A stretch of 64,000 nt of DNA from Podarcis erhardii (lineage: Eukaryota). The stretch lies in the NCBI GenBank assembly GCA_964252035.1, contig OZ176209.1, one strand, 5' to 3'. Positions 1 through 64,000 of this stretch are shown piece after piece. Made by a program: the position numbers and the translations under genes. Below the pieces are notes generated by a model. The model was not told the origin of the DNA. It made no database searches and saw only the letters and a list, made by a program, of their open reading frames with translations. Numbering within the stretch: the stretch's first letter is position 1; each line of letters starts with the position of its first letter.

Positions 1-668
1 TGGCGTGAGAATGAAAAAAGCAATCAGAGCAGGGCTATAAGCAGAACAGGGGCAAATGAAAAATGGGTGTGGACTACAGAGTTTCTTCCTATGTTATGTT
101 TTGCATGCAGAGGCTCACTTTATTGAAGAGATCTCAGCAGCTGAATACATTACACCCCAAAGAGGCTATTGATCTTACACGGAAGACAAGAGTGCCTTGA
201 GCAAACAGCTTTAGCCTTGCAGCTCAGGTCTCATAGCATGGCAAGTGGCCAATCAATACTTTGTGGGTGGTTTTTGCATCCACTGTGGCTTGAAATTGAT
301 GGTTATGGGACTGTTGGAAGAGAGCTGGGTCCATATCTGTTTGGGCAGAGTAATCAGAAATAAGCAGCAAGAGAGGCACTTGCTAACAGGCAAAGAAAGG
401 GATAGTGATCTTTTGTCACCTGATACCCAAGGATAAATAGTTACTGTTATTTTATTATTTAAAGACTAGCTTTTAGGGTCTAATCCTCTGAAAGTGGGAT
501 CCAACATAGACATTCACAATATAAAATCAATAATCAATTTAAATCCCTAAGATGCCATGAACAATAGCATTAATAATAATAAAAGAACTCAGAATAAAGC
601 TGATCACAAGCAATATCGAGAGGTAGTACACACTTGTCCTGTGCCTAGAAGCATGGGGTGGTTTTGGC

Positions 669-809
669 TTTGTCCCACAGCTTTCCCCTGGAAAACCCAC
701 TCTTTAGCGATATACTGGAACAAATGGCAATCTGCAGAAAACCTGATTGCTGTTTGTTCCAGTGCAGCACTAAAGATTGGGTTTCCCCAGGGGAAAGCAG
801 TGGGGCAAA
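669..809. repeat. Hairpin/MITE-like inverted repeat (~64-bp arms, 12-nt loop)
   Basis: 669-732 pairs imperfectly with 745-809. Confidence 0.8.
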
Positions 810-2159
810 CAGAGGTGTGGATAAACCCTTAGTGAGATCAATGAAATCATGTACATAATTACAATTTAAGACACACCCTATCATGTGGCAACACAATAGA
901 ATCCTGTTTTACACAGGATACCGGTTTTTACAAGTGGGTTACTAGAACCCTCATAAAGGCTTACAGTAATGAATCCATACATATTTCAACTGTAACAGAA
1001 CAGAGATTGAATAATTATTTGAAAGTAAGATGGAAAAGAACAACAAATGCTCATCAGTTCCCATATGAACCTGAACTGAATCAGTTCAGGAATGCCAGAC
1101 CCATTTCACTGATTTGATTGATTGATTGATTGCTCATTTGCAGAACTGATTGTGGCCTGCTAAACCAGAATATTTTCAATCACTACTGAACCAGAACTAC
1201 AACCAATTACTTAATTGTTGTCTTTTGTTTTCCTGCTCTGATAGAAGTTCCACTCACGTTGTTTCTGCTTCTAAATGAAAACTGTTCTACTACTTGGCTG
1301 TGCAAAATAAAATTCCTTCAGGCTTACACTGCAGACAAACAGCATCATATATATTTTTCTCTGGGTGATGGATCTCTTGGCACGAGTCAAAATTTCATCT
1401 TGAAGTGGAAAATGCATTTTCATCATGTAGGTCAGAGTCCTTTCCATCTGCAATAAATGATTCATGACACTCTCATTTTTTAAAAATGGAAAGGATCAAC
1501 ACTCTTAGCCCCTGTGCCTGTTCCCTCAAAAATCTTAGATTAAGGTATCATTTCTGAGAATCTGGTGCCACAGCCATAACAAATCTGACGAGTCCAATCA
1601 TGTATTCCTGCCGATACTAGAAAGATAAAAAGGTTACATTTAACATTGAAACTGGAAGCCTTTGGGAGGATTAAGAAAGCAGAGGTCAGATGATTGGTTA
1701 CGAGTTGGAAGAGATGCTAAAATGTAATTTGGGAGACAGACTGTGGAACATTTTAATAAAAGTGTTGATGCTGGCACTGGTTAAGGAAATTACTGGTGAG
1801 AATGATAATATTAATATGTATCGAATAGCAAAAGAATCAGATGGAAGGTTGCAGATGTGGAAGAAAAAGATGATGGGGCTATTATTAAAGGTCCTGATAT
1901 AAATAGAGAGACTAGGCATCCAACCATCTCTTCTCATGATGGTAGATTGCTGTAGATTGGGGGGAGATTATTATTTTCAAGGACTTCTAAGGTCCCGGAT
2001 ACGATAATGAAATGCTATGAATGTGGCATTTTGTTGGTGACTGTGATGGCAGAGGGCCCAATTCTGTCTGAGTTGCTACTTTTGTCTATATTGGAAATAA
2101 TACCTCTTCCCATATGAATCATCTATCATGGCCATCTGTCATGGATGCTTTAGCCTGTC

Positions 2160-2670
2160 CATGGAGGACCTTAAGGTCCATAAATAGCAACACCCTAGAG
2201 GTCCCGGGCCCTAAGGAAGTCAGATTAGCCTCAACCAGAGCCAGGGCCTTTTCAACACTGGCTCCGGCCTGGTGGAACGCTCTGTCTCATGAGACCAGGG
2301 CCCTGCAGGATCTGATTTCTTTCCGCAGGGCCTTTGGCTTGGAATTAACTTGATCCCTTCCCCCTCTTTCTTTTTTCCTTTCTCCTTTTGTGATGGAACT
2401 CCTATTTGGGGACTTCTCTGGCTTTTTTCTGGCCCATGTAGGACCAGTCTGGATACTTAGCTTTGGTGAAGACTTGGCGTTTTCATCCCCCCAAAAGTTT
2501 TTGATTTGAGTTTCTACTGAAAGGAGGCTACATTTTAATGTTGTATTTTAATCTTGTTTTTAAAGTTGTATTTCAATCAATTGTTTTTATATCTGGTGTT
2601 AGTCACCCTGAGCGCGGTCTTCGCTGGGGAGGGTGGGGTATAAATAAAATTTATTATTATTATCATTATT
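2160..2670 (+). mobile_element. L2-type LINE 3' end
   Basis: ORF2-end-like LASTRARAFSTLAPAWWNALSHETRAL, then 3'UTR ending GGGTATAAATAAAAT(TTA)n. Confidence 0.7.
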
Positions 2671-2699
2671 ATCTGGTGGGTGGTGCTTGCGCTTTAGAA

Positions 2700-3590
2700 A
2701 TAAAACCGCTTTTCAAGGTACAGACAAAAATGACAAAACTAGATGCTTCTCATGTGGAAAAATAAGACATTTTTCAAGGAATTGTACAAAATAAAGTGGC
2801 ACTAATAAAGAAAAGTTCCAGGGTGGCGACAGAAAGCAAATGAAAAATGCTTTTGCACTTCATCTTAACTATCTAGCAATATCAAGTTATAGGAAAACTG
2901 GTGCTATTAACAGTAACCCTTCTAGTTGGTTAATTGATTCGGCAGCTTCCATGCATGCTAATTTTTTTCAGAGAGTTAAATAAAAACTCATCAGAGGCAG
3001 TTACAGTCTCAAACGGCAACAAAATATCTGTGCAAGGAAAAGGAGCAGGTTTGCTCAAGTTTGTTGCAGGTAGAAATACTGTTTGTAATGAAGTGAGAGA
3101 TGTAGTTTACTTGCCTGAATTAACAGACAGTTTGCTGAGCGTGCCAACCCTGACCAAGCGTGGTTTTAATGTAAATTTTAATCGCAGCAAATGTGTAGTT
3201 ACCAAAGATGGAGTTTTGTATGCACAAGGTTTTGAAAATAATGGAGTCTTTGTGCTAGATACAGGTCAAGAACGAGTGAATATGGTCAAGAAAAATTCAA
3301 GTGCAACCTGTGTTCATCTGTGGCACAGAAGGTTTAGACATAGAGGCTTCAGGATTTATAAGCAGGCCAAAGAAAGGTTTGGTGAGAGGAATGGAAATGA
3401 AGCCTTGTAAAGTTGGCCTGAATAGTGAAATATGTGAAAGTTGTTTGTTGGGGAAGGAAACAAGACCTTCTATCCCCAAGCAAAGCCAGAAAAGTTCAGC
3501 AGAGCCTTGGCAACTTATTCATACTGATATATGTGGTCCAATTCAACTGATGTCTCATGGGAAAAACAACAAAATGGGAAAATAACTTTT
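2700..3590 (+). mobile_element. Ty1/copia gag-pol fragment (pseudogenised)
   Basis: CCHC knuckle CFSCGKIRHFSRNC (2744-2785), protease motif WLIDSAAS (from 2927), VYLPELTDSLLSV, pre-integrase LWHRRFRH, CESCLLGK and integrase start QLIHTDICGP. Protease-then-integrase order is diagnostic for copia. Confidence 0.88.
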
Positions 3591-4269
3591 CTGCTTGTAT
3601 ATGTTGCTAATGCAATTTTGGTTACTGAGAACAAACAAGATGGTACAAAAATGGTTCATGTTAAAATAAGAAAGTTTTGAGAATTTACATGCTAGATTAA
3701 ACTGGATTAATTCAAATCAGGCACATTGAGAAGGTGATTGTAAGAAAAAGACTGGGGCCTAATTTTAGCAGTTGAGTGCTTGGTATCTGCTGGGCAAGCT
3801 CATCCTTTATTTCCACACTGTGGTTCCAGACCAAATCATCTGTCAGGAGAGCTAAGGCCTGGCCAGGATGCAGGCCTTGCCAGGGTGCTGGCTGGGGAGA
3901 GCATGCCACAGAGGGGAGCCACAGCTGAAAAGACCCTCTTTCTTGCCACTGCTTTCCAAATCTCCCTCAGACTGGAGACCTGGAAAAGGGCTTCAAAAGA
4001 AAATCTAACGGTCTAGGTAGGTTCATATCAGGAGAGGTCCTCCAGAAGATACTGGTGTCCAGAGCTGTAAAAATGGAGGTGTTGCGGGATGAATCTTAAA
4101 AGGTGAAAGCCTGTCTTCAAGAAGTAGTTCTCAATGCAGCTGAAAATCCACTAACTCAGTGAGAAGGACTGGACCCAAGATAAGATTTCAGGCCAGAAAC
4201 AAAGCCTGTTATGTGAGTGATTGTTGAGGTGAAGAAAGAGAGGAAAATCAGGTCTTTTATTTAAAAAGG

Positions 4270-4425
4270 AACTTGGTCGTGCTCCCACTCAGCTGAGAAG
4301 TTTGCTGGGTGATCTTGGGCCAGTCAGCCTAACATACCTCACAGGTTGTTGTGAGAGTAAATTGGGGAGCCAAAGTATGTATACCACCCTAAGCTCCTCA
4401 GAGGAAAGGTGTAACGTAATAAGTA
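4270..4425 (+). mobile_element. Old MIR/CORE-like SINE fragment
   Basis: GGGTGATCTTGGGCCAGTC..AGCCTAACATACCTCACAGGTTGTTGTGAG core. Related copies at 28630-28850 and 30215-30410. Confidence 0.65.
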
Positions 4426-4786
4426 ATAATATTAGTCCCAATGATTGCCAAAATGTTGCGTAGAATATACTTTCAAAGGATTATAATTTTATAGGGCATT
4501 ATACAAGGTTTGTGATAATTAGTTTCAAACTGTTCTACTTGTTACTTCACTTTGTTCCCTACCATTCATACCATTGCTCATAAAGCCTTCATAGATGACG
4601 TTACCTACAATTTTAACATCGGATTTCTCCCACAAGATGGCACTGTAAACCTTTAGATAATAATTATGAAATGGAATCCCATCCCTTGATTTGAAATGAG
4701 CTTTTCAGAACCCCTTTCAATACTGGAGGAGATGAGCACCTGTTTTAGAAATGTACACAAAACTATGGCAAATCCTGGATAATCAA

Positions 4787-4790
<4 letters not shown>

Positions 4791-4835
<45 letters not shown>

Positions 4836-4850
4836 TGTGTATGTGTGTGT
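4791..4850. repeat. Compound (CT)n(GT)n microsatellite
   Basis: Seen directly in the sequence. Confidence 0.95.
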
Positions 4851-4914
4851 ACTTGACTTACAGAGTGGTGTCCTCAATCACTGGATATATGCATCAAAGT
4901 CATCTTCAAAATAA

Positions 4915-5053
4915 TAGATCAGAGTGTGGTGTTGATAATGACAAGGTTGCAGGTTTGATCCCTGTACGGGACAGCTGCAAATCTTTGCATGGCCAAGAAT
5001 TGGACTAGATGATCCTCAGGGTCTCTTCCAACTTTACAATTCTATGATCCTAT
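4915..5053 (+). mobile_element. SINE: tRNA-Ile-derived head + CR1-type 3' tail
   Basis: AGAGTGTGGTGTTGATAATGACAAGGTTGCAGGTTTGATCCCTGTACGGGACA, then TTGGACTAGATGATCCTCAGGGTCTCTTCCAACTTTACAATTCTATG. Confidence 0.8.
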
Positions 5054-5838
5054 AAAAATATTGGAAGGAACATTTCTTTGGTGCAATATTGCTCACAGTA
5101 GTCGTGTTAGAAAGGAAGAGCCTTGACAATCTAGAATTCCCATATGAATATATCAGTGAGTGCCAAAGATGGAAGAATATATAATGCTGCAATCAAGCAC
5201 ACACCTCTCTGTCCCTCTGTGTACACAGTAGGTTCCATTGAGTTCAATGGAAACTGTGTACACTTATTTACTTGCAGCAAGATTTAAGCTGGGCAGTCAA
5301 TAAGCTGTTAGGCAAATATGTCATGATTTGCAATAAGGAAATTTCGATATTTCAGTATTTGCCACTTCCAGATGCTTGAAGAAAATGGATGTAAATGATT
5401 TTGCTGTCAAATTGATGGCATGCTTTTGTTGCCGAATTGTTTGCTGCTGTTTTATTTGGTCTATTTTATAGGTTACTGTAGGACTTTTATTGTAATGTAT
5501 TGTTCTTTTTCTGATTTTATGTTTAAGTATTATGCTCTTAGAACATTGCATGTCACTTGGAGACTATTTATGTGGCAAGCGACCAATAAATTTCCCCTAC
5601 TACTATACTAATGATGATCCAAATGATAGGTAGGTCCACCTTGCAAGACATGGAAAATTGCCAGTAAACAATAATTCAACCCAAACGTCCAAGGTGCTTG
5701 TTGCGACACCTCAAAGGATAAGAGACTTGAAATAAGCTTTTTGTACCTGACTCATCTCAAGCATTGTCTTCATATGCTTATGTATGGAAACAACAGCAGG
5801 ATAGAAGGTCACAATAGGCAAGTGGTATATTCTAGGTA

Positions 5839-5944
5839 GTCTATGGCCATTCTATCCTGAACACTCTGGAAGCTAAGCAGGGTCAGGCCTGGTTAGAACT
5901 TGGATGGGAGACCACTTGGGAATATTGGGTGTCATAGGCTTTTT
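5839..5944 (+). pseudogene. 5S rRNA-derived sequence (internal deletion; not a functional 5S gene)
   Basis: GTCTATGGCCATTCTATCCTGAACAC/TCTGGAAGCTAAGCAGGGTCAGGCCTGGTTAGAACTTGGATGGGAGACCACTTGGGAATATTGGGTGTCATAGGCTTTTT aligns to vertebrate 5S including A and C boxes and the T-run. Confidence 0.9.
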
Positions 5945-6535
5945 GGGGGAGTGTGTATGGAGTGTTAGGGGCAGGGTGGTACCTCTGGTGGGGAACATGT
6001 CATGCTCCTGGGGTAGTTTGTCCACCTTTGGTCCCTACCCTGCACTCAGCAATCACTTGTGGCTCCTAGACGCTGTCAGCATGTGACAGTGGTCACACCT
6101 TGGGAAATGACTTTGACTGGCTGGCTAAACCAGGTGAGGGTAGCTGATGGGTCTCAAACCTTCAGTGAGTTAGGGACTTGCCCTGCATGTGAATATAGGC
6201 TTCGGCAGATTTAGGAGAAGGAAAACACATCAGTGAGAATGGCTTTGGGACTAAACCCCAAGGGAAAATCCGTACCCACTGTCTTGTGGCATATCTTCAA
6301 GGCAAGAAAGGCTACGGCGTAAACCCTACACAAATCCGAAGTGGAGTCCATAAGAATGTACATCTTCTGGTGACTCCTACAGCCAAGCTGTTGCCAAAGC
6401 TATTGCTCTGCTTTCCTTGGACCACAATCAGCGAGGCTGGGTTTCTATCTTGTCATCTGGGCAGCCCAGGACCTCCATACACCCTGCCCAGGTTTGCACC
6501 CTGGAGATATTACTTTGATGCTGCTAATGCAACAA
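5945..6535 (+). mobile_element. Dispersed repeat resembling an RTE-clade LINE 5'UTR (non-autonomous)
   Basis: Segment 6365-6530 recurs at 13165-13212 + 13487-13625. GAAGGAAAA...AAACCC...AAATCCG..GTGGAGTCC motif resembles RTE 5'UTRs (from memory). Confidence 0.55.
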
Positions 6536-6595
6536 AAACAACATGGGAGGCAGCAGTTACAATGCAGTCTCTGCAGCCACAGTGGGTGCTGTAAT

Positions 6596-7069
6596 TGTTA
6601 TGTATTGAAGTTCTCACCCTGGCCACCAGGAGTATCGTGTACAGTGGTACCTTGGGTTACAGACGCTTCAGGTTACATACGCTTCAGGTTACAGACTCTG
6701 CTAACCCAGAAATAGTGCTTCAGGTTAAGAACTTTGCTTCAGAATGAGAACAGAAATTGTGCTCCGGCGGCACGGCAGCAGCAGGAGGCCCCATTAGCTA
6801 AAGTGGTGCTTCAGGTTAAGAACAGTTTCAGGTTAAGTATGGACCTCCGGAACGAATTAAGTACTTAACACGAGGTACCACTGTATATAGTTTTCACTCA
6901 GGTACACGTCAGTTACTTTAGGCGGGAAACCCTGGGTTGTTGTTGCTACAATGTTGACAGCCGGCTGCCTATAAAAGCAGGTCGGCTGAGCTGTTTGCTG
7001 TTCAGTTCTGTTCCAGCTTACAAATAAAGAGCTGCCGCATCGTCTGCTATGTCTACCCACTATTTAACA
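6596..7069 (+). mobile_element. Solo LTR (~230 bp once the inserted MITE is removed) with 5-bp TSD GTAAT
   Basis: TGTTA...TAACA termini, GTAAT at 6591-6595 and 7070-7074, TATAAAA and AATAAA inside. Interrupted by the MITE at 6642-6883. Confidence 0.85.
6642..6883. mobile_element. Tc1/mariner (Tigger/pogo-like) MITE, family A
   Basis: CAGTGGTACC...GGTACCACTG with TA TSD. Same family as 48724-48949 and 60879-61120. Confidence 0.9.
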
Positions 7070-7082
7070 GTAATTAGGTTCA

Positions 7083-7209
7083 TTAACCTGTGACCCTGAA
7101 ATTCAGGATCCCCCCCCAATCAGATGCCAAAGTTTGGAAGCCACAAAACTAGCACAAAACTTTGGCATCAGTTGAGGGGGTGATCCTAAATTTTAGGGCC
7201 ACAAGTTAA
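7083..7209. repeat. Hairpin/MITE-like inverted repeat bounded by TTAA
   Basis: TTAACCTGTGACCCTGAAATTCAGGATC...GATGCCAAAGTTT pairs with AAACTTTGGCATC...GATCCTAAATTTTAGGGCCACAAGTTAA. Confidence 0.8.
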
Positions 7210-8204
7210 TAAATCTGCTGTGATTCTCCAGTAGTTTGACTTCACCCCCCAGAAGTACACTCCACTGTCTTGTCCAGACAGACAAATGCCAGCATATTAG
7301 CATAGTGATCATCCACTACAATAAGAAGTCATTCCACCCCTGTGCTATGAGTAGAGGCATTCTCCTACCCTGTCTTCTTCCCCACCTAGCCCCTGAGATG
7401 TTCACGCACAGAGCTGTGGAAGTTTAGTGAGGATGGTCAAATCACTCCTATAGTTTTATTGACGCTTCTGCAGAAGCAGTTTTATCAGCAAAAACAAAAC
7501 TGTTGAAGCGGTAGAGTTTCTTGACCGTAAGGTACTTTAATCAGTTGGTAATCTCATTTTTAAAAATCTCTTACCCACCTCAGTACTTGGAACATCCATG
7601 GATCAGCTGAATAAGGAATTTCCGTTTGAGTTTATAGCTGATAAACTTTAAGAAGGTCCATGTTTATCACCTTAGTAAAAGCTGCTGCCAAATATGCTCA
7701 CGTAACCTTTTCAAGCTCTCGCCAATTGCATTTTCACAGGGAGTCCCAGTAAGCAAACACCATAAAACAAATAATCAGATGCCTTCCCTCTTAGAGCGGC
7801 ATGCATCATTGATCACTTTTCAAGTCACAGATGGTACAAAAAGAGAAGGGCTGTGGGACACACACACACAAAAATCCAGCAGCCTCAAAACGGTCAGATT
7901 TTCTCGCCCTTTCCCCACCAATTTGCTTACAGTGTGAGCAGATCATGTGAAGACTCTACTGCTGCCCCAAATTGCAACTGGATGTGCCACTAACAAAACC
8001 CGCTTGGGGAGAGTTTGCCACAATAGCTCATCTTCCACCACTTGGTAGGTAAACAACATGGTGGCCGAAGAGGGTGGAGCTAGCCTGCTCGTCCCCACTG
8101 GTCCCCTCTTGTGTTCATTCATGCTTTAAAGCTGGGGTGCCTAATTTGTGGCCCTCCAGATGTTGACTACAACTCCCATAATTCTCGACTATTTAAAGGT
8201 TGCC

Positions 8205-8235
<31 letters not shown>

Positions 8236-8446
8236 TTATTATTTGTACCCCGCCCATCTGGCTGGGTTTCCCCAGCCACTCTGGGCGGCTTCCATAGAAA
8301 CCAAAAATGCACTAAAATATTACACATTAAAAAACTTCCCTGAACAGGGCTGCCTTAAGATGTCTTCTGAATGTCAGGTAGTTGTTTATCGCTTTGACAT
8401 CTGATGGGAGGGCGTTCCACAGGGCGGGCACCACTACCGAGAAGGT
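8205..8446 (-). mobile_element. L2-type LINE 3' end with (AAT)n tail
   Basis: Reverse-complement match to 12850-13098 and direct match to 42300-42500. Confidence 0.8.
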
Positions 8447-8568
8447 AGTGCAGTTTGAAACTGCACCAAGATCCCTATTTTTCCTTAGCTAAAATCCATT
8501 AACTTGAGCTCTGAGTTAATGTATAAACAAAAAGCCGTCTGTGCTCAGAGCCCTCTCCTTTATCAGTT

Positions 8569-9056
8569 TGTGACAGCAGGGATGACCCTGACTGCACCAG
8601 TAGAACAGAGAAGACACATCTGTACCTTATCTTATGTCCTGACCACAAAAGACACACAGACCTAAGTCCGGGAACAACGCCAGAAGCGTGTCTTCGGAGA
8701 TGATGACCTCTTCCTCCAAGATAAGAGTAGGAAGAGGAAGATCCTTTTATGGTCAGAAGTACAGGAAGGAATTCCCTTTTATGGTTAAGAATACCAGAGC
8801 AAGAACATATGTGATGTCAACCTGCGTACATAGGCTGACGTGGTTGGATTCCTGGGGAAGGAGGAAGAGGGTGCCTGGAGGATATATATATACTGCATGA
8901 AACTTCTCATTTCTTTGGACTTGCTGTGGACTGACCACGCAAGTGCCTTCTGCTATCCGGAGAGCAGAATAAACTCTTTCTTTGAACAAACCTTGGTGTC
9001 ATTTGACTTCCTTTCTCCTGTCCCGGAGCAACGCAGACCCAATAGGTGAATTCCAA
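8569..9056 (+). mobile_element. LTR-like sequence, no TSD found
   Basis: Starts TGTGAC, contains TATATATATA (~8883) then AATAAA (~8968) in LTR-like order. Confidence 0.35.
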
Positions 9057-9201
9057 TAAGGCTATATTTCTAGATGGGCAGCTAGTGCCAACTTTTAAGT
9101 GCTGGAGCTATGTGTTGGAAGTGATCTGTCCCCACCCACAATCTAGCCACAATATTTTGCACCAAAGCAGGCCTGAGGGTAGCTCCACACAGAGAACATT
9201 T

Positions 9202-9333
9202 CACAGAATCATTGAACTGTAGAGCTGGAAGGGACCCCGAGGGTCATCTAGTCCAACCCCTGCAATATTTTGTCCATGGGGCTCAAATCCACGGCCCTGA
9301 GATTAAGAATCTCATGCTCTACTGACTGAGCTT
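9202..9333 (-). mobile_element. SINE: tRNA-Lys(CTT)-derived head + CR1-type 3' tail
   Basis: Reverse complement reads AGCTCAGTCAGTAGAGCATGAGATTCTTAATCTCAGGGCCGTGGATTTGAGCCCC, then TTGCAGGGGTTGGACTAGATGACCC...CCCTTCCAGCTCTACAG. Confidence 0.85.
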
Positions 9334-10287
9334 TGCAATAATTGAGTCCTGAGGTCACCCCTGCACCACATTTCCAGAGTTATTTTCCATTAATGTGGCT
9401 TCTTCCCACTGAAGTGAATGGAACTAAGATAGTCCCATTCACAGCCACTGGCTTATAGGTGAGAGCTTTAGGCTTTGTTCCCCTTCCCTGGGAGGATTTC
9501 TGCAAACCAAGATTTCCTTTCCATTACTTTCTTACTCCCCAAAAGGCAATTGATTCAATGTACTGTACAAAATTAGGATTGGTACTTTATTATATCGCCA
9601 ACATGGGCTTTCTTCGTGATGAAAAAGAAGAGCAGACAGAGATGATGATTTGTGCTTAACACCTGGAAAGGCGACACCTTTCAGATGCAGAAGGAAAGGT
9701 GTTTGCAAAGATGCTGGTGGTCAGGATGCAGAGATTAACAGGGATCATATATACCGGTGCTTATCCTGCCCAGACTGAATACATTAAAAAATATATACTG
9801 CTGGCATTAAAAAAGGCTTTGAAACCTATATGTCTAAAAATGTGCCAGCCAATCCCCCCAAGTGCTTGCAAATTGTAAACAAATGAAACACAGAATCTTC
9901 CTCTTGAACCTCACACATTTCAGATGGTGGCTTTCAAGCTGTTAGATGGTTTTGTCAGAAGTTCCTGGTTAAGCGGTACATGATGAATGCACTTGGTGGA
10001 AAGATAGCTTGCCTGTGCCACTCTCGATGTTCCTTTGCAAAGTGAAGGGGCAGGAGTGTGTTGGGTCTTCTAGATATACCTTCCGTTCAAACAAGACAAC
10101 AAGGAAGCCCCAAACACCTGCTCAGTCAACCCACATGTGCCCTAGAACAGAGGTTTTCAACCTTTTTGAGTCTACTGCTCCCTTAACTAACTACATTCTT
10201 TCTGTGGCACTCCTGTGGGGCTCAGGAGCCCAGTTATGTCACTCCTTGCTTGTAGAGCTGACAGCCTATGGCGTTTGCCCTCCTAGC

Positions 10288-11040
10288 TGTGTGACATCAT
10301 ACTGGGTCATAAGGAAAGGGTTAAGGTAAAGGTAAAGGGACCCCTGACCATTAGGTCCAGTTGTGACCGACTCTGGGGTTGCGGCGCTCATCTCGCTTTA
10401 TTGGCCAAGGGAGCCAGCATACAGCGTCATGTGGCCAGCAGACTAAGCCGCTTCTGGCAAACCAGAGCAGCGCACGGAAACGCCGTTTACCTTCCCGCCG
10501 GAGTGGTACCTATTTATCTACTTGCACTTTGATGTGCTTTTGAACTGCTAGGTTGGCAGGAGCTGGGACGGAGCTCACCCCGTCGCTGGGATTCGAACTG
10601 CCGACCTTCTGGTGTAAAATGACTAACCAATAGGAACCCAAGGGAAGGTGTTAGAGTTAGAGTTGTTAAGAAGTCAGTCTGGAGTTAGAGAAGAGATAGA
10701 GAGGATAAGTCTGTGGGTTGGGCTAGACTGATGTGAGAGAGTGAGAGAATCTGTTAAGAGGAGTCAGTCAAACAGTTGATATAATCAGTCAGAAGGCATT
10801 AGGAAGGTATAGGCCGGTAAAGAAACTAAAGTTAAGAAACTGACAAGAATATTATCTGAGAAACCATAAACTTGTTAACGCTTATAAAATAAACTTGTTT
10901 ATTTGGTTCAATTTTAATAACTGTCTGGACTCAGTGTGTACCCGAGAGTAACGTGTTGGTGGCAGTGGGAAAGCGGGCACAGTGGTGGCACAGGGATCAA
11001 TAGACCGTCAAACGTCCGGGGACCCTGTGTGATCGCCACA
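10288..11040 (+). mobile_element. Solo LTR (Gypsy-like) carrying a Sauria SINE, nested in a hAT element
   Basis: TGTG...CACA termini, flanks TAGC/CAGC (4-bp TSD with one mismatch), AATAAA at ~10888. Confidence 0.6.
10323..10611 (-). mobile_element. Sauria SINE (5'-truncated)
   Basis: (AAAGGT)n tail and GGACCCCTGACCATTAGGTCCAG... body shared with five other copies. Confidence 0.9.
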
Positions 11041-12254
11041 CAGCCCCTCACACTTTTTTGAACACCCCTCCTTGTGAAGCGTTCCCTCAGCCTCCTCTCC
11101 CCTCTCCTTGGGAGTCCTCCCAGCGGCTGCTGCTACCATCCCTGGTCTCTGAGCTGCAACCCTTGCTGCCCCAAGAGAGGTGTCATTCACCTAGGGAATG
11201 TAGCCAGGACTGCTGCAACAAAAAGCTGAGCAGGACTTTGGGAGGGGAGGACACAAGAGGGCATCAGAAGAGGGAGGGAAGGAACCAGGGACAGAGGCCA
11301 GTGTTGCCCACAGCACCCCTGGCCATCATTCAAGGCACCCCAGGGTGCCACAGCACTCTGGTTGAAAACCATTGCCCTAGAATATCATCTCCTCCAACAT
11401 TCCTCAGATGAAAAGAGGGACATTTCTCACTCTCCCCCCAACTCACCCTCCTCGGCCCCCGTTTTTATGTGTCCCACTCCCGCAGAGCAATTCATATTAA
11501 ATGAACGGTCAGTGCCACCACCGCCACACCAAGTGATAAGTGTTTTAAGATTATAGCCTTAAGGCCCTTTTTGCATGGAGTTATTTCATTTTCGGATGCA
11601 GTGCTTTGTTGGTTAGACAGTTCCAGAAATGTGTCACTTGACGTTTGATAATGTAATACCTTAACCAAATTTTAGACAGCCGCATGAAATGCATAATGTA
11701 TGTTAAACGACTAAGACAGTCTTAAAACAACAGCCTGTATTCCTGGAGGAATGTGGAATGCCAACTAAATCCTTGCTTCTTCCCCCCCCCCCACCTGAAA
11801 ATAATAACTTTATTTCCCCACTTTCTTCTAACCATAAATGATTGATGAAAAAAAAAGCATGACGTGCGTATCAGGAAAATGCACGGTGACATATTTGCAC
11901 AGGAAATGTGTTGCACGTTGACAGTTTTTTGTTCGAAAACTGACAGTTTTGGTACAAGCTGTTCCTGCCATGACTATAGGGAACAGATAACAAAGGGAAA
12001 TGTATCATACTATGCACACTTAAAATGGATCTGTCAGCACACAAGGTGGTTTAGCAGTGCTGGAAACCCAACCCTTTGTCTTTTGAAAACAGGTGTGGGG
12101 TTTTTTTTGGTCCTTTCTTTGGCTAGTATATGCAAATAAGAGGTTGGGTGGGGGTGGGCATGTGAACACCAATATGACTGTCCTCAGCTATTGCTTTTGT
12201 GCTCATAGCTAATAATAATTTTAAAAAAACCTGCCAGAGAACCCGTCATTATAT

Positions 12255-12761
12255 TGTTATGAGGGGTTTTTTTTGGTGAGGGGGGGGGAGAGGAAAAGTG
12301 GGGTTATGCTGAATGCCTAAGCCCCCTTCTAATTCTTGGAATAGCCAGGCTAGCTTCCTGGTGAGGTAATGGGTCGTTAAGAGAACAAAGGAAGGGGCTC
12401 TGTGTGAGATGGCAAATGGGAAGGGCTGCCTCCCTCAATTCGAGGTAGTTAGAAGGACAAAGACAAGAGTTGGGAGCTGAGAGTTGAGAGTTGAGTGAAG
12501 TGAGCTAGAGGCTAGAAGCAAAGCAGCAAGCTGTAGAGAGGGAGAGAGAACAATGTTTGATTTCTGTTTGAATCTAAGGCTGCAGCTATGGGGGAAGGAA
12601 ACGTGAACCCAAGGTAAGTGCCTGGAATCCCTGGAATCTCGCAGGGCTTGGAGACTGGGGTGGCTTGTGACTCTATGTTCCTTCAACACAGTGTGGGTGC
12701 GCAGGTGGGCAATTTTTAGTCAGCCTGGTTTTACCTATCCTGGTGTGACCCAAATTTCACA
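12255..12761 (+). mobile_element. LTR-like sequence, no TSD found
   Basis: TGTTA start, purine-rich U3-like stretch, ...TTTCACA end. Similar in style to the LTR at 10288-11040. Confidence 0.35.
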
Positions 12762-12762
12762 G

Positions 12763-13055
12763 CCTGTGTGGAGGAGCTTCCTTCGCTCAGCCCAGACACT
12801 GAGGTCCTCCTCCAAGAGTCTTCTGCTGGTTCCCTCACTGTGAGAAGTGAAGTTACAGGGAGCCAAGCAGAGGGCCTTCTCGGTAGTGGAGCCCTTTCTG
12901 TGTAACACCGTCTCTTCAGAGGTCAAGGAGATAAAGAAATACTCCACTTTCAGAAGACACCTGAAGGCAGTCCTGTATCAGGAAGTTTTTTTATGTTTGG
13001 TGTTTTACTATGTTTTTATATATGCTGTAAGCCACCCAAATGGGCGGGGTATAAA

Positions 13056-13098
<43 letters not shown>
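12763..13098 (+). mobile_element. L2-type LINE 3' end with (ATT)n tail
   Basis: KLQGAKQRAFSVVEPFLCNTVSSEVKEIKKYSTFRRHLKA, followed by short UTR and ATT tail. Confidence 0.8.
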
Positions 13099-13099
<1 letters not shown>

Positions 13100-13164
13100 T
13101 GCTTCCTGTTGCTAAATTGCATCCCATTTGTTCTGTCTGTCATATGCCAGTAGGTAAAACCCTT

Positions 13165-13670
13165 CTGGCAACTCCTGCAGCCAAGCTGGTGCCAAAGTTA
13201 TTGCTCTGTCAGTGTGGTATAGTGGTTAAGTCAGTAGACTTGTAATCTGGTGAACCGGGTTCGCTTCCCCGCTCCTCCACATGCAGCTGCTGGGTGACCT
13301 TGGGTTAATCACGCTTCTCTGAAGTCTCTCAGCCCCACTCACCTCACAGAGTGTTTGTTGGGGGGGGGAAGGGAAAGGAGAATGTTAGCCACTTTGAGAC
13401 TCCTTCGGGTAGTGATAAAGCAGGATATCAAATCCAAACTACTACTCTTCTTCTTCTTCTTCTTCTTCTTCTTCTTCTTCTTCTTCTTTGGACCACACCG
13501 GCAAGGGTTAGGGTTAGGGTTGAGAAGGCTGAGAAGGGGAGCTTGTTGTCTGGGCAGCTCAGGACTTCCATCCACACAGCCCAGGCTTGTGTTCCAAGGA
13601 GGTCACTTTGGTGTTGCTAATGCATCCCTTTGACTTCACCCCTGGAAGTGCACTCCATTGTACACCTTCG
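13165..13670 (+). mobile_element. Second, 5'-truncated copy of the RTE-like repeat, split by a SINE
   Basis: CTTCTGGCAACTCCTGCAGCCAAGCTGGTGCCAAAGTTATTGCTCTG...CTTTGGACCAC matches 6365-6425. Confidence 0.65.
13211..13487 (+). mobile_element. tRNA-derived SINE with (CTT)n tail
   Basis: A box GTGGTATAGTGG, B-box-like GGGTTCGCTTCC, tail GATATCAAATCCAAAC(TCT)n. Second copy at 21617-21865. Confidence 0.85.
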
Positions 13671-13904
13671 TACTCCATTGTATCTCAAAGGCTGATGGCT
13701 GCCAGCAATACCACTCCAAACGGTCATGGCTTCCACCAAAGAATCCCAGGAACTGTAGTTTGTTAAGGGTGCTGTGAGTTGTTAGGAGACTCCTATTTGC
13801 TTCACGGAGGTACAGTTCTCAGAGTGGTGTAACGGTCAGTGCCTCTTCCCAGGGAACCCTTAACAAATGACCATTCCCATGATTTTTTGGGGGATGCCAC
13901 AACT

Positions 13905-14120
13905 GTTTTACATAACATAAGAAGGGACTGCTGGATCAGACCAATTGCTCATCTAGTCCACCATCCTATTCTTAAGGTGACCAACCAGATGCACATGGGA
14001 AAACCAGAAACAGGACCTGAGCACAAGAGCACTCTTCCCTTCTGTGGTTTCCACCAATTGGTATTCAGAAGCATGACTGCATGCGACCAAGGAGGAAGAG
14101 CAGAGCCATTATGGCAGGAG
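13905..14120 (-). mobile_element. CR1 LINE 3'UTR
   Basis: AACATAAGAAGGGACTGCTGGATCAGACCAATTGCTCATCTAGTCCA matches the reverse complement of the squamate CR1 3' end. Confidence 0.75.
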
Positions 14121-14620
14121 GTATAGTGCAACTTTAAATGTATAGCTCAGAGGTGACTATTGACATACACGCTCCAGTGCTGCAATGCCATTAGCAAGAA
14201 CATTTGTCCTCTCCTCCTCACCTTCTTCCACACTATTGTTTAAAAAAGCAGTTCAAAATGAAAGCAGAGGAAAGCCAAGACAATCTTGCCTTCAACTCTC
14301 CTGTCAGCAAATTGTCCATCAGATGCTGGTTTGAGGAGTGTCAAAGTGTACTTGACATATATTTCATTTCACTATATTTATATGACTGACCAATAAGATG
14401 AGTTCTCTCTGGAAAGCTCATAGAAAAGGAAAAGTACAGCACAACAACACAACATTAAATAGCAGTTAGAAACAGTAGAAAATATCATACTTAGGATGCT
14501 GCAGTGATGCTATTCAATCAAAGCATTTTATAAAGTTTTTTGGCCCCAGCAAGGGCCCCCAAGTGTTTTGTTCATTAACCTGCTACAGATTATCAGTCAC
14601 AACTTTTTAAATTACTGGAA

Positions 14621-14912
14621 GGGATGTGGGTGGCGCTGTGGGTTAAACCACAGAGCCTAGGGCTTGTTGATCAGAAGGTTGGCGGTTCGAATCCCCGCGA
14701 CAGGGTAGATAAATAGGTACCGCTCCGGCGGGAAGACAGATGGTGTTTCTGTGCGCTGCTCTGGTTTGCCAGAAAGCGGCTTAGTCATGCTGGCCACATG
14801 ACCCGGAAGCTGTACGCCGGCTCCCTTGGCCAATAAAGCGACATGAGCACCGCAACCCCAGAGTCGTCCACGACTGGATCTAACAGTCAGGGGTCCCTTT
14901 ACCTTTACCTTT
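14621..14912 (+). mobile_element. Sauria SINE (internal deletion)
   Basis: tRNA-like head with B box GGTTCGAATCC and (ACCTTT)n tail. Confidence 0.9.
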
Positions 14913-15529
14913 TAATGTTATCAAAGAGAAATTTATTAATTTGTTGCAGCATGTCTTATCCTTTTCAGTGGCTCTTATGCATATCCGCCCCTGTACTATA
15001 GGAGAAATGCAAGAGCTGATTGAGAATAAATTATATATGTGTATGCAAAACTACCACCCTGGGTCTCCCATAGTTCTGAATACTTGTTTTCAAGTTGCAG
15101 AAAGAGCCACACTATTTTTAGTAAATCAGATGTGTGCTGCATGGGAGATAGACGATTAATTTTAGATGAGAGTGCTTTCCCTCAAATATCCCTTGGTCCA
15201 TAAAGGCTTGAATAAAAACCCCACAATGTATTTAAATTCAATTCAGGATGCTTTCCTGCATATCTTCTTCCTTTACTGACAATTCATCTCACTGTGCTGT
15301 TATTAAATATGCAACAGCCATATTTTAAAGTTTTGGGATTAAAAACACATTCAGAAATTTATCTTCAGATATCTGTCATGACCTCTCAGGATCTGGCTAC
15401 CTGGACCAAAGTACTGGTGATAATTAAATGCTTCTTTGCATATAGCATGCTGGTTCTCCCCCGCCCCCAATGCAGCTGGGATGTAATTAATGGGATCAGA
15501 GAAGGCATTGATAGGGAAGTTGGTCCCTT

Positions 15530-16500
15530 TCTCCCTAGGGAACATATCCAGAAGATGGTGACAAAGATGTTGAGGGACCTGGAGGCACAGACCTCTGAGG
15601 ATCAATTGAAGAAGTTGGGTAAATTTAGCCTTAAGAAGATACAATTAAAGGGCAACATGGCAATAACTTTATTTAGTTTAAATTTGAATGATCAAATGCA
15701 TTTTTTGCTCCATAGGTCAGAAACTTATTAGGATCTGCATCACAGGACAAATGTGACAGGCAGGAGGAGCCATCAGAAATGATGTCAGGTGCTTTGGTGC
15801 TTTGAAGTCTCAAAGCTGGGATTTCAAAGCACCTCACAGACAGCAAGGCACTGCTAAAATGATTCAGCCTCTGCATTTTAGCAGCTGTTTCAAAGCAAAC
15901 ACCTTGACATTATTAAATCAACATTGTAATAAAATGTATGAATAAGTAACAAAAAAGAAATAGTAATGTATTATTTCTTATAGATATATGTGTTTACAGG
16001 GACAAATCAGTTAGTCTGACTTTAGAGCCCATTTTGAATAAGCCTGATGCAGCAGGAAAAGCAACTAGTATACAGGGGCTCTATAAAAGTCTAATTTTTA
16101 TTTTTTGTTAAATCCAAATTGGTGGTATCAATCTTCAAAACATCAAAGGGCTTTCACATAGATGGCAGAGAACAATTGTCCCATGTTTCAGAATTCACCA
16201 CCTTCCAAGGCAGCCTGTTCAATTGCCATACATGGCACATATCATCAGAAAATTCTTCCTGACATTTAGTCTAAACCCTTTCCCCCTTTTTTGTAGCTTG
16301 CACTCCTTGGTTTGGGACATAACTTCCAGAGCAACAGAAAACTAAAGGGTTCAAATTACAAGAAAAGGGGTTTAGACTAGACCAGAAGAAGAACTTCCTG
16401 ATGGTTTTAGCTTGAACTTCTTGACAGTAGAACAGATTGTCTCAGACGATGATGGATGAGGTTGGTCAGCAGAGGCTTGATGGACACCTGTCAGCGAAGA
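15530..16500 (+). mobile_element. Fragmented CR1 ORF2 C-terminal region (pieces 15530-15680, 16145-16195, 16320-16500)
   Basis: EHIQKMVTKMLRDLEAQTSEDQLKKLGKFSLKKIQLKGNM resembles CR1 '[39 protein letters not shown]'. Downstream GGGTTCAAATTACAAGAAAAG...AAGAACTTCCTGA. Confidence 0.65.
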
Positions 16501-17738
16501 TGTAGCATTGGGAGTGGCTTCGCTTATATGCCCTCTGAGTTCCTTTCCAATTCTACGGTTCAGAGGAAAATCCCTCTCCTAAAGTTTGTATTTTCATTGT
16601 TGGAAAATCTCTCATCTCTACTCAGGCTTTTGTATTGATGGATTAGGAGGGGGAGAAGTACCATTTATGCACCATAAGCAGTTTTGTATGCTATGGGCTG
16701 CCATTTCCTCCGTTCTTCTTGTATTGATGAACACTGTTAGAATAAAAATGGCTCTTTATATTGGATTCATTGCTCTGTGGTTCTTTCTCTCAAGGTTCTG
16801 CAAATTTGGTTTGGTGTGGAGGAGACCTATTTCCCTGTGACTTCACTTCACTTCACTCCTTCACACCTGCCCTTGGAGGGCCAGAATGGATACCAGTAGA
16901 AAATCCAAACCATTTACCATTACCTTTGCCAATAAATAACAGCTCCTCCCCACTACCATTTAAAGAGACTCTGAGGAATTTCATAAAAGGCATGTGGTAC
17001 AGTCCTCTTGGGTCTGCACATTAGAATGTAGATGGGAAATCTGTGAGACTGAATGTCACAAACTCTCTAATGTGGAAATCTAGTATGTCAGGAGATTATT
17101 TTAAGTCTATCCTTTCTAACATGCTTGTTTTCTATGTGGGGAGAAACCACACATAAATTCTCCCACCCTATTCTGAAATTATACCATGTGATTTTCTTCT
17201 GTGCTCCAACTCTAATTCATTTGGATTTTGGCTTCATGTGACCTTCTGTAGTTTATGCTACAATTTATATGATTCGGTAGAGTTTATCATTGCCTCTCAT
17301 ATAGTGTTTTTCATGTCTCTTTAGCAAATGTCTGAAGAGCTGAAGTTGCTTCCTTGGTACATTGATATTGAAGATCAATCCTTTGAACTGACTTAGAAGT
17401 TAAAGTATGAATCACTGAGAATAAATAAACCGGTGTTATAAATTCTTGATAGTTCAAATTACTGTGTAGGCAGCAAATCTTCAGCCAAGTGCTAGCAACT
17501 TCCAGCCGCCAACCTCATGCTTCAGCTATTCAGGTTTGCTTAATGAAAATGCTTCACCGTTTCAAACCAAACTAGAGCATTAATACTTCTGTATAAAGTT
17601 AAAAACCATATTTGACTTTGTAACAAATTTCTGTAACTCTAGGCCAAGTAATGTGACCATAATTTAGGAGGCAGAGTCAACAGTTGACCCAACTGGGTCA
17701 TCTGCAGACATTCTGATCCGTGATTATACCCCACACAA

Positions 17739-18001
17739 CAGTGGCACCAAGTTGGGCCCCATACTGTGGGTGCTCAGTGTCATGACATTGCAACGCAACA
17801 TGACATCGCCACCGGGGCACTGGAGCACCAGAGGCAAGGCAGCGGTGGATGGCAGTGGGTAGCCAGTGCATGGGATGGAGAGCAAGAAACTGGGAAGACT
17901 GGGGCAGTGAAGACTGGAGCAGCAGGAGGACAGAGGCTGGGCACCCCCCCAAAAAAGTGGGGTACCCAAGCCCCCAGGGCCCTCTGGAGTTGGTGCCCCT
18001 G
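17739..18001. mobile_element. hAT MITE with 8-bp TSD CCACACAA
   Basis: TIRs CAGTGGCACCAA / TTGGTGCCCCTG. CCACACAA at 17731-17738 and 18002-18009. Confidence 0.88.
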
Positions 18002-18169
18002 CCACACAAACACACCTGTATCACTCTTGCAGTCATGTAAAAGGCTTTCAAGGGCTTCATAGAAAAATATTTTGGCAAGCAAATGTATTACATGTAGGAC
18101 TAGGCAGATTAACCTGAATTTTATATGGTTTTCAATTATTTAAAGTGGGGATGACAGAAGACCATGTGC

Positions 18170-18321
18170 NNNNNNNNNNNNNNNNNNNNNNNNNNNNNNN
18201 NNNNNNNNNNNNNNNNNNNNNNNNNNNNNNNNNNNNNNNNNNNNNNNNNNNNNNNNNNNNNNNNNNNNNNNNNNNNNNNNNNNNNNNNNNNNNNNNNNNN
18301 NNNNNNNNNNNNNNNNNNNNN
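18170..18321. other. Assembly gap (152 N)
   Basis: Run of N bases. Confidence 1.
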
Positions 18322-18362
18322 AGATTTGCTTTTCCTGTTCACATTTTGAGCTCCTCTTCTCT

Positions 18363-18500
18363 AAGGCAGGGGAAGAGATGTTGTTGACCTTCAGATGTTT
18401 TTGGACAACAACTCCCATCAGCCCTTGCCAGCATGGCTGGTAGACAGGAATGATGGGAGTTATCCTCCAGCAGTATCTAAGGAATAAAGTTTGGAAGGAG
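18363..18500. mobile_element. Degraded hAT-type MITE
   Basis: ACAACTCCCATCA...TGATGGGAGTT internal inverted motif. Relatives at ~8130-8200, ~26755-26900 and ~49195-49305. Confidence 0.55.
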
Positions 18501-18622
18501 GTTTCGTGATGCAGCCATTGCTCTGCCTGCAGAAAATCCCACACATTGGTTGTATTAGTTCAAAGGACTGCAGGTAGTAGAGCTGGAAAAAACTCCCCTC
18601 CCTAACTGTTAGTTTCACTGTA

Positions 18623-18853
18623 CAGTGGTACCTTGGTTTACAACCATAATCCATTCCAGAGGTCCGGTTGTAAACCAAAACAGGTTGTAACCCAAGGCGT
18701 CCTTTCGCCAATGGGGCCTCCCCCCCCCCCAAATTGGTTGTAATCCAAGAAAATGGGTTGTAATCCAAAAAAGGGACACACACTTCTGGGTTTGACATGG
18801 TTGTAATCTAAAACAGTTGTAATCCAAAGCAGTTGCAAACCAAAGTACCACTG
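18623..18853. mobile_element. Tc1/mariner (Tigger-like) MITE, family B
   Basis: TA-CAGTGGTACC...GTACCACTG-TA, with internal GTTGTAATCC repeats. Confidence 0.85.
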
Positions 18854-19497
18854 TAATTAAAACAATTGTTAGTTAGAATAGAAATTCCTGGATTAGGTAA
18901 CTCGATGGCTTGGCTCAACACAAATCAACTTAATATGTTAAAGTTCAATCCTGAAAACTCTTTTGCACATTGTCTGCTTTTTGCAATGTTACATAATATG
19001 CCGGGAGTTCAATCTTTCTGCACAAACTCTTGATTCAATCAAAAGTGACTTCCATATTGTCTTAGCACTTTAATTTATGACACCGACTAGTCTAGAAGAC
19101 TCCACTGTTGATGAAGACAAATGCAGGCTCTCTGCACAGAGCAAAACCTGTGGTGTTATTTGACGTTCTGGTGGTTTATTCTACGTAATGTGTTTTCTGA
19201 CCTTGGAGTCCACATTTATTTTTGAAGAAGCAGTCTCACATTATTGGAACAATAGTTGCACACTACATTTTCTTCCCAGGGCTTTGCTTTCAATAGCCAC
19301 CTGTTCTCCTAGGCACCTCTGCTGATACGTGATTGCACAAGATAAATAACTGTGGCATAAATTCTTCAAAATGGTGTCACTTGCGGTATTGATCCATATA
19401 AATGATTCTTACTGCTTTGTAAAAAAACACAACATGCTATCGTCGTAAACATTGAGAGAAAGTAGTATATTTGTGATTTTTATGCTCACTTGCGAGG

Positions 19498-19503
19498 GGT
19501 GTG

Positions 19504-19556
<53 letters not shown>

Positions 19557-19558
19557 CA
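19498..19558. repeat. Compound (GT)n(GA)n microsatellite
   Basis: Seen directly in the sequence. Confidence 0.95.
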
Positions 19559-19756
19559 GAGGGGATTTCCAGCACTGCTCATATTTCAGAGGCAAATCCA
19601 AAGGGAAATGCAGCTTTACAAGAAAATCTCAACCAAGGACAGATTCCTTTCCCTTTCCCTATAGTTAAGTAAGCCCTGGTTCTACACCCCTCTTACTGCA
19701 TTGAAAATTAGCACCCAAGTGATAGGAGAAGCTGCAACCACAGAAATACTTATTCT

Positions 19757-20194
19757 GTTGTTGTTTAGTTGTTTAGTCGTGTCCGACTCTTCGTGACCCC
19801 ATGGACCAGAGCACACCAGGCACTCCCATCTTCCACTGCCTCCCACAGTTTGGTCAAACTCATGCTGGTAGCTTCGAGAACACTGTCCCACCATCTCGTC
19901 CTCTGTCGTCCCCTTCTCCTTGTGCCCTCCATCTTTCCCAACATCAGGGTCTTTTCCAGGGAGTCTTCTCTTCTCATGAGGTGGCCAAAGTATTGGAGCC
20001 TCAGCTTCACGATCTGTCCTTCCAGTGAGCACTCAAGGCTGATTTCCTTCAGAATGGATAGGTTTGATCTTCTTGCAGTCCATGGGACTCTCAAGAGTCT
20101 CCTCCAGCGCCATAATTCAAAAGCATCAATTCTTCGGCGATCAGCCTTCTTTATGGTCCAGCTCTTACTTCCATACTTCCATACTACTGGATGT
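19757..20194 (-). mobile_element. RTE-BovB LINE, 5'-truncated 3' end with 11-bp TSD ATACTTATTCT
   Basis: Minus-strand translation ESWTIKKADRRRIDAFELW...YFGHLMRREDSLEKTLMLGK...GVTKSRTRL is typical BovB C-terminus. (CAA)n-like tail. TSD at 19746-19756 and 20195-20205. Confidence 0.92.
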
Positions 20195-20589
20195 ATACTT
20201 ATTCTACACATCTATAAAATGAAGAGGATTCCTGTACCATACAGAATCTGGTACTCCCATGCATATGTAAAACAGCCCAGCCTTTGCTGAGTTTAATTTA
20301 AAAGGAAACCTAAAGCTTAGTACCTCAATAGCAAGCACGGAAGGAAAATGTTATTTATAATATGGAGTTTAGGATAAAGAAAAATATCCCCGCTTTCCTT
20401 AATCAGTGAGGGGCCTTATTCTATTTATGTATGAATCAGCAAAATGTTAGGCAGTCATTTTGTAACAAATGTTTAATAGTTGCATACCGCAGGGTGATAT
20501 TCATGCCAACAGCAGGTCTTTCATCAGGCTGATTGCTGGCCAATTTTCATCCTGTTTCTCAGCCTTTATACCCCAAAAGGCACCCCAGG

Positions 20590-21590
20590 TAGCGCTCACA
20601 TAATAATAATAAAAAAGGCTACCACAAAGCGAGTAAAATAAAATAAATAAAAATAAAAATAGAAAGAAGCATAGAGAGAGTTTAGCCCCCGCATCTCTGG
20701 GGAAAGAGTTCTTTAAAAGGAGATGGGGGAAGGGGCCAGCCAAGCACCCGATTTGGAAGATAATTCTGTAAGCAGGGGAGGGGCACCAAAAGAAAGGTGG
20801 CAGCATCTGCTGATAGCTAACCTAGATTTGTGCTGGTCCTGTGGGTTTCTATGAGGCGTGGTCTGAGTCCAGTCTGAGGTTGAGGGTGAAGTATTGAGGC
20901 CGTCCGTCAAAGTTGAAGCTGGGTCCGAAGCAGGGAGTCGGGTGAGGTCAGAAGATCCAGCAGGACAGGGTGCAGGCAGGAACTGGCTACCAACGACGTT
21001 GCTCCTGTAACTTGGGACTGGGGCTGGCTGGCTTTTATCTGCCCCGAGGCATAGGGCGGCCCCAGTCCACAGGTGACAAGCACTCCTCCTGTGAGAACTT
21101 AGTTCCCTCCACCTCTCTGCCCTGAGCCTCTGCAGCTCAGGAGAGGCTGGAGGGTTACTGGACCCAGAGGCAACCTCAGCTTCCCCTGACGGGGCTGAGA
21201 GTGGAGCACCTGCAGGCAATGGGTCCTCCATCACCTCAGGAGCCAGAGCAGACTCAGCTGGTGCCTGCACCTGAGGATCCGGCACAGGTGAGGACCCTTC
21301 AGGCTCAAGCCCCAGCCCCAGCTCAGCTGGTTCTGGAGGTGGGGAATCCTGTGCAGGCTGGGATTCCTCAGGTTCAGCCTCCAAGTCCAAATCCCAGGCC
21401 ATTACAAGATTCAAGTGAGGCTGGAATGTCCATCAGGGCCCCCAGATGATGGTGTGACCAGGTTCATATGAGAACAAGTGGTCCCTTCAGGAACCCTAAG
21501 CCATTTAGGTCTTTATAGGTGGTGTGGTGATACCATCTGGAAACTAATTGGGAGCCAGTACCAACACTTCAATATGTGCGTCATATGCAT
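20590..21590 (-). mobile_element. Degraded L2 fragment interrupted by the LTR at 20829-21406
   Basis: GGTTCATATGAGAACAAG..GTCCCTTCAGG..CCATTTAGGTCTTTATAGG..GGAAACTAATTGG resembles L2 ORF2 3' region. A-rich tail near 20600-20660. Confidence 0.55.
20829..21406 (-). mobile_element. Solo LTR (578 bp, probably Gypsy-type) with 5-bp TSD AGATT
   Basis: TG...CA termini, AGATT at 20824-20828 and 21407-21411. Inserted into an L2 fragment. Confidence 0.85.
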
Positions 21591-21616
21591 TAAGTGACTG
21601 AGAGAGAATAGAAACT

Positions 21617-21865
21617 AGAAGAAGAAGAGTTTGGATTTGATATCCTGCTTTATCACTACCCTAAGGAGTCTCAAAGCAGCTAACATTCTCCTTTCCCTTC
21701 CTCCCTCACAACAAACACTCTGTGCGGTGAGTGAGGCTGAGAGACTTCAGAGAAGTGTGACTAGCCCAAGGTCACCCAGCAGCTGCATGTGGAGGAGTGG
21801 GGAAGCGAACCCGGTTCACCAGATTACGAGTTCACCGCTCTTAACCCACACTGTTCCACACTGGC
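21617..21865 (-). mobile_element. tRNA-derived SINE (same family as 13211-13487)
   Basis: Reverse-complement match to 13211-13487 over its full length. Confidence 0.85.
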
Positions 21866-22299
21866 TGTGGTGTAGTGCTCTGTCCAGGGTCCTAGCAGCT
21901 TCTGCCTTGCCAGTCATGGCCTTGCCTTACTAGTTTTGTCTCTGATGCGATCCTGCCTTATCATACTAACCTCTCTACCAGTAAGTGCTCCTGCTTCAGC
22001 CAGTTTCTCCTTTAAGCACCGAGCTGTGATGGGATAGCACAAGCCCTTGTAGAAGAAAGGAGCGACTGATTATCCCCAGTGCACAATTAGAGAAATCCCA
22101 GGCATTTAAAAAAATGCCCCAAAATAGGTTGAGTTAATGCTGCTTGTTTCTTGAAAAACAACCCCCCTTATTTTGTGTATTGTTGCCTTTCCTTTTTGTG
22201 AGCTGCCAGTGTCTGAATCCATCAATGTGAATTAATAAGATTCTACGGTAATTAACTCACCGCTCATTAGTGTTGCTTACTGGGTTTTAAAAATCAGTT

Positions 22300-22530
22300 T
22301 AGTCTATTGTACAAAATTTGCCCACACTAAATTTAATTTGCCACTCTCTTGCCAGTTTCCCTCCAGCTCCGCCATGAGTATTTACAATCCTCTGAGGGTC
22401 TGTCTAATTTAAACATCTTTGGTCGTCAGCAGTTTTGCCTTCTCATTATACACTGCCTCTTGTTGGCCATTAATTAATATACATGGCAAGGGTGGGAAAA
22501 CAGGTCCTAACAACAGCGATCCTCTATTAG
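22300..22530 (-). mobile_element. Ancient CR1 RT fragment
   Basis: Minus strand LLLGPVFPPLPCILINGQQEAVYNEKAKLLTTK is a decayed 'VLGPVLFNIFINDL....KFADDTK'. Confidence 0.5.
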
Positions 22531-23362
22531 AGCTGCGGATATCCCTTACACTTTTCTGTAGTCTTCTTCTTTTGACACTGAAAGTCTCTTGCAAAGTTTC
22601 CATCTGGTGTCATGTGAATGATATAATGAAAGCCCTTTAGTCTTTCAGTAAACACGCATGCCTGGATTTTGTCTTTTATGTAAGAATTTCCTAACCCACC
22701 ATACCATTCTAAGAAGCTGGAGAGGCACAATTTATCTTCACAGATAACAGTATCAGCTCCTCTGTGCTGACTTGCAATTTATTTATACCAGTTTCCTCGT
22801 CTATTCTATTTGTGTACTTTGGGAGTTATATGGCTCCCCCACCCCCAGCCCGATTCCCCCCACTATTTTTCTAGCTACTAAATGAAGGCTCTTTGGTCTT
22901 TTAGCTCCCTCAGTTAACCTTAAAAGATGCTTTAAAAGATTGAGAGAAAGCTGGTCACCTTCCACTTACCCAGCAGAACAGCTATTTAAATGATAAATTG
23001 CACATCTTCAGTTCTAATGGCAGACAATGCATTGTGCTCCATTCTTTAGATGCACAAGAACTTCCAATTAATACACTCTGGCTTTGTGAGATACTACAAT
23101 TTTGACATCTCAAATGGCTTCATCACTAATAGGTTTTATTCAGCTTTATCAACAGCTTCAGCTCCCCTCCTGGATTCTCTGTACTATCTTTAATGTTGCT
23201 GAACCATAGAAATAACTCATTCCACATTATTTTTATTTACTTATTTAATTATAAGCATTTATATTTATATACTTGGCCTATTCATTGATGGGACAACCCA
23301 GGACATTTTGCTACCAGAGGTGGACACCTTGATTACATATATAGGAGTCATTTGGAAGCTGA

Positions 23363-24107
23363 GGTAAAAAGGTAAAGACCCCTGGACAGTTAAGTCCAAT
23401 CAAAGGTGACTATGGGGTTGTGGCATTCATCTCACTTTCAGGCTGAGAGAGCTGGTGTTTTTCCACAGTCAGTTTTCCGGGTCATGTGGCCAGTATGAGT
23501 AAACCGCTTCTGGCGCAACAGAACACCGTGATGGAAACCAGAGCACCTTAAGGCCATTTACTTTCCCGCCACAGGGGTACCTATTTATCTACTGTATTTT
23601 TTGCACCATAACACTCACTTTTTTCCTCCTAGAAAGTAAGGGGAAATGTCTGTGTGTGTTATGGAGCGAATGCCTGCGGGTGGCGGGGGGGATCTGCTGC
23701 AGTCATGAGCAGAGGATCCATGGTTCCCCTTCCTTCCCTCCTCTGTGGTTACAAAGCATGGATCCACATGGATCCTCAGGATTTTTGCATTGGGCTACTC
23801 CAAACTCACTGTCAGATCACATGCCTGTGGCCACAGCATGAACCACAAAAATCATATATCCACTATTTCGTTTAGAATTTTTTTTTTTCTGGTTTTCCTC
23901 CTCTAAAAACTACGTGCGTGTTATGGTCTGGTGCGTGTTATAGAGCGAAAAATACGGTACTTGCACTGGTGTGTTTTTGAACTGCTAGGTGGGCAGGAGC
24001 TTGTGCAGAGCAACGGGAGCTCACCCCGTCATGGGGATTCGAACCGCCGACCTTCTGATCGGCAAGCCCAAGAGGCTCAGTGGTTTAGACCACACCACCA
24101 CCCACTG
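23363..24107 (-). mobile_element. Sauria SINE (divergent subfamily) split by a MITE
   Basis: Body matches the other copies on either side of the 23592-23957 insertion. Confidence 0.85.
23592..23957. mobile_element. Tc1/mariner MITE (CCGTATTTTT-type TIR) inserted in a Sauria SINE
   Basis: Left CTGTATTTTTTGCACCATAACAC, right GTGTTATAGAGCGAAAAATACGG. TA duplicated at 23590-23591 and 23958-23959. SINE sequence resumes exactly after it. Confidence 0.88.
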
Positions 24108-27100
24108 AATCTCCCTTTAACACTGGTGATGGGACAGCATCTTCCAGCACACCTGAGAGCAGTGGGTTAGTTTAAGGAGGACACAGCAGACCACATGCCA
24201 TCCGAAGCTCTATCCTCAGACACATCAATGCCATTTCCTGCTCCCAACATCTCAGACAGCTGGGTCCTTCCGCCTAGGATAATGGGCTTTATGATCAGTC
24301 CCTCTGTTTCCAGTGTTCAGGTGTGAGTGCCATGCTGGAATGAATGGAATGCTGACAGACCGCTGGGGTGGAGAACCAGAAAACCATATGGGATGGGGAA
24401 TGTAATAAATTACTGTGGATGATGATGATATCATGTGTACTCAGAAATACATCCCACTGTGTTCAGCAGGACTGATTCTTAGTATCACAATATGAAAGCC
24501 CCGGTGCATTGCCAAAAGGAAACAAAAGCAGTCTTTTAAATATTAAATGGTTCAAGTCGGAAAACAGCAAGGCAAAATGTTTAAAGAGCTGAGGAATGCT
24601 GGCAAATTAGAGGTCCAGCAAAGGGAACACTGGGTGAGAAGTGGAGCTGATGGGGGTTCAGATACATTAGATAATGCGAGAGACTGAAGAAATAGAGGTC
24701 CTCATTAAAGACTGAAGAGGCATTTAAACTCAGCACGACTTAGTTCCAAGCACTTTTGTTTAGGATCAGGTGGTAAATGTTTTGAGGTTTATCAAGACAA
24801 ACACAACTGCTCCTGGGATTTGCTGCTTTGAAGGTGTGACATTAGGATCAGGTGAAAATAGGCTTGGTGGCCTCGCCTTATTGTTGTTTGGGACTTGTGT
24901 GCACTGCAAAAGATTTACACATTTTTTTTTTCATACGTGGTATTATTCTGCCATGGGGGAATCTAGCTGAAGACAGGAAAGGCTGTCAAAGCCCAGAACC
25001 ACAAGTGCCCATGAGTCATTGTACCTGGACTAATCTTTGATCTAATAAATGCCCTTAAGCATCATAAAGCATTAGATCAGCACAAAGCTGGAGAACATGC
25101 TTCTCTGTGACAACGGAACATGGCTTGTACTCTGTTTGAAAACCACGTCCGTCTATGTTTTACATATCATTTAGGACAGTGCTATCAAAACAATGGGATC
25201 AGCTTTGAAGATGTACACAAAATTTTCAACACAGCTAAAGAGCATCATCAGTTTTTTTGTTTTATAAGTAGGTCAGTGGTTTGCACTACTTAAAGTTACT
25301 TGGAATATCCAGGTTCTGGGTAAGAAATGCATGTCTAAAACTACAGCAAATGAAATATTCATGGTTTTCTTTAAAAATAAATAGACTGAGTTAAGATGAA
25401 GAAAGAGATGCAGTCTTTGCCTAATGCAATGGATGTCATCATTGGTTTGTTTTAAGAGTGCTTTTCATATTCTTATTCTGGAATCTGATGACCTTGAAGT
25501 ATTGTCAATCTTTCATGTTTGTCTTTAGCAGCCAAGGGGGAATTGTGCAACTAAATACCAGATCAAATGTCCACATTTGGAAGCAACTTGTTTTGCATCA
25601 AGATTTATCCAGACATTTGTTTTTCTATCAAGAAAATTATTTATTTATTTAATCTGTTTCCTTTCTTCCTAACTTTGCTCCAATGAACTTTTCTCCAAGC
25701 AGTGAACATTTTCCTTACCTTCATTTTATTGCTACAATCACCAGTGTCTAAATAGGGCTTTGAACCACTCCTAATATGACCCTCGAGTTAGTATACTGGC
25801 CATCTCTTATATTTTATCGACACACAGTCTTCCTGCCAATCCCTCCTACTGATTTTTTAATGAAAAGCACTTTCAAATATTGGTTAAATCTCAAACAGTT
25901 AAGTATGCTTAAGAGTGCAAACCTATTTACATTGGCTCAGATTGAGATCTAGGCAGCAATCCGATGCATACAACCCTGAGAGTAAATTCCCCTGAAAATA
26001 GTGGGACTTGCCTTTGAGTAAACATGCGTGGATTGTGCTATAGTTTCAGGTAAGTTATGCATGGTGTGTCGCTTACACCAGGGACTTTTAGTAGACTAGA
26101 CTCGAGTGTCTAAGTACCACTTTCAATGTGTGCATGAAATTCTTACATGTGATGTACAAACACACTCTTTAATGGCCACTTGGAGGTTGGGGTGCCATAA
26201 CAATACTTTGTTTTCTTAAAGTGTCAGATGCCTTGAGAACCTGACTCCAAGTCAAATAAGTGTGGGGTATATAAAAATAAATATATTAAATATTATGGAT
26301 TGTCAGATCACCCCATAAGATCTGTCCCACTTACTATGTCCCATTTTATCAATTGCTCTAGTATAGTATTAGTATATGTATTGAATAGAAATGGAGACAG
26401 TCTGGTAAGAAACCCTTACTCTTGCTTTTGATTTCAAAGGTAGAAATAAAATCTACATGCTTCTCAAACACCAGGTACACACTGAATTCATCTATTGATG
26501 GAAGAAGCATCTGTTCTACCGCTCATGTCAATTTAACATATTTGCCTCGGCAGATCAGAGGAACTGCTGTATCTTGCAAGAGGATGTATCAGCCTGCTTT
26601 GATGAGTCTTGTCATTCTCACTTATTTCCACCCAGATCGATACAAGAGTTCATGGAGATGCCTACAGATACAACGAAAGCTAACCGTTAGAGCAACAATG
26701 CAAAGGACTAGCTTCTCCAACATGAGCCTGACTAACCAAATACTAATTTAGGCTTAGGTACTCTGTGGGCCTCCAAAGACTGATGGACTCAAACTCCCAT
26801 AATTCCCAGTTAGCATTGCAAATGTTCAGGGGTGACGGAAGCTGACGTTCAACAATATTTAGAGAGCCACAGCCTCCATATTCCTCCCATAAGTTATCAG
26901 AGGTCCTTTTCTGAGTCCCTCTACCTTTCAAAATGGGAAAGATAACCAGAGAGTGTACCTTCTCAATTGTGGCACACCATATGTGGAGTTACCTCCCTTG
27001 GAAGGATTTCCTGATGCTTAAGCTGATGTGTGTTTGGTGCCAGGCTTTCTGTTAGTACAAATGTTCTTGCACTCCATCAAAACTGATGCAACGATCTGTA

Positions 27101-27241
27101 TTAGTGCTACTGATTTGTGCTGCTCAACTCAAGTTTTGATTGCTCTGCTCTGCTGTGTTATGTTTATGTTTGATGTTATTTGATTCTGGTTTTATCATGA
27201 ATGCTTACAAGATGCTCCGTTAAACTGAAGGACAGCATTAA

Positions 27242-27274
<33 letters not shown>

Positions 27275-27275
<1 letters not shown>

Positions 27276-27637
27276 GGTAAAGGTAAAAGGTAAATGTACC
27301 CCTGACCGTTAGGTCCAGTTGCGGACAACTCTGGGTTTGCGCGCTTATCTCGCTCTATAGGCCGAGGGAGCTGCCGTTTGTTCACAGACAGCTTCTGGGT
27401 CATGTGGCCAGCATGACTAGGCTGCTTCTGGTGAACCAGAGCAGTGCACAGAAATGCTGTTTACCTTCCCGCCGGAGTGGTACCTATTTATCTACTTGCA
27501 CTTGTCATTTTTTCGAATTGCTAGGTGGGCAGGAGCTGGGACCAAACAACAGGAGCTCACCCCGTCACGGGGATTCGAACTGCCGACCTTCCAATCAGCA
27601 AGCCCTAGGCTCTGTGGCTTAGACCACAGCACCACCC
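27275..27637 (-). mobile_element. Sauria SINE flanked by (ATT)n on both sides
   Basis: Full body and head present. ATT tracts on both sides are consistent with a TSD in a microsatellite. Confidence 0.9.
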
Positions 27638-28629
27638 TATTATTATTATTACCACCACCATTATCATTGTGCAGGCACTGCATTTCAGTATCATTCTTGA
27701 GACGTCTGAGAGAGCCCTGACACTGACATGTATATGTTCTAAAGTGTTTTGGGTTTTTTTGCCCCAAAGTTAGGCTGAAGGATTGCCTGAAGGTACTTTT
27801 AAATTGCCTGATAGACAGTTGACTTGCTTGGTAATCTAATCTCATCTGTATCTATTTGTATCTGTCTATATCTTTATGTATCTCTATGTATCTATGCATC
27901 TATTTATCATCTACCAATTCACACATAGATCTATTGACAGATTGATACATACATTTCAAAAGCATCTCATGAGTTTGGAACTGCTGAGAGTTGATTCATG
28001 GTGTTTGATGGAAATGCACTTGAACTTGGGGAACATCCAGGCCACAGAAGAACCAATGGCTATCACTCAGCTGCTCACCTGAGTCCCAGCTACTACACCT
28101 GGCTCCTTCTTCTGTTTTGGGGTAGCGAAAAGACTAGAAACCAGGCAGCTCACCTGAAGCCCAGCTGCACCACCTCACTCCTCCCTCATTGATTTCTGAC
28201 AGTGTAAAGACCTAGACTCCTAAAGAGGAGAAAATATATGCAATGAGAGCATGTGCTGGAGAGGGTAGGAGTCCAATTTTTGCCAAAGTGTATTATTTTA
28301 TGTAAGCTACTTTGAGGATTCTTTTAAAGGCAGGGCAGAAATTAAATGAATTAATGGATTGGGAGGCAGGGCTGAAACTGCTTTGTATGGTAATCCCTGT
28401 TCACTATATGCCACTTGTGTGCAGTTGGCAGCATTGCCAGAGACTTCTGCGCTCCATGTGTGCAGGGAGCCAGTTTGGGCAGTGAATAGTAACCCTGCAA
28501 CCAGGTGGTTATGTGAATCTACCCCATCAACAAAATACTGCTATTTTTTTCCCTTTTTAAGTAACAGAACATTGGAAACTTTGAGTCCTGATGTGTGCTT
28601 TGATCCACAATATGCGGAATCAAACTTTT

Positions 28630-28850
28630 TATTTATTTGGTGTATTTATACTGTACCCTTTTCTCCTAGGAGCTCAAGGTGGTGAATGTGGTTTTCACCC
28701 ACCTCATTTAATCCCCACAACAACCCTTTCAGGTAGGTTAGGCTGAGAAGCAGTGACTGGTTCAAGGTCACCCATTGAGCTCCACGGCCAACTGAGGATT
28801 TGAACCCTGGTTTCCCAGGTCCCAGCCTGATACTGTAACACCTACACTAA
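28630..28850 (-). mobile_element. Old MIR/CORE-like SINE
   Basis: CCCCACAACAACCCT..AGGTAGGTTAGGCTGAGA...CAAGGTCACCC...GGATTTGAACCC. Confidence 0.7.
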
Positions 28851-29609
28851 TCCAAGTGACAAGAGTAATAAAGGTGCTTGCAAATGTATATACTGAAAGT
28901 TATCACTTAGGAGTTGCTTCCTGATAAATCTGGAAAGAAACTAATCTTGCAGCAATCTGGAGGAGAGTTTACATGACCACAAAATGTTTGGCGCATTTGC
29001 AGCTAAAGTGTCTTTTAGACTCCATGTTGTCTGTGTGCATGTTTAATTTGCTCAGCTTCAGGTTCTACCAGAACCTCCAGCAAATTATATGTTCCAGTGG
29101 CAGTCATCTCATACTTAAATATTATGACACCAATTCACAACAGGTGAAATGAATTAAGTGGCAGAGCATGGAGTGCTATCCAACAGAAGGCTGAATGAGT
29201 ATTTATCTTAGCAAGGGATGATTCTGAGTGATGGGAAGCGATGGCAGGACTCTGATAATCAACACTCAGCAAAGGGCTCTCCAGCTGATTTTTTGAAACT
29301 AGGAAATCATCTGTGTTGTATGAAGAGTTTCTGCCAGTAGCTAATTTGATAAACAGTGGTTCCTGGGCTCAGAGTTGTCTCTGGGTCAAACTAGACTGGT
29401 ATGCTTGGTTTTGAGTCACTAAAAAGCACTGATAGGAGTGGGGATTTAATCCTTTGTCTCTCAATAGAAGCCAGGCTCATAGTAATGGCATACGCTGCAC
29501 ATGTTCAGAAATACTATTGTTCCCTTTCCATATTCTATAATTGAACCTTAGCATTCCCCCCCCCTCTCTCTTAAAATGAAAACTCTGACCAGGACTGAGC
29601 TTAGGTTAA

Positions 29610-29952
29610 GGACCCCTGACCATTAGGTCCAGTCGTGACCGACTCTGGGGTTGCGGTGCTCATCTCACTTTATTGGCCAAGGGAGCTGGCGTACAGCTTC
29701 CAGGCTATGTGGCCAGCATGACTAAGCCGCTTCTGGTGAACCAGAGCAGCGCACAGAAACGCCGTTTACCTTCCCACCGGAGTGGTACCTATTTATCTAC
29801 TTGCACTTTGACATGCTTTTGAACTGATAGGTTGGCAGGAGCAGGGACCGAGCAACGGGAGCTCACCCCGTCGCAGGGATTCAAACTGCCGACCTTCTGA
29901 TCGGCAAGTCCTAGGTTCTGTGGTTTAACCCACAGCACCACCCGTGTCCAGT
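29610..29952 (-). mobile_element. Sauria SINE with 9-bp TSD TTAGGTTAA
   Basis: TTAGGTTAA at 29601-29609 and 29953-29961. Confidence 0.9.
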
Positions 29953-30065
29953 TTAGGTTAACCCTGCCACAAATTGTGCCTTGTGAGCTGAAGGTTTGTG
30001 CTCTTGGACAAAACTCCTTGTCCAGGTCATAACTTGAGTTGAGGTTCATCAGGCTCACTTTCAGA

Positions 30066-30210
30066 CATAGAACCACAGAACTGTAGAGTTGGAAGGGACC
30101 TTCAGGATTCATCTAGTCCAACCCCCTGCAATGAAGGAATATGCAGCTGTCCCATATCAAACCTGCAACCTTGGCACTATCAGAGCACCATGCTCTAACC
30201 GGCTGAGCTA
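30066..30210 (-). mobile_element. SINE: tRNA-Ile-derived head + CR1-type 3' tail
   Basis: Reverse complement TAGCTCAGCCGGTTAGAGCATGGTGCT...GCCAAGGTTGCAGGTTTGAT followed by the same tail. Confidence 0.82.
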
Positions 30211-30214
30211 TTTT

Positions 30215-30410
30215 ATCGTATTTCTATCCCACCTTTTTTCTCCAAGGAGCCGAAGGTGGCATACATGGTTCTCCCCTTCCTCATTCAATCCCCACAACAA
30301 CCCTGTGAGGCAGGTTAGGCTGAGAGAGGCGGTGATTGCCCCAAGGTTGCCCAGCCAAGTGGGGGATTTGAATTCTGCTCTCCCAGGGGCACTCTAACCA
30401 CTACACCACA
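30215..30410 (-). mobile_element. Old MIR/CORE-like SINE
   Basis: CCCCACAACAACCCTGTGAGGCAGGTTAGGCTGAGA...GGGGATTTGAA...TAACCACTACACCAC. Confidence 0.7.
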
Positions 30411-30469
30411 TGTGCTCTGCTTACACATACTGGAGCTGAGGTTTGAAAGAAAACAATGGCCAGGGTGTC

Positions 30470-31210
30470 CCTTTGAGCGAGCGCAGCTCCTTCTCCATCG
30501 GACAACCGTAGCCTCCGAAGGTCTCGCCTTTTCTCTTGCAGAGCTGCTTTCAGGAGCTGTCCAAATGCTGATCTCCTGATCAGAGACGACGCCCAAAAGC
30601 GCAAGCTGGTGCCTCGATCTCGCGGCTTGGGAATTACCCCGCATCCCGCATGCCGGGGGCAGGGAGGAGGGCGAAGGGTACGGCTCTTTTACGCAGTCTC
30701 CTGGAGAGGGGGCTAGCGGGGTCCTTCGACATCGCAGCGCTGAGAAACCGGGGCTCGCTCTTCGCTGGTTTCTCCCTTCTCCTGCTACCACCTCCTGTTC
30801 ACCGTTCAATATTTCCTAGGAATGGTGAGATGTCAGTGGATGCGCAAAGCTGGGACTCTGGCGCGTCGGAACGAGCATACCCAAAGGATCGCCGCCTCCC
30901 ATTTGGGGAATTCTTCGGTTACATGCAAGAAAGATGCACTTCAACCATTGGGTCTAGGCTGGATTACACGGAGGTCTCTTTCACAAGGGCAAGGAGTCAA
31001 TTCCGCTTTCGCTCAGGTTGTGCAGGGGGAATTGTATCATCCTCGCGCGGTGGCTGACCCTTGCCTGCAGATTACTCCTTCTTTTCCGAATCCCAAACTC
31101 GTCGACTTCTTATACACGTGTTCATCTTCTTTGGGGATCCCGCACGAGCTGTTTCCAGGCTTTATTCTGTACGTGGGCGTGGGGAGTGGGAGCGCGCTTT
31201 CTATCCTGAA
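30470..31210. promoter_or_regulatory. Second CpG island upstream of NELL2 (candidate alternative promoter)
   Basis: Local CpG enrichment (e.g. GAGCGAGCGCAGC, TCGCGGC, GGCGCGTCGG) with no recognisable repeat origin. Confidence 0.6.
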
Positions 31211-31629
31211 GCATACCAAGATGGCATATGCACTGCAATACAATACAGCATGCACGTGTGAACCTGTTACTGCGCATGCTTGGAGGTTTCACAAGGAAGG
31301 AAAGTAGGGTACATGCTTGGCATGCAGAAGTTCTCAGGTACAATATCTTGCTATCTCCAGGTCGGACTGACAACTTCTTCTGTCTGAAATCTTGGCGAAC
31401 TGCTGCTCCTAATACAGAGGGACCAACGATGTGACGCAGTATGAAGCAGCTTTCCATGAGAATCTTTCTACTTTTATGATTACTTCAAAGCTCCCAAGTC
31501 ACGAAAGTATACGAAAAGTTAAAGGCAGCCATGTTGGCCCATATGAAAACATAAATTCAAAAAATAAAATAAAAATCCATATTAGCAATTCCTTTATTAG
31601 GCCAACCAAAATGTCACAGAACAGTCAAT

Positions 31630-31960
31630 CATTTTATTTGTATGCCGCCTTTCCGAAATTAACACCATGCTCAAGGCGGCTTTCAACATATAAAAAATTA
31701 CATAATTACAAATGTAAGAAAAGTAGTCATCAAAAAGAACAGAACTAAATTGAACAATTTCCACATAAATTGTAAGATCCAAAATAAAGATAAAAAAAAA
31801 TAACAACACCCACCGCAGCAACAACCTGCCTGAACAATACCCCAACCCAAGATTCGAGTTCCCCGGAAATCTTCACCAGGCTGGATGGCAAAAACAGACC
31901 CCCGCAAGGGCAGCGGAGGCTGCTGTTCAAGGCATCCTTTGATAATCTGAGATTGCTTTA
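31630..31960 (-). mobile_element. LINE (L2-like) 3' end between the two CpG islands
   Basis: TTTATTTGTATGCCGCCTTTCC...CTCAAGGCGGCT start, typical of reverse-oriented L2 tails. Confidence 0.5.
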
Positions 31961-32249
31961 AAGATGGAGTGTGGGACCTGGAGGAGACATGCAGAAAAGA
32001 GTCTCTTTCAGGTGGCCTGCAAGTTTCAGGTCGCCTCCAGGCGTTCTGGGGAAGAAAAGCCAGGAAACGGCCACCCCCGATCTCTGCAACTACAACAGCC
32101 GCAGTCAAGAGAAGCGTTCCTGAACCTAAACAGCGGCTGTGGATTTGCCATTAGCTATTGGATGGGCATAATTTCAGCCAGCATTCTTTCCCCAGCGCTG
32201 AGCCCTCTTGGAAGCACCTCCGTGCTTCTGACCATGGGCAGAGTGCTTC

Positions 32250-34020
32250 CCCGCCCCTTCTGAATCAACCTCAGGCAGCTTCTCCCCCGCGTTTAGACTC
32301 CCGACGGGTTTCCATCCAGGTGCGCGCGGAAGGGTGGGGGCAAGTTAAGCGCAGCGACGGCTGGCGCCCATTGGGACTGGTAGGACGGAAGGCAGGGAGA
32401 CCACCAGCAGGGGGCGCCAGAGCCAACGGCAGACGGCGCCCCCTGATTCCAGTGTTGCCCCCGCGCTCCTCCCTGCTGCTCGCCACAGCCCGCTGCACTG
32501 GCTCCTCTAAGTCAGAAGGCAGCCAGCAGCGGCGGCGGCGGAGCCTGGCTGAGGGCAGACTGCGGCTGGCAGGGTCCCGCTGGCCCGAATGGCGTATTCT
32601 TCTTCCGCGAGCAACAGCTCGTCTGTCTGCCAGGCTTAAGCTCCCGGCAGCACCTCCTGCTGCGGAGAAGCGAAGCCTGAGGAGGAGCAGCCACAGATAC
32701 CAGCAGCCGGAGTCGCCGCCGCGTCCCGCTCCCGCCCGGTCTGGAGCCTTTGGCTCCTGTGCCGTCGAGGAGCCTGAGGCGGGGAGGTGTTCGAAGGCGC
32801 CTCCTTCCCGCCTCCCGCCGGCGCCTCCTCATTGGCCGCCGCCCGCCGCCTCCCCCACGTCGCCGTCGCCGCCCTCAAACCCGCCGCCTTCTCTCGCTCT
32901 TTGGAGGCTGCCTGCGAGGAGGAGCCGGGGGCAGTGAGCGCCGGCGGCGGAGGCGGCTTGGCGACCGAGGAGCCCTGAGGAGAAAGAAGGAGCCTGTGCG
33001 CGCGCGTCGTGTGAGGGAGCGAGCGAGCGAGCGAGCGACACAAGGCTGCCCGCTTCCCCTCCGCCGGGTCGCCTCGCGCCCTCCATTGTCTCTCTCCGCC
33101 GGGTTCCCTCCAACAGGTTCTGGGGCTGAGGCGCTTCTCGCGGCTTCCGGCTTTGGCGCCATTCCGCGCCCTTTTCGCGCCTCCGGGCGGCGGCGGCGGC
33201 GGCGGCTGAGGCGCCTCAGAGATGGTGCTGCTGCGGGCTGGGGAGGACTCGACTCGCGGCGCCGCCTCCTCCTCCTCCTCCTTCGCCCGGTGGATTCTGG
33301 CTTTTTGCTGAGGGAGGGAAGAAGGAGAAGGAGAAGGAGAAGGACGCCGAGGGGTGTGTGGGGAAGAAGACTGGGGCGTTCGGCTGCTTGGCTTTCCTTC
33401 AGACCCGGCTTCTGCCTCGAGGACTATGGAGTGATTCTGGGCGCCGCCGTCCTCGCGCGCGATGGAGTCCCCTGGCTGCTGCTGGAGCGCCCTGGGCTTC
33501 TTCCTCTTCTGCCTGAGCTCAGGTGAGACTCGAGCGGGGCGTTCCAGGCTCCAGCCTCTCCTTAAGGCATGCGGGGGGGGGGGGGGGCGGGCGTCTCGGG
33601 GTGTGTCTCTCAACCTCCCCCTTCCCCACCCCGAGGGGGAATCGGCTCAGTATGGGCAGGTGGGGGAGAGGGAAGACGGAGGATCCGGGCAGGAAAACGA
33701 GCGGAGAACTTTGCGAAAGGGATGCTGCCAAAGTAGGTCATGTAAATAGGACTGGCTGGTGCGGGAGATACCTGCGCCTTCCAGAACGGGAGTGGCAGCA
33801 GGATCGGGGTGGGAAAAGAAGGAGGAGGGTTGGGGGGGGGGAAGGTGGAGAGGAAAAGTTAGGGGATTCGGTAGTAATTTCTCTTTTCTCTTCCCCTCCT
33901 GGATCCAGCGGTCGGCTTTGGCGTGGACCCCTCGCTGCAGATCGACGTGCTGGGCGAGTTGCAGCTGGGGGAGTCGGTGGCCGGAGTGGTGCAAGTGCAA
34001 GGGCTGCACAACGGGAGCAA
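32250..34020 (+). promoter_or_regulatory. CpG island / main NELL2 promoter, 5'UTR, exon 1 to exon 2
   Basis: Very GC- and CpG-rich compared with CpG-poor flanks. Contains (GGC)n, (CCT)n and (GAGC)n runs and overlaps the first coding exons. Exact TSS not determinable. Confidence 0.85.
33462..33522 (+). CDS. NELL2: NELL2 coding exon 1 (signal peptide MESPGCCWSALGFFLFCLSS)
   Basis: ATG at 33462 in strong context (GCGATGG), hydrophobic N-terminus, donor CAG|GTGAGA at 33523. Phase 1, which joins exon 2 in frame. Confidence 0.9.
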
Positions 34021-34037
34021 AGCTTTCTTCTTCCAAG
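33909..34037 (+). CDS. NELL2: NELL2 coding exon 2 (AVGFGVDPSLQIDVLGELQLGESVAGVVQVQGLHNGSKAFFFQ)
   Basis: Pyrimidine tract + CCAG acceptor, donor AAG|GTATGG, 129 nt. Closely matches vertebrate NELL2 'GLGVDPSLQIDVLTELELGES...GLHNGTKAFLFQ'. Confidence 0.97.
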
Positions 34038-35874
34038 GTATGGGACCTCCATCCATCCAGGGGTGCCAACTTGAATAAAATATTGGGTGGGGGAGGGAAG
34101 TGCCGCCCCACACAATCCATCACAGGATATGGCACACACACACTATTTGAATGGCAATTCCCATCAACTTTTTTGGGGGGGACAGGGCCCCCCTCCAATA
34201 TTTTATTGTTGGTGGGAGGGACCCCAAAGGGGGCTCTGTCCCTAGGAGTTGGCTCCTATGCATGCATCCATCCTTCCTCATTCTCGCTTTGGCTCCTGGG
34301 CTGGCTCTGCGGGCAGGGTCAGCCCAGGCCACCTGAATAATTCCTGAACTTGCTGGCAAATGCGTTTGATCGAACTTTTTTGCATTAACCGGATGGCAGG
34401 CGATGCTCCTCTGGGCTCGCGATGCGACTTGGTCCATTTGCTCAGCGAGGCTCCTGCCTGCCTGCTCTGTTAAGCCTCGCTGATTCCTCCCCTCCCTCCT
34501 TCAACTTTTGTCTCTCTACTGTCACTTTTCTGGCCCCTCTTTTGATGGATAGGCCTTAATTAATGGTCAGCAGGAAAGCTGATGGCAGATGGCTTATTTT
34601 GCCAGGCGTGGGGAGCCCTGAATAATAAACAGATTCGTCTGGGCTGCCTGAGATTGGTTTATTTGGGAAGACACGCCAGGCTAAGCTCTTGTTCTCGCTG
34701 ATGGTTAGAGGAGAAAATAAGACTAGGGAGAAAATATGAAACAGAGTGTGAATAAGTGGGGAATGGGGATAACATACTGCATTTTTCCCCATTAAAAATA
34801 TCTGCAGGAAAAATATAGAAGCCCTTGCAAAAAGATTTGTTAACAGTTTATATACCCTTTATCCTTGTTAAATTTTGAACTTTTTGGGGGGTGGGTGGGA
34901 ATTCTTTGTGTACACAATGGGTGGTATAGTCATACTCAGAGTAAACCTATTGAACGTAAGTAACAAATCCATGACTTTCATGAGTCCGTTCTGAGTATGA
35001 CTTAGTTAGCTAATCACCCACTAATTTTAAGGATTTTTAATAAATCTAAATGTTCCTTCCAAGAATAAGGAGGCAGCTGTCTTTTGATTCGATTTTGCAT
35101 TAATATATTCAAAGACACTTCTAATGTAGGATTCCAAAAAGCAGCATTTATTTCGTGCAGTTTATAGTCTATTGTATAAAGGTAAAATATTCTGAGATAA
35201 ATGTTTTCCCCCATCCCTTGTATGTGAAAAAGATTACATACAGAATTAGATTTTTAAATCACAATGCAGAACATTTCTGAAGCTTATCAGACTGTTCATT
35301 TAAAAGAGGGCTGATATCATAGTGGCGTTGGGAAGGAAATGGAACAATGTTGCATGTGCGTGCTGAATGTTGCTATGTAAAGTTTGAGAACATGGTTCAC
35401 ACGGTGAATTAAGAAGAATTTTAATTTGCTTCTATATAGCCCATAGTCTATGTGTATCATTTGTTTTCTTAGGAGTTCCAGTTATAGGGTTTTTTAAATT
35501 TTTTTCTTTTAGTACAAGAGGCAAAGGGAGGCCTTGCAAAGAAGCTGTAATTTAAGGAAAAATCCAGGCAATGCTGTTGGCTTGAACTTCTGAATCAATA
35601 AGATCATGTATCAAAAGCTGACTACCTGAGTCACTGGAGGACTCTGTGGAGGGATGTTATTCTACATTCAACCAGAGTGTGTCACTGTGACCATTAACAC
35701 AGAAAAGTCAGAGCATACACTTTTAAAAAGAGAAATTGACACCTGCTATTTTTAAACAGAAAAAGCCTTCTTTCAACAGGATGTAGACATCTACATGAAA
35801 GGGCTCTTGACAGAATAAAAATCTAAAATTCCAATTTTGAGGCTAATAATATGAACATTTCAGGACTGCACATA

Positions 35875-36098
35875 CAGTGGTACCTCGGTTTAAGAACAGC
35901 CCTGTTTACGAAGTATTCAATTTAAGAACTCCGCAAAACCAGAAGTAGTGTCCCGGTTTGCAAACTTTACCTCGGTCTAAGAACGGAAGCTGAACTGTGT
36001 AAGGGCACCAGTGACTGGAGGCCTCATTAGGGAAAGCCCGCCTCAGTTTAAGAACGGACTTCCAGAACAGATTAAGTTCGTAAACCACTATATCACTG
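35875..36098. mobile_element. Tc1/mariner (Tigger-like) MITE, family C, degraded right TIR
   Basis: TA-CAGTGGTACCTCGG start. Right end ...ATCACTG. Internal sequence related to family A. Confidence 0.75.
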
Positions 36099-36464
36099 TG
36101 TGCATTTAAAAAACAAAACAAATGCAATTCCAGCAAAGAGAATTTTAAAGTTTGGACATTTCTATTTCTCCTATTTTTGCTGAGTCTGAAGACATAGCCT
36201 GCATTTCTCTTTTAATTTTCAGAAAAAAATGGATGCTCAGCATTCATTTTTTCTTTATACACCTTTAATTGCAGATGCGTTTTAGCTTTCCTAAATTTGC
36301 TATGCATCTTGTAAAGTGATATAATTTATAATTTCTTCTCCTTGGAGGAGAGCCAAGCAAGTACAGCAATTCAAAGACTTTACTTTCATTCTGATTCTTG
36401 TTGTTGTCTCTTTCTCTTACCATTCTCTCCCCCCCCCCCCGGAGTTGCGAAGAGGCAGCTTCCC

Positions 36465-36616
36465 CAGAATTTGTAGAGTTGGAAGGGCTCCCAAGGGCCA
36501 TCTAGTCCAGACCCCTGCAATGCAGGAATCCTGCCCACAGCTATCCCTGGGTGGGCTTAAACCACCAACCTTCTGGTTAACAGCCAGATGTGCTGACCCA
36601 TTGTCCCACTGGAGAC
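36465..36616 (-). mobile_element. SINE: tRNA-Asn(GTT)-derived head + CR1-type 3' tail
   Basis: Reverse complement GTCTCCAGTGGGACAATGGGTCAGCACATCTGGCTGTTAACCAGAAGGTTGGTGGTTTAAGCCCACCCAGGGA spans a full tRNA-Asn length, followed by the same tail. Confidence 0.85.
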
Positions 36617-38787
36617 ATTAAGTTTATCTAGTCAGGGATGCCATCAAGGTTATATTGCTTGAAAGATGTGGCATATTAAAATTAAATAAAAGTAATTTAT
36701 ATAAATTGGGCAAATCTCAACCAGTACCGCTGGCCTTATGCAATTATTTACCCATACAAATCTCCCCAGTCTCTATTTTCTTGGCTTCGCCCAATGAACC
36801 CAAAGTGCTAACAACCTGGGTGCTTTTCACCTAACTGGCATGCATTAAAACTGTTTGCTCATGGTGCAATATAGTCCACTATGTATTTATGAACCATGTG
36901 GACAGAGTTGACTGGATGGATCTTTCTCATCTCTTTGGCCCTCAATGAGAGGGAGCATGCAGATTGCATGGGCCTCTTCCACCAAACTTTCCATCTATGT
37001 TGTTGTAATAGTTGCACAAGCTTATGTGTGAGTATGAATGAATGAAGGGGGGGGGACACACAGTTCCCGCAAATGAATATTTACAAGGATAATGTAAAGT
37101 GGGAATGAATAACTATAGAGATCACATTGGTCACATGTACATCTATTTCAGCTATGGAAATATATGTGTCTTAGGCTGTAAACTTGCCTTCGAGACATCT
37201 CATGGATGTTTTCAAGACTACTCTGGAGTACGTTGGCTGAAGCACTAATTTTTCTCAAGCTACAGCATACGGTAGTGAACCTTCTGCCTCTGAAACTTAG
37301 ATTTTGCATTAAGATGTTTGCTGGAACACTGAATATTAATAAGATAGCACTAGTTTGCTGTGAGGTATAGAAAACAAGATGCCCTTGGCCTCATAAGCTG
37401 ATGCATCTTTTCATGGACTTCTTTTTGATTGAGTTAATGAAAGTATAAGATAAATATCAACAAAAGAATGTCATAATAGATATAATATGAAAAAATGATA
37501 TAGAAATGAAACATATAGATTGATTCCTGGGTTTATATACATTATACCTGACTGAAATGACCTCAAAGAAGCTTCTCTGAATTTGTGAATTTTGCAGAGT
37601 GGGTTGTCCTGGGCATTTTTTGAATGGAATGAAATAAAACAGCCAAACAATCAGAAAACATACATGAATAAGCTTCAATATCTATTATGATTGGTTAATT
37701 CTATTACTATGATCCAATGATGCATTGTACCATGTTTTTTTGCAAAGCAACTCACGGTAGTTAAAAAATAAAAGCAAGTTATATGGACACCGGTTATTAA
37801 CTGCAAAAATCCATATTTTGTTAAATAAGCGACCCTCTATTATAATTATTTCTGGGATGAGTCATAGAAAACATATTGACTAAAAAGGAAATGGACAAAA
37901 CTCAGTACTATACCATTAGAATTAATGAACACAGCTGTCTACTGACTTTATTTTACAGTGCTTGACATATTGAGGACAATTAATTACGTATTTGATAACT
38001 TTAATGCATACTGACCAGCTGAATAAGAGCTGGTGCTCAGTGTTAGAAGATGGGAGACATTCAGAAAAGATGTTCCTTTTTTGTTAGAACAGTTGGCATG
38101 TATGTATATAAAGTATGCTCAGTTATTTCAGCAAGCAAATGCATGCACACACCCCACCAGCACCAACAGATGGGGTGGAATTATATGGTGGGTTGTGATA
38201 AAGCACACCATGGAACAGAACACCAAAGAGCAGATTTAATCTGTCAGCATGATGCATGAAGGAACTTCACAGTTAGTGGCTCCTCAATGCTTCTTTCTGC
38301 TGTCATAAAATAAAACTAAAACAGGTCAATTTGTACTGTGGTATAGCAATACTATGTAGCTATGTTTAAAACTTGTTCTCTTTATGGGGTTACAGTTTTC
38401 ATGCTAACTTTATTTCTGTCTACATTTTTGGAAACAATGTTTGATGTGACTCAATCATAGCTGATTTTCTCAGGGTGCAAGGCAAATGAAACAAACTGTT
38501 GCTGGTGTAGGGAACTTTGAAAAAGTAGTCTTTTTTCAGAATTCGGCTTGAAGACATGGGGGAGAGAGATCTTTTGGCTTTTCACGAGTGTAAGATGAAA
38601 GTATGAATGGACTGGAAGCATCCTGCTTTGTCTGTAAGCATATAAGCTATTTCTTTAAGAGATTCTCACTCGGTTCATTCAGGACCTGAGAGATGGAGAC
38701 TTTTCCTAGCAGATATATGTTAAAAACATAGCATGCCCATTGCATAATGTCTTTCTACCAAGTAACAATAAAAACAATAAAAGTCAT

Positions 38788-41730
38788 GGGGGGTCCAAGA
38801 TGGTGGCGCGTGCAAACGCTGCGGCTGAGAGCTCCCGGGAGGGGAGTCAGGGTTTGTTAGGACGAATTATTTATAGTCGATACGAAATGCTGTTGTACAG
38901 AGTCAGAAGTAGCAGCAGATACAGGTGTAGAAACTGTGCTGTGTGGGAGCAGCTATGGGCGTGCGAGATTCCAGAAATCATAAATCACTGGTGTTGGAGG
39001 AAGAGGAGGAGGAGAGAGCGGAAGCAGAAGAGAGGCTGCAGAGGACAAGGTCAAATGAAAGAGAGAACAAAGACAAGGAAGATAAGGAAACAACGATGCA
39101 AACGACCTCTTCCAAGTATCTTTTACGCTAATGTGAGATCATTGGCAAATAAACTTGACGAATGGAGGCTTCGGGTAGGAGTGGAGGAAGACATCCGGGA
39201 CTGTTGTGTGCTGATACTCACAGAGACATGGTTAAATTCAGCTATTCCAGACACAGCTGTTGAATTACAAAGTTTTACAACGTACTGGTGGGACAGGACA
39301 CAGGATTCTGGCAAGAAACAAGGTGTGTGTGTATTTTTGTAAATCAAAACTGGTGTACGGACTCTGTCAAGTTGGATACCTACTGTTCTCCGGATGTGGA
39401 ATTTCTGACAATTAAATGCAGATCTTTCTATCTTCCCCGGGAATTTACAACAGTGGTGTTAACAGTGGTGTACATAGCACCAACTGCAAATGCATGCAGG
39501 GCCATGAGCAGTATGCACGAAAACATCAATGCTAAATTGAGCAGATACCCGGAGCCTGTGCACATTATTGTGGGGGACTTCAATCACACAGATGTGAGGG
39601 CAGTACTCCCCAAATTCCATCAGCACATTGAGTGTGCAACAAGGGGAGAAAATACTCTTGACAAGGTGTATACGAACATTAGACGGGCATATGAGGTCAA
39701 GACCTTGGCGCACCTTGGTGGTTCAGATCATGTGTCCCTGCTTCTGACACCAGTATACACACCCCTCAGGAAACAAGGCCAGATACAAACACGGATGGTT
39801 ACGGTGTGGCCTGAGGGAGCCTCTCAGCAACTGCAGGACTGTTTCCAGGAGACCGACTGGAATATCTTTGACCATGAAGATCTAGAAACTTATACATCAG
39901 CGGTGCTGGATTATATTAGATTCTGCACAGCAAATGTCACCAGGGAAAAGTATGTTAAGTTGTATCCGAATAGGAAGCCCTGGATGACAGGAGAGGTTAG
40001 GAGATTATTGAAGGCCAGAAATTCTGCTTTTAGAACTGGGGACTGGGTATTGTATGGCATAGAAAGAGTGAACTTGAAGAGGGGTATCAGGAAAGCAAAA
40101 GCGGAGTACAGAGGAAAAATTGAGGACCATCTGAGAAATCATGATACTAGACAAATGTGGCAGGGAGTCCAACATCTGACTGGTTATAAATCAAGGAATT
40201 CATCAGTGGTAGAGAGTACTGCTTCCTTGGTGGGAGAGTTGAATACCTTCTTTGCCCGATTTGAGGTGACACCAACAGTGACTCCAACAGGGATGCCAGA
40301 GCTATTGGCGTCACTACCTACAGGAAATGCTGCCAGGGTGGAAGAGGGATGGGGTGGCTGGCAGGGTGCTGAGAGATTGTTCAGACCAACTGGCAGGAAT
40401 CTTTACGAAGATTTTTAACCAGTCTCTGGCCCAAGCCACTGTTCCACCCTGTCTGAAATCTGCTACCTTTATACCCCTGCCAAAAACATCAAAGATAGAC
40501 AGTCTGAATGATTTTCGCCCTGTGGTGCTGACACCCATTATAATGAAATGTTTCGAAAAACTGGCGAGGAAGCGCATCTTATCTTGTCTGCCAGTGGGAC
40601 TTGACCCTTACCAGTTTACGTACAAGGCAAAGAGATCCACAGAGGATGCTGGGGCAATGGCTTTACATGCTGTCATGACTCATTTGGAGAAGCAAGGGAA
40701 CAACACGAGACTGTTATTTGTAGACTTTAGTTCTGCATTTAATACTATTCTTCCGCATAGATTGGTGCCCAAATTATTAGACCTGGGACTTCCACCATGT
40801 TTGTGCAGGTGGATATTAGACTTTCTATCAAACCGTTCCCAAAGGGTCAGGTTGGGTTCCCACGTCTCTGTGGATCTCATCACGAATACGGGGACACCGC
40901 AGGGGTGCATGTTTTATACACGCTGTATACAGCTGACTGTGCCCCCAAATACCCCAGTAATAAGATCATTAAGTTCACAGATGATACAACGGTGGTTGGT
41001 TTAATTACGGCTGGAGAGGGGGAGACTGCCTATAGGAAGGAAGTTGAGCAGTTGGGGGAGTGGTGCAGGAAAAACAACTTACTGCTTAACTTAAAGAAAA
41101 CAAAAGAGATCATTGTGGACTTTAGGAAATGTAAATTGAATATTCAGCCACTTATTATTGAGGGGAAGTGCGTGGAACAGGTCTCAGTGTTTCGATTTCT
41201 GGGAATGGAGTTGAGAGACTACCTAACCTGGGGAGAGAACAGCAAAGACCTGGTGAAGAGAGCACAGCAGAGGTTATATTTTCTGAGAATCCTCTGGAAA
41301 AACAATCTCTCAAAGGACCTGTTGATGGCATTCTACCATTGCACTGTGGAGAGCGTACTAACTTATGGTCTGTGCGTGTGGTTTGGGAGCTGCACGGCCA
41401 GGGAAAAAACAATGCTATCCAGGGTTGTAAAGACTGCAGAGAGAATTATTGGGTGCACTCTTCCCACCTTAGATCAAATCTATGCTGCCAGGTGCCATAA
41501 GTTTCTATGCTAATGCAATTCTGGTTCTAAACGCAGCATAAGGGGTCTCTGTAGTATAGTGTATTTTAAAATGGGGTTTTAGAGTTTTTAAGGGGGTTTT
41601 GAATGTTTTATGTAGTTTTATGTAGTTTTGTGGTAGTTTTATGTAGTTTTTATGTAGTTTTATGTAGTTTTTCAATTTCATTGTTCCGCAAGGGACAATG
41701 ACAATAAAGATATCATATCGCATCGTATCG
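38788..41730 (+). mobile_element. Near-full-length Rex1/Babar-type non-LTR retrotransposon (APE endonuclease + RT), frameshifted
   Basis: APE motifs LPSIFYANVRSL, LILTETWL, IIVGDFNH, TLDKVYTN, SDH. RT motifs NDFRPVVLT, YQFTYKAKRSTEDA, LFVDFSSAFNTI, GTPQG, KFTDDT. C-terminal SFYANAILVLN. 3' end CAATGACAATAAAG followed by TATCG-like repeats. At least three frameshifts or deletions. Confidence 0.85.
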
Positions 41731-42254
41731 TAACAAAAAACAAGCAGAACTAGTATATGGATTTAAAAGGCATCTTCTGCTGCAGAATGAATAAAGCTGA
41801 GATACTTTCTATTCTCTACGCACATCACGCCACTTCTTATAGCAGGGGGTGGGGTGGGGAGGTCCCCTTTTAGCCCAAGGGCTACTTTCTTTCGTGAGCA
41901 ACCTTCTGGGAACTACATGGCCTCTGTTAGCAGAACCAATGGCCAAAAGACAAGACAAGACTGGCTCTTTACTTTGTACAGCAGGCTACATCCTAGCCAT
42001 GCAAAACCATAGATTTCCAATACACACTTCTCCATCCAGGCAAGCAGAAATATTGCAGTTCATGGACACATTCTAACCAGGCAAAATAACTCAAAGAGGG
42101 TGTGGAATTTTAGGCTGTGTACATGTTACTCATATACTCTATCTCTAGTGCATTCCCACAACTGATGTCTAAAGCTGTGCACTTATGAAGCTGGCCACAA
42201 TCCATATCTATCATTGAGAAATGCTGTTGTTTGATGCATTTCCCCCTCAAACTA

Positions 42255-42627
42255 GTTGTTGTTGTTGTTGTTGTTGTTATTATTATTATTATTATTACAT
42301 CCTCTCCAACTGACTGGTTGCCCTAGCTGAGCCACTCTGGGTGGCTTCTGACAAATATAAAAACATAATAAAAACACCAAACATTAAAATCTGTCCTATA
42401 CAGGGCTGCCTTCAGATGTCTTCTGAAAGTTGTATAGTTATTCATCTCCTTGACATCTGATGGGAGGGTGTTCCACAGGATGGGTGCCACTACTAAGAAG
42501 GCCCTCTGCCTGGTTCCCTGTAACTTCACTTCTTGCTGCGAGGGAACTGCCAGAAGGCCCTCGTAGCTGGACCACAGTGTCCGGGCTGAACAATGGGGGT
42601 GGAGATGCTGCTCCAGCTGTACAGGGC
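42255..42627 (-). mobile_element. L2-type LINE 3' end
   Basis: Minus strand KLQGTRQRAFLVVAPILWNTLPSDVKEMNNYTTFRRHLKA; same family as 12763-13098. Confidence 0.82.
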
Positions 42628-44673
42628 CGTTCCTTGTAATTTGAAACTGTAAGGCATATTTGCTTTACTGCTAAGCTGAGGCTTGTGCATTTGAGACAGA
42701 TGACAGCTTTATGAATAGGAGTGTGTGTGGGGGATTGCAGGTGCAGAGAAACTAAACAGGTAATGAATGTTCATCAGGTGAAGACATCCACACCTCCACT
42801 TGTCTCATGGGTGAGCCAGCCCTGCCCAAAATAGAATGGAGTCAAACCACATAAACTATTCTACCCAGTGCTTCATTTACGAGAGAGGGGGAAATGCTGA
42901 AGTTTTTGTCCAAGTGGAATTATGTCCCTCTGGTCCGGAAAACTTGGTTGCTTGAAGTAACCTAAGATATTGCAAAGTTGTCAATATGATCCCCTGGGCA
43001 TTCAGCTTGAAGGGCTCTAAATAATTAGCCATTATTGCTTGTATGGTACCATACAAAACATGAAGCCAACTTAACACCTTAGGATTGTATCAACTAAGTC
43101 TTATACAGTATAGTGTAGGCCCACTGAAATAAATTGGGATGACTAACTTAAGTTCATAGATTCCAGTGGGTCTGTTCCGTGTATGGCTTAGCTAGAGACA
43201 ACAACATTTATGCTTTCAGATATGCAGGAGCCACGTTTCCATGTTTTCCTTTGCAGATATTCTATTAGAAGGCAAGAGATGGACTAGATTTGAAAATAAT
43301 GTAGGGATCCCACATTATAATCCAGGTTAAAAATCTTTGTCCTTGATTTTGTTTTCTTTCACTTGTTTTGCTACAGTTTCTTGCTTTGCATAATTATAGT
43401 ATGTTAAGCAATGATTGAGGTGGGTCTTGTATCAATTCTTTATCTGAGCTGGAGAGGGTGGAAGCTTAAAAAAGACTGTTTAAGTAGCAAGTGCTGCTCA
43501 AAATGCCCTTTATTGCTTGCAAGAGTGTATGTTAAGAAAGTACCCTTAGCTAAAGCAATTTTAATAGTTTTTTAAAAAGCAAATTGCTGATACACATTGT
43601 TTCCCTGATTTTGAGGATGATGCTAATTAATAAAATAGGTTGCAGAAAAATGCTAACTAGGTAGTTAATGTGCTAAATAATAAGAATCAAGTGTGTGTGT
43701 GCGCGCGCATGCATGCATGCATGCTGAGAATGAGTGTAGGCCTTGTTTTTAGTAACTGTATTATGAATTTGAAACACTAGTTATAACTCTGCTGAAATTA
43801 CTGTGTAGTGAAGAATGGGTAAGAAATAGTTTAAATAAAATCAACAATAATAATAAGTTTAAATAAACTTATTCATGGGAAGAGATGGAACTCTGCTTAT
43901 AGGTGTGATGAAAAAGCTTGTCACAGTTAGATAAATGGGGGCTTTCAAAGAGCATGAACACATATGCAGTTAACTTATCAGCCACAGACAGGTACAGATG
44001 GTAGTTCATGAAATGCTCCCTGGTCAGAATATAATAGGACAATAGATGCAGAAATGCAAAATAGTTTACAGTTGAAGAAAAAAATCATATATTTTACAAA
44101 CAATGCATGTAGACCATAGTTCAGCTAAACTTAATTTACATTTATCAAGGAATAAGCCCTACTGAGCATAATGAGTCTTACTGTTGGGTAAACATACATA
44201 GAGCTGCACTGCACACCACACTGAAACCAATGAAGCAAGTTATTTGTGACTAGCCTAATATTTTTCTATTCATATAAAGCCAGTCCAATTAATTTCAGTC
44301 GTGCTTACTGCTGGAGAAGGGGGCAAAGGACTGCAGCCTGAGCCTATGCATGCTTGCTCCTCAGGAAGCATTCAAAGCCCCACAGTCTTCAATGGAACTT
44401 ACACTGCAATCCTGTGCACAATAACTTGAAAGTAGGTTGCAGCTAACTTTAGCCAGATCAGGGCCCTAAAACTTAAATACTACACTAAGGGATATATGAA
44501 GTTAAGCAGGCTCCTTTGGAGCCCATCTGATAGTATTTTATATTAAAGTGGTAGGATATTCCTCTGATAGTCTTAGCTAGCTCCCTACACAGTCAACATC
44601 CATGATGCTATTAAAAACATGGCTAAATTCCATATGATTCCATTATATCAACTGCTCTGTATGTGTGTAAGAT

Positions 44674-44698
44674 ACACACACACACACACACACACACA
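44674..44698. repeat. (CA)n microsatellite
   Basis: Seen directly in the sequence. Confidence 0.9.
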
Positions 44699-47600
44699 TA
44701 CAGTGTGTTGAGAATGCAAAGGTATAAAACCTCCATTTTGGGCTAGAACTGGGTACAAGTGGCTTCTTGAAATTATCCACCCTATTTGTGAGCAGATAAA
44801 TTGGACAGGGTGAGGAGAACCATGGGGCGGGGTAATTCTGCAGAATGAGAAAGCTATGTAATGATGTAACAGCTGTTTTGGATCCACTGGATATAAAGCC
44901 CAGTGGCTCCTTTAATAGAGTAGTGCAAGTTTATCTGTTATGCCAACTGGGAGCTGGCATGACAAAATAACAAATCCACCCCAGTTTCCACGCTTGCTGA
45001 CATGAGCTGGCAGGGCTTTGGATGCAGCTCTGTTACTGCAATGCCCAACCTCTGGAATGACCTGTCAATCTATAATCCTTCACACACATTCCGTACTTGG
45101 CATTGTAACTCACCCTATGACATTCAGGTGAAGGGTGGGGATATAAAGGTTGAAAATAAGTAAACAAACTCCATCAAGCACAGTGTGTTTTCAGTAGATG
45201 TGTTCTGTTAACCATTTGTAAACATAGTCAGAATTGTAGTCTAACAGCTCCACCCTAAACACGTTTATGAAGAAGTAAGTTCTATTTATTTCAGTTGGAC
45301 CTGCTTCAAGTGAGCATGCTAGGGACTGAAGATCCAAGTTTTAGGCTTCAAGGCAAAAATATGACAAGATTTAAAATGGTACTTGACAGTCTTCTAATTG
45401 AAAATTTCTTTTTTCTCAGCATGGTATGCATTTTCCATTGGCTTGTGAATTGAATATTTAGGGAAATATGAAAAAAGTGAAGTCTGCATTGAAAGCTGTG
45501 ACAGTTGTGCTTTTTGTGACAATGCTGTGGTACCTAAAAAGAGCATGATAGAAAAATGCTGATTTAACACACATTTAAGTCAGTGAGAATATAGTAGGCT
45601 GCAGTGGCTGTAGAAGTACATGCAATTACAGTCAATCTCCATAAACCAAATATAATTTTGTTGGAATACGATGTGATTAGACAACAGTGGCTCTGGAGGG
45701 TACTTTATGAGGGTACTATTCAGAACAAACTGCAATCAAGTACATCTATAGGATCCTTGACAACACAGGATTATTATAAAAGATATATTCATCTTTAGAG
45801 AGATTCAGCACCTACGGTATAAGTCCTCACTCAAATTGGCTTAGATTTCTAAGGTTTAACTAAATGGGCTGAGGCTACTGATATTCAGCCTACTTCCCTG
45901 TGTTAGGTCTGATCAGTGGTAACCTGGAGGAACCAAAATTTCAGAAACTCTGTAGGGGTTATAGATAAGTGGTCTTCAGATTTTCAGACACTGACTCCAG
46001 CCTTTGATACAAGAACCAGTTTTAACTGGTTTAGGACTCTGTGAAAAAACCTAGCAGCAGATGCTACGTTAGATATCAGGTTCATGGCTTCTTTGCATCC
46101 CTAGCATTTTACAAAAGAAAAAAGACCCAAATTTTTGAAGAATGGTGGCAGCACTGAAGGGTGGCCTACCATAGGTTACTTTGTGTGTTCCCTTTATGTG
46201 ACATGACCCACCAGCTGAAGACCACTTTTGTTTTTTTCATTCCAAGAAGCACAATTTGTCTTGCTGTAACACTGCAGTGTAAGAAGGGCTGTATTCACCA
46301 AAGGAGCCCCATCCTCTATTGCATTTTGTCATCCTTTGTCTCTTATGCCCTGCCACAATCTGGTGTCTCTTGTACTAATCTGAATGAAAATGTGTGATTA
46401 AAAATAGATTTGTTCTTTTGCAGAATCACAGTACTGATGTTTGTCTTTGTAATAAATGTGCTTATGTTCTCATCATGGCCATTGTCAGAGGAGAAGCACG
46501 TTGTTGCCTTGGAGAACGTACTTAGAGAGATTCTGACTGTTTGATTGGCTTTTTCTTCTATCACGTTTATTAAAAAAGTAGCTGAGTGTGGAAATAGCAT
46601 TGTAAATAATGAAAGTGAATATCATTGCCAGATATGTATTCTTCTTTCCGGATGTTCTGCAGAACTAAGTCCTCTTCCCAGCCAATCTAGTGAAATCATT
46701 AATTTATTGCTGCATCATGATTCTGACACTTCTGGAATGCTTGCAGAGATTAAAGCTCCTTTATCAACATTCCCAAGACTGTGATGTCTAAAGACCTCAG
46801 CTGTTCACAAGTGGCTGAAATTAAATTCTGACTGTTCAACAAATCTACACTTAAAAATTGATTTATAGCTGAAACAGTTAGAAGCTGATTATATGAATAC
46901 ATACTCCAATTTGGTTGAGGAAGTTTTGTCAAAAAGCCTTTTTTGGGGGCTGGGGGTACAAAGTATATAATCCTAGGTATGCTTATTTCCATTGAATGAA
47001 GTTTAGAATGAAGTAGCTGATTGTAGAACAAGGATGCTAATATAGTATTTTCTTAATAAAATGACTTGAAGGTTTCACTGCCTGAGATTTTAAGCGTGGC
47101 CAGTGGCACTGAAAAAAGTTTCTATAGAATTAATTTCCATATGCCTGTTTAGGAATAGGGCATCAGCACAATATTCTCACAGTACTTTTCACAGCTTGCT
47201 TGCACCAAGCCTTGGTAATAAATTTAATGCCATTATCACCTTTATCAAAGCATGATGTAAATATGAAATGTGTAAATGAAACATCATGTAAGAAAGGGAA
47301 GTTTGGAGTCTTTCTTTAATACCTTGGGGGCCACATTGCCATATTGCTTGGAGTCTAATGGGATTCAAAAAATCATCTGGAAGGCTGTAGGCAGGTGTAA
47401 TGTTAAGGGTATACATGCTTCTTATACAAACCATATGTTGAGCCTTTGTATCGCAGATACTCTTGTGGCAATTTGGTTTGACTGAGACGGTCCAGGAAGC
47501 TACTGTATGCCTCAGGAAGCAGTATTTCATATCTGTAGAAGTGTAGGAGCAAGTTGTGGTTATTCACTTGTCAGGTTATACAAAGGACAGTTCATTTAAG

Positions 47601-48723
47601 AAGCATATTGTTTTCCAGAACTCCGCCCTGGTAAACCCTGGTTTTGCTTAAGCAACAGTTGTGCAGCATAGCCTCTTTCTCTTAGTTAAGTGGCCAAATG
47701 TAGCATGGAAAATGAGGAGATGACATCTTATTACTTGCATTCTCTCTGCTCTTCTGCAGCAGCAACTTCCTCCTTAAGATCATTTCCACAGGCTGCTAGA
47801 GGACTCTCTGTGGTATATTTTGCTGGGCTCAGCAAGAACAGTGGTAACATCCCATCTTTTGGGAAACCTTATTGTGTATCTAATAATCTCACCAATTTAG
47901 AATTGTCATAAAGTGGTCATGTTAACTGGGGCTGTGTGAGTTGTTATAGCCAGATGTAAACAGGTAGGAGACTTCATTCAGTTTTGATATTACCTATTCC
48001 TGTAGTAATGACCAACGTTTAGGAGTGATTTAATTATATCTTTTTTTTAAAAAAAGTTAAATTCAGATATTATTAAAGCAATGCTTCCTGACATCCGTTA
48101 TAAACCCCCTTCACCCACAGGATGAACTCTATAAAACTTTCTCATAGCTAGGAATGTCCAGTTAGGAATGTCCAGTTAGTAGCTGCATCAAACTTTCAAA
48201 TGGATATCAGGCACCTGAAGGAGTTTCGGGAAACAGTTGTAGGCAACTATATTGGCTTCATGTGGAGGAAGCCATGGCACTGTTCAAGGCTGGTGCACAG
48301 CCACAGAGAGTAGTTTCAGTTCTAGAAATAGGTGAATTCAGGTATCAGCAGGAAAGCAGCACGGAAGAGCGAACAGTTCACATTAGGAATGTAGGATGTA
48401 GGCATCACATCAGGACCATGGACAGAGCACAGTAGGCTGTATGGAGCCTGGCAGACAGATGAGCATGTCTCAGAAAGAGTAGCTCACAAATGTAATCTGT
48501 CAATACTGATAAGTGTCTTGGAACACTACTTGTCACTTCTGGGTGTGGTATGGTAATGATGGCAGGATGCTGGGTGCTGCAGAGATTATGAAGAGCATTC
48601 CTTGCTATTCGAGGCAACTAGAAGGGAAGCAATCCTAGGGACTGGTGATCGTTGTGGTGGGGATTTAAGATGATTCTGTTACTTCTTTAGTGTAGGAATC
48701 TGTTCCACTGTGTTTTCTCATTA

Positions 48724-48949
48724 CAGTGGTACCTTGCATTACATACGCTTCAGGTTACACACTCCGCTAACCCAGAAATAGTGCTTCAGGTTAAGAACTT
48801 TGCTTCAGGATAAGAACAGAAATCTGGCTCCGGCGGCGCAGCGGCAGCAGGAGGCCCCATTAGCTAAAGTGGTGCTTCAGGTTAAGAACAGTTTCAGGTT
48901 AAGAACGGACCTCCAGAATGAATTAAGTACTTAACCCGAGGTACCACTG
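48724..48949. mobile_element. Tc1/mariner (Tigger-like) MITE, family A
   Basis: CAGTGGTACC TIRs, TA TSD, internal sequence shared with 6642-6883. Confidence 0.9.
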
Positions 48950-51900
48950 TACTGTTATCTGAGATATCCCAGGGACAAGAAACTTATGGGTCTTGGAATT
49001 ATTATTTTTCTCCAAACTTTTGACATGGTACTGAAGCAGTTTCTGCTCCTGCAACTATCTTTTCACTGAGGGAGAAAGTCTTAACTCTCATTTCACATGA
49101 ATTTTGGGCTCTTTAATAGATCTCCTTTGAAATTTAATAGACAAATCAGTCTAAATTATATGGGCTTATAGGTTCTGGAACCTATGTTCCAGGCTAGGGA
49201 AAGAGAACATGTGACCACCGAGACACCAACTGCCACGCTCACTGTAACTGATGGGAGTTGGTGTTCAACAGTATTTGGAAAGCAGCAAATTCCTCATCCT
49301 TATTCTAAACCATGATTTCTATCAATAGTAAGCCAATAAACTCTGCTTCATCTTGTGTGCTCTTGTGTGTTGGAGATATATTTCCATATTTGGGATTAAA
49401 TTTAAGCTTTGCACAATATAAATTGCTTATGTAAATTACATTAGACTATAGATGCCGTATTCATAAACCTTTTAATAACAGTATTCTGGAATTCATACCT
49501 TTGAAATATTTCATGAAAGTGCTCATTTTTAGGAAAGTGCTTAGGTTGGAAACGTTTTATTAATTCATGAACTATTACTTTAGGAGGCAGGTGTCACAAT
49601 TAAACTTGCGCTAACAATTTGCTGAAACACAGTGGATAGAACATTTTAAAAATTACTCTGATAGTTCAAGGGCAACCAGAATAAAAAATGGGTTTGCATT
49701 TCAATTATCAGCACATAGACATTTTGCTGAACTTTTGTCCTGGTTCTTCTTCACTGGCACCTATTTGAAGTCTACCTGGTTCATTTTTCATATTCCTCAA
49801 GGAAGGGTCAAACAGAACAGGAAGTAATTGGTTTGGGTGAGAAAAACACCTAGAGCTGGGTCAAATTGCAGTAGGCTTAGTTAAGTAAAGTTCCCAGACA
49901 TTTCATTAGTAATATGGGTGAAATTCTAGTAAAATCTGTTTAGGTCTGGTTGGATATGGGTTTATGAAGTCAGGCCATCCATTGGAAAAGATATTGCAAA
50001 AATATTACTTTCTATAAGTATTGCAGAGTAGCCATGACAAGTGAACTGTTTTCATCATCCCTGTGTCTATCAAAAGGTAGCTATCTCTCACCAAATTCAA
50101 TTGGCATTAGAGTTGAAGGAAGTAGCTAAAATATAGTTTAATAATGAAACAGTCTCCATTCCAATTAACACTGGGAACATGCTAATTGAACACTCTGCAA
50201 TCATTACTGATTTGCCTATTCTTCTTTTATGTTGTTTCATTTCTACCAAAATTTAACTTTTGATACTTCTTATTTTCTTCTCTGGCTCTAATTATTTTTT
50301 AATATATTTTGCATAAGTTTCTCTCTGAAGCTTTTTATACATGTCATTCATGCAGTCCAGCTCTGCATGACTGTGCAGAAGTAAACCCCACTAAATTCAA
50401 TGGGACTTACTCCTCAATGAGTGAATTTACTATTATATTACAGTTGATTTATTAATTGTCTTCTAAGTCACCGTCTCAAGACAATTCATACCCAAATGTT
50501 TAAAAATGCAAATACAATGAATGCATTTTTTAAAAAAGAAAACCAAAACCAAAATCCTAATGAGCAGACACTCATGGTAGAAAACCCATTTACTCAACCA
50601 GGACCTAACTGGAGTATCATAATAAACATATATATGTTCTGAAAATGAAAGAGATAGCCACTGTTCTGGCAACTGTTTCAGAGAGCTTCTTCTATAATTT
50701 TTTCCATATCTAATAGTTATAAAGCACCTGATAATCATCTTAGAGTTATTAGTGGATAGTTTGTAGCTATTAGTCATTGTATCCATTATATTTTAATGTT
50801 AAATAATGCCAAACACTTTTGTGTCAATCCCTCTGATTTTTTAAAAATAGATTACAACAATATCCTCTTTTGGCCTCATTTACTAGGCTAAATTGGCCCA
50901 CCTATTCTAATTCTGTGTCTGTCCAATACTCATTTTTATATGTCAGATGAAAACTGCAATCAGATAAAAACCAGGGAATTTCAACATTTTTTAAACTTTG
51001 GAAAACGTCACAGTTGTATCTGTTGTCTCAATCAATAGAATGATGGACTTAGCTCATGGGTATGTTATGCTTAGATTGCAATCTCTCTCCATTAGAGAGA
51101 TATTTTCAAAGCGTTTAGAACCTTCCATCCTACCTGAACCAGCAAGCATGGTTTAGAAAGTTTAACACCAATCCAAGGCATGAAATCATGGTGTAATGGG
51201 AAAATAATTTCTCTATAAACCTGCATCCTGTGCACAAACCATTGCTGGGCACATATAGAAATAACTGAAAACAAGCCTATCTTGTTGGCAGAAAAGCCAG
51301 AACTCCTTTCCCTTTTAGCAAGTGGTACCCACTTTTGGCATTGAAATCTTAACAGCACACCCAGCTTTAAACCTACCTGTGCAGGGACACATTGAGAATA
51401 GGCGATGGGTGAATCAAATCTTTACTATTGCAGCAGACTCCATAATGTAGTCTTTTGATTCTTCTCTTTTAAGAGTTTTCACCAAGGCAAGAGAAGTAAA
51501 TACAAATTTATTTCCAAAGGTTGGGTGAATCAGATTTCTTTGCAGATGTTGAGGCAGAGTGAGTTGATCTTTGTGGAGACTGGCCCATAACCAAGCTGGG
51601 GAGGTCCAGGAACTCAAACACTTTATTATAATATTGCTTTATTGATCGAAAGTTGCAAGGTTTAAACAGGTTTCTAATAACAGCACAAGGTAAAGTAACT
51701 TGGAAGCTTAGAAATAGCAAAGCTATCTTTTCTCACTAACAACTGAACGCAGCATAGATGAAGTTAGGTAAGAGATCGCTGAGCATACAGTCACTTTTCA
51801 GATTTAGCAGCATAACAGGCAATAGTAACTACATTGTGAAGAGAGCTCCATTTAATGACCTAAGCCAGATTCAAGCAAAATGCTGGACCCTATCCCTTTA

Positions 51901-53646
51901 CTTCATGTAATCAATCATGATGCTTGATTAAAAGAACCTTCAAAACAGTGCACACTCATCCCTCCCATCTTGAAGGACAAACACCCCTTCCTATGACAGG
52001 TCTTACTTAACTGGTTCTCACTAGCACTGGCCTTGAAGGACCTGCACTTGGTGTCAGTGCCTAGGAAATTCAACCTGGAGAGGTTCACAGCATCAACATC
52101 CCAAAAGGCTCTTGTTTATCCCATAGCTGCAGCCTTGGATACAAACACAATCATGCATTCATCTCTCTGCTCTTTTGCTGCTTTTCTTCTAGCTCATGCC
52201 ACTGAACTCTCAGTTCTTGTCTTTGTTCTTTTTCTAACTACCATCCAGTTGAGGACCCCTTTGTTGTCTCACACAGATCCATTCCTTTGTTCCCCTTAGT
52301 GGCCCATCACCCAGGTAATCACCTCATCTGTAAGCTAGCCTTGCTTATATTTTAACACTAACCCTGGATCCCAGGGTTTGAAAGGTCTTGGCATACAGCC
52401 TACTCCCTATACCCAAACTCATAACAATATTGTGGTGACGTGGGCAGTCCATGCTTAAGGTAGAATACAGCATAATTTAAGAATTACAGTCTTCCACAAC
52501 AATTTCTAACTGCAAAATTACATGCCTCCTTAAATATTTATAAACACTAGTGCTTATTAGAAAACATACTATTTAAAATTTTAATGCTTTTGATTTGAAT
52601 TGTGGATTTTATTCTTCATTCTTTGCAAAACGTAAAGTACCATTGTGCTTTGTAGAAGTTTGTTGCATGTTAAGACCTTGAGGTGAAAGACATTTCTCTG
52701 TGTGTGTTTTTCCTTCCGTCCTTTGGGGAATAAATTGTTTATATTGCCAGAAATTGTTAGTGCACATCAAACCATCATACAGAATACAAAAGCGTGTTAC
52801 TTGAGTCTTAATATGCCATGGCTAAAAAAGAAAGAACACTGGGAAGTAATTGTATTTGAGTTGCTTCATAATTTATTAAACACTTCCATTAAATGGTAAA
52901 GATGTATTGCATTCAAAGAACCATATGAGCCAAAGCAGCAAGGATAATAAAAGTATTCAAAGTTTTTAAACTATCAGTTTTAATTTGATATTCTTTCAAA
53001 AATGAAATGCTTAAGTATTCTCAGTTGGGCTAAATCCATCCTTGGTGATCTCTAGAAAGAATTGGCTCTCATAAATAGTGCCATTTTATGCTCAGATTTT
53101 AACAATAGATTTCTCTGTAAGTCTTTAGAGACTTTAATTGACAGGATAACATTTTATTCTTCGGTATAAATACAAGACTATGTGAATCCACACTAAAAGC
53201 ATGTAATGGTTTGGTCCAAAAGATGGTTGACAGCTTTGTGGGACTGAATTATCAGTTGAGTAGTTACTGGGCTACATCCAACAGCATTGCTCAGCTGATG
53301 TTGAGGTTTCTATCAATGGAAGAATGGGAAAACTAATTCCAGAGATTTCTGTTCTCTTGCTCCTCTCTTACACACACCTAAATATCATCTATAGGGTCCC
53401 CCAACACCCTGGAGCAGATCTGGGGAATGCAGAGACTGAAGGCAAGGGGGGGGTAGATGGTAATTGCTGCTTCCCCTATTTGTTGATGGAAGCACTACTG
53501 TCATCTGAGTTACATTGTGGAATACTATACAAACTACAGTTTCAAAGTTTAATCAACTGTAAATATTTGTCTTCATGCTTAGTACTACTGATACATAGAG
53601 TACATTTGGTAAAAAAAAGCAACTCTCATTTTTTGTTTCATTCTAG

Positions 53647-53797
53647 GTGCTTCAAGAAATGTAAAAGCATCTCCAGAGAAAGCAGAACTCTTTTTTCAGA
53701 AGCTAAGAAATAAACATGAATTCACAATTTTGGTGTCACTCAAACAAACTCGCTTAAATTCAGGTGTTATTTTTTCTGTTCACCACTTAGATCACAG
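53647..53797 (+). CDS. NELL2: NELL2 coding exon 3 (GASRNVKASPEKAELFFQKLRNKHEFTILVSLKQTRLNSGVIFSVHHLDHR)
   Basis: TTCTAG acceptor, CAG|GTAGGT donor, 151 nt. Matches NELL2 'FFQKLRNKHEFTILVTLKQTHLNSGVILSIHHLDHR' in the TSPN/LamG domain. Confidence 0.97.
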
Positions 53798-56600
53798 GTA
53801 GGTGCAGATACCTAATATTTATTGTTTTTTGCTGGCATGCTGAAATGTGAAATAAGATTAAAATAAACCAGAAAGAGAAACCTGAGATTAATATGCAGCA
53901 TAACCCAATGCATTTATACTCAAGAGGTAAACCCCACTGAGTTCAGTGGGACTTACTTCCAGGTAAAAGTGTATAGGACTGCTGCTTTATGCTGTGATAC
54001 TAAGCATATCTATGTAGAAATGAATTTTGTGGAAGCAGATTGGAGTCACTTTCCACTAATTATATGATTGGAATATTAGCTGACATATATGCAACACTAC
54101 TTGGAAATTACTGTGGCTCATATGACTGTGAATAATGTAAATAGATGGAAATTCACAAGTTAAGATCTATCAACAGATTATATAACTAGTATCTATCAAC
54201 AGCTGTCACCATTTAAATGTCTCCCACTGCTAAGGGCATAAAAAGTTTTCCTACCATTTGCCTGTCACACTACTGTGGATCTCATCCTTATCTAGTGTAA
54301 ATCAGCTCAACCTCATTGCCTGTAAAAGACCTGTGCTATTTCACAGCATCTGTTGCCTTACCTGTGTGCCTTCTTACTATTTGCCTCACTTTCAAACAGT
54401 GAAGACTATCCAAGGTTACAGAAATAACAGCGATAGTAATAAATGGAAAAGCAATGCTGTTTGGTTTAAGGAAAGCAATGCTGTTAGGTTTAAGAGACTA
54501 AACTATGTGACCTGAGGGCATTTGAGAATGATTTCATCATGATACGACAAGAAAATTGTTGTCACAGTTAAAAGAGGTGTTATTAAGATTGTTACGCATC
54601 TGCTGCAGCTGCTGAAATAGTCAACATATGACCCTAGCAAAGAATTGTCAACAATGATCCATGAAACGATATGAATTTTCAACTCAAACTTCAAGCTCCT
54701 ATAGCATCTCATTGAAACAAATGGGTTTTGCTGCCATTAAGTAGCATATGATTGGCAACTGAGCTTTCATTGCTGTAATAGGGACATTTTCATTCTTTCT
54801 AACAGACTATGGGAAAGTTAAACTACCTTTAACTATGGTAGGGATGGTGTATACCTTTTATGTTATTACTGTTGAACAACTTTATATTGTATCTCACAGG
54901 GATTATAATGATTGTTAACATGGTAATTTTAAATTAAGTGTTAAAAGCTCCTTAGAGTGCCTCTTAAATTTATGTTGTCAATTGTACATGCGAAACAAGA
55001 GGAACAATGGCAGAACCTTTCTAAGAAGCTGTTTTTGTAAGAATTCAAGTCATTTGAAATTGGTACAGTTGGTTTGGCTAGAACTTTGTACATGCTTACG
55101 TAAGCAGATGCCTGAAGATATAGAAAGTTTTTCATCACAGGTCCATATCATATTTAATAACATTTTAGCATCTTTCAGATAATGCAGAGTAGCAGTGAGC
55201 TCGAAAGGCACACCACATCCAACATAGCTGGGACTATTATAATCCCAGAAAGAAGATGGTCATGGTATAGGGATACTTTGGGCTTTAGCGGCACATCCTG
55301 AAAATATTATTGGAGTTTTATTGAATTTTCTTGGTGGGTTAAATTTCTCAATTCAGTCCCTCAAAGAATTAAAACAAATATTCAGAACATGCTCCTGTAG
55401 AGGTTTAGGCACATGATTTGTCTGATTTCTACTCAGAGGTAAGTGTCATTGACCTCAAGGAGGCTTACTCCCAGGTAGGTATGCATAGTAGGAGTAGGGA
55501 ACCTCAGGCTCAGGGTTGAATGTGGTCCTCCAGGCCTCTCCATCTTGCCACAGGCCACACCACTATGAATCCTTTTCTGTGCCCTCTTTGAATATTTGTT
55601 CTTGCTTGGAAAGCCACTTGCCGTGTGGATGGAAGATAGAGATGTGCGTGTGTATAAATCTGTGACTTTTGTTTGTTTGGAATATAGCCTGCTGTACAAA
55701 GGTAAAAGTTGGAATAGAAACCAATATAGCTCACCTACTCCCTACCTGTGAATGTGAGTAACTCCCAGAGCAAAATGTTAGGTCTGCTGCCACCAGCCCT
55801 CTTGTTTTCTCTCTGTCCTTGAATCTCTCAAGTCAATGAGAGATTGATTTTATTTAGGGAATTGTGGGAGTTTCCGCTTCCCTTCAGGGATGGGTCCAGG
55901 GAATCTAGGCACAGTGGGGAGAACACGGTCAGTCATGTGGAGCCACAAATTCACATCAAATGTCAGCAAACCATTTTAAGAGAGTTTATGAAGAATAAGG
56001 TTAAGAAGACAAAAGGGAAAAGGCAGGACAGCTTATACAACAAAATAAATACACATTTTAAATAGAATAGAATAGCTGATGGGGAAGTTGTTTGAAAGTC
56101 AGCCTTGAGAACTCCAGTTCTTGCAACACCTACTGTACACTTTGGGCCCACCCACTTTGACATGCAGCCCCTGGAGACCACACCCACTTTGACCATGCAG
56201 CCCATGGGTAAATGTGTCCCTTGGCCTGAGAGAGTTTAGCTACCCTTGCTGTAGAGCTTGTAGACCTGGCTCAGCCCACTGTCTAATTATGATAATGTGC
56301 TTAAAAAATATATCTCCCAGTGGCCTTCTTCAGACTCTTACTGGGCTGGTTCCACAATATGTATGGTAGAGGTGTGGTTGTGTGCAATGCCCGTCTTACA
56401 TGGGTATAGTATGAAATGTCAAGTGGGCAGTTCACCTAAGGGCAGTATGTTCAACAGCCCATTTTTCTTTGTTTTGGGGTAGGAGCGGGAAAGTGTATAA
56501 ATCAGACCATAACACGTATGGGCTTTCATGTGCAACACCCATGTCACATGTGATTAAGAGGTGGGACACACCTGTATTCTCCTTCACTATGTGAGTCACA

Positions 56601-57034
56601 GGACAATTGAAGTAAGGGTCCAAACTGGACCTACATTCTCATGTGCACTAGTGTCAGATATGGGACAATTGCAAGCGGTTCAAAATATGGTAGCATAGAT
56701 GAAATTATAATTATAATAAGTTAGAAATTATAATTCAACAAAACAAGATTAGTATCAACAAGATTAGTATTAGTGTAAATCATATTATTAGGACGATGAT
56801 GGCAAGACAGACTACGCAGAAAGTCAGTCTTGCCATCATCGTCCTAATAATATGATTTACACTAATACTAATCTTGTTGATACTAATCTTGTTTTGTTGA
56901 ATTATAATTTCTAACTTATTATAATTATAATTTCATCTATGCTACCATATTTTGAACCGCTTGCAATTGTCCCATATCTGACACTAGTGCACATGAGAAT
57001 GTAGGTCCAGTTTGGACCCTTACTTCAATTGTCC
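56601..57034. repeat. Perfect long inverted repeat (208-bp arms, 18-nt spacer) in NELL2 intron 3
   Basis: 56601-56808 is the exact reverse complement of 56827-57034 (checked base by base). Spacer AGACTACGCAGAAAGTCA. Confidence 0.98.
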
Positions 57035-58386
57035 AAGTGAAGCTATAACATAAAAACTATGAATACAGCTTCTGATTAATGAAAGCATCTTAAGCTGTGT
57101 TGAATGAAATACGTTTTATTAGAATCTAACCAAGTACGATCTCTTAATTATATACAAATTAATGATTGCCACCAATTGCTCCTCTATTACACTGAACCAT
57201 GGAGTGTGAATCTATTATCCATTTTGTGTGATTTCCTCATTAATCTTTCATCTTGTTGTTCATGATAAGAGGTCATCAGTACTAATAAATGTTAATCCCA
57301 ATGCCCTAAGAAATCTTTGTGGATTTTGGTTTAAATAATGAGTGCAAATGGGTGAAGAACTTTTCCCTTCAGATGAGCAAATAAGAAAATGAGAAATTAG
57401 AAAAACTTCAAACATAGACTATATGTTTTGAGTTGAATACTTATTTTATTAAATGATGCTAGTCAGAAACAGTGAGCTCATTGAACTGCAAATGTGCTCA
57501 ACTTATGACTGTGCTTGTACAGTTTATTCATATCTACTGAAGGAAAAACTGAAGTAAATACTTGCTTTGGTATTTAGATACATGGTTACAGCAGAAAAAA
57601 ACAATATAAATATGTAAAAGGTTTTGGCGTAAAGTAGGGGGTAGATATCTAAAGTGTACAAGACCACTTGCTCCAAAATAAGTAAATAGATTTGGATTTA
57701 GAAGTGGGTATGATTTGCCATAGTCCTCATTATTTTCCTGCTGTTTCTGCTTCATTACCTGATCGCTTATAGTTTACAAGCAACATACCACAGCTACTTT
57801 ATTTATTACTTGAATCTTGTAAGTTCCATCCAAAGAAGTAACAATGACATCAATTTCTTTTTGTCTTTTTCATCTAATATTTTCTTATCACTCAGTTTTA
57901 ATAGCATAAGCATCAACCAGATTTCTTTAGTCATTTGGGCAACTGTTTGATCATTCTTGAACATTCTTGACACCGTGAGTAGTGGAAATGTGTTGAAGCA
58001 GTTAAAATAAGTATTTGTTTTCTGTTTAACCTTGTCAAGTTGGAATAACCCCAAATATTGGTTATAAAGCAGGTCATTAAATTGATGGATGTCCTGCTAT
58101 ATTTCTCTGGGTTTTTTCCAGGCAGCTAGGCTTCATTTAATTTTTAAAATTCTTGTCAGTGCACAAAATGAATTCTGGCAATATGGTGTAAATTATTCCA
58201 GTTTTTAAAACTTCCCATGAGCAAACACTTTAATGAGTTATATTTACCGGCCCACCTTCTGTATGAAGGTTCAGAAGTTACTCAGAATTTGCTGATGCAA
58301 CAAAAATATCATGGGTTCGGGCTAGATTTCACCTCTAGTCATCAGAAAGGCTCTTATTTATAGAAGGCTTTTGATTCAGTAGAATG

Positions 58387-58387
<1 letters not shown>

Positions 58388-58420
<33 letters not shown>
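58388..58420. repeat. (GT)n microsatellite
   Basis: Seen directly in the sequence. Confidence 0.95.
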
Positions 58421-58424
<4 letters not shown>

Positions 58425-58505
58425 TTTGCTGATCCCGCACACTCTAACACTGTTCTATGGCACCTAACCCTCTGGAACAGCATGGGAGGTGGTTCTGTGA
58501 CTCTA

Positions 58506-58856
58506 GGTAAAGGTAAAGGGACCCCTGACCTTTAGGTCCAGTCGTGACCGACTCTGGGGTTGTGGCGCTCATCTCGCTCTATTGGCCGAGGAAGCCGGCG
58601 TACAGCTTCTGGGTCATGTGGCCAGCATGACTAAGCCGCTTCTGGCGAACCAGAGCAGCGCACGGAAACGCCGTTTACCTTCCCACCGGAGCGGTACCTA
58701 TTTATCTACTTGCACTTTGACTTGCTTTTGAACTGCTAGGTTGGCAGGAGCAGGGACCGAGCAACGGGAGCTCACCCCGTTGCGGGGATTCGAACTGCCG
58801 ACCTTCTGATCGGCAAGTCCTAGGCTCTGTGGTTTAACCCACAGCTCCACCCACCC
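58506..58856 (-). mobile_element. Sauria SINE, full length, TSD TCTGTGACTC
   Basis: TSD at 58494-58503 and 58857-58866. CpG-rich body. Confidence 0.92.
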
Positions 58857-59689
58857 TCTGTGACTCCAGAGGGAAGGCCAAAAGTTATCTACCACCTCTC
58901 TACCAGCAGGAACATCTGCAGAGAGGAACTCTACTTAGATCATGCTCCCAGTAGTTGAGATACCCCCCCTTTAGCATTGTATTGACATTGTGTTTTAAAG
59001 AGAAAGTTTATTTATAAGTATAATTTATGCAGGTCAGACACGAAGCCAAATTGTAAAATTTCATTCTTTCAAGTTCTTGCTTAAAATTGTTCTCTAATGG
59101 TAGACTCCAGTCACATTTGAGGGTATATTAGAGTTTTGGAAAAGAACATGTAGAATAAAAAAATAGATCTTAGCAAATGCTAAGCTTGTGAAGATTTGCA
59201 TACTTTGCCTTCATCGGTTTTTGCCTGCATTGCATGGTTGTTGTTTTTTAGTAATCTCACTTCTGAACAAATCACCAGTTAGGAGAAATAGAATTCACTC
59301 ATCTGTAGACACTTTTTTGCCACTTTCTTTCTAGCTTCCATTTTTGTAAAAAGCAGCAGCAGCAGCAGCAAGCTACAGAATAATAATTTGGGGGGAAATT
59401 AAAAGCAAGTTTGAAAAATTAAATGAAAATATCAATCTTTTAAAAATAGTTCTCTCAAAGCTGAATTTCAGAAATGGAGTTCAAAAATCTTTGAAAATGC
59501 TGGAATATTGCTGAATTTTGGATTTTAAAAATTGAATTTTACTTCTGCTCTAGTATAAAGTTTTGAGCCAATAGAATTTCCATATTAAGCATCCATGAGA
59601 AAAAGCAACACAAGTAAAAGGGAAATGGAAGATGCAAAAACCTAGTCATGTCAAGTAAAAACAGAATAAAGGCTATTTAGGTGTGATTT

Positions 59690-59758
59690 CTGCATTTCAG
59701 GGGTTTGGACCATATTACCATTGGGGTCCCTTCAGACTCTATAATTCAATGATCCTAC
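59690..59758 (+). mobile_element. CR1-type SINE tail only
   Basis: TTCTGCATTTCAGGGGTTTGGAC...GGGGTCCCTTCAGACTCTATAATTCAATGATCCTA resembles the shared tail. No head recognised. Confidence 0.6.
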
Positions 59759-60878
59759 AAATTATCATTATTATTATTTCCTTTGTTCTTATGCTTGGTG
59801 GGGTAGGGAGCTGGATCTGGCTGCCAAATTCTGACTTTTCCAAACTAACCACTACCTCTATCATGGTATCAGGTGAAGTGTTTTCATTTGCCCTTACAGT
59901 TTGAAATCAAGCAGCACAGGCAGAGGAAAAGGGTTTTGCACATGCTGCTGACCAGTACCTGTGAACTGTGCTTTTGGTAAAGGGCTGCATCTTTATATGC
60001 CTGCAAGTGATATCATATATGATGTTAGGTGTAGGGCAAGGGTTGGGGGAAATGGCCTTTGAGATTAACTAGACCAATGGGTAGAAGATTCTGCACCTCT
60101 GCTTTAAATAGAAAGATTAGTTTAGGAGTCACTGATACTATTGCACAGCCATGATAATCCATGAATCTATATTATATTCAAGGGGTATAGGAGCTCATTC
60201 ACCATTCAGTCAGACTGAGAGGTGCATGTTTTTTGCACTGCTCCTGTAGATAATTCACTACTAGTTCATGTGAACACAATTAAAGGGGCTAGATTATTTT
60301 GTCGTAATGCCATATCTCTGTTGTTAGCGCTCAGAGTTATGAATAGTTCTGCTTAATTTTGCATTGTTTCACATGTTAATTTTAAATAAATTGATAATTA
60401 AGATGTGAAGAGTGCTTTGGCCTATTCTATCACTGTCTTGTTTTGTTTTATTAAAAATTGCCTTATTTCAATCCTTTTAAGATTGTGGTGATAAAAGAGG
60501 TAATTCAATTGGCATATGTTTTGTCAACTCTACTATTTTGTTTGCAGATATATATAAATTCAGTTGGTTTTGACTTCTTGCCAGTGCAATAAAAATTGGC
60601 CACAGAACAAAGAATTATTGCATGCATAACTTTTGTTGCTGACTTCAGTTAAGTGTTCATTAATACAGAGACTAGAGTGCTTTGAGACACCTTGAATGTT
60701 GAAGAGAAAATAAATGCACTTTGCTAGGTGTGCAAAACAAGTCAGAAATGCCTGAATTTTCCTGTTAGCTGGGAATGCTTCTTTGAAGAGAGAAGTGCAG
60801 AAATAAAAGAAAGGCATATGGTGCTGCTTTTCTAAGGAGATTTTTAACTATATATGTATATTTCAATAAAGGGAAATA

Positions 60879-61120
60879 CAGTGGTACCTCGGGTTACATA
60901 CGCTTCAGATTACATACGCTTCAGGTTACAGACTCCGCTAACCCAGAAATAGTACCTCGGGTTAAGAACTTTGCTTCAGGATGAGAATAGAAATCGTGCT
61001 CCGGCAGCACGGCGGCAGCAGGAGGCCCCATTAGCTAAAGTGTTGTTTCAGGTTAAGAACAGTTTCAGGTTAAGAACGGACCTCCGGAACGAATTAAGTA
61101 CTTAACCCAAGGTACCACTG
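60879..61120. mobile_element. Tc1/mariner (Tigger-like) MITE, family A
   Basis: CAGTGGTACC TIRs, TA TSD, internal sequence shared with 6642-6883. Confidence 0.9.
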
Positions 61121-61542
61121 TACAAATACTGGAATCAACAGGAATGTTGTTCCACAAAATGGGGGCTGTCACACTGAAAGCCTGTTGTCCGTAAAGAAAA
61201 CCCAACACATGGTGTCTTGCTCATATATAGGGGCTCTGCACGATGGAGGCATCTTCATGTATCATAATCATGGCAGAGGCTCTACTCAAAAGCAGGAGCT
61301 TGCTCATTGCATTTTCTTTACAGACAACTGTGCACAATGTGCTGTGGTTGGAGGAGGAAGAAGACATCACATCAGGGGAAGGGCTAAAAGTGGGACCCCA
61401 TCCAAGAGGCAACAAAATCATGCCTTCGATGTGAATAATGTATAAATTGGATTTTCTCTTGTTTCTGTTTATAAACCAGTATGAATTCTGTTTCCTCCTT
61501 ATTAACATTGCTTCATGAATTGATGATCCATTTCTGGTGCAG

Positions 61543-61716
61543 GTACTTGGAACTAGAAAGCAGCGGCCATAGAAATGAAATTAGATTGCACTACCGTTCA
61601 GGAAGCCATCGCTCACATACGGAAGTGTTTCCTTACATATTGGCAGATGACAAGTGGCACAGGCTCTCTTTAGCAATCAGTGCATCACACCTCATTTTGC
61701 ATGTAGACTGCAATAA
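61543..61716 (+). CDS. NELL2: NELL2 coding exon 4 (YLELESSGHRNEIRLHYRSGSHRSHTEVFPYILADDKWHRLSLAISASHLILHVDCNK)
   Basis: TGCAG acceptor, AA|GTAAGT donor, 174 nt. Near-identical to the NELL2 LamG segment; phase continues from exon 3. Confidence 0.98.
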
Positions 61717-61840
61717 GTAAGTGAAGAGTTGTGTTTCAATTGCTTGAAAGTGCTGCAGCATTTTAGATCATTACTGGATAGTATGAAAGTAATTTCTTGT
61801 TCTTTTTTACTTTGCTCCTGTTCTCTCATTTAAAAAACAG

Positions 61841-61937
61841 AATTTATGAGAGAGTGGTGGAAAAGCCTTATCTGGATTTACCTGTTGGCACAACCTTTTG
61901 GTTGGGACAAAGGAATAGTGCACATGGTTACTTCAAG
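61841..61937 (+). CDS. NELL2: NELL2 coding exon 5 (IYERVVEKPYLDLPVGTTFWLGQRNSAHGYFK); gene continues past window end
   Basis: CAG acceptor, AAG|GTATGT donor, 97 nt. Matches NELL2 'IYERVVEKP..DLP.GTTFWLGQRN.AHGYFK'. Confidence 0.97.
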
Positions 61938-62453
61938 GTATGTTTTCCTCCATATACATATATATTTAATTTTAAAGTTAGGATCTTCTACATAGATTGT
62001 AGAAGTTATCTCAAATGAATGTGAACTTGGGGCACTCATATCTCTGATTTCAAGACTTGTACTACATTTCATTTGAATTGGCTGATCATTTAGTTACATT
62101 TTGGGGGTGCTATATCAGGCCAAAGAGTGCATTTGTAGCTTTATTGCTCAAGTCAGTACTTGAAAACTATGTTTTTGTTTGTTTGTTTGTTTGTTTACTA
62201 GTGCACTGGTGGTGTTTGTGTTAAATAAGAATTGTTAACATTTTATTTTCCTCTCTGTAAATGTAATATAATGACTTGCAAACATCAATGAGCCTGACCT
62301 GGAACTAATAGTCATTTATTTGCCCAGAAAAAACAGTACTTTTGGCAATAGTGTGTATTCAGTGTTGATTGGTTTCACATCTATGCAGCCGTGTGAATAT
62401 AAGCAATACAAGAACTAAGATAACATATTGAGTCAGGTCAACAAAATCTAATA

Positions 62454-62806
62454 CAGTGGTGCCTCGCAAGACGAAAAGAATCCGTTCCGCGATTCTCTTC
62501 ATCTAGCGGTTTTTTCGTCTTGTGAAGCAAGCCCATTGACAGCTTAGCGGATTAGCGCTATTAGCGGTCTAGCGGCTTTTAGCGATCAGCTGTTAAGCGG
62601 CTTATCAGCGGAACAGCTGATAAGCGGCTTAGCGGCTTAGGAAAGGGGTGGGAGCGAAAAAACCCCGCGGGAACTCGCAAGATTTTTTTGTCTTGCGAAG
62701 CAACCCCATAGAGAAATTCGTTTAGCGAAGCGCCTCCAAAACGGAAAACCCTTTCGTCTAGCGGGTTTTCCGTCTTGCGAGGCGTTCATCTTGCGGGGCA
62801 CCACTG
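62454..62806. mobile_element. Tc1/mariner (Tigger-like) MITE, family D, CpG-rich and probably young
   Basis: TA-CAGTGGTGCC...GGCACCACTG-TA, internal TTAGCGG-type repeats, retained CpGs. Confidence 0.88.
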
Positions 62807-62946
62807 TATGGCATTTTGTATCTGATGAGGTGACCAATACAGAAGGGTCAAGGAATATAGAAGAAAGAAGGACAGAACAGGGGAATTTGGAAACTTCTTT
62901 TTTTAATGCTGTACTTCTGTAATGAAAACACTTTTCTCTAATGCAT

Positions 62947-63316
62947 AAGCTCTAGGCACTCATTACTCAGATGTAAGGCATACTCAAGTACAAAATGTGG
63001 TATGGCTGCTATTTTAGCAACCCCCACTTTTAAACAATTGCGCACAGAGCACAATTGTCTGTATAAAAAGGCCAAAGTTTGTCTCCTTGTACGTATGGAA
63101 TCAGCATGATTGGAACACCTGCACAACCAGGTGTCTTCTATCTGGTAGAAGGTGCTCATGCAGTAGCCTTCCTATGCAAACAACCATGTTCAGTGCATGG
63201 CTTAAAAACAAACAAACCCCCAAACTCCCTGACATCAAGTGGGGCTAAAAATGCTGCCCTTTTCCATTCTGTGTTTGAGCATGCCTTACACCTGAATAAT
63301 GTGTGCATAGGACTGT
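62947..63316. repeat. Old inverted-repeat element (~130-bp diverged arms)
   Basis: GCACTCATTACTCAGATGTAAGGCATACTCAAG...CCCCACTT pairs with AAGTGGGG...TTGAGCATGCCTTACACCTGAATAATGTGTGC. Confidence 0.7.
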
Positions 63317-64000
63317 AGATCATTCTGCATGTTGAACAGAGGAAAGATGCTGATATGGAGTAGCACATGAAGAGATTGTTGCTTACATCTGGGCATATGT
63401 TGAGCCCACAGCTTTCTGTGCAAGAAGCACCATTATTGGCTTTCATATGTTGCTCTGAGAGTAGTACCACAGCCTACATGAATTAATTAATTGGCTGCCC
63501 TTCACCAACAATTATCCCAGGTTGGCATACAATACTTACAGGAGCATGGCATTATAATCACAAAACAATACATTAAAATGAAAAACAATTGGAAATCATT
63601 AAAACACACCAGCAGTCCAAACAGCAGCTATCAATAGCTCAGGACCTGATCAATTCGGTTTATTTCCAAATGCTTGCACAGATAAATATGTACTCAGACT
63701 GGGCAGAAACCAACCGTTCATGAGGCAAGCTGAGGGCATTTCAGTGGAATGCCAATGCTGAGAGTGCTCTGATAGGACTCACCATCACATTCAAATTTTG
63801 GGTTCCTCAGAATTCTTCTTCAGACTAGATGTTAAGTGAAGGAGGAAAAGGGTAAACAGGATGGGGAAAGCTCCAGACCTGTAGACATCCAGAAATTGTT
63901 CTTGTTTTTCCTTAAAGGGTTACTTAGGTTGCAAACCTTAGGACACCGTACTATACAGAAGATTAATTGGACTTACTTCAAAGTACGCTTACTTTGGCTT

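What the first reader, a model, noticed from the sequence alone, without database searches (positions are those of the whole stretch)
56601..57034. Perfect 434-bp palindrome (208-bp arms, zero mismatches, no TSD) inside NELL2 intron 3
Seen: the two arms are exact reverse complements. The 18-nt spacer pairs further (GACT/AGTC after one A-A mismatch), leaving an 8-nt loop. The arms are AT-rich and hold short internal duplications (GGACAATTG x2, CAAGATTAGTAT x2, AAATTATAATT x2). The flanks (GTCACA| and |AAGTGA) share no direct repeat. All other long inverted repeats in this window have diverged arms. Inference: a transposon young enough for identical TIRs should still show its TSD, so this is more likely a very recent fold-back or template-switch duplication, arm-to-arm gene conversion, or an assembly chimera. 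If real, every NELL2 pre-mRNA would fold a ~210-bp perfect dsRNA stem (an ADAR or Dicer substrate), and the DNA could extrude a cruciform and act as a fragile site.
Basis: partly seen in the sequence, partly recalled or inferred. Interest (0 to 1): 0.8.

Follow-up and report, generated by a model that had tools for sequence, protein, structure and literature searches.

The report
Lineage-specific inverted duplication in NELL2 intron
The perfect 434-bp palindrome is real, but it is not a transposon or an assembly error: one lizard lineage copied about 219 bp of its own intron backwards next to the original, a known kind of copying slip that makes a long hairpin in one step.

Summary
Arms 56601-56808 and 56827-57034 are exact reverse complements. 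The 18-nt centre forms a 4-bp stem, one A-A mismatch and an 8-nt loop. There is no TSD.

Contigs from public runs settle the origin. In the same species (X1) both junctions and the centre sit at 1x depth and the arm at 2x. So the palindrome is real, looks homozygous, and has no further genomic copies.

In three related species (1.0%, 1.1% and 2.3% diverged) a single contig spans the locus with only one arm, at single-copy depth. That arm is followed by the reverse complement of this genome's loop, about 21 nt that this genome lacks, and then the right flank.

The palindrome is therefore a derived inverted duplication of local single-copy intron DNA. It fits one template switch: a 219-nt copied fragment, a 2-nt filler and a 4-nt GTCC microhomology at the return.

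- **MITE, Penelope fold-back, assembly chimera:** tested and rejected.
- **Gene conversion:** not needed. Zero differences in 208 bp has P of 0.10-0.23 even for the oldest possible date.
- **PATRR membership:** fails. It is 67% AT with an asymmetric, GC-richer centre, so strong cruciform fragility is doubtful.
- **dsRNA, editing or small-RNA role:** untested.

The scan noted other perfect palindromes in this genome, mostly Penelope or hammerhead type. This one is a different kind. It is a long, clean member of a known mutation class.

The parts
56601..56808 (+). Left arm. This is the original single-copy intron sequence, continuous with the left flank in all species examined.
   Evidence: single contigs of X4, X5 and X13 run from the left flank into the arm at 1x depth. 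In X1 the arm is a separate 208-nt unitig at 21.9x, against 9.4-11.4x in the flanks.
56705..56719 (+). A 15-nt stretch (TTATAATTATAATAA) present in both arms here (mirror copy at 56916-56930) and absent from all three relatives. This indel is older than the inverted duplication.
   Evidence: table 4 (X13: 15 left out at 56703) and table 8 (pieces of X4 and X5 jump from 56704 to the equivalent of 56720). Letters read.
56809..56809 (+). Position x. It forms the A-A mismatch with 56826 and is the only non-complementary position outside the loop. It is either an error of the copying synthesis or a later substitution.
   Evidence: The ancestral letter was not obtained.
56810..56815 (+). GACT is the last ancestral letters kept on the left side (switch point 1). 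The following 2 nt, AC, match neither template and act as filler.
   Evidence: Inference. The relatives' alignment to the inverted copy stops at 56816, and their sequence after GACT reads as the reverse complement of 56816-56821.
56816..57034 (-). The new DNA: a 219-nt reverse-complement copy of the ancestral arm plus the 11 nt that followed it (fragment 2 to 3 of the four-point model).
   Evidence: table 8. In X4, X5 and X13 this stretch aligns on the opposite strand to the rest of the same contig and lies directly next to the left-arm piece. It is therefore the relatives' single arm plus the next 11 nt.
57031..57034 (+). GTCC, a 4-nt microhomology at the return switch. It is both the end of the inverted copy and the ancestral sequence just before the right flank.
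   Evidence: The right-flank alignments of all three relatives start at 57031, not 57035. The chance of a 4-nt match is about 1/256.
53661..53796 (+). Upstream NELL2 exon (approximate ends), peptide ...KHEFTILVSLKQTRLNSGVIFSVHHLDHR.
   Evidence: Motifs recalled from memory were used only as a lead. Exon ends were not mapped.
61541..61717 (+). Downstream NELL2 exon, residues 91-149 of the solved NELL2/NEL chains, part of the laminin-G/TSPN domain.
   Evidence: Protein NEL E 1.4e-34; NELL2 E 1.1e-33. (Laminin_G_2, 24.2 bits against a cut-off of 22.9).

Best explanation
This is a lineage-specific inverted duplication of local intron DNA, made in one step by a local template switch. The ancestral locus read: left flank, arm, x, GACT, TTCTGC, about 21 nt, GTCC, right flank. 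During synthesis of the + strand the polymerase left its template just after GACT and added two untemplated letters (AC). It then copied the opposite strand backwards from 11 nt beyond the arm to the arm's outer end, 219 nt in all. It returned to the original template through the 4-nt GTCC microhomology just before the right flank, so the TTCTGC and about 21 nt that followed GACT were replaced. In the four-point notation the order is 3-1-2-4. Point 2 lies ahead of point 1, so the switch was to the other parental strand rather than a snap-back on the nascent strand. Shown here: the arm is ancestral and single-copy, the second arm is new, the loop is inverted relative to the relatives, and the flanks are collinear. 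Inferred: the polymerase route, and whether it was fork-associated or repair synthesis after a break. The product is probably a neutral structural variant, apparently homozygous in the one sample laid. Its expected consequences are a 208-bp perfect dsRNA stem in NELL2 pre-mRNA and hairpin formation on single-stranded DNA. Both consequences are untested.
For. (a) Same species, X1: the left-flank unitig ends 30 nt inside the arm. The arm is a 208-nt unitig at 21.9x. The centre unitig 56779-56856 is at 9.4x. The right-flank unitig starts 30 nt inside the arm at 11.4x. This is the graph expected for a real, homozygous palindrome with no extra copies. (b) X4, X5 and X13: one contig each holds the left flank plus arm, then the equivalent of rc(56816-56915), then 21 unaligned nt, then the sequence from 57031 onward. 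Depth on the arm equals flank depth (14.6 against 15.5; 75.5 against 79.7; 9.7 against 10.4). (c) Divergence from the window is 1.11%, 0.96% and 2.33%. X13 is therefore the outgroup under a clock, and it shares the single-arm state. No TSD and no other copy in the window. No hammerhead or other Rfam family reaches threshold. Literature: template switches create perfect inverted repeats in one event (PMC7954356, PMC10710096, PMC8794818). Lengths reach 128 nt in the great-ape gold-standard set (PMC7954356) and 318 bp in human haplotypes (PMC9435742).
Against: The letters of the relatives' 21 nt and of position x were not seen, so the four-point alignment is reconstructed from piece coordinates rather than read base by base. 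The AC filler and the A-A mismatch are not explained by pure templating. Polarity rests on a clock-based rooting and on mechanistic parsimony, not on a named outgroup. All read evidence is Logan contigs. X1 may be the very sample that was assembled, so no independent individual of this species has been seen. At 219 nt the copied fragment is longer than most reported local template switches.
Confidence: 0.8

Rival explanations
1. Same product, different route. A double-strand break in the roughly 21-nt region was repaired by microhomology-primed synthesis on the broken partner end, followed by end joining. On this reading there was no fork-associated template switch.
For: The 2-nt filler and the 4-nt microhomology are as typical of polymerase-theta or alt-EJ repair and MMBIR as of fork switching. 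The copied fragment ends only 11 nt past the arm, as it would for run-off at a broken end. Fold-back priming at breaks is documented (PMC10622511, PMC7467729, PMC3907307).
Against: Nothing in the sequence separates this route from the replicative one. Both ends of the locus are retained and collinear, which needs second-end capture.
Confidence: 0.3
2. The palindrome is ancestral and the relatives lost one arm, which is the known fate of unstable palindromes.
For: Short asymmetric PATRR alleles are deletion derivatives of long symmetric ones (PMC1851657). The tree of the four species was not rooted with a named outgroup.
Against. All three relatives, including the one about twice as diverged, share the same single-arm structure. 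That structure has an inverted loop and about 21 extra nt. A deletion cannot produce these; it would also need an inversion and an insertion. The forward direction needs only one switch event.
Confidence: 0.06
3. It is a transposon-type insertion: a long-TIR MITE or fold-back element, or a Penelope-type fold-back insertion like others noted in this genome.
For: Earlier scan notes list several perfect palindromes in this genome attributed to Penelope or hammerhead elements. The overall shape is similar.
Against: There is no TSD. No hammerhead or other ribozyme hit appears even at E up to 1. Arm depth is exactly 2x in X1 and 1x in the relatives, and no other contigs at 90% identity or more were laid on it. 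The relatives' site is not empty: it holds one arm, continuous with the flank.
Confidence: 0.02
4. It is an assembly or polishing artefact, such as a missed-adapter chimera or arms homogenised by polishing.
For: Palindromes are a known artefact class of long-read libraries. X1 may come from the same sample as the assembly.
Against. The X1 k-mer graph carries the left junction, centre and right junction at full single-copy depth and the arm at twice that, with zero differing letters. A chimera confined to a few reads would not reach 1x. The unique flanks on both sides also argue against a read-scale fold-back.
Confidence: 0.02

Closest known systems
Local template-switch mutations (TSMs; four-point model of Loytynoja and Goldman; Walker et al. 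2021, PMC7954356; Loytynoja 2022, PMC9435742; Monttinen et al. 2022 and 2023, PMC8794818 and PMC10710096)
   Same: The descendant carries a reverse-complement copy of adjacent ancestral sequence. The flanks are collinear. A short stretch is replaced. A perfect hairpin-forming repeat arises in one event, inside an intron.
   Different: The copied fragment is 219 nt. The median in the great-ape gold-standard set is 12 nt and the maximum 128 nt. The longest human pattern reported is 318 bp. There is a 2-nt filler and one mismatched position near the junction. The host is a lizard.
FoSTeS/MMBIR and fold-back inverted duplications (PMC3907307, PMC10622511, PMC7467729)
   Same: An inverted duplication with a short spacer, microhomology at a junction and possibly error-prone synthesis.
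   Different: Those events span kilobases to megabases and often end in dicentric chromosomes or telomere capture. This one is 0.2 kb, interstitial, and keeps both flanks.
Human palindromic AT-rich repeats (PATRR11, 17, 22; PMC1851657, PMC4940405)
   Same: A near-perfect palindrome several hundred bp long. One of them, PATRR17, also lies in an intron (of NF1). The size of 434 bp is close to the 445 bp of PATRR11.
   Different: PATRRs are more than 90% AT and symmetric at the centre. This one is 67% AT, has an 8-nt loop plus a mismatch, and its central 60 bp are 47% GC. No rearrangement is known here.
Penelope-type fold-back insertions with hammerhead ribozymes, noted elsewhere in this genome by the scan
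   Same: Perfect palindromes of 90-220-bp arms inside introns of the same genome.
   Different: Going by their first-reader titles, several of those sit between TSDs, carry hammerhead cores and come from a repeated element. This one has none of the three, and one of its arms is orthologous single-copy DNA.

Membership tests
Template-switch mutation (four-point model) | The descendant holds a reverse-complement copy (fragment 2 to 3) of nearby ancestral sequence. | tested here: met
   56816-57034 equals the reverse complement of the relatives' single arm plus the next 11 nt.
Template-switch mutation (four-point model) | Fragments L to 1 and 4 to R are collinear with the ancestral sequence. | tested here: met
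   single contigs of X4, X5 and X13 carry the left flank plus arm, and the right flank from 57031, in the same orientation.
Template-switch mutation (four-point model) | The pre-event allele is present in outgroup lineages. | tested here: met
   species at 0.96%, 1.11% and 2.33% divergence are all single-arm. The rooting is by clock only.
Template-switch mutation (four-point model) | One event explains every difference in the cluster. | tested here: inconclusive
   The AC filler (56814-15) and the A-A position (56809/56826) are left over. The relatives' 21 nt and position x were not read.
MITE or fold-back DNA transposon | Target-site duplication at both ends. | tested here: not met
   the flanks are GTCACA| and |AAGTGA.
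MITE or fold-back DNA transposon | Many genomic copies, and an empty site in relatives. | tested here: not met
   the arm is at 2x in X1 (its own two arms only) and at 1x in the relatives. The relatives keep one arm.
Penelope-like fold-back insertion | Hammerhead ribozyme motif in the arms. | tested here: not met
   no hammerhead family matches at E up to 1 in 54000-60000.
Penelope-like fold-back insertion | The inserted DNA comes from a repeated retroelement and sits between TSDs. | tested here: not met
PATRR | A near-perfect palindrome several hundred bp long. | tested here: met
   434 bp with 208-bp exact arms.
PATRR | More than 90% AT. | tested here: not met
   the whole element is 32.7% GC and the central 60 bp are 46.7% GC.
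PATRR | Central symmetry with no spacer. | tested here: not met
   the 18-nt centre has an 8-nt loop and one mismatch.
PATRR | The centre is a site of breakage or translocation. | not testable with these tools
   This needs population or sperm DNA assays.
miRNA precursor families (Rfam mir-4776, MIR946 and others) | Score at or above the family's gathering threshold. | tested here: not met
   51.9 against 97 bits, and 43.6 against 190 bits. These are generic perfect-hairpin matches on both strands.

The most novel reading that the evidence does not exclude
The duplication is the birth of a new RNA element caught at its start. Every NELL2 pre-mRNA of this species would carry a 208-bp perfect duplex that its closest relatives lack. 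The duplex would be hyper-edited by ADAR or cut into small RNAs, and would measurably change NELL2 expression or splicing, or seed a species-specific miRNA or siRNA locus.
Probability: 0.1. Interest if true: 0.55.

Novelty: new member of a known kind. Interest (0 to 1): 0.3.

Why it matters
This is an unusually clean and unusually long natural example of a one-step hairpin-creating mutation. The before-state is preserved in three sister species and the after-state looks homozygous in the one sample laid. It shows that, in a genome where most perfect palindromes seem to come from Penelope-type insertions, some arise from the host's own DNA by template switching. It also offers a natural species pair, with and without a 208-bp intronic duplex in the same conserved neural gene. 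That pair could be used to ask what a long perfect intronic dsRNA does in a reptile (editing, small RNAs, splicing) and how long such a palindrome survives. It is not a new kind of element.

Tried and rejected
- **Extension of the palindrome into the flanks.** The 7- and 8-mers CTTCACT/AGTGAAG and CTGTATTC/GAATACAG looked suggestive. A local alignment of 600 nt per side scores no better than shuffles, so they are chance matches.
- **Homology between the left flank and the arm interior.** Repeat D2 is 15 of 20 identical. It is not supported by blastn and is treated as chance.
- **Rfam.** Only sub-threshold miRNA-hairpin hits on both strands and a weak snoU13 hit. There are no tRNA-like sequences.
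- **Penelope or hammerhead fold-back.** This lead came from earlier scan notes. It was tested and rejected on three counts.
- **Reading the relatives' junction letters.** Four look-ups of small flanking ORFs with the look-up of encoding contigs found nothing on record. Read laying and the look-up of sequencing runs each allow one call, so the 21 nt and position x stay unread.
- **Earlier notes at this place or by sequence.** Nothing was returned. A word search for NELL2 met no note.
- **Gene conversion between the arms.** Considered and set aside as unnecessary.
- **RNA evidence.** No listed run is on record as RNA and holds the stretch.

Full report
**1. The observation**

Positions 56601-57034 form a 434-nt palindrome.

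- A base-by-base reverse-complement comparison finds non-complementary positions only at 56809/56826 (A opposite A) and in 56814-56821.
- The arms 56601-56808 and 56827-57034 are therefore exact over 208 nt. GACT (56810-13) pairs with AGTC (56822-25), and the loop is ACGCAGAA.
- The repeat finder reports the same object as 213-nt arms 8 nt apart.
- As single-stranded DNA it folds at -256 kcal/mol, against -39 +/- 4 for shuffles. As RNA it folds at -368 kcal/mol.
- The flanks carry no direct repeat. The inverted symmetry does not continue outward: the flank alignment scores 22 against a shuffle mean of 21.8.
- No other copy of the arm is in the window. Every other inverted repeat in the window is a dispersed pair at 67-90% identity, apart from two 34-36 nt low-complexity matches 19 kb apart at 97-100%.

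**2. Gene context**

- The + strand open frame at 61541-61717 matches residues 91-149 of the solved chains named Protein NEL and Protein kinase C-binding protein NELL2 (E 1.4e-34 and 1.1e-33).
- The same frame passes Pfam Laminin_G_2.
- A + strand exon ending near 53796 encodes the preceding peptide. It was located with short motifs recalled from memory, used only as a lead.
- The palindrome therefore lies deep in a 7.7-kb NELL2 intron, about 2.8 kb from the upstream exon and 4.5 kb from the downstream one. I did not verify that it is intron 3.

**3. The decisive evidence: public sequencing runs**

The look-up of sequencing runs found three groups of runs.

| Organisms | Share of the stretch's words |
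|---|---|
| A (one sample) | 0.91-0.94 |
| B, C, D | 0.59-0.64 |
| E, F, G | 0.43-0.49 |

I laid the Logan contigs of X1 (organism A), X4 (B), X5 (C) and X13 (G) on 55101-58534.

*Same species, X1.* The contig graph is what a real palindrome gives at k = 31.

| Unitig | Window span | Depth |
|---|---|---|
| Left flank | ends at 56630, 30 nt into the arm | 9.4x |
| Arm (208 nt) | 56601-56808 | 21.9x |
| Centre (78 nt) | 56779-56856 | 9.4x |
| Right flank | starts at 57005 | 11.4x |

There are no differing letters across the arm and centre unitigs. This gives three results.

- Both junctions and the centre exist in the reads at full single-copy depth, so the structure is not an assembly chimera. 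It is homozygous, or at least not heterozygous with a single-arm allele.
- The arm is present exactly twice, as its own two arms.
- No other contig at 90% identity or more was laid on the arm, so it is not a repeat family.

*Relatives, X4, X5 and X13.* In each, one contig spans the locus in four pieces.

| Piece (X4 and X5) | Orientation | Meaning |
|---|---|---|
| Left flank plus arm, to 56704 | as the flanks | arm continuous with the left flank |
| 56816-56915 | opposite strand | by the palindrome's symmetry, the inner part of the same single arm, followed by the reverse complement of GCAGAAAGTCA |
| 21 nt | unaligned | DNA that this genome lacks |
| 57031 onward | as the flanks | right flank |

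X13 shows the same layout with different piece ends (to 56761, then 56816-56856). Depth on the arm equals flank depth in all three relatives, so the arm is single-copy there.

The relatives therefore read: left flank, arm, x, GACT, TTCTGC, 21 nt, GTCC, right flank. This genome reads: left flank, arm, A, GACT, AC, GCAGAA, AGTC, A, rc(arm), right flank.

**4. Polarity**

- Differing letters per aligned base are 1.11% for X4, 0.96% for X5 and 2.33% for X13 (from table 8).
- Sites shared by only two of the three relatives are few and conflicting. A, B and C are thus close to a star, and G is the outgroup under a clock.
- G shares the single-arm state.
- The relatives' allele cannot be derived from the palindrome by deletion alone. 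It would also need a loop inversion and a 21-nt insertion.
- The palindrome follows from the single-arm allele by one switch.
- I therefore take the palindrome as derived on the lineage of this genome.

**5. Mechanism**

In the four-point notation (PMC7954356), read left to right on the + strand:

- **Point 1:** synthesis leaves the template after GACT.
- **Filler:** two letters, AC, match neither template.
- **Points 2 to 3:** copying resumes on the opposite strand 11 nt beyond the arm and runs backwards to the arm's first base. This fragment is 219 nt and corresponds to window 56816-57034.
- **Point 4:** synthesis returns just before the right flank, where the ancestral GTCC equals the last four letters of the copy. 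All three relatives align from 57031, and a chance 4-nt match has P of about 1/256.

The order is 3-1-2-4. Point 2 lies ahead of point 1, so the nascent strand could not have served as template (the argument in PMC7954356). That implies a switch to the other parental strand.

The TTCTGC and the roughly 21 nt that followed GACT were replaced. The A-A position next to the junction is either an error of the copying synthesis or a later substitution.

A break-repair route (microhomology-primed synthesis plus end joining; PMC10622511, PMC7467729, PMC3907307) gives the same product. It cannot be separated from the replicative route on one allele.

**6. Age**

- At least 11 positions in about 3.2 kb differ from all three relatives (table 3). 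The lineage's own branch is therefore about 0.35-0.55%.
- If the duplication dated from the start of that branch, 1.5-2.3 differences between the arms would be expected, and P(none) is 0.10-0.23.
- Perfect arms therefore need neither a very recent date nor gene conversion.
- The 15-nt stretch 56705-56719 is absent from all relatives but present in both arms. That suggests the duplication came some time after the split.

**7. Rivals tested**

- **MITE or fold-back transposon:** no TSD, no extra copies, and the site in relatives is not empty.
- **Penelope-type fold-back:** earlier scan notes list several such palindromes in this genome, so this was a serious lead. Here there is no hammerhead at E up to 1, no TSD, and one arm is orthologous single-copy DNA.
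- **miRNA family membership:** only sub-threshold, strand-symmetric hairpin matches.
- **Assembly artefact:** see section 3.

**8. Consequences (inferred, not shown)**

- *RNA.* The intron is transcribed with NELL2, so the pre-mRNA should contain a 208-bp perfect duplex. From general knowledge, such duplexes are ADAR substrates. Processing into small RNAs is less certain in vertebrate somatic cells. No run on record as RNA holds the stretch, so this was not tested.
- *DNA.* The comparison with PATRRs is instructive. PATRRs are more than 90% AT and centrally symmetric (PMC4940405). A 9-nt spacer plus four mismatches abolished cruciform extrusion and instability of PATRR22 (PMC1851657). This element is 67% AT, has an 8-nt loop plus a mismatch, and its central 60 bp are 47% GC. 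Strong cruciform-driven fragility is therefore doubtful. Hairpin formation on single-stranded DNA during replication remains possible.

**9. Novelty**

Template switching that creates perfect hairpins in one step is established (PMC7954356, PMC9435742, PMC8794818, PMC10710096).

| Data set | Copied-fragment length |
|---|---|
| Great-ape gold-standard events (PMC7954356) | median 12 nt, maximum 128 nt |
| Human haplotypes, longest pattern (PMC9435742) | 318 bp |
| This event | 219 nt |

This is a long but not unprecedented member of a known class, in a reptile, with both states preserved.

**10. Limits**

- All read evidence is contigs.
- X1 may be the assembled sample.
- The relatives' 21 nt and position x were not read.
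- Rooting is by clock.
- No RNA data were available.
The N run at 18170-18321 was left untouched.

Noticed in passing
window 58436-58534; similar copies at 58505-58709, 14705-14910, 10323-10521, 29603-29800 and 27279-27495: An interspersed repeat of about 200 bp has at least five copies in the window at 80-90% identity. Its summed contig depth is about 2x10^5 in every species laid, with many contigs breaking at 58493-58509. It is a very high-copy element, probably a SINE or a LINE tail. No tRNA-like part was found in 54000-60000.
   Followed up: partly
window 56705-56719 (mirror copy 56916-56930): A 15-nt AT-only insertion specific to this lineage is absent from three relatives and present in both arms. 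It contains the self-complementary TTATAATTATAA and duplicates the nearby GAAATTATAATT. It may itself be a small slippage or template-switch event that preceded the large one.
   Followed up: partly
window 57803: The window has T where all four runs, including the same-species X1, have C (table 3). This is a private allele of the assembled haplotype or a consensus error.
   Followed up: no
window 55446-55560 and 55676-55790: Summed contig depth is 5-9 times the flank depth in all four species, with recurrent joints to the 58.5-kb repeat. These are moderately repeated elements in the same intron.
   Followed up: no
window 33878-34075, 53613-53798 and 61475-61916 (+ strand): NELL2 coding exons were recognised: the signal-peptide-proximal exon (…GFGVDPSLQIDVLGELQLGES…), the KHEFTILVSLKQ exon, the YLELESSG…HVDCNK exon, and a further piece with FWLGQRN in another frame at 61896-61916. 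Exon ends were not mapped.
   Followed up: partly
window 18170-18321: A run of 152 N, either an assembly gap or a masked stretch.
   Followed up: no
window 58365-58478: A weak snoU13-like Rfam match (20.3 bits against a gathering score of 46, E 0.62). Most likely chance.
   Followed up: no
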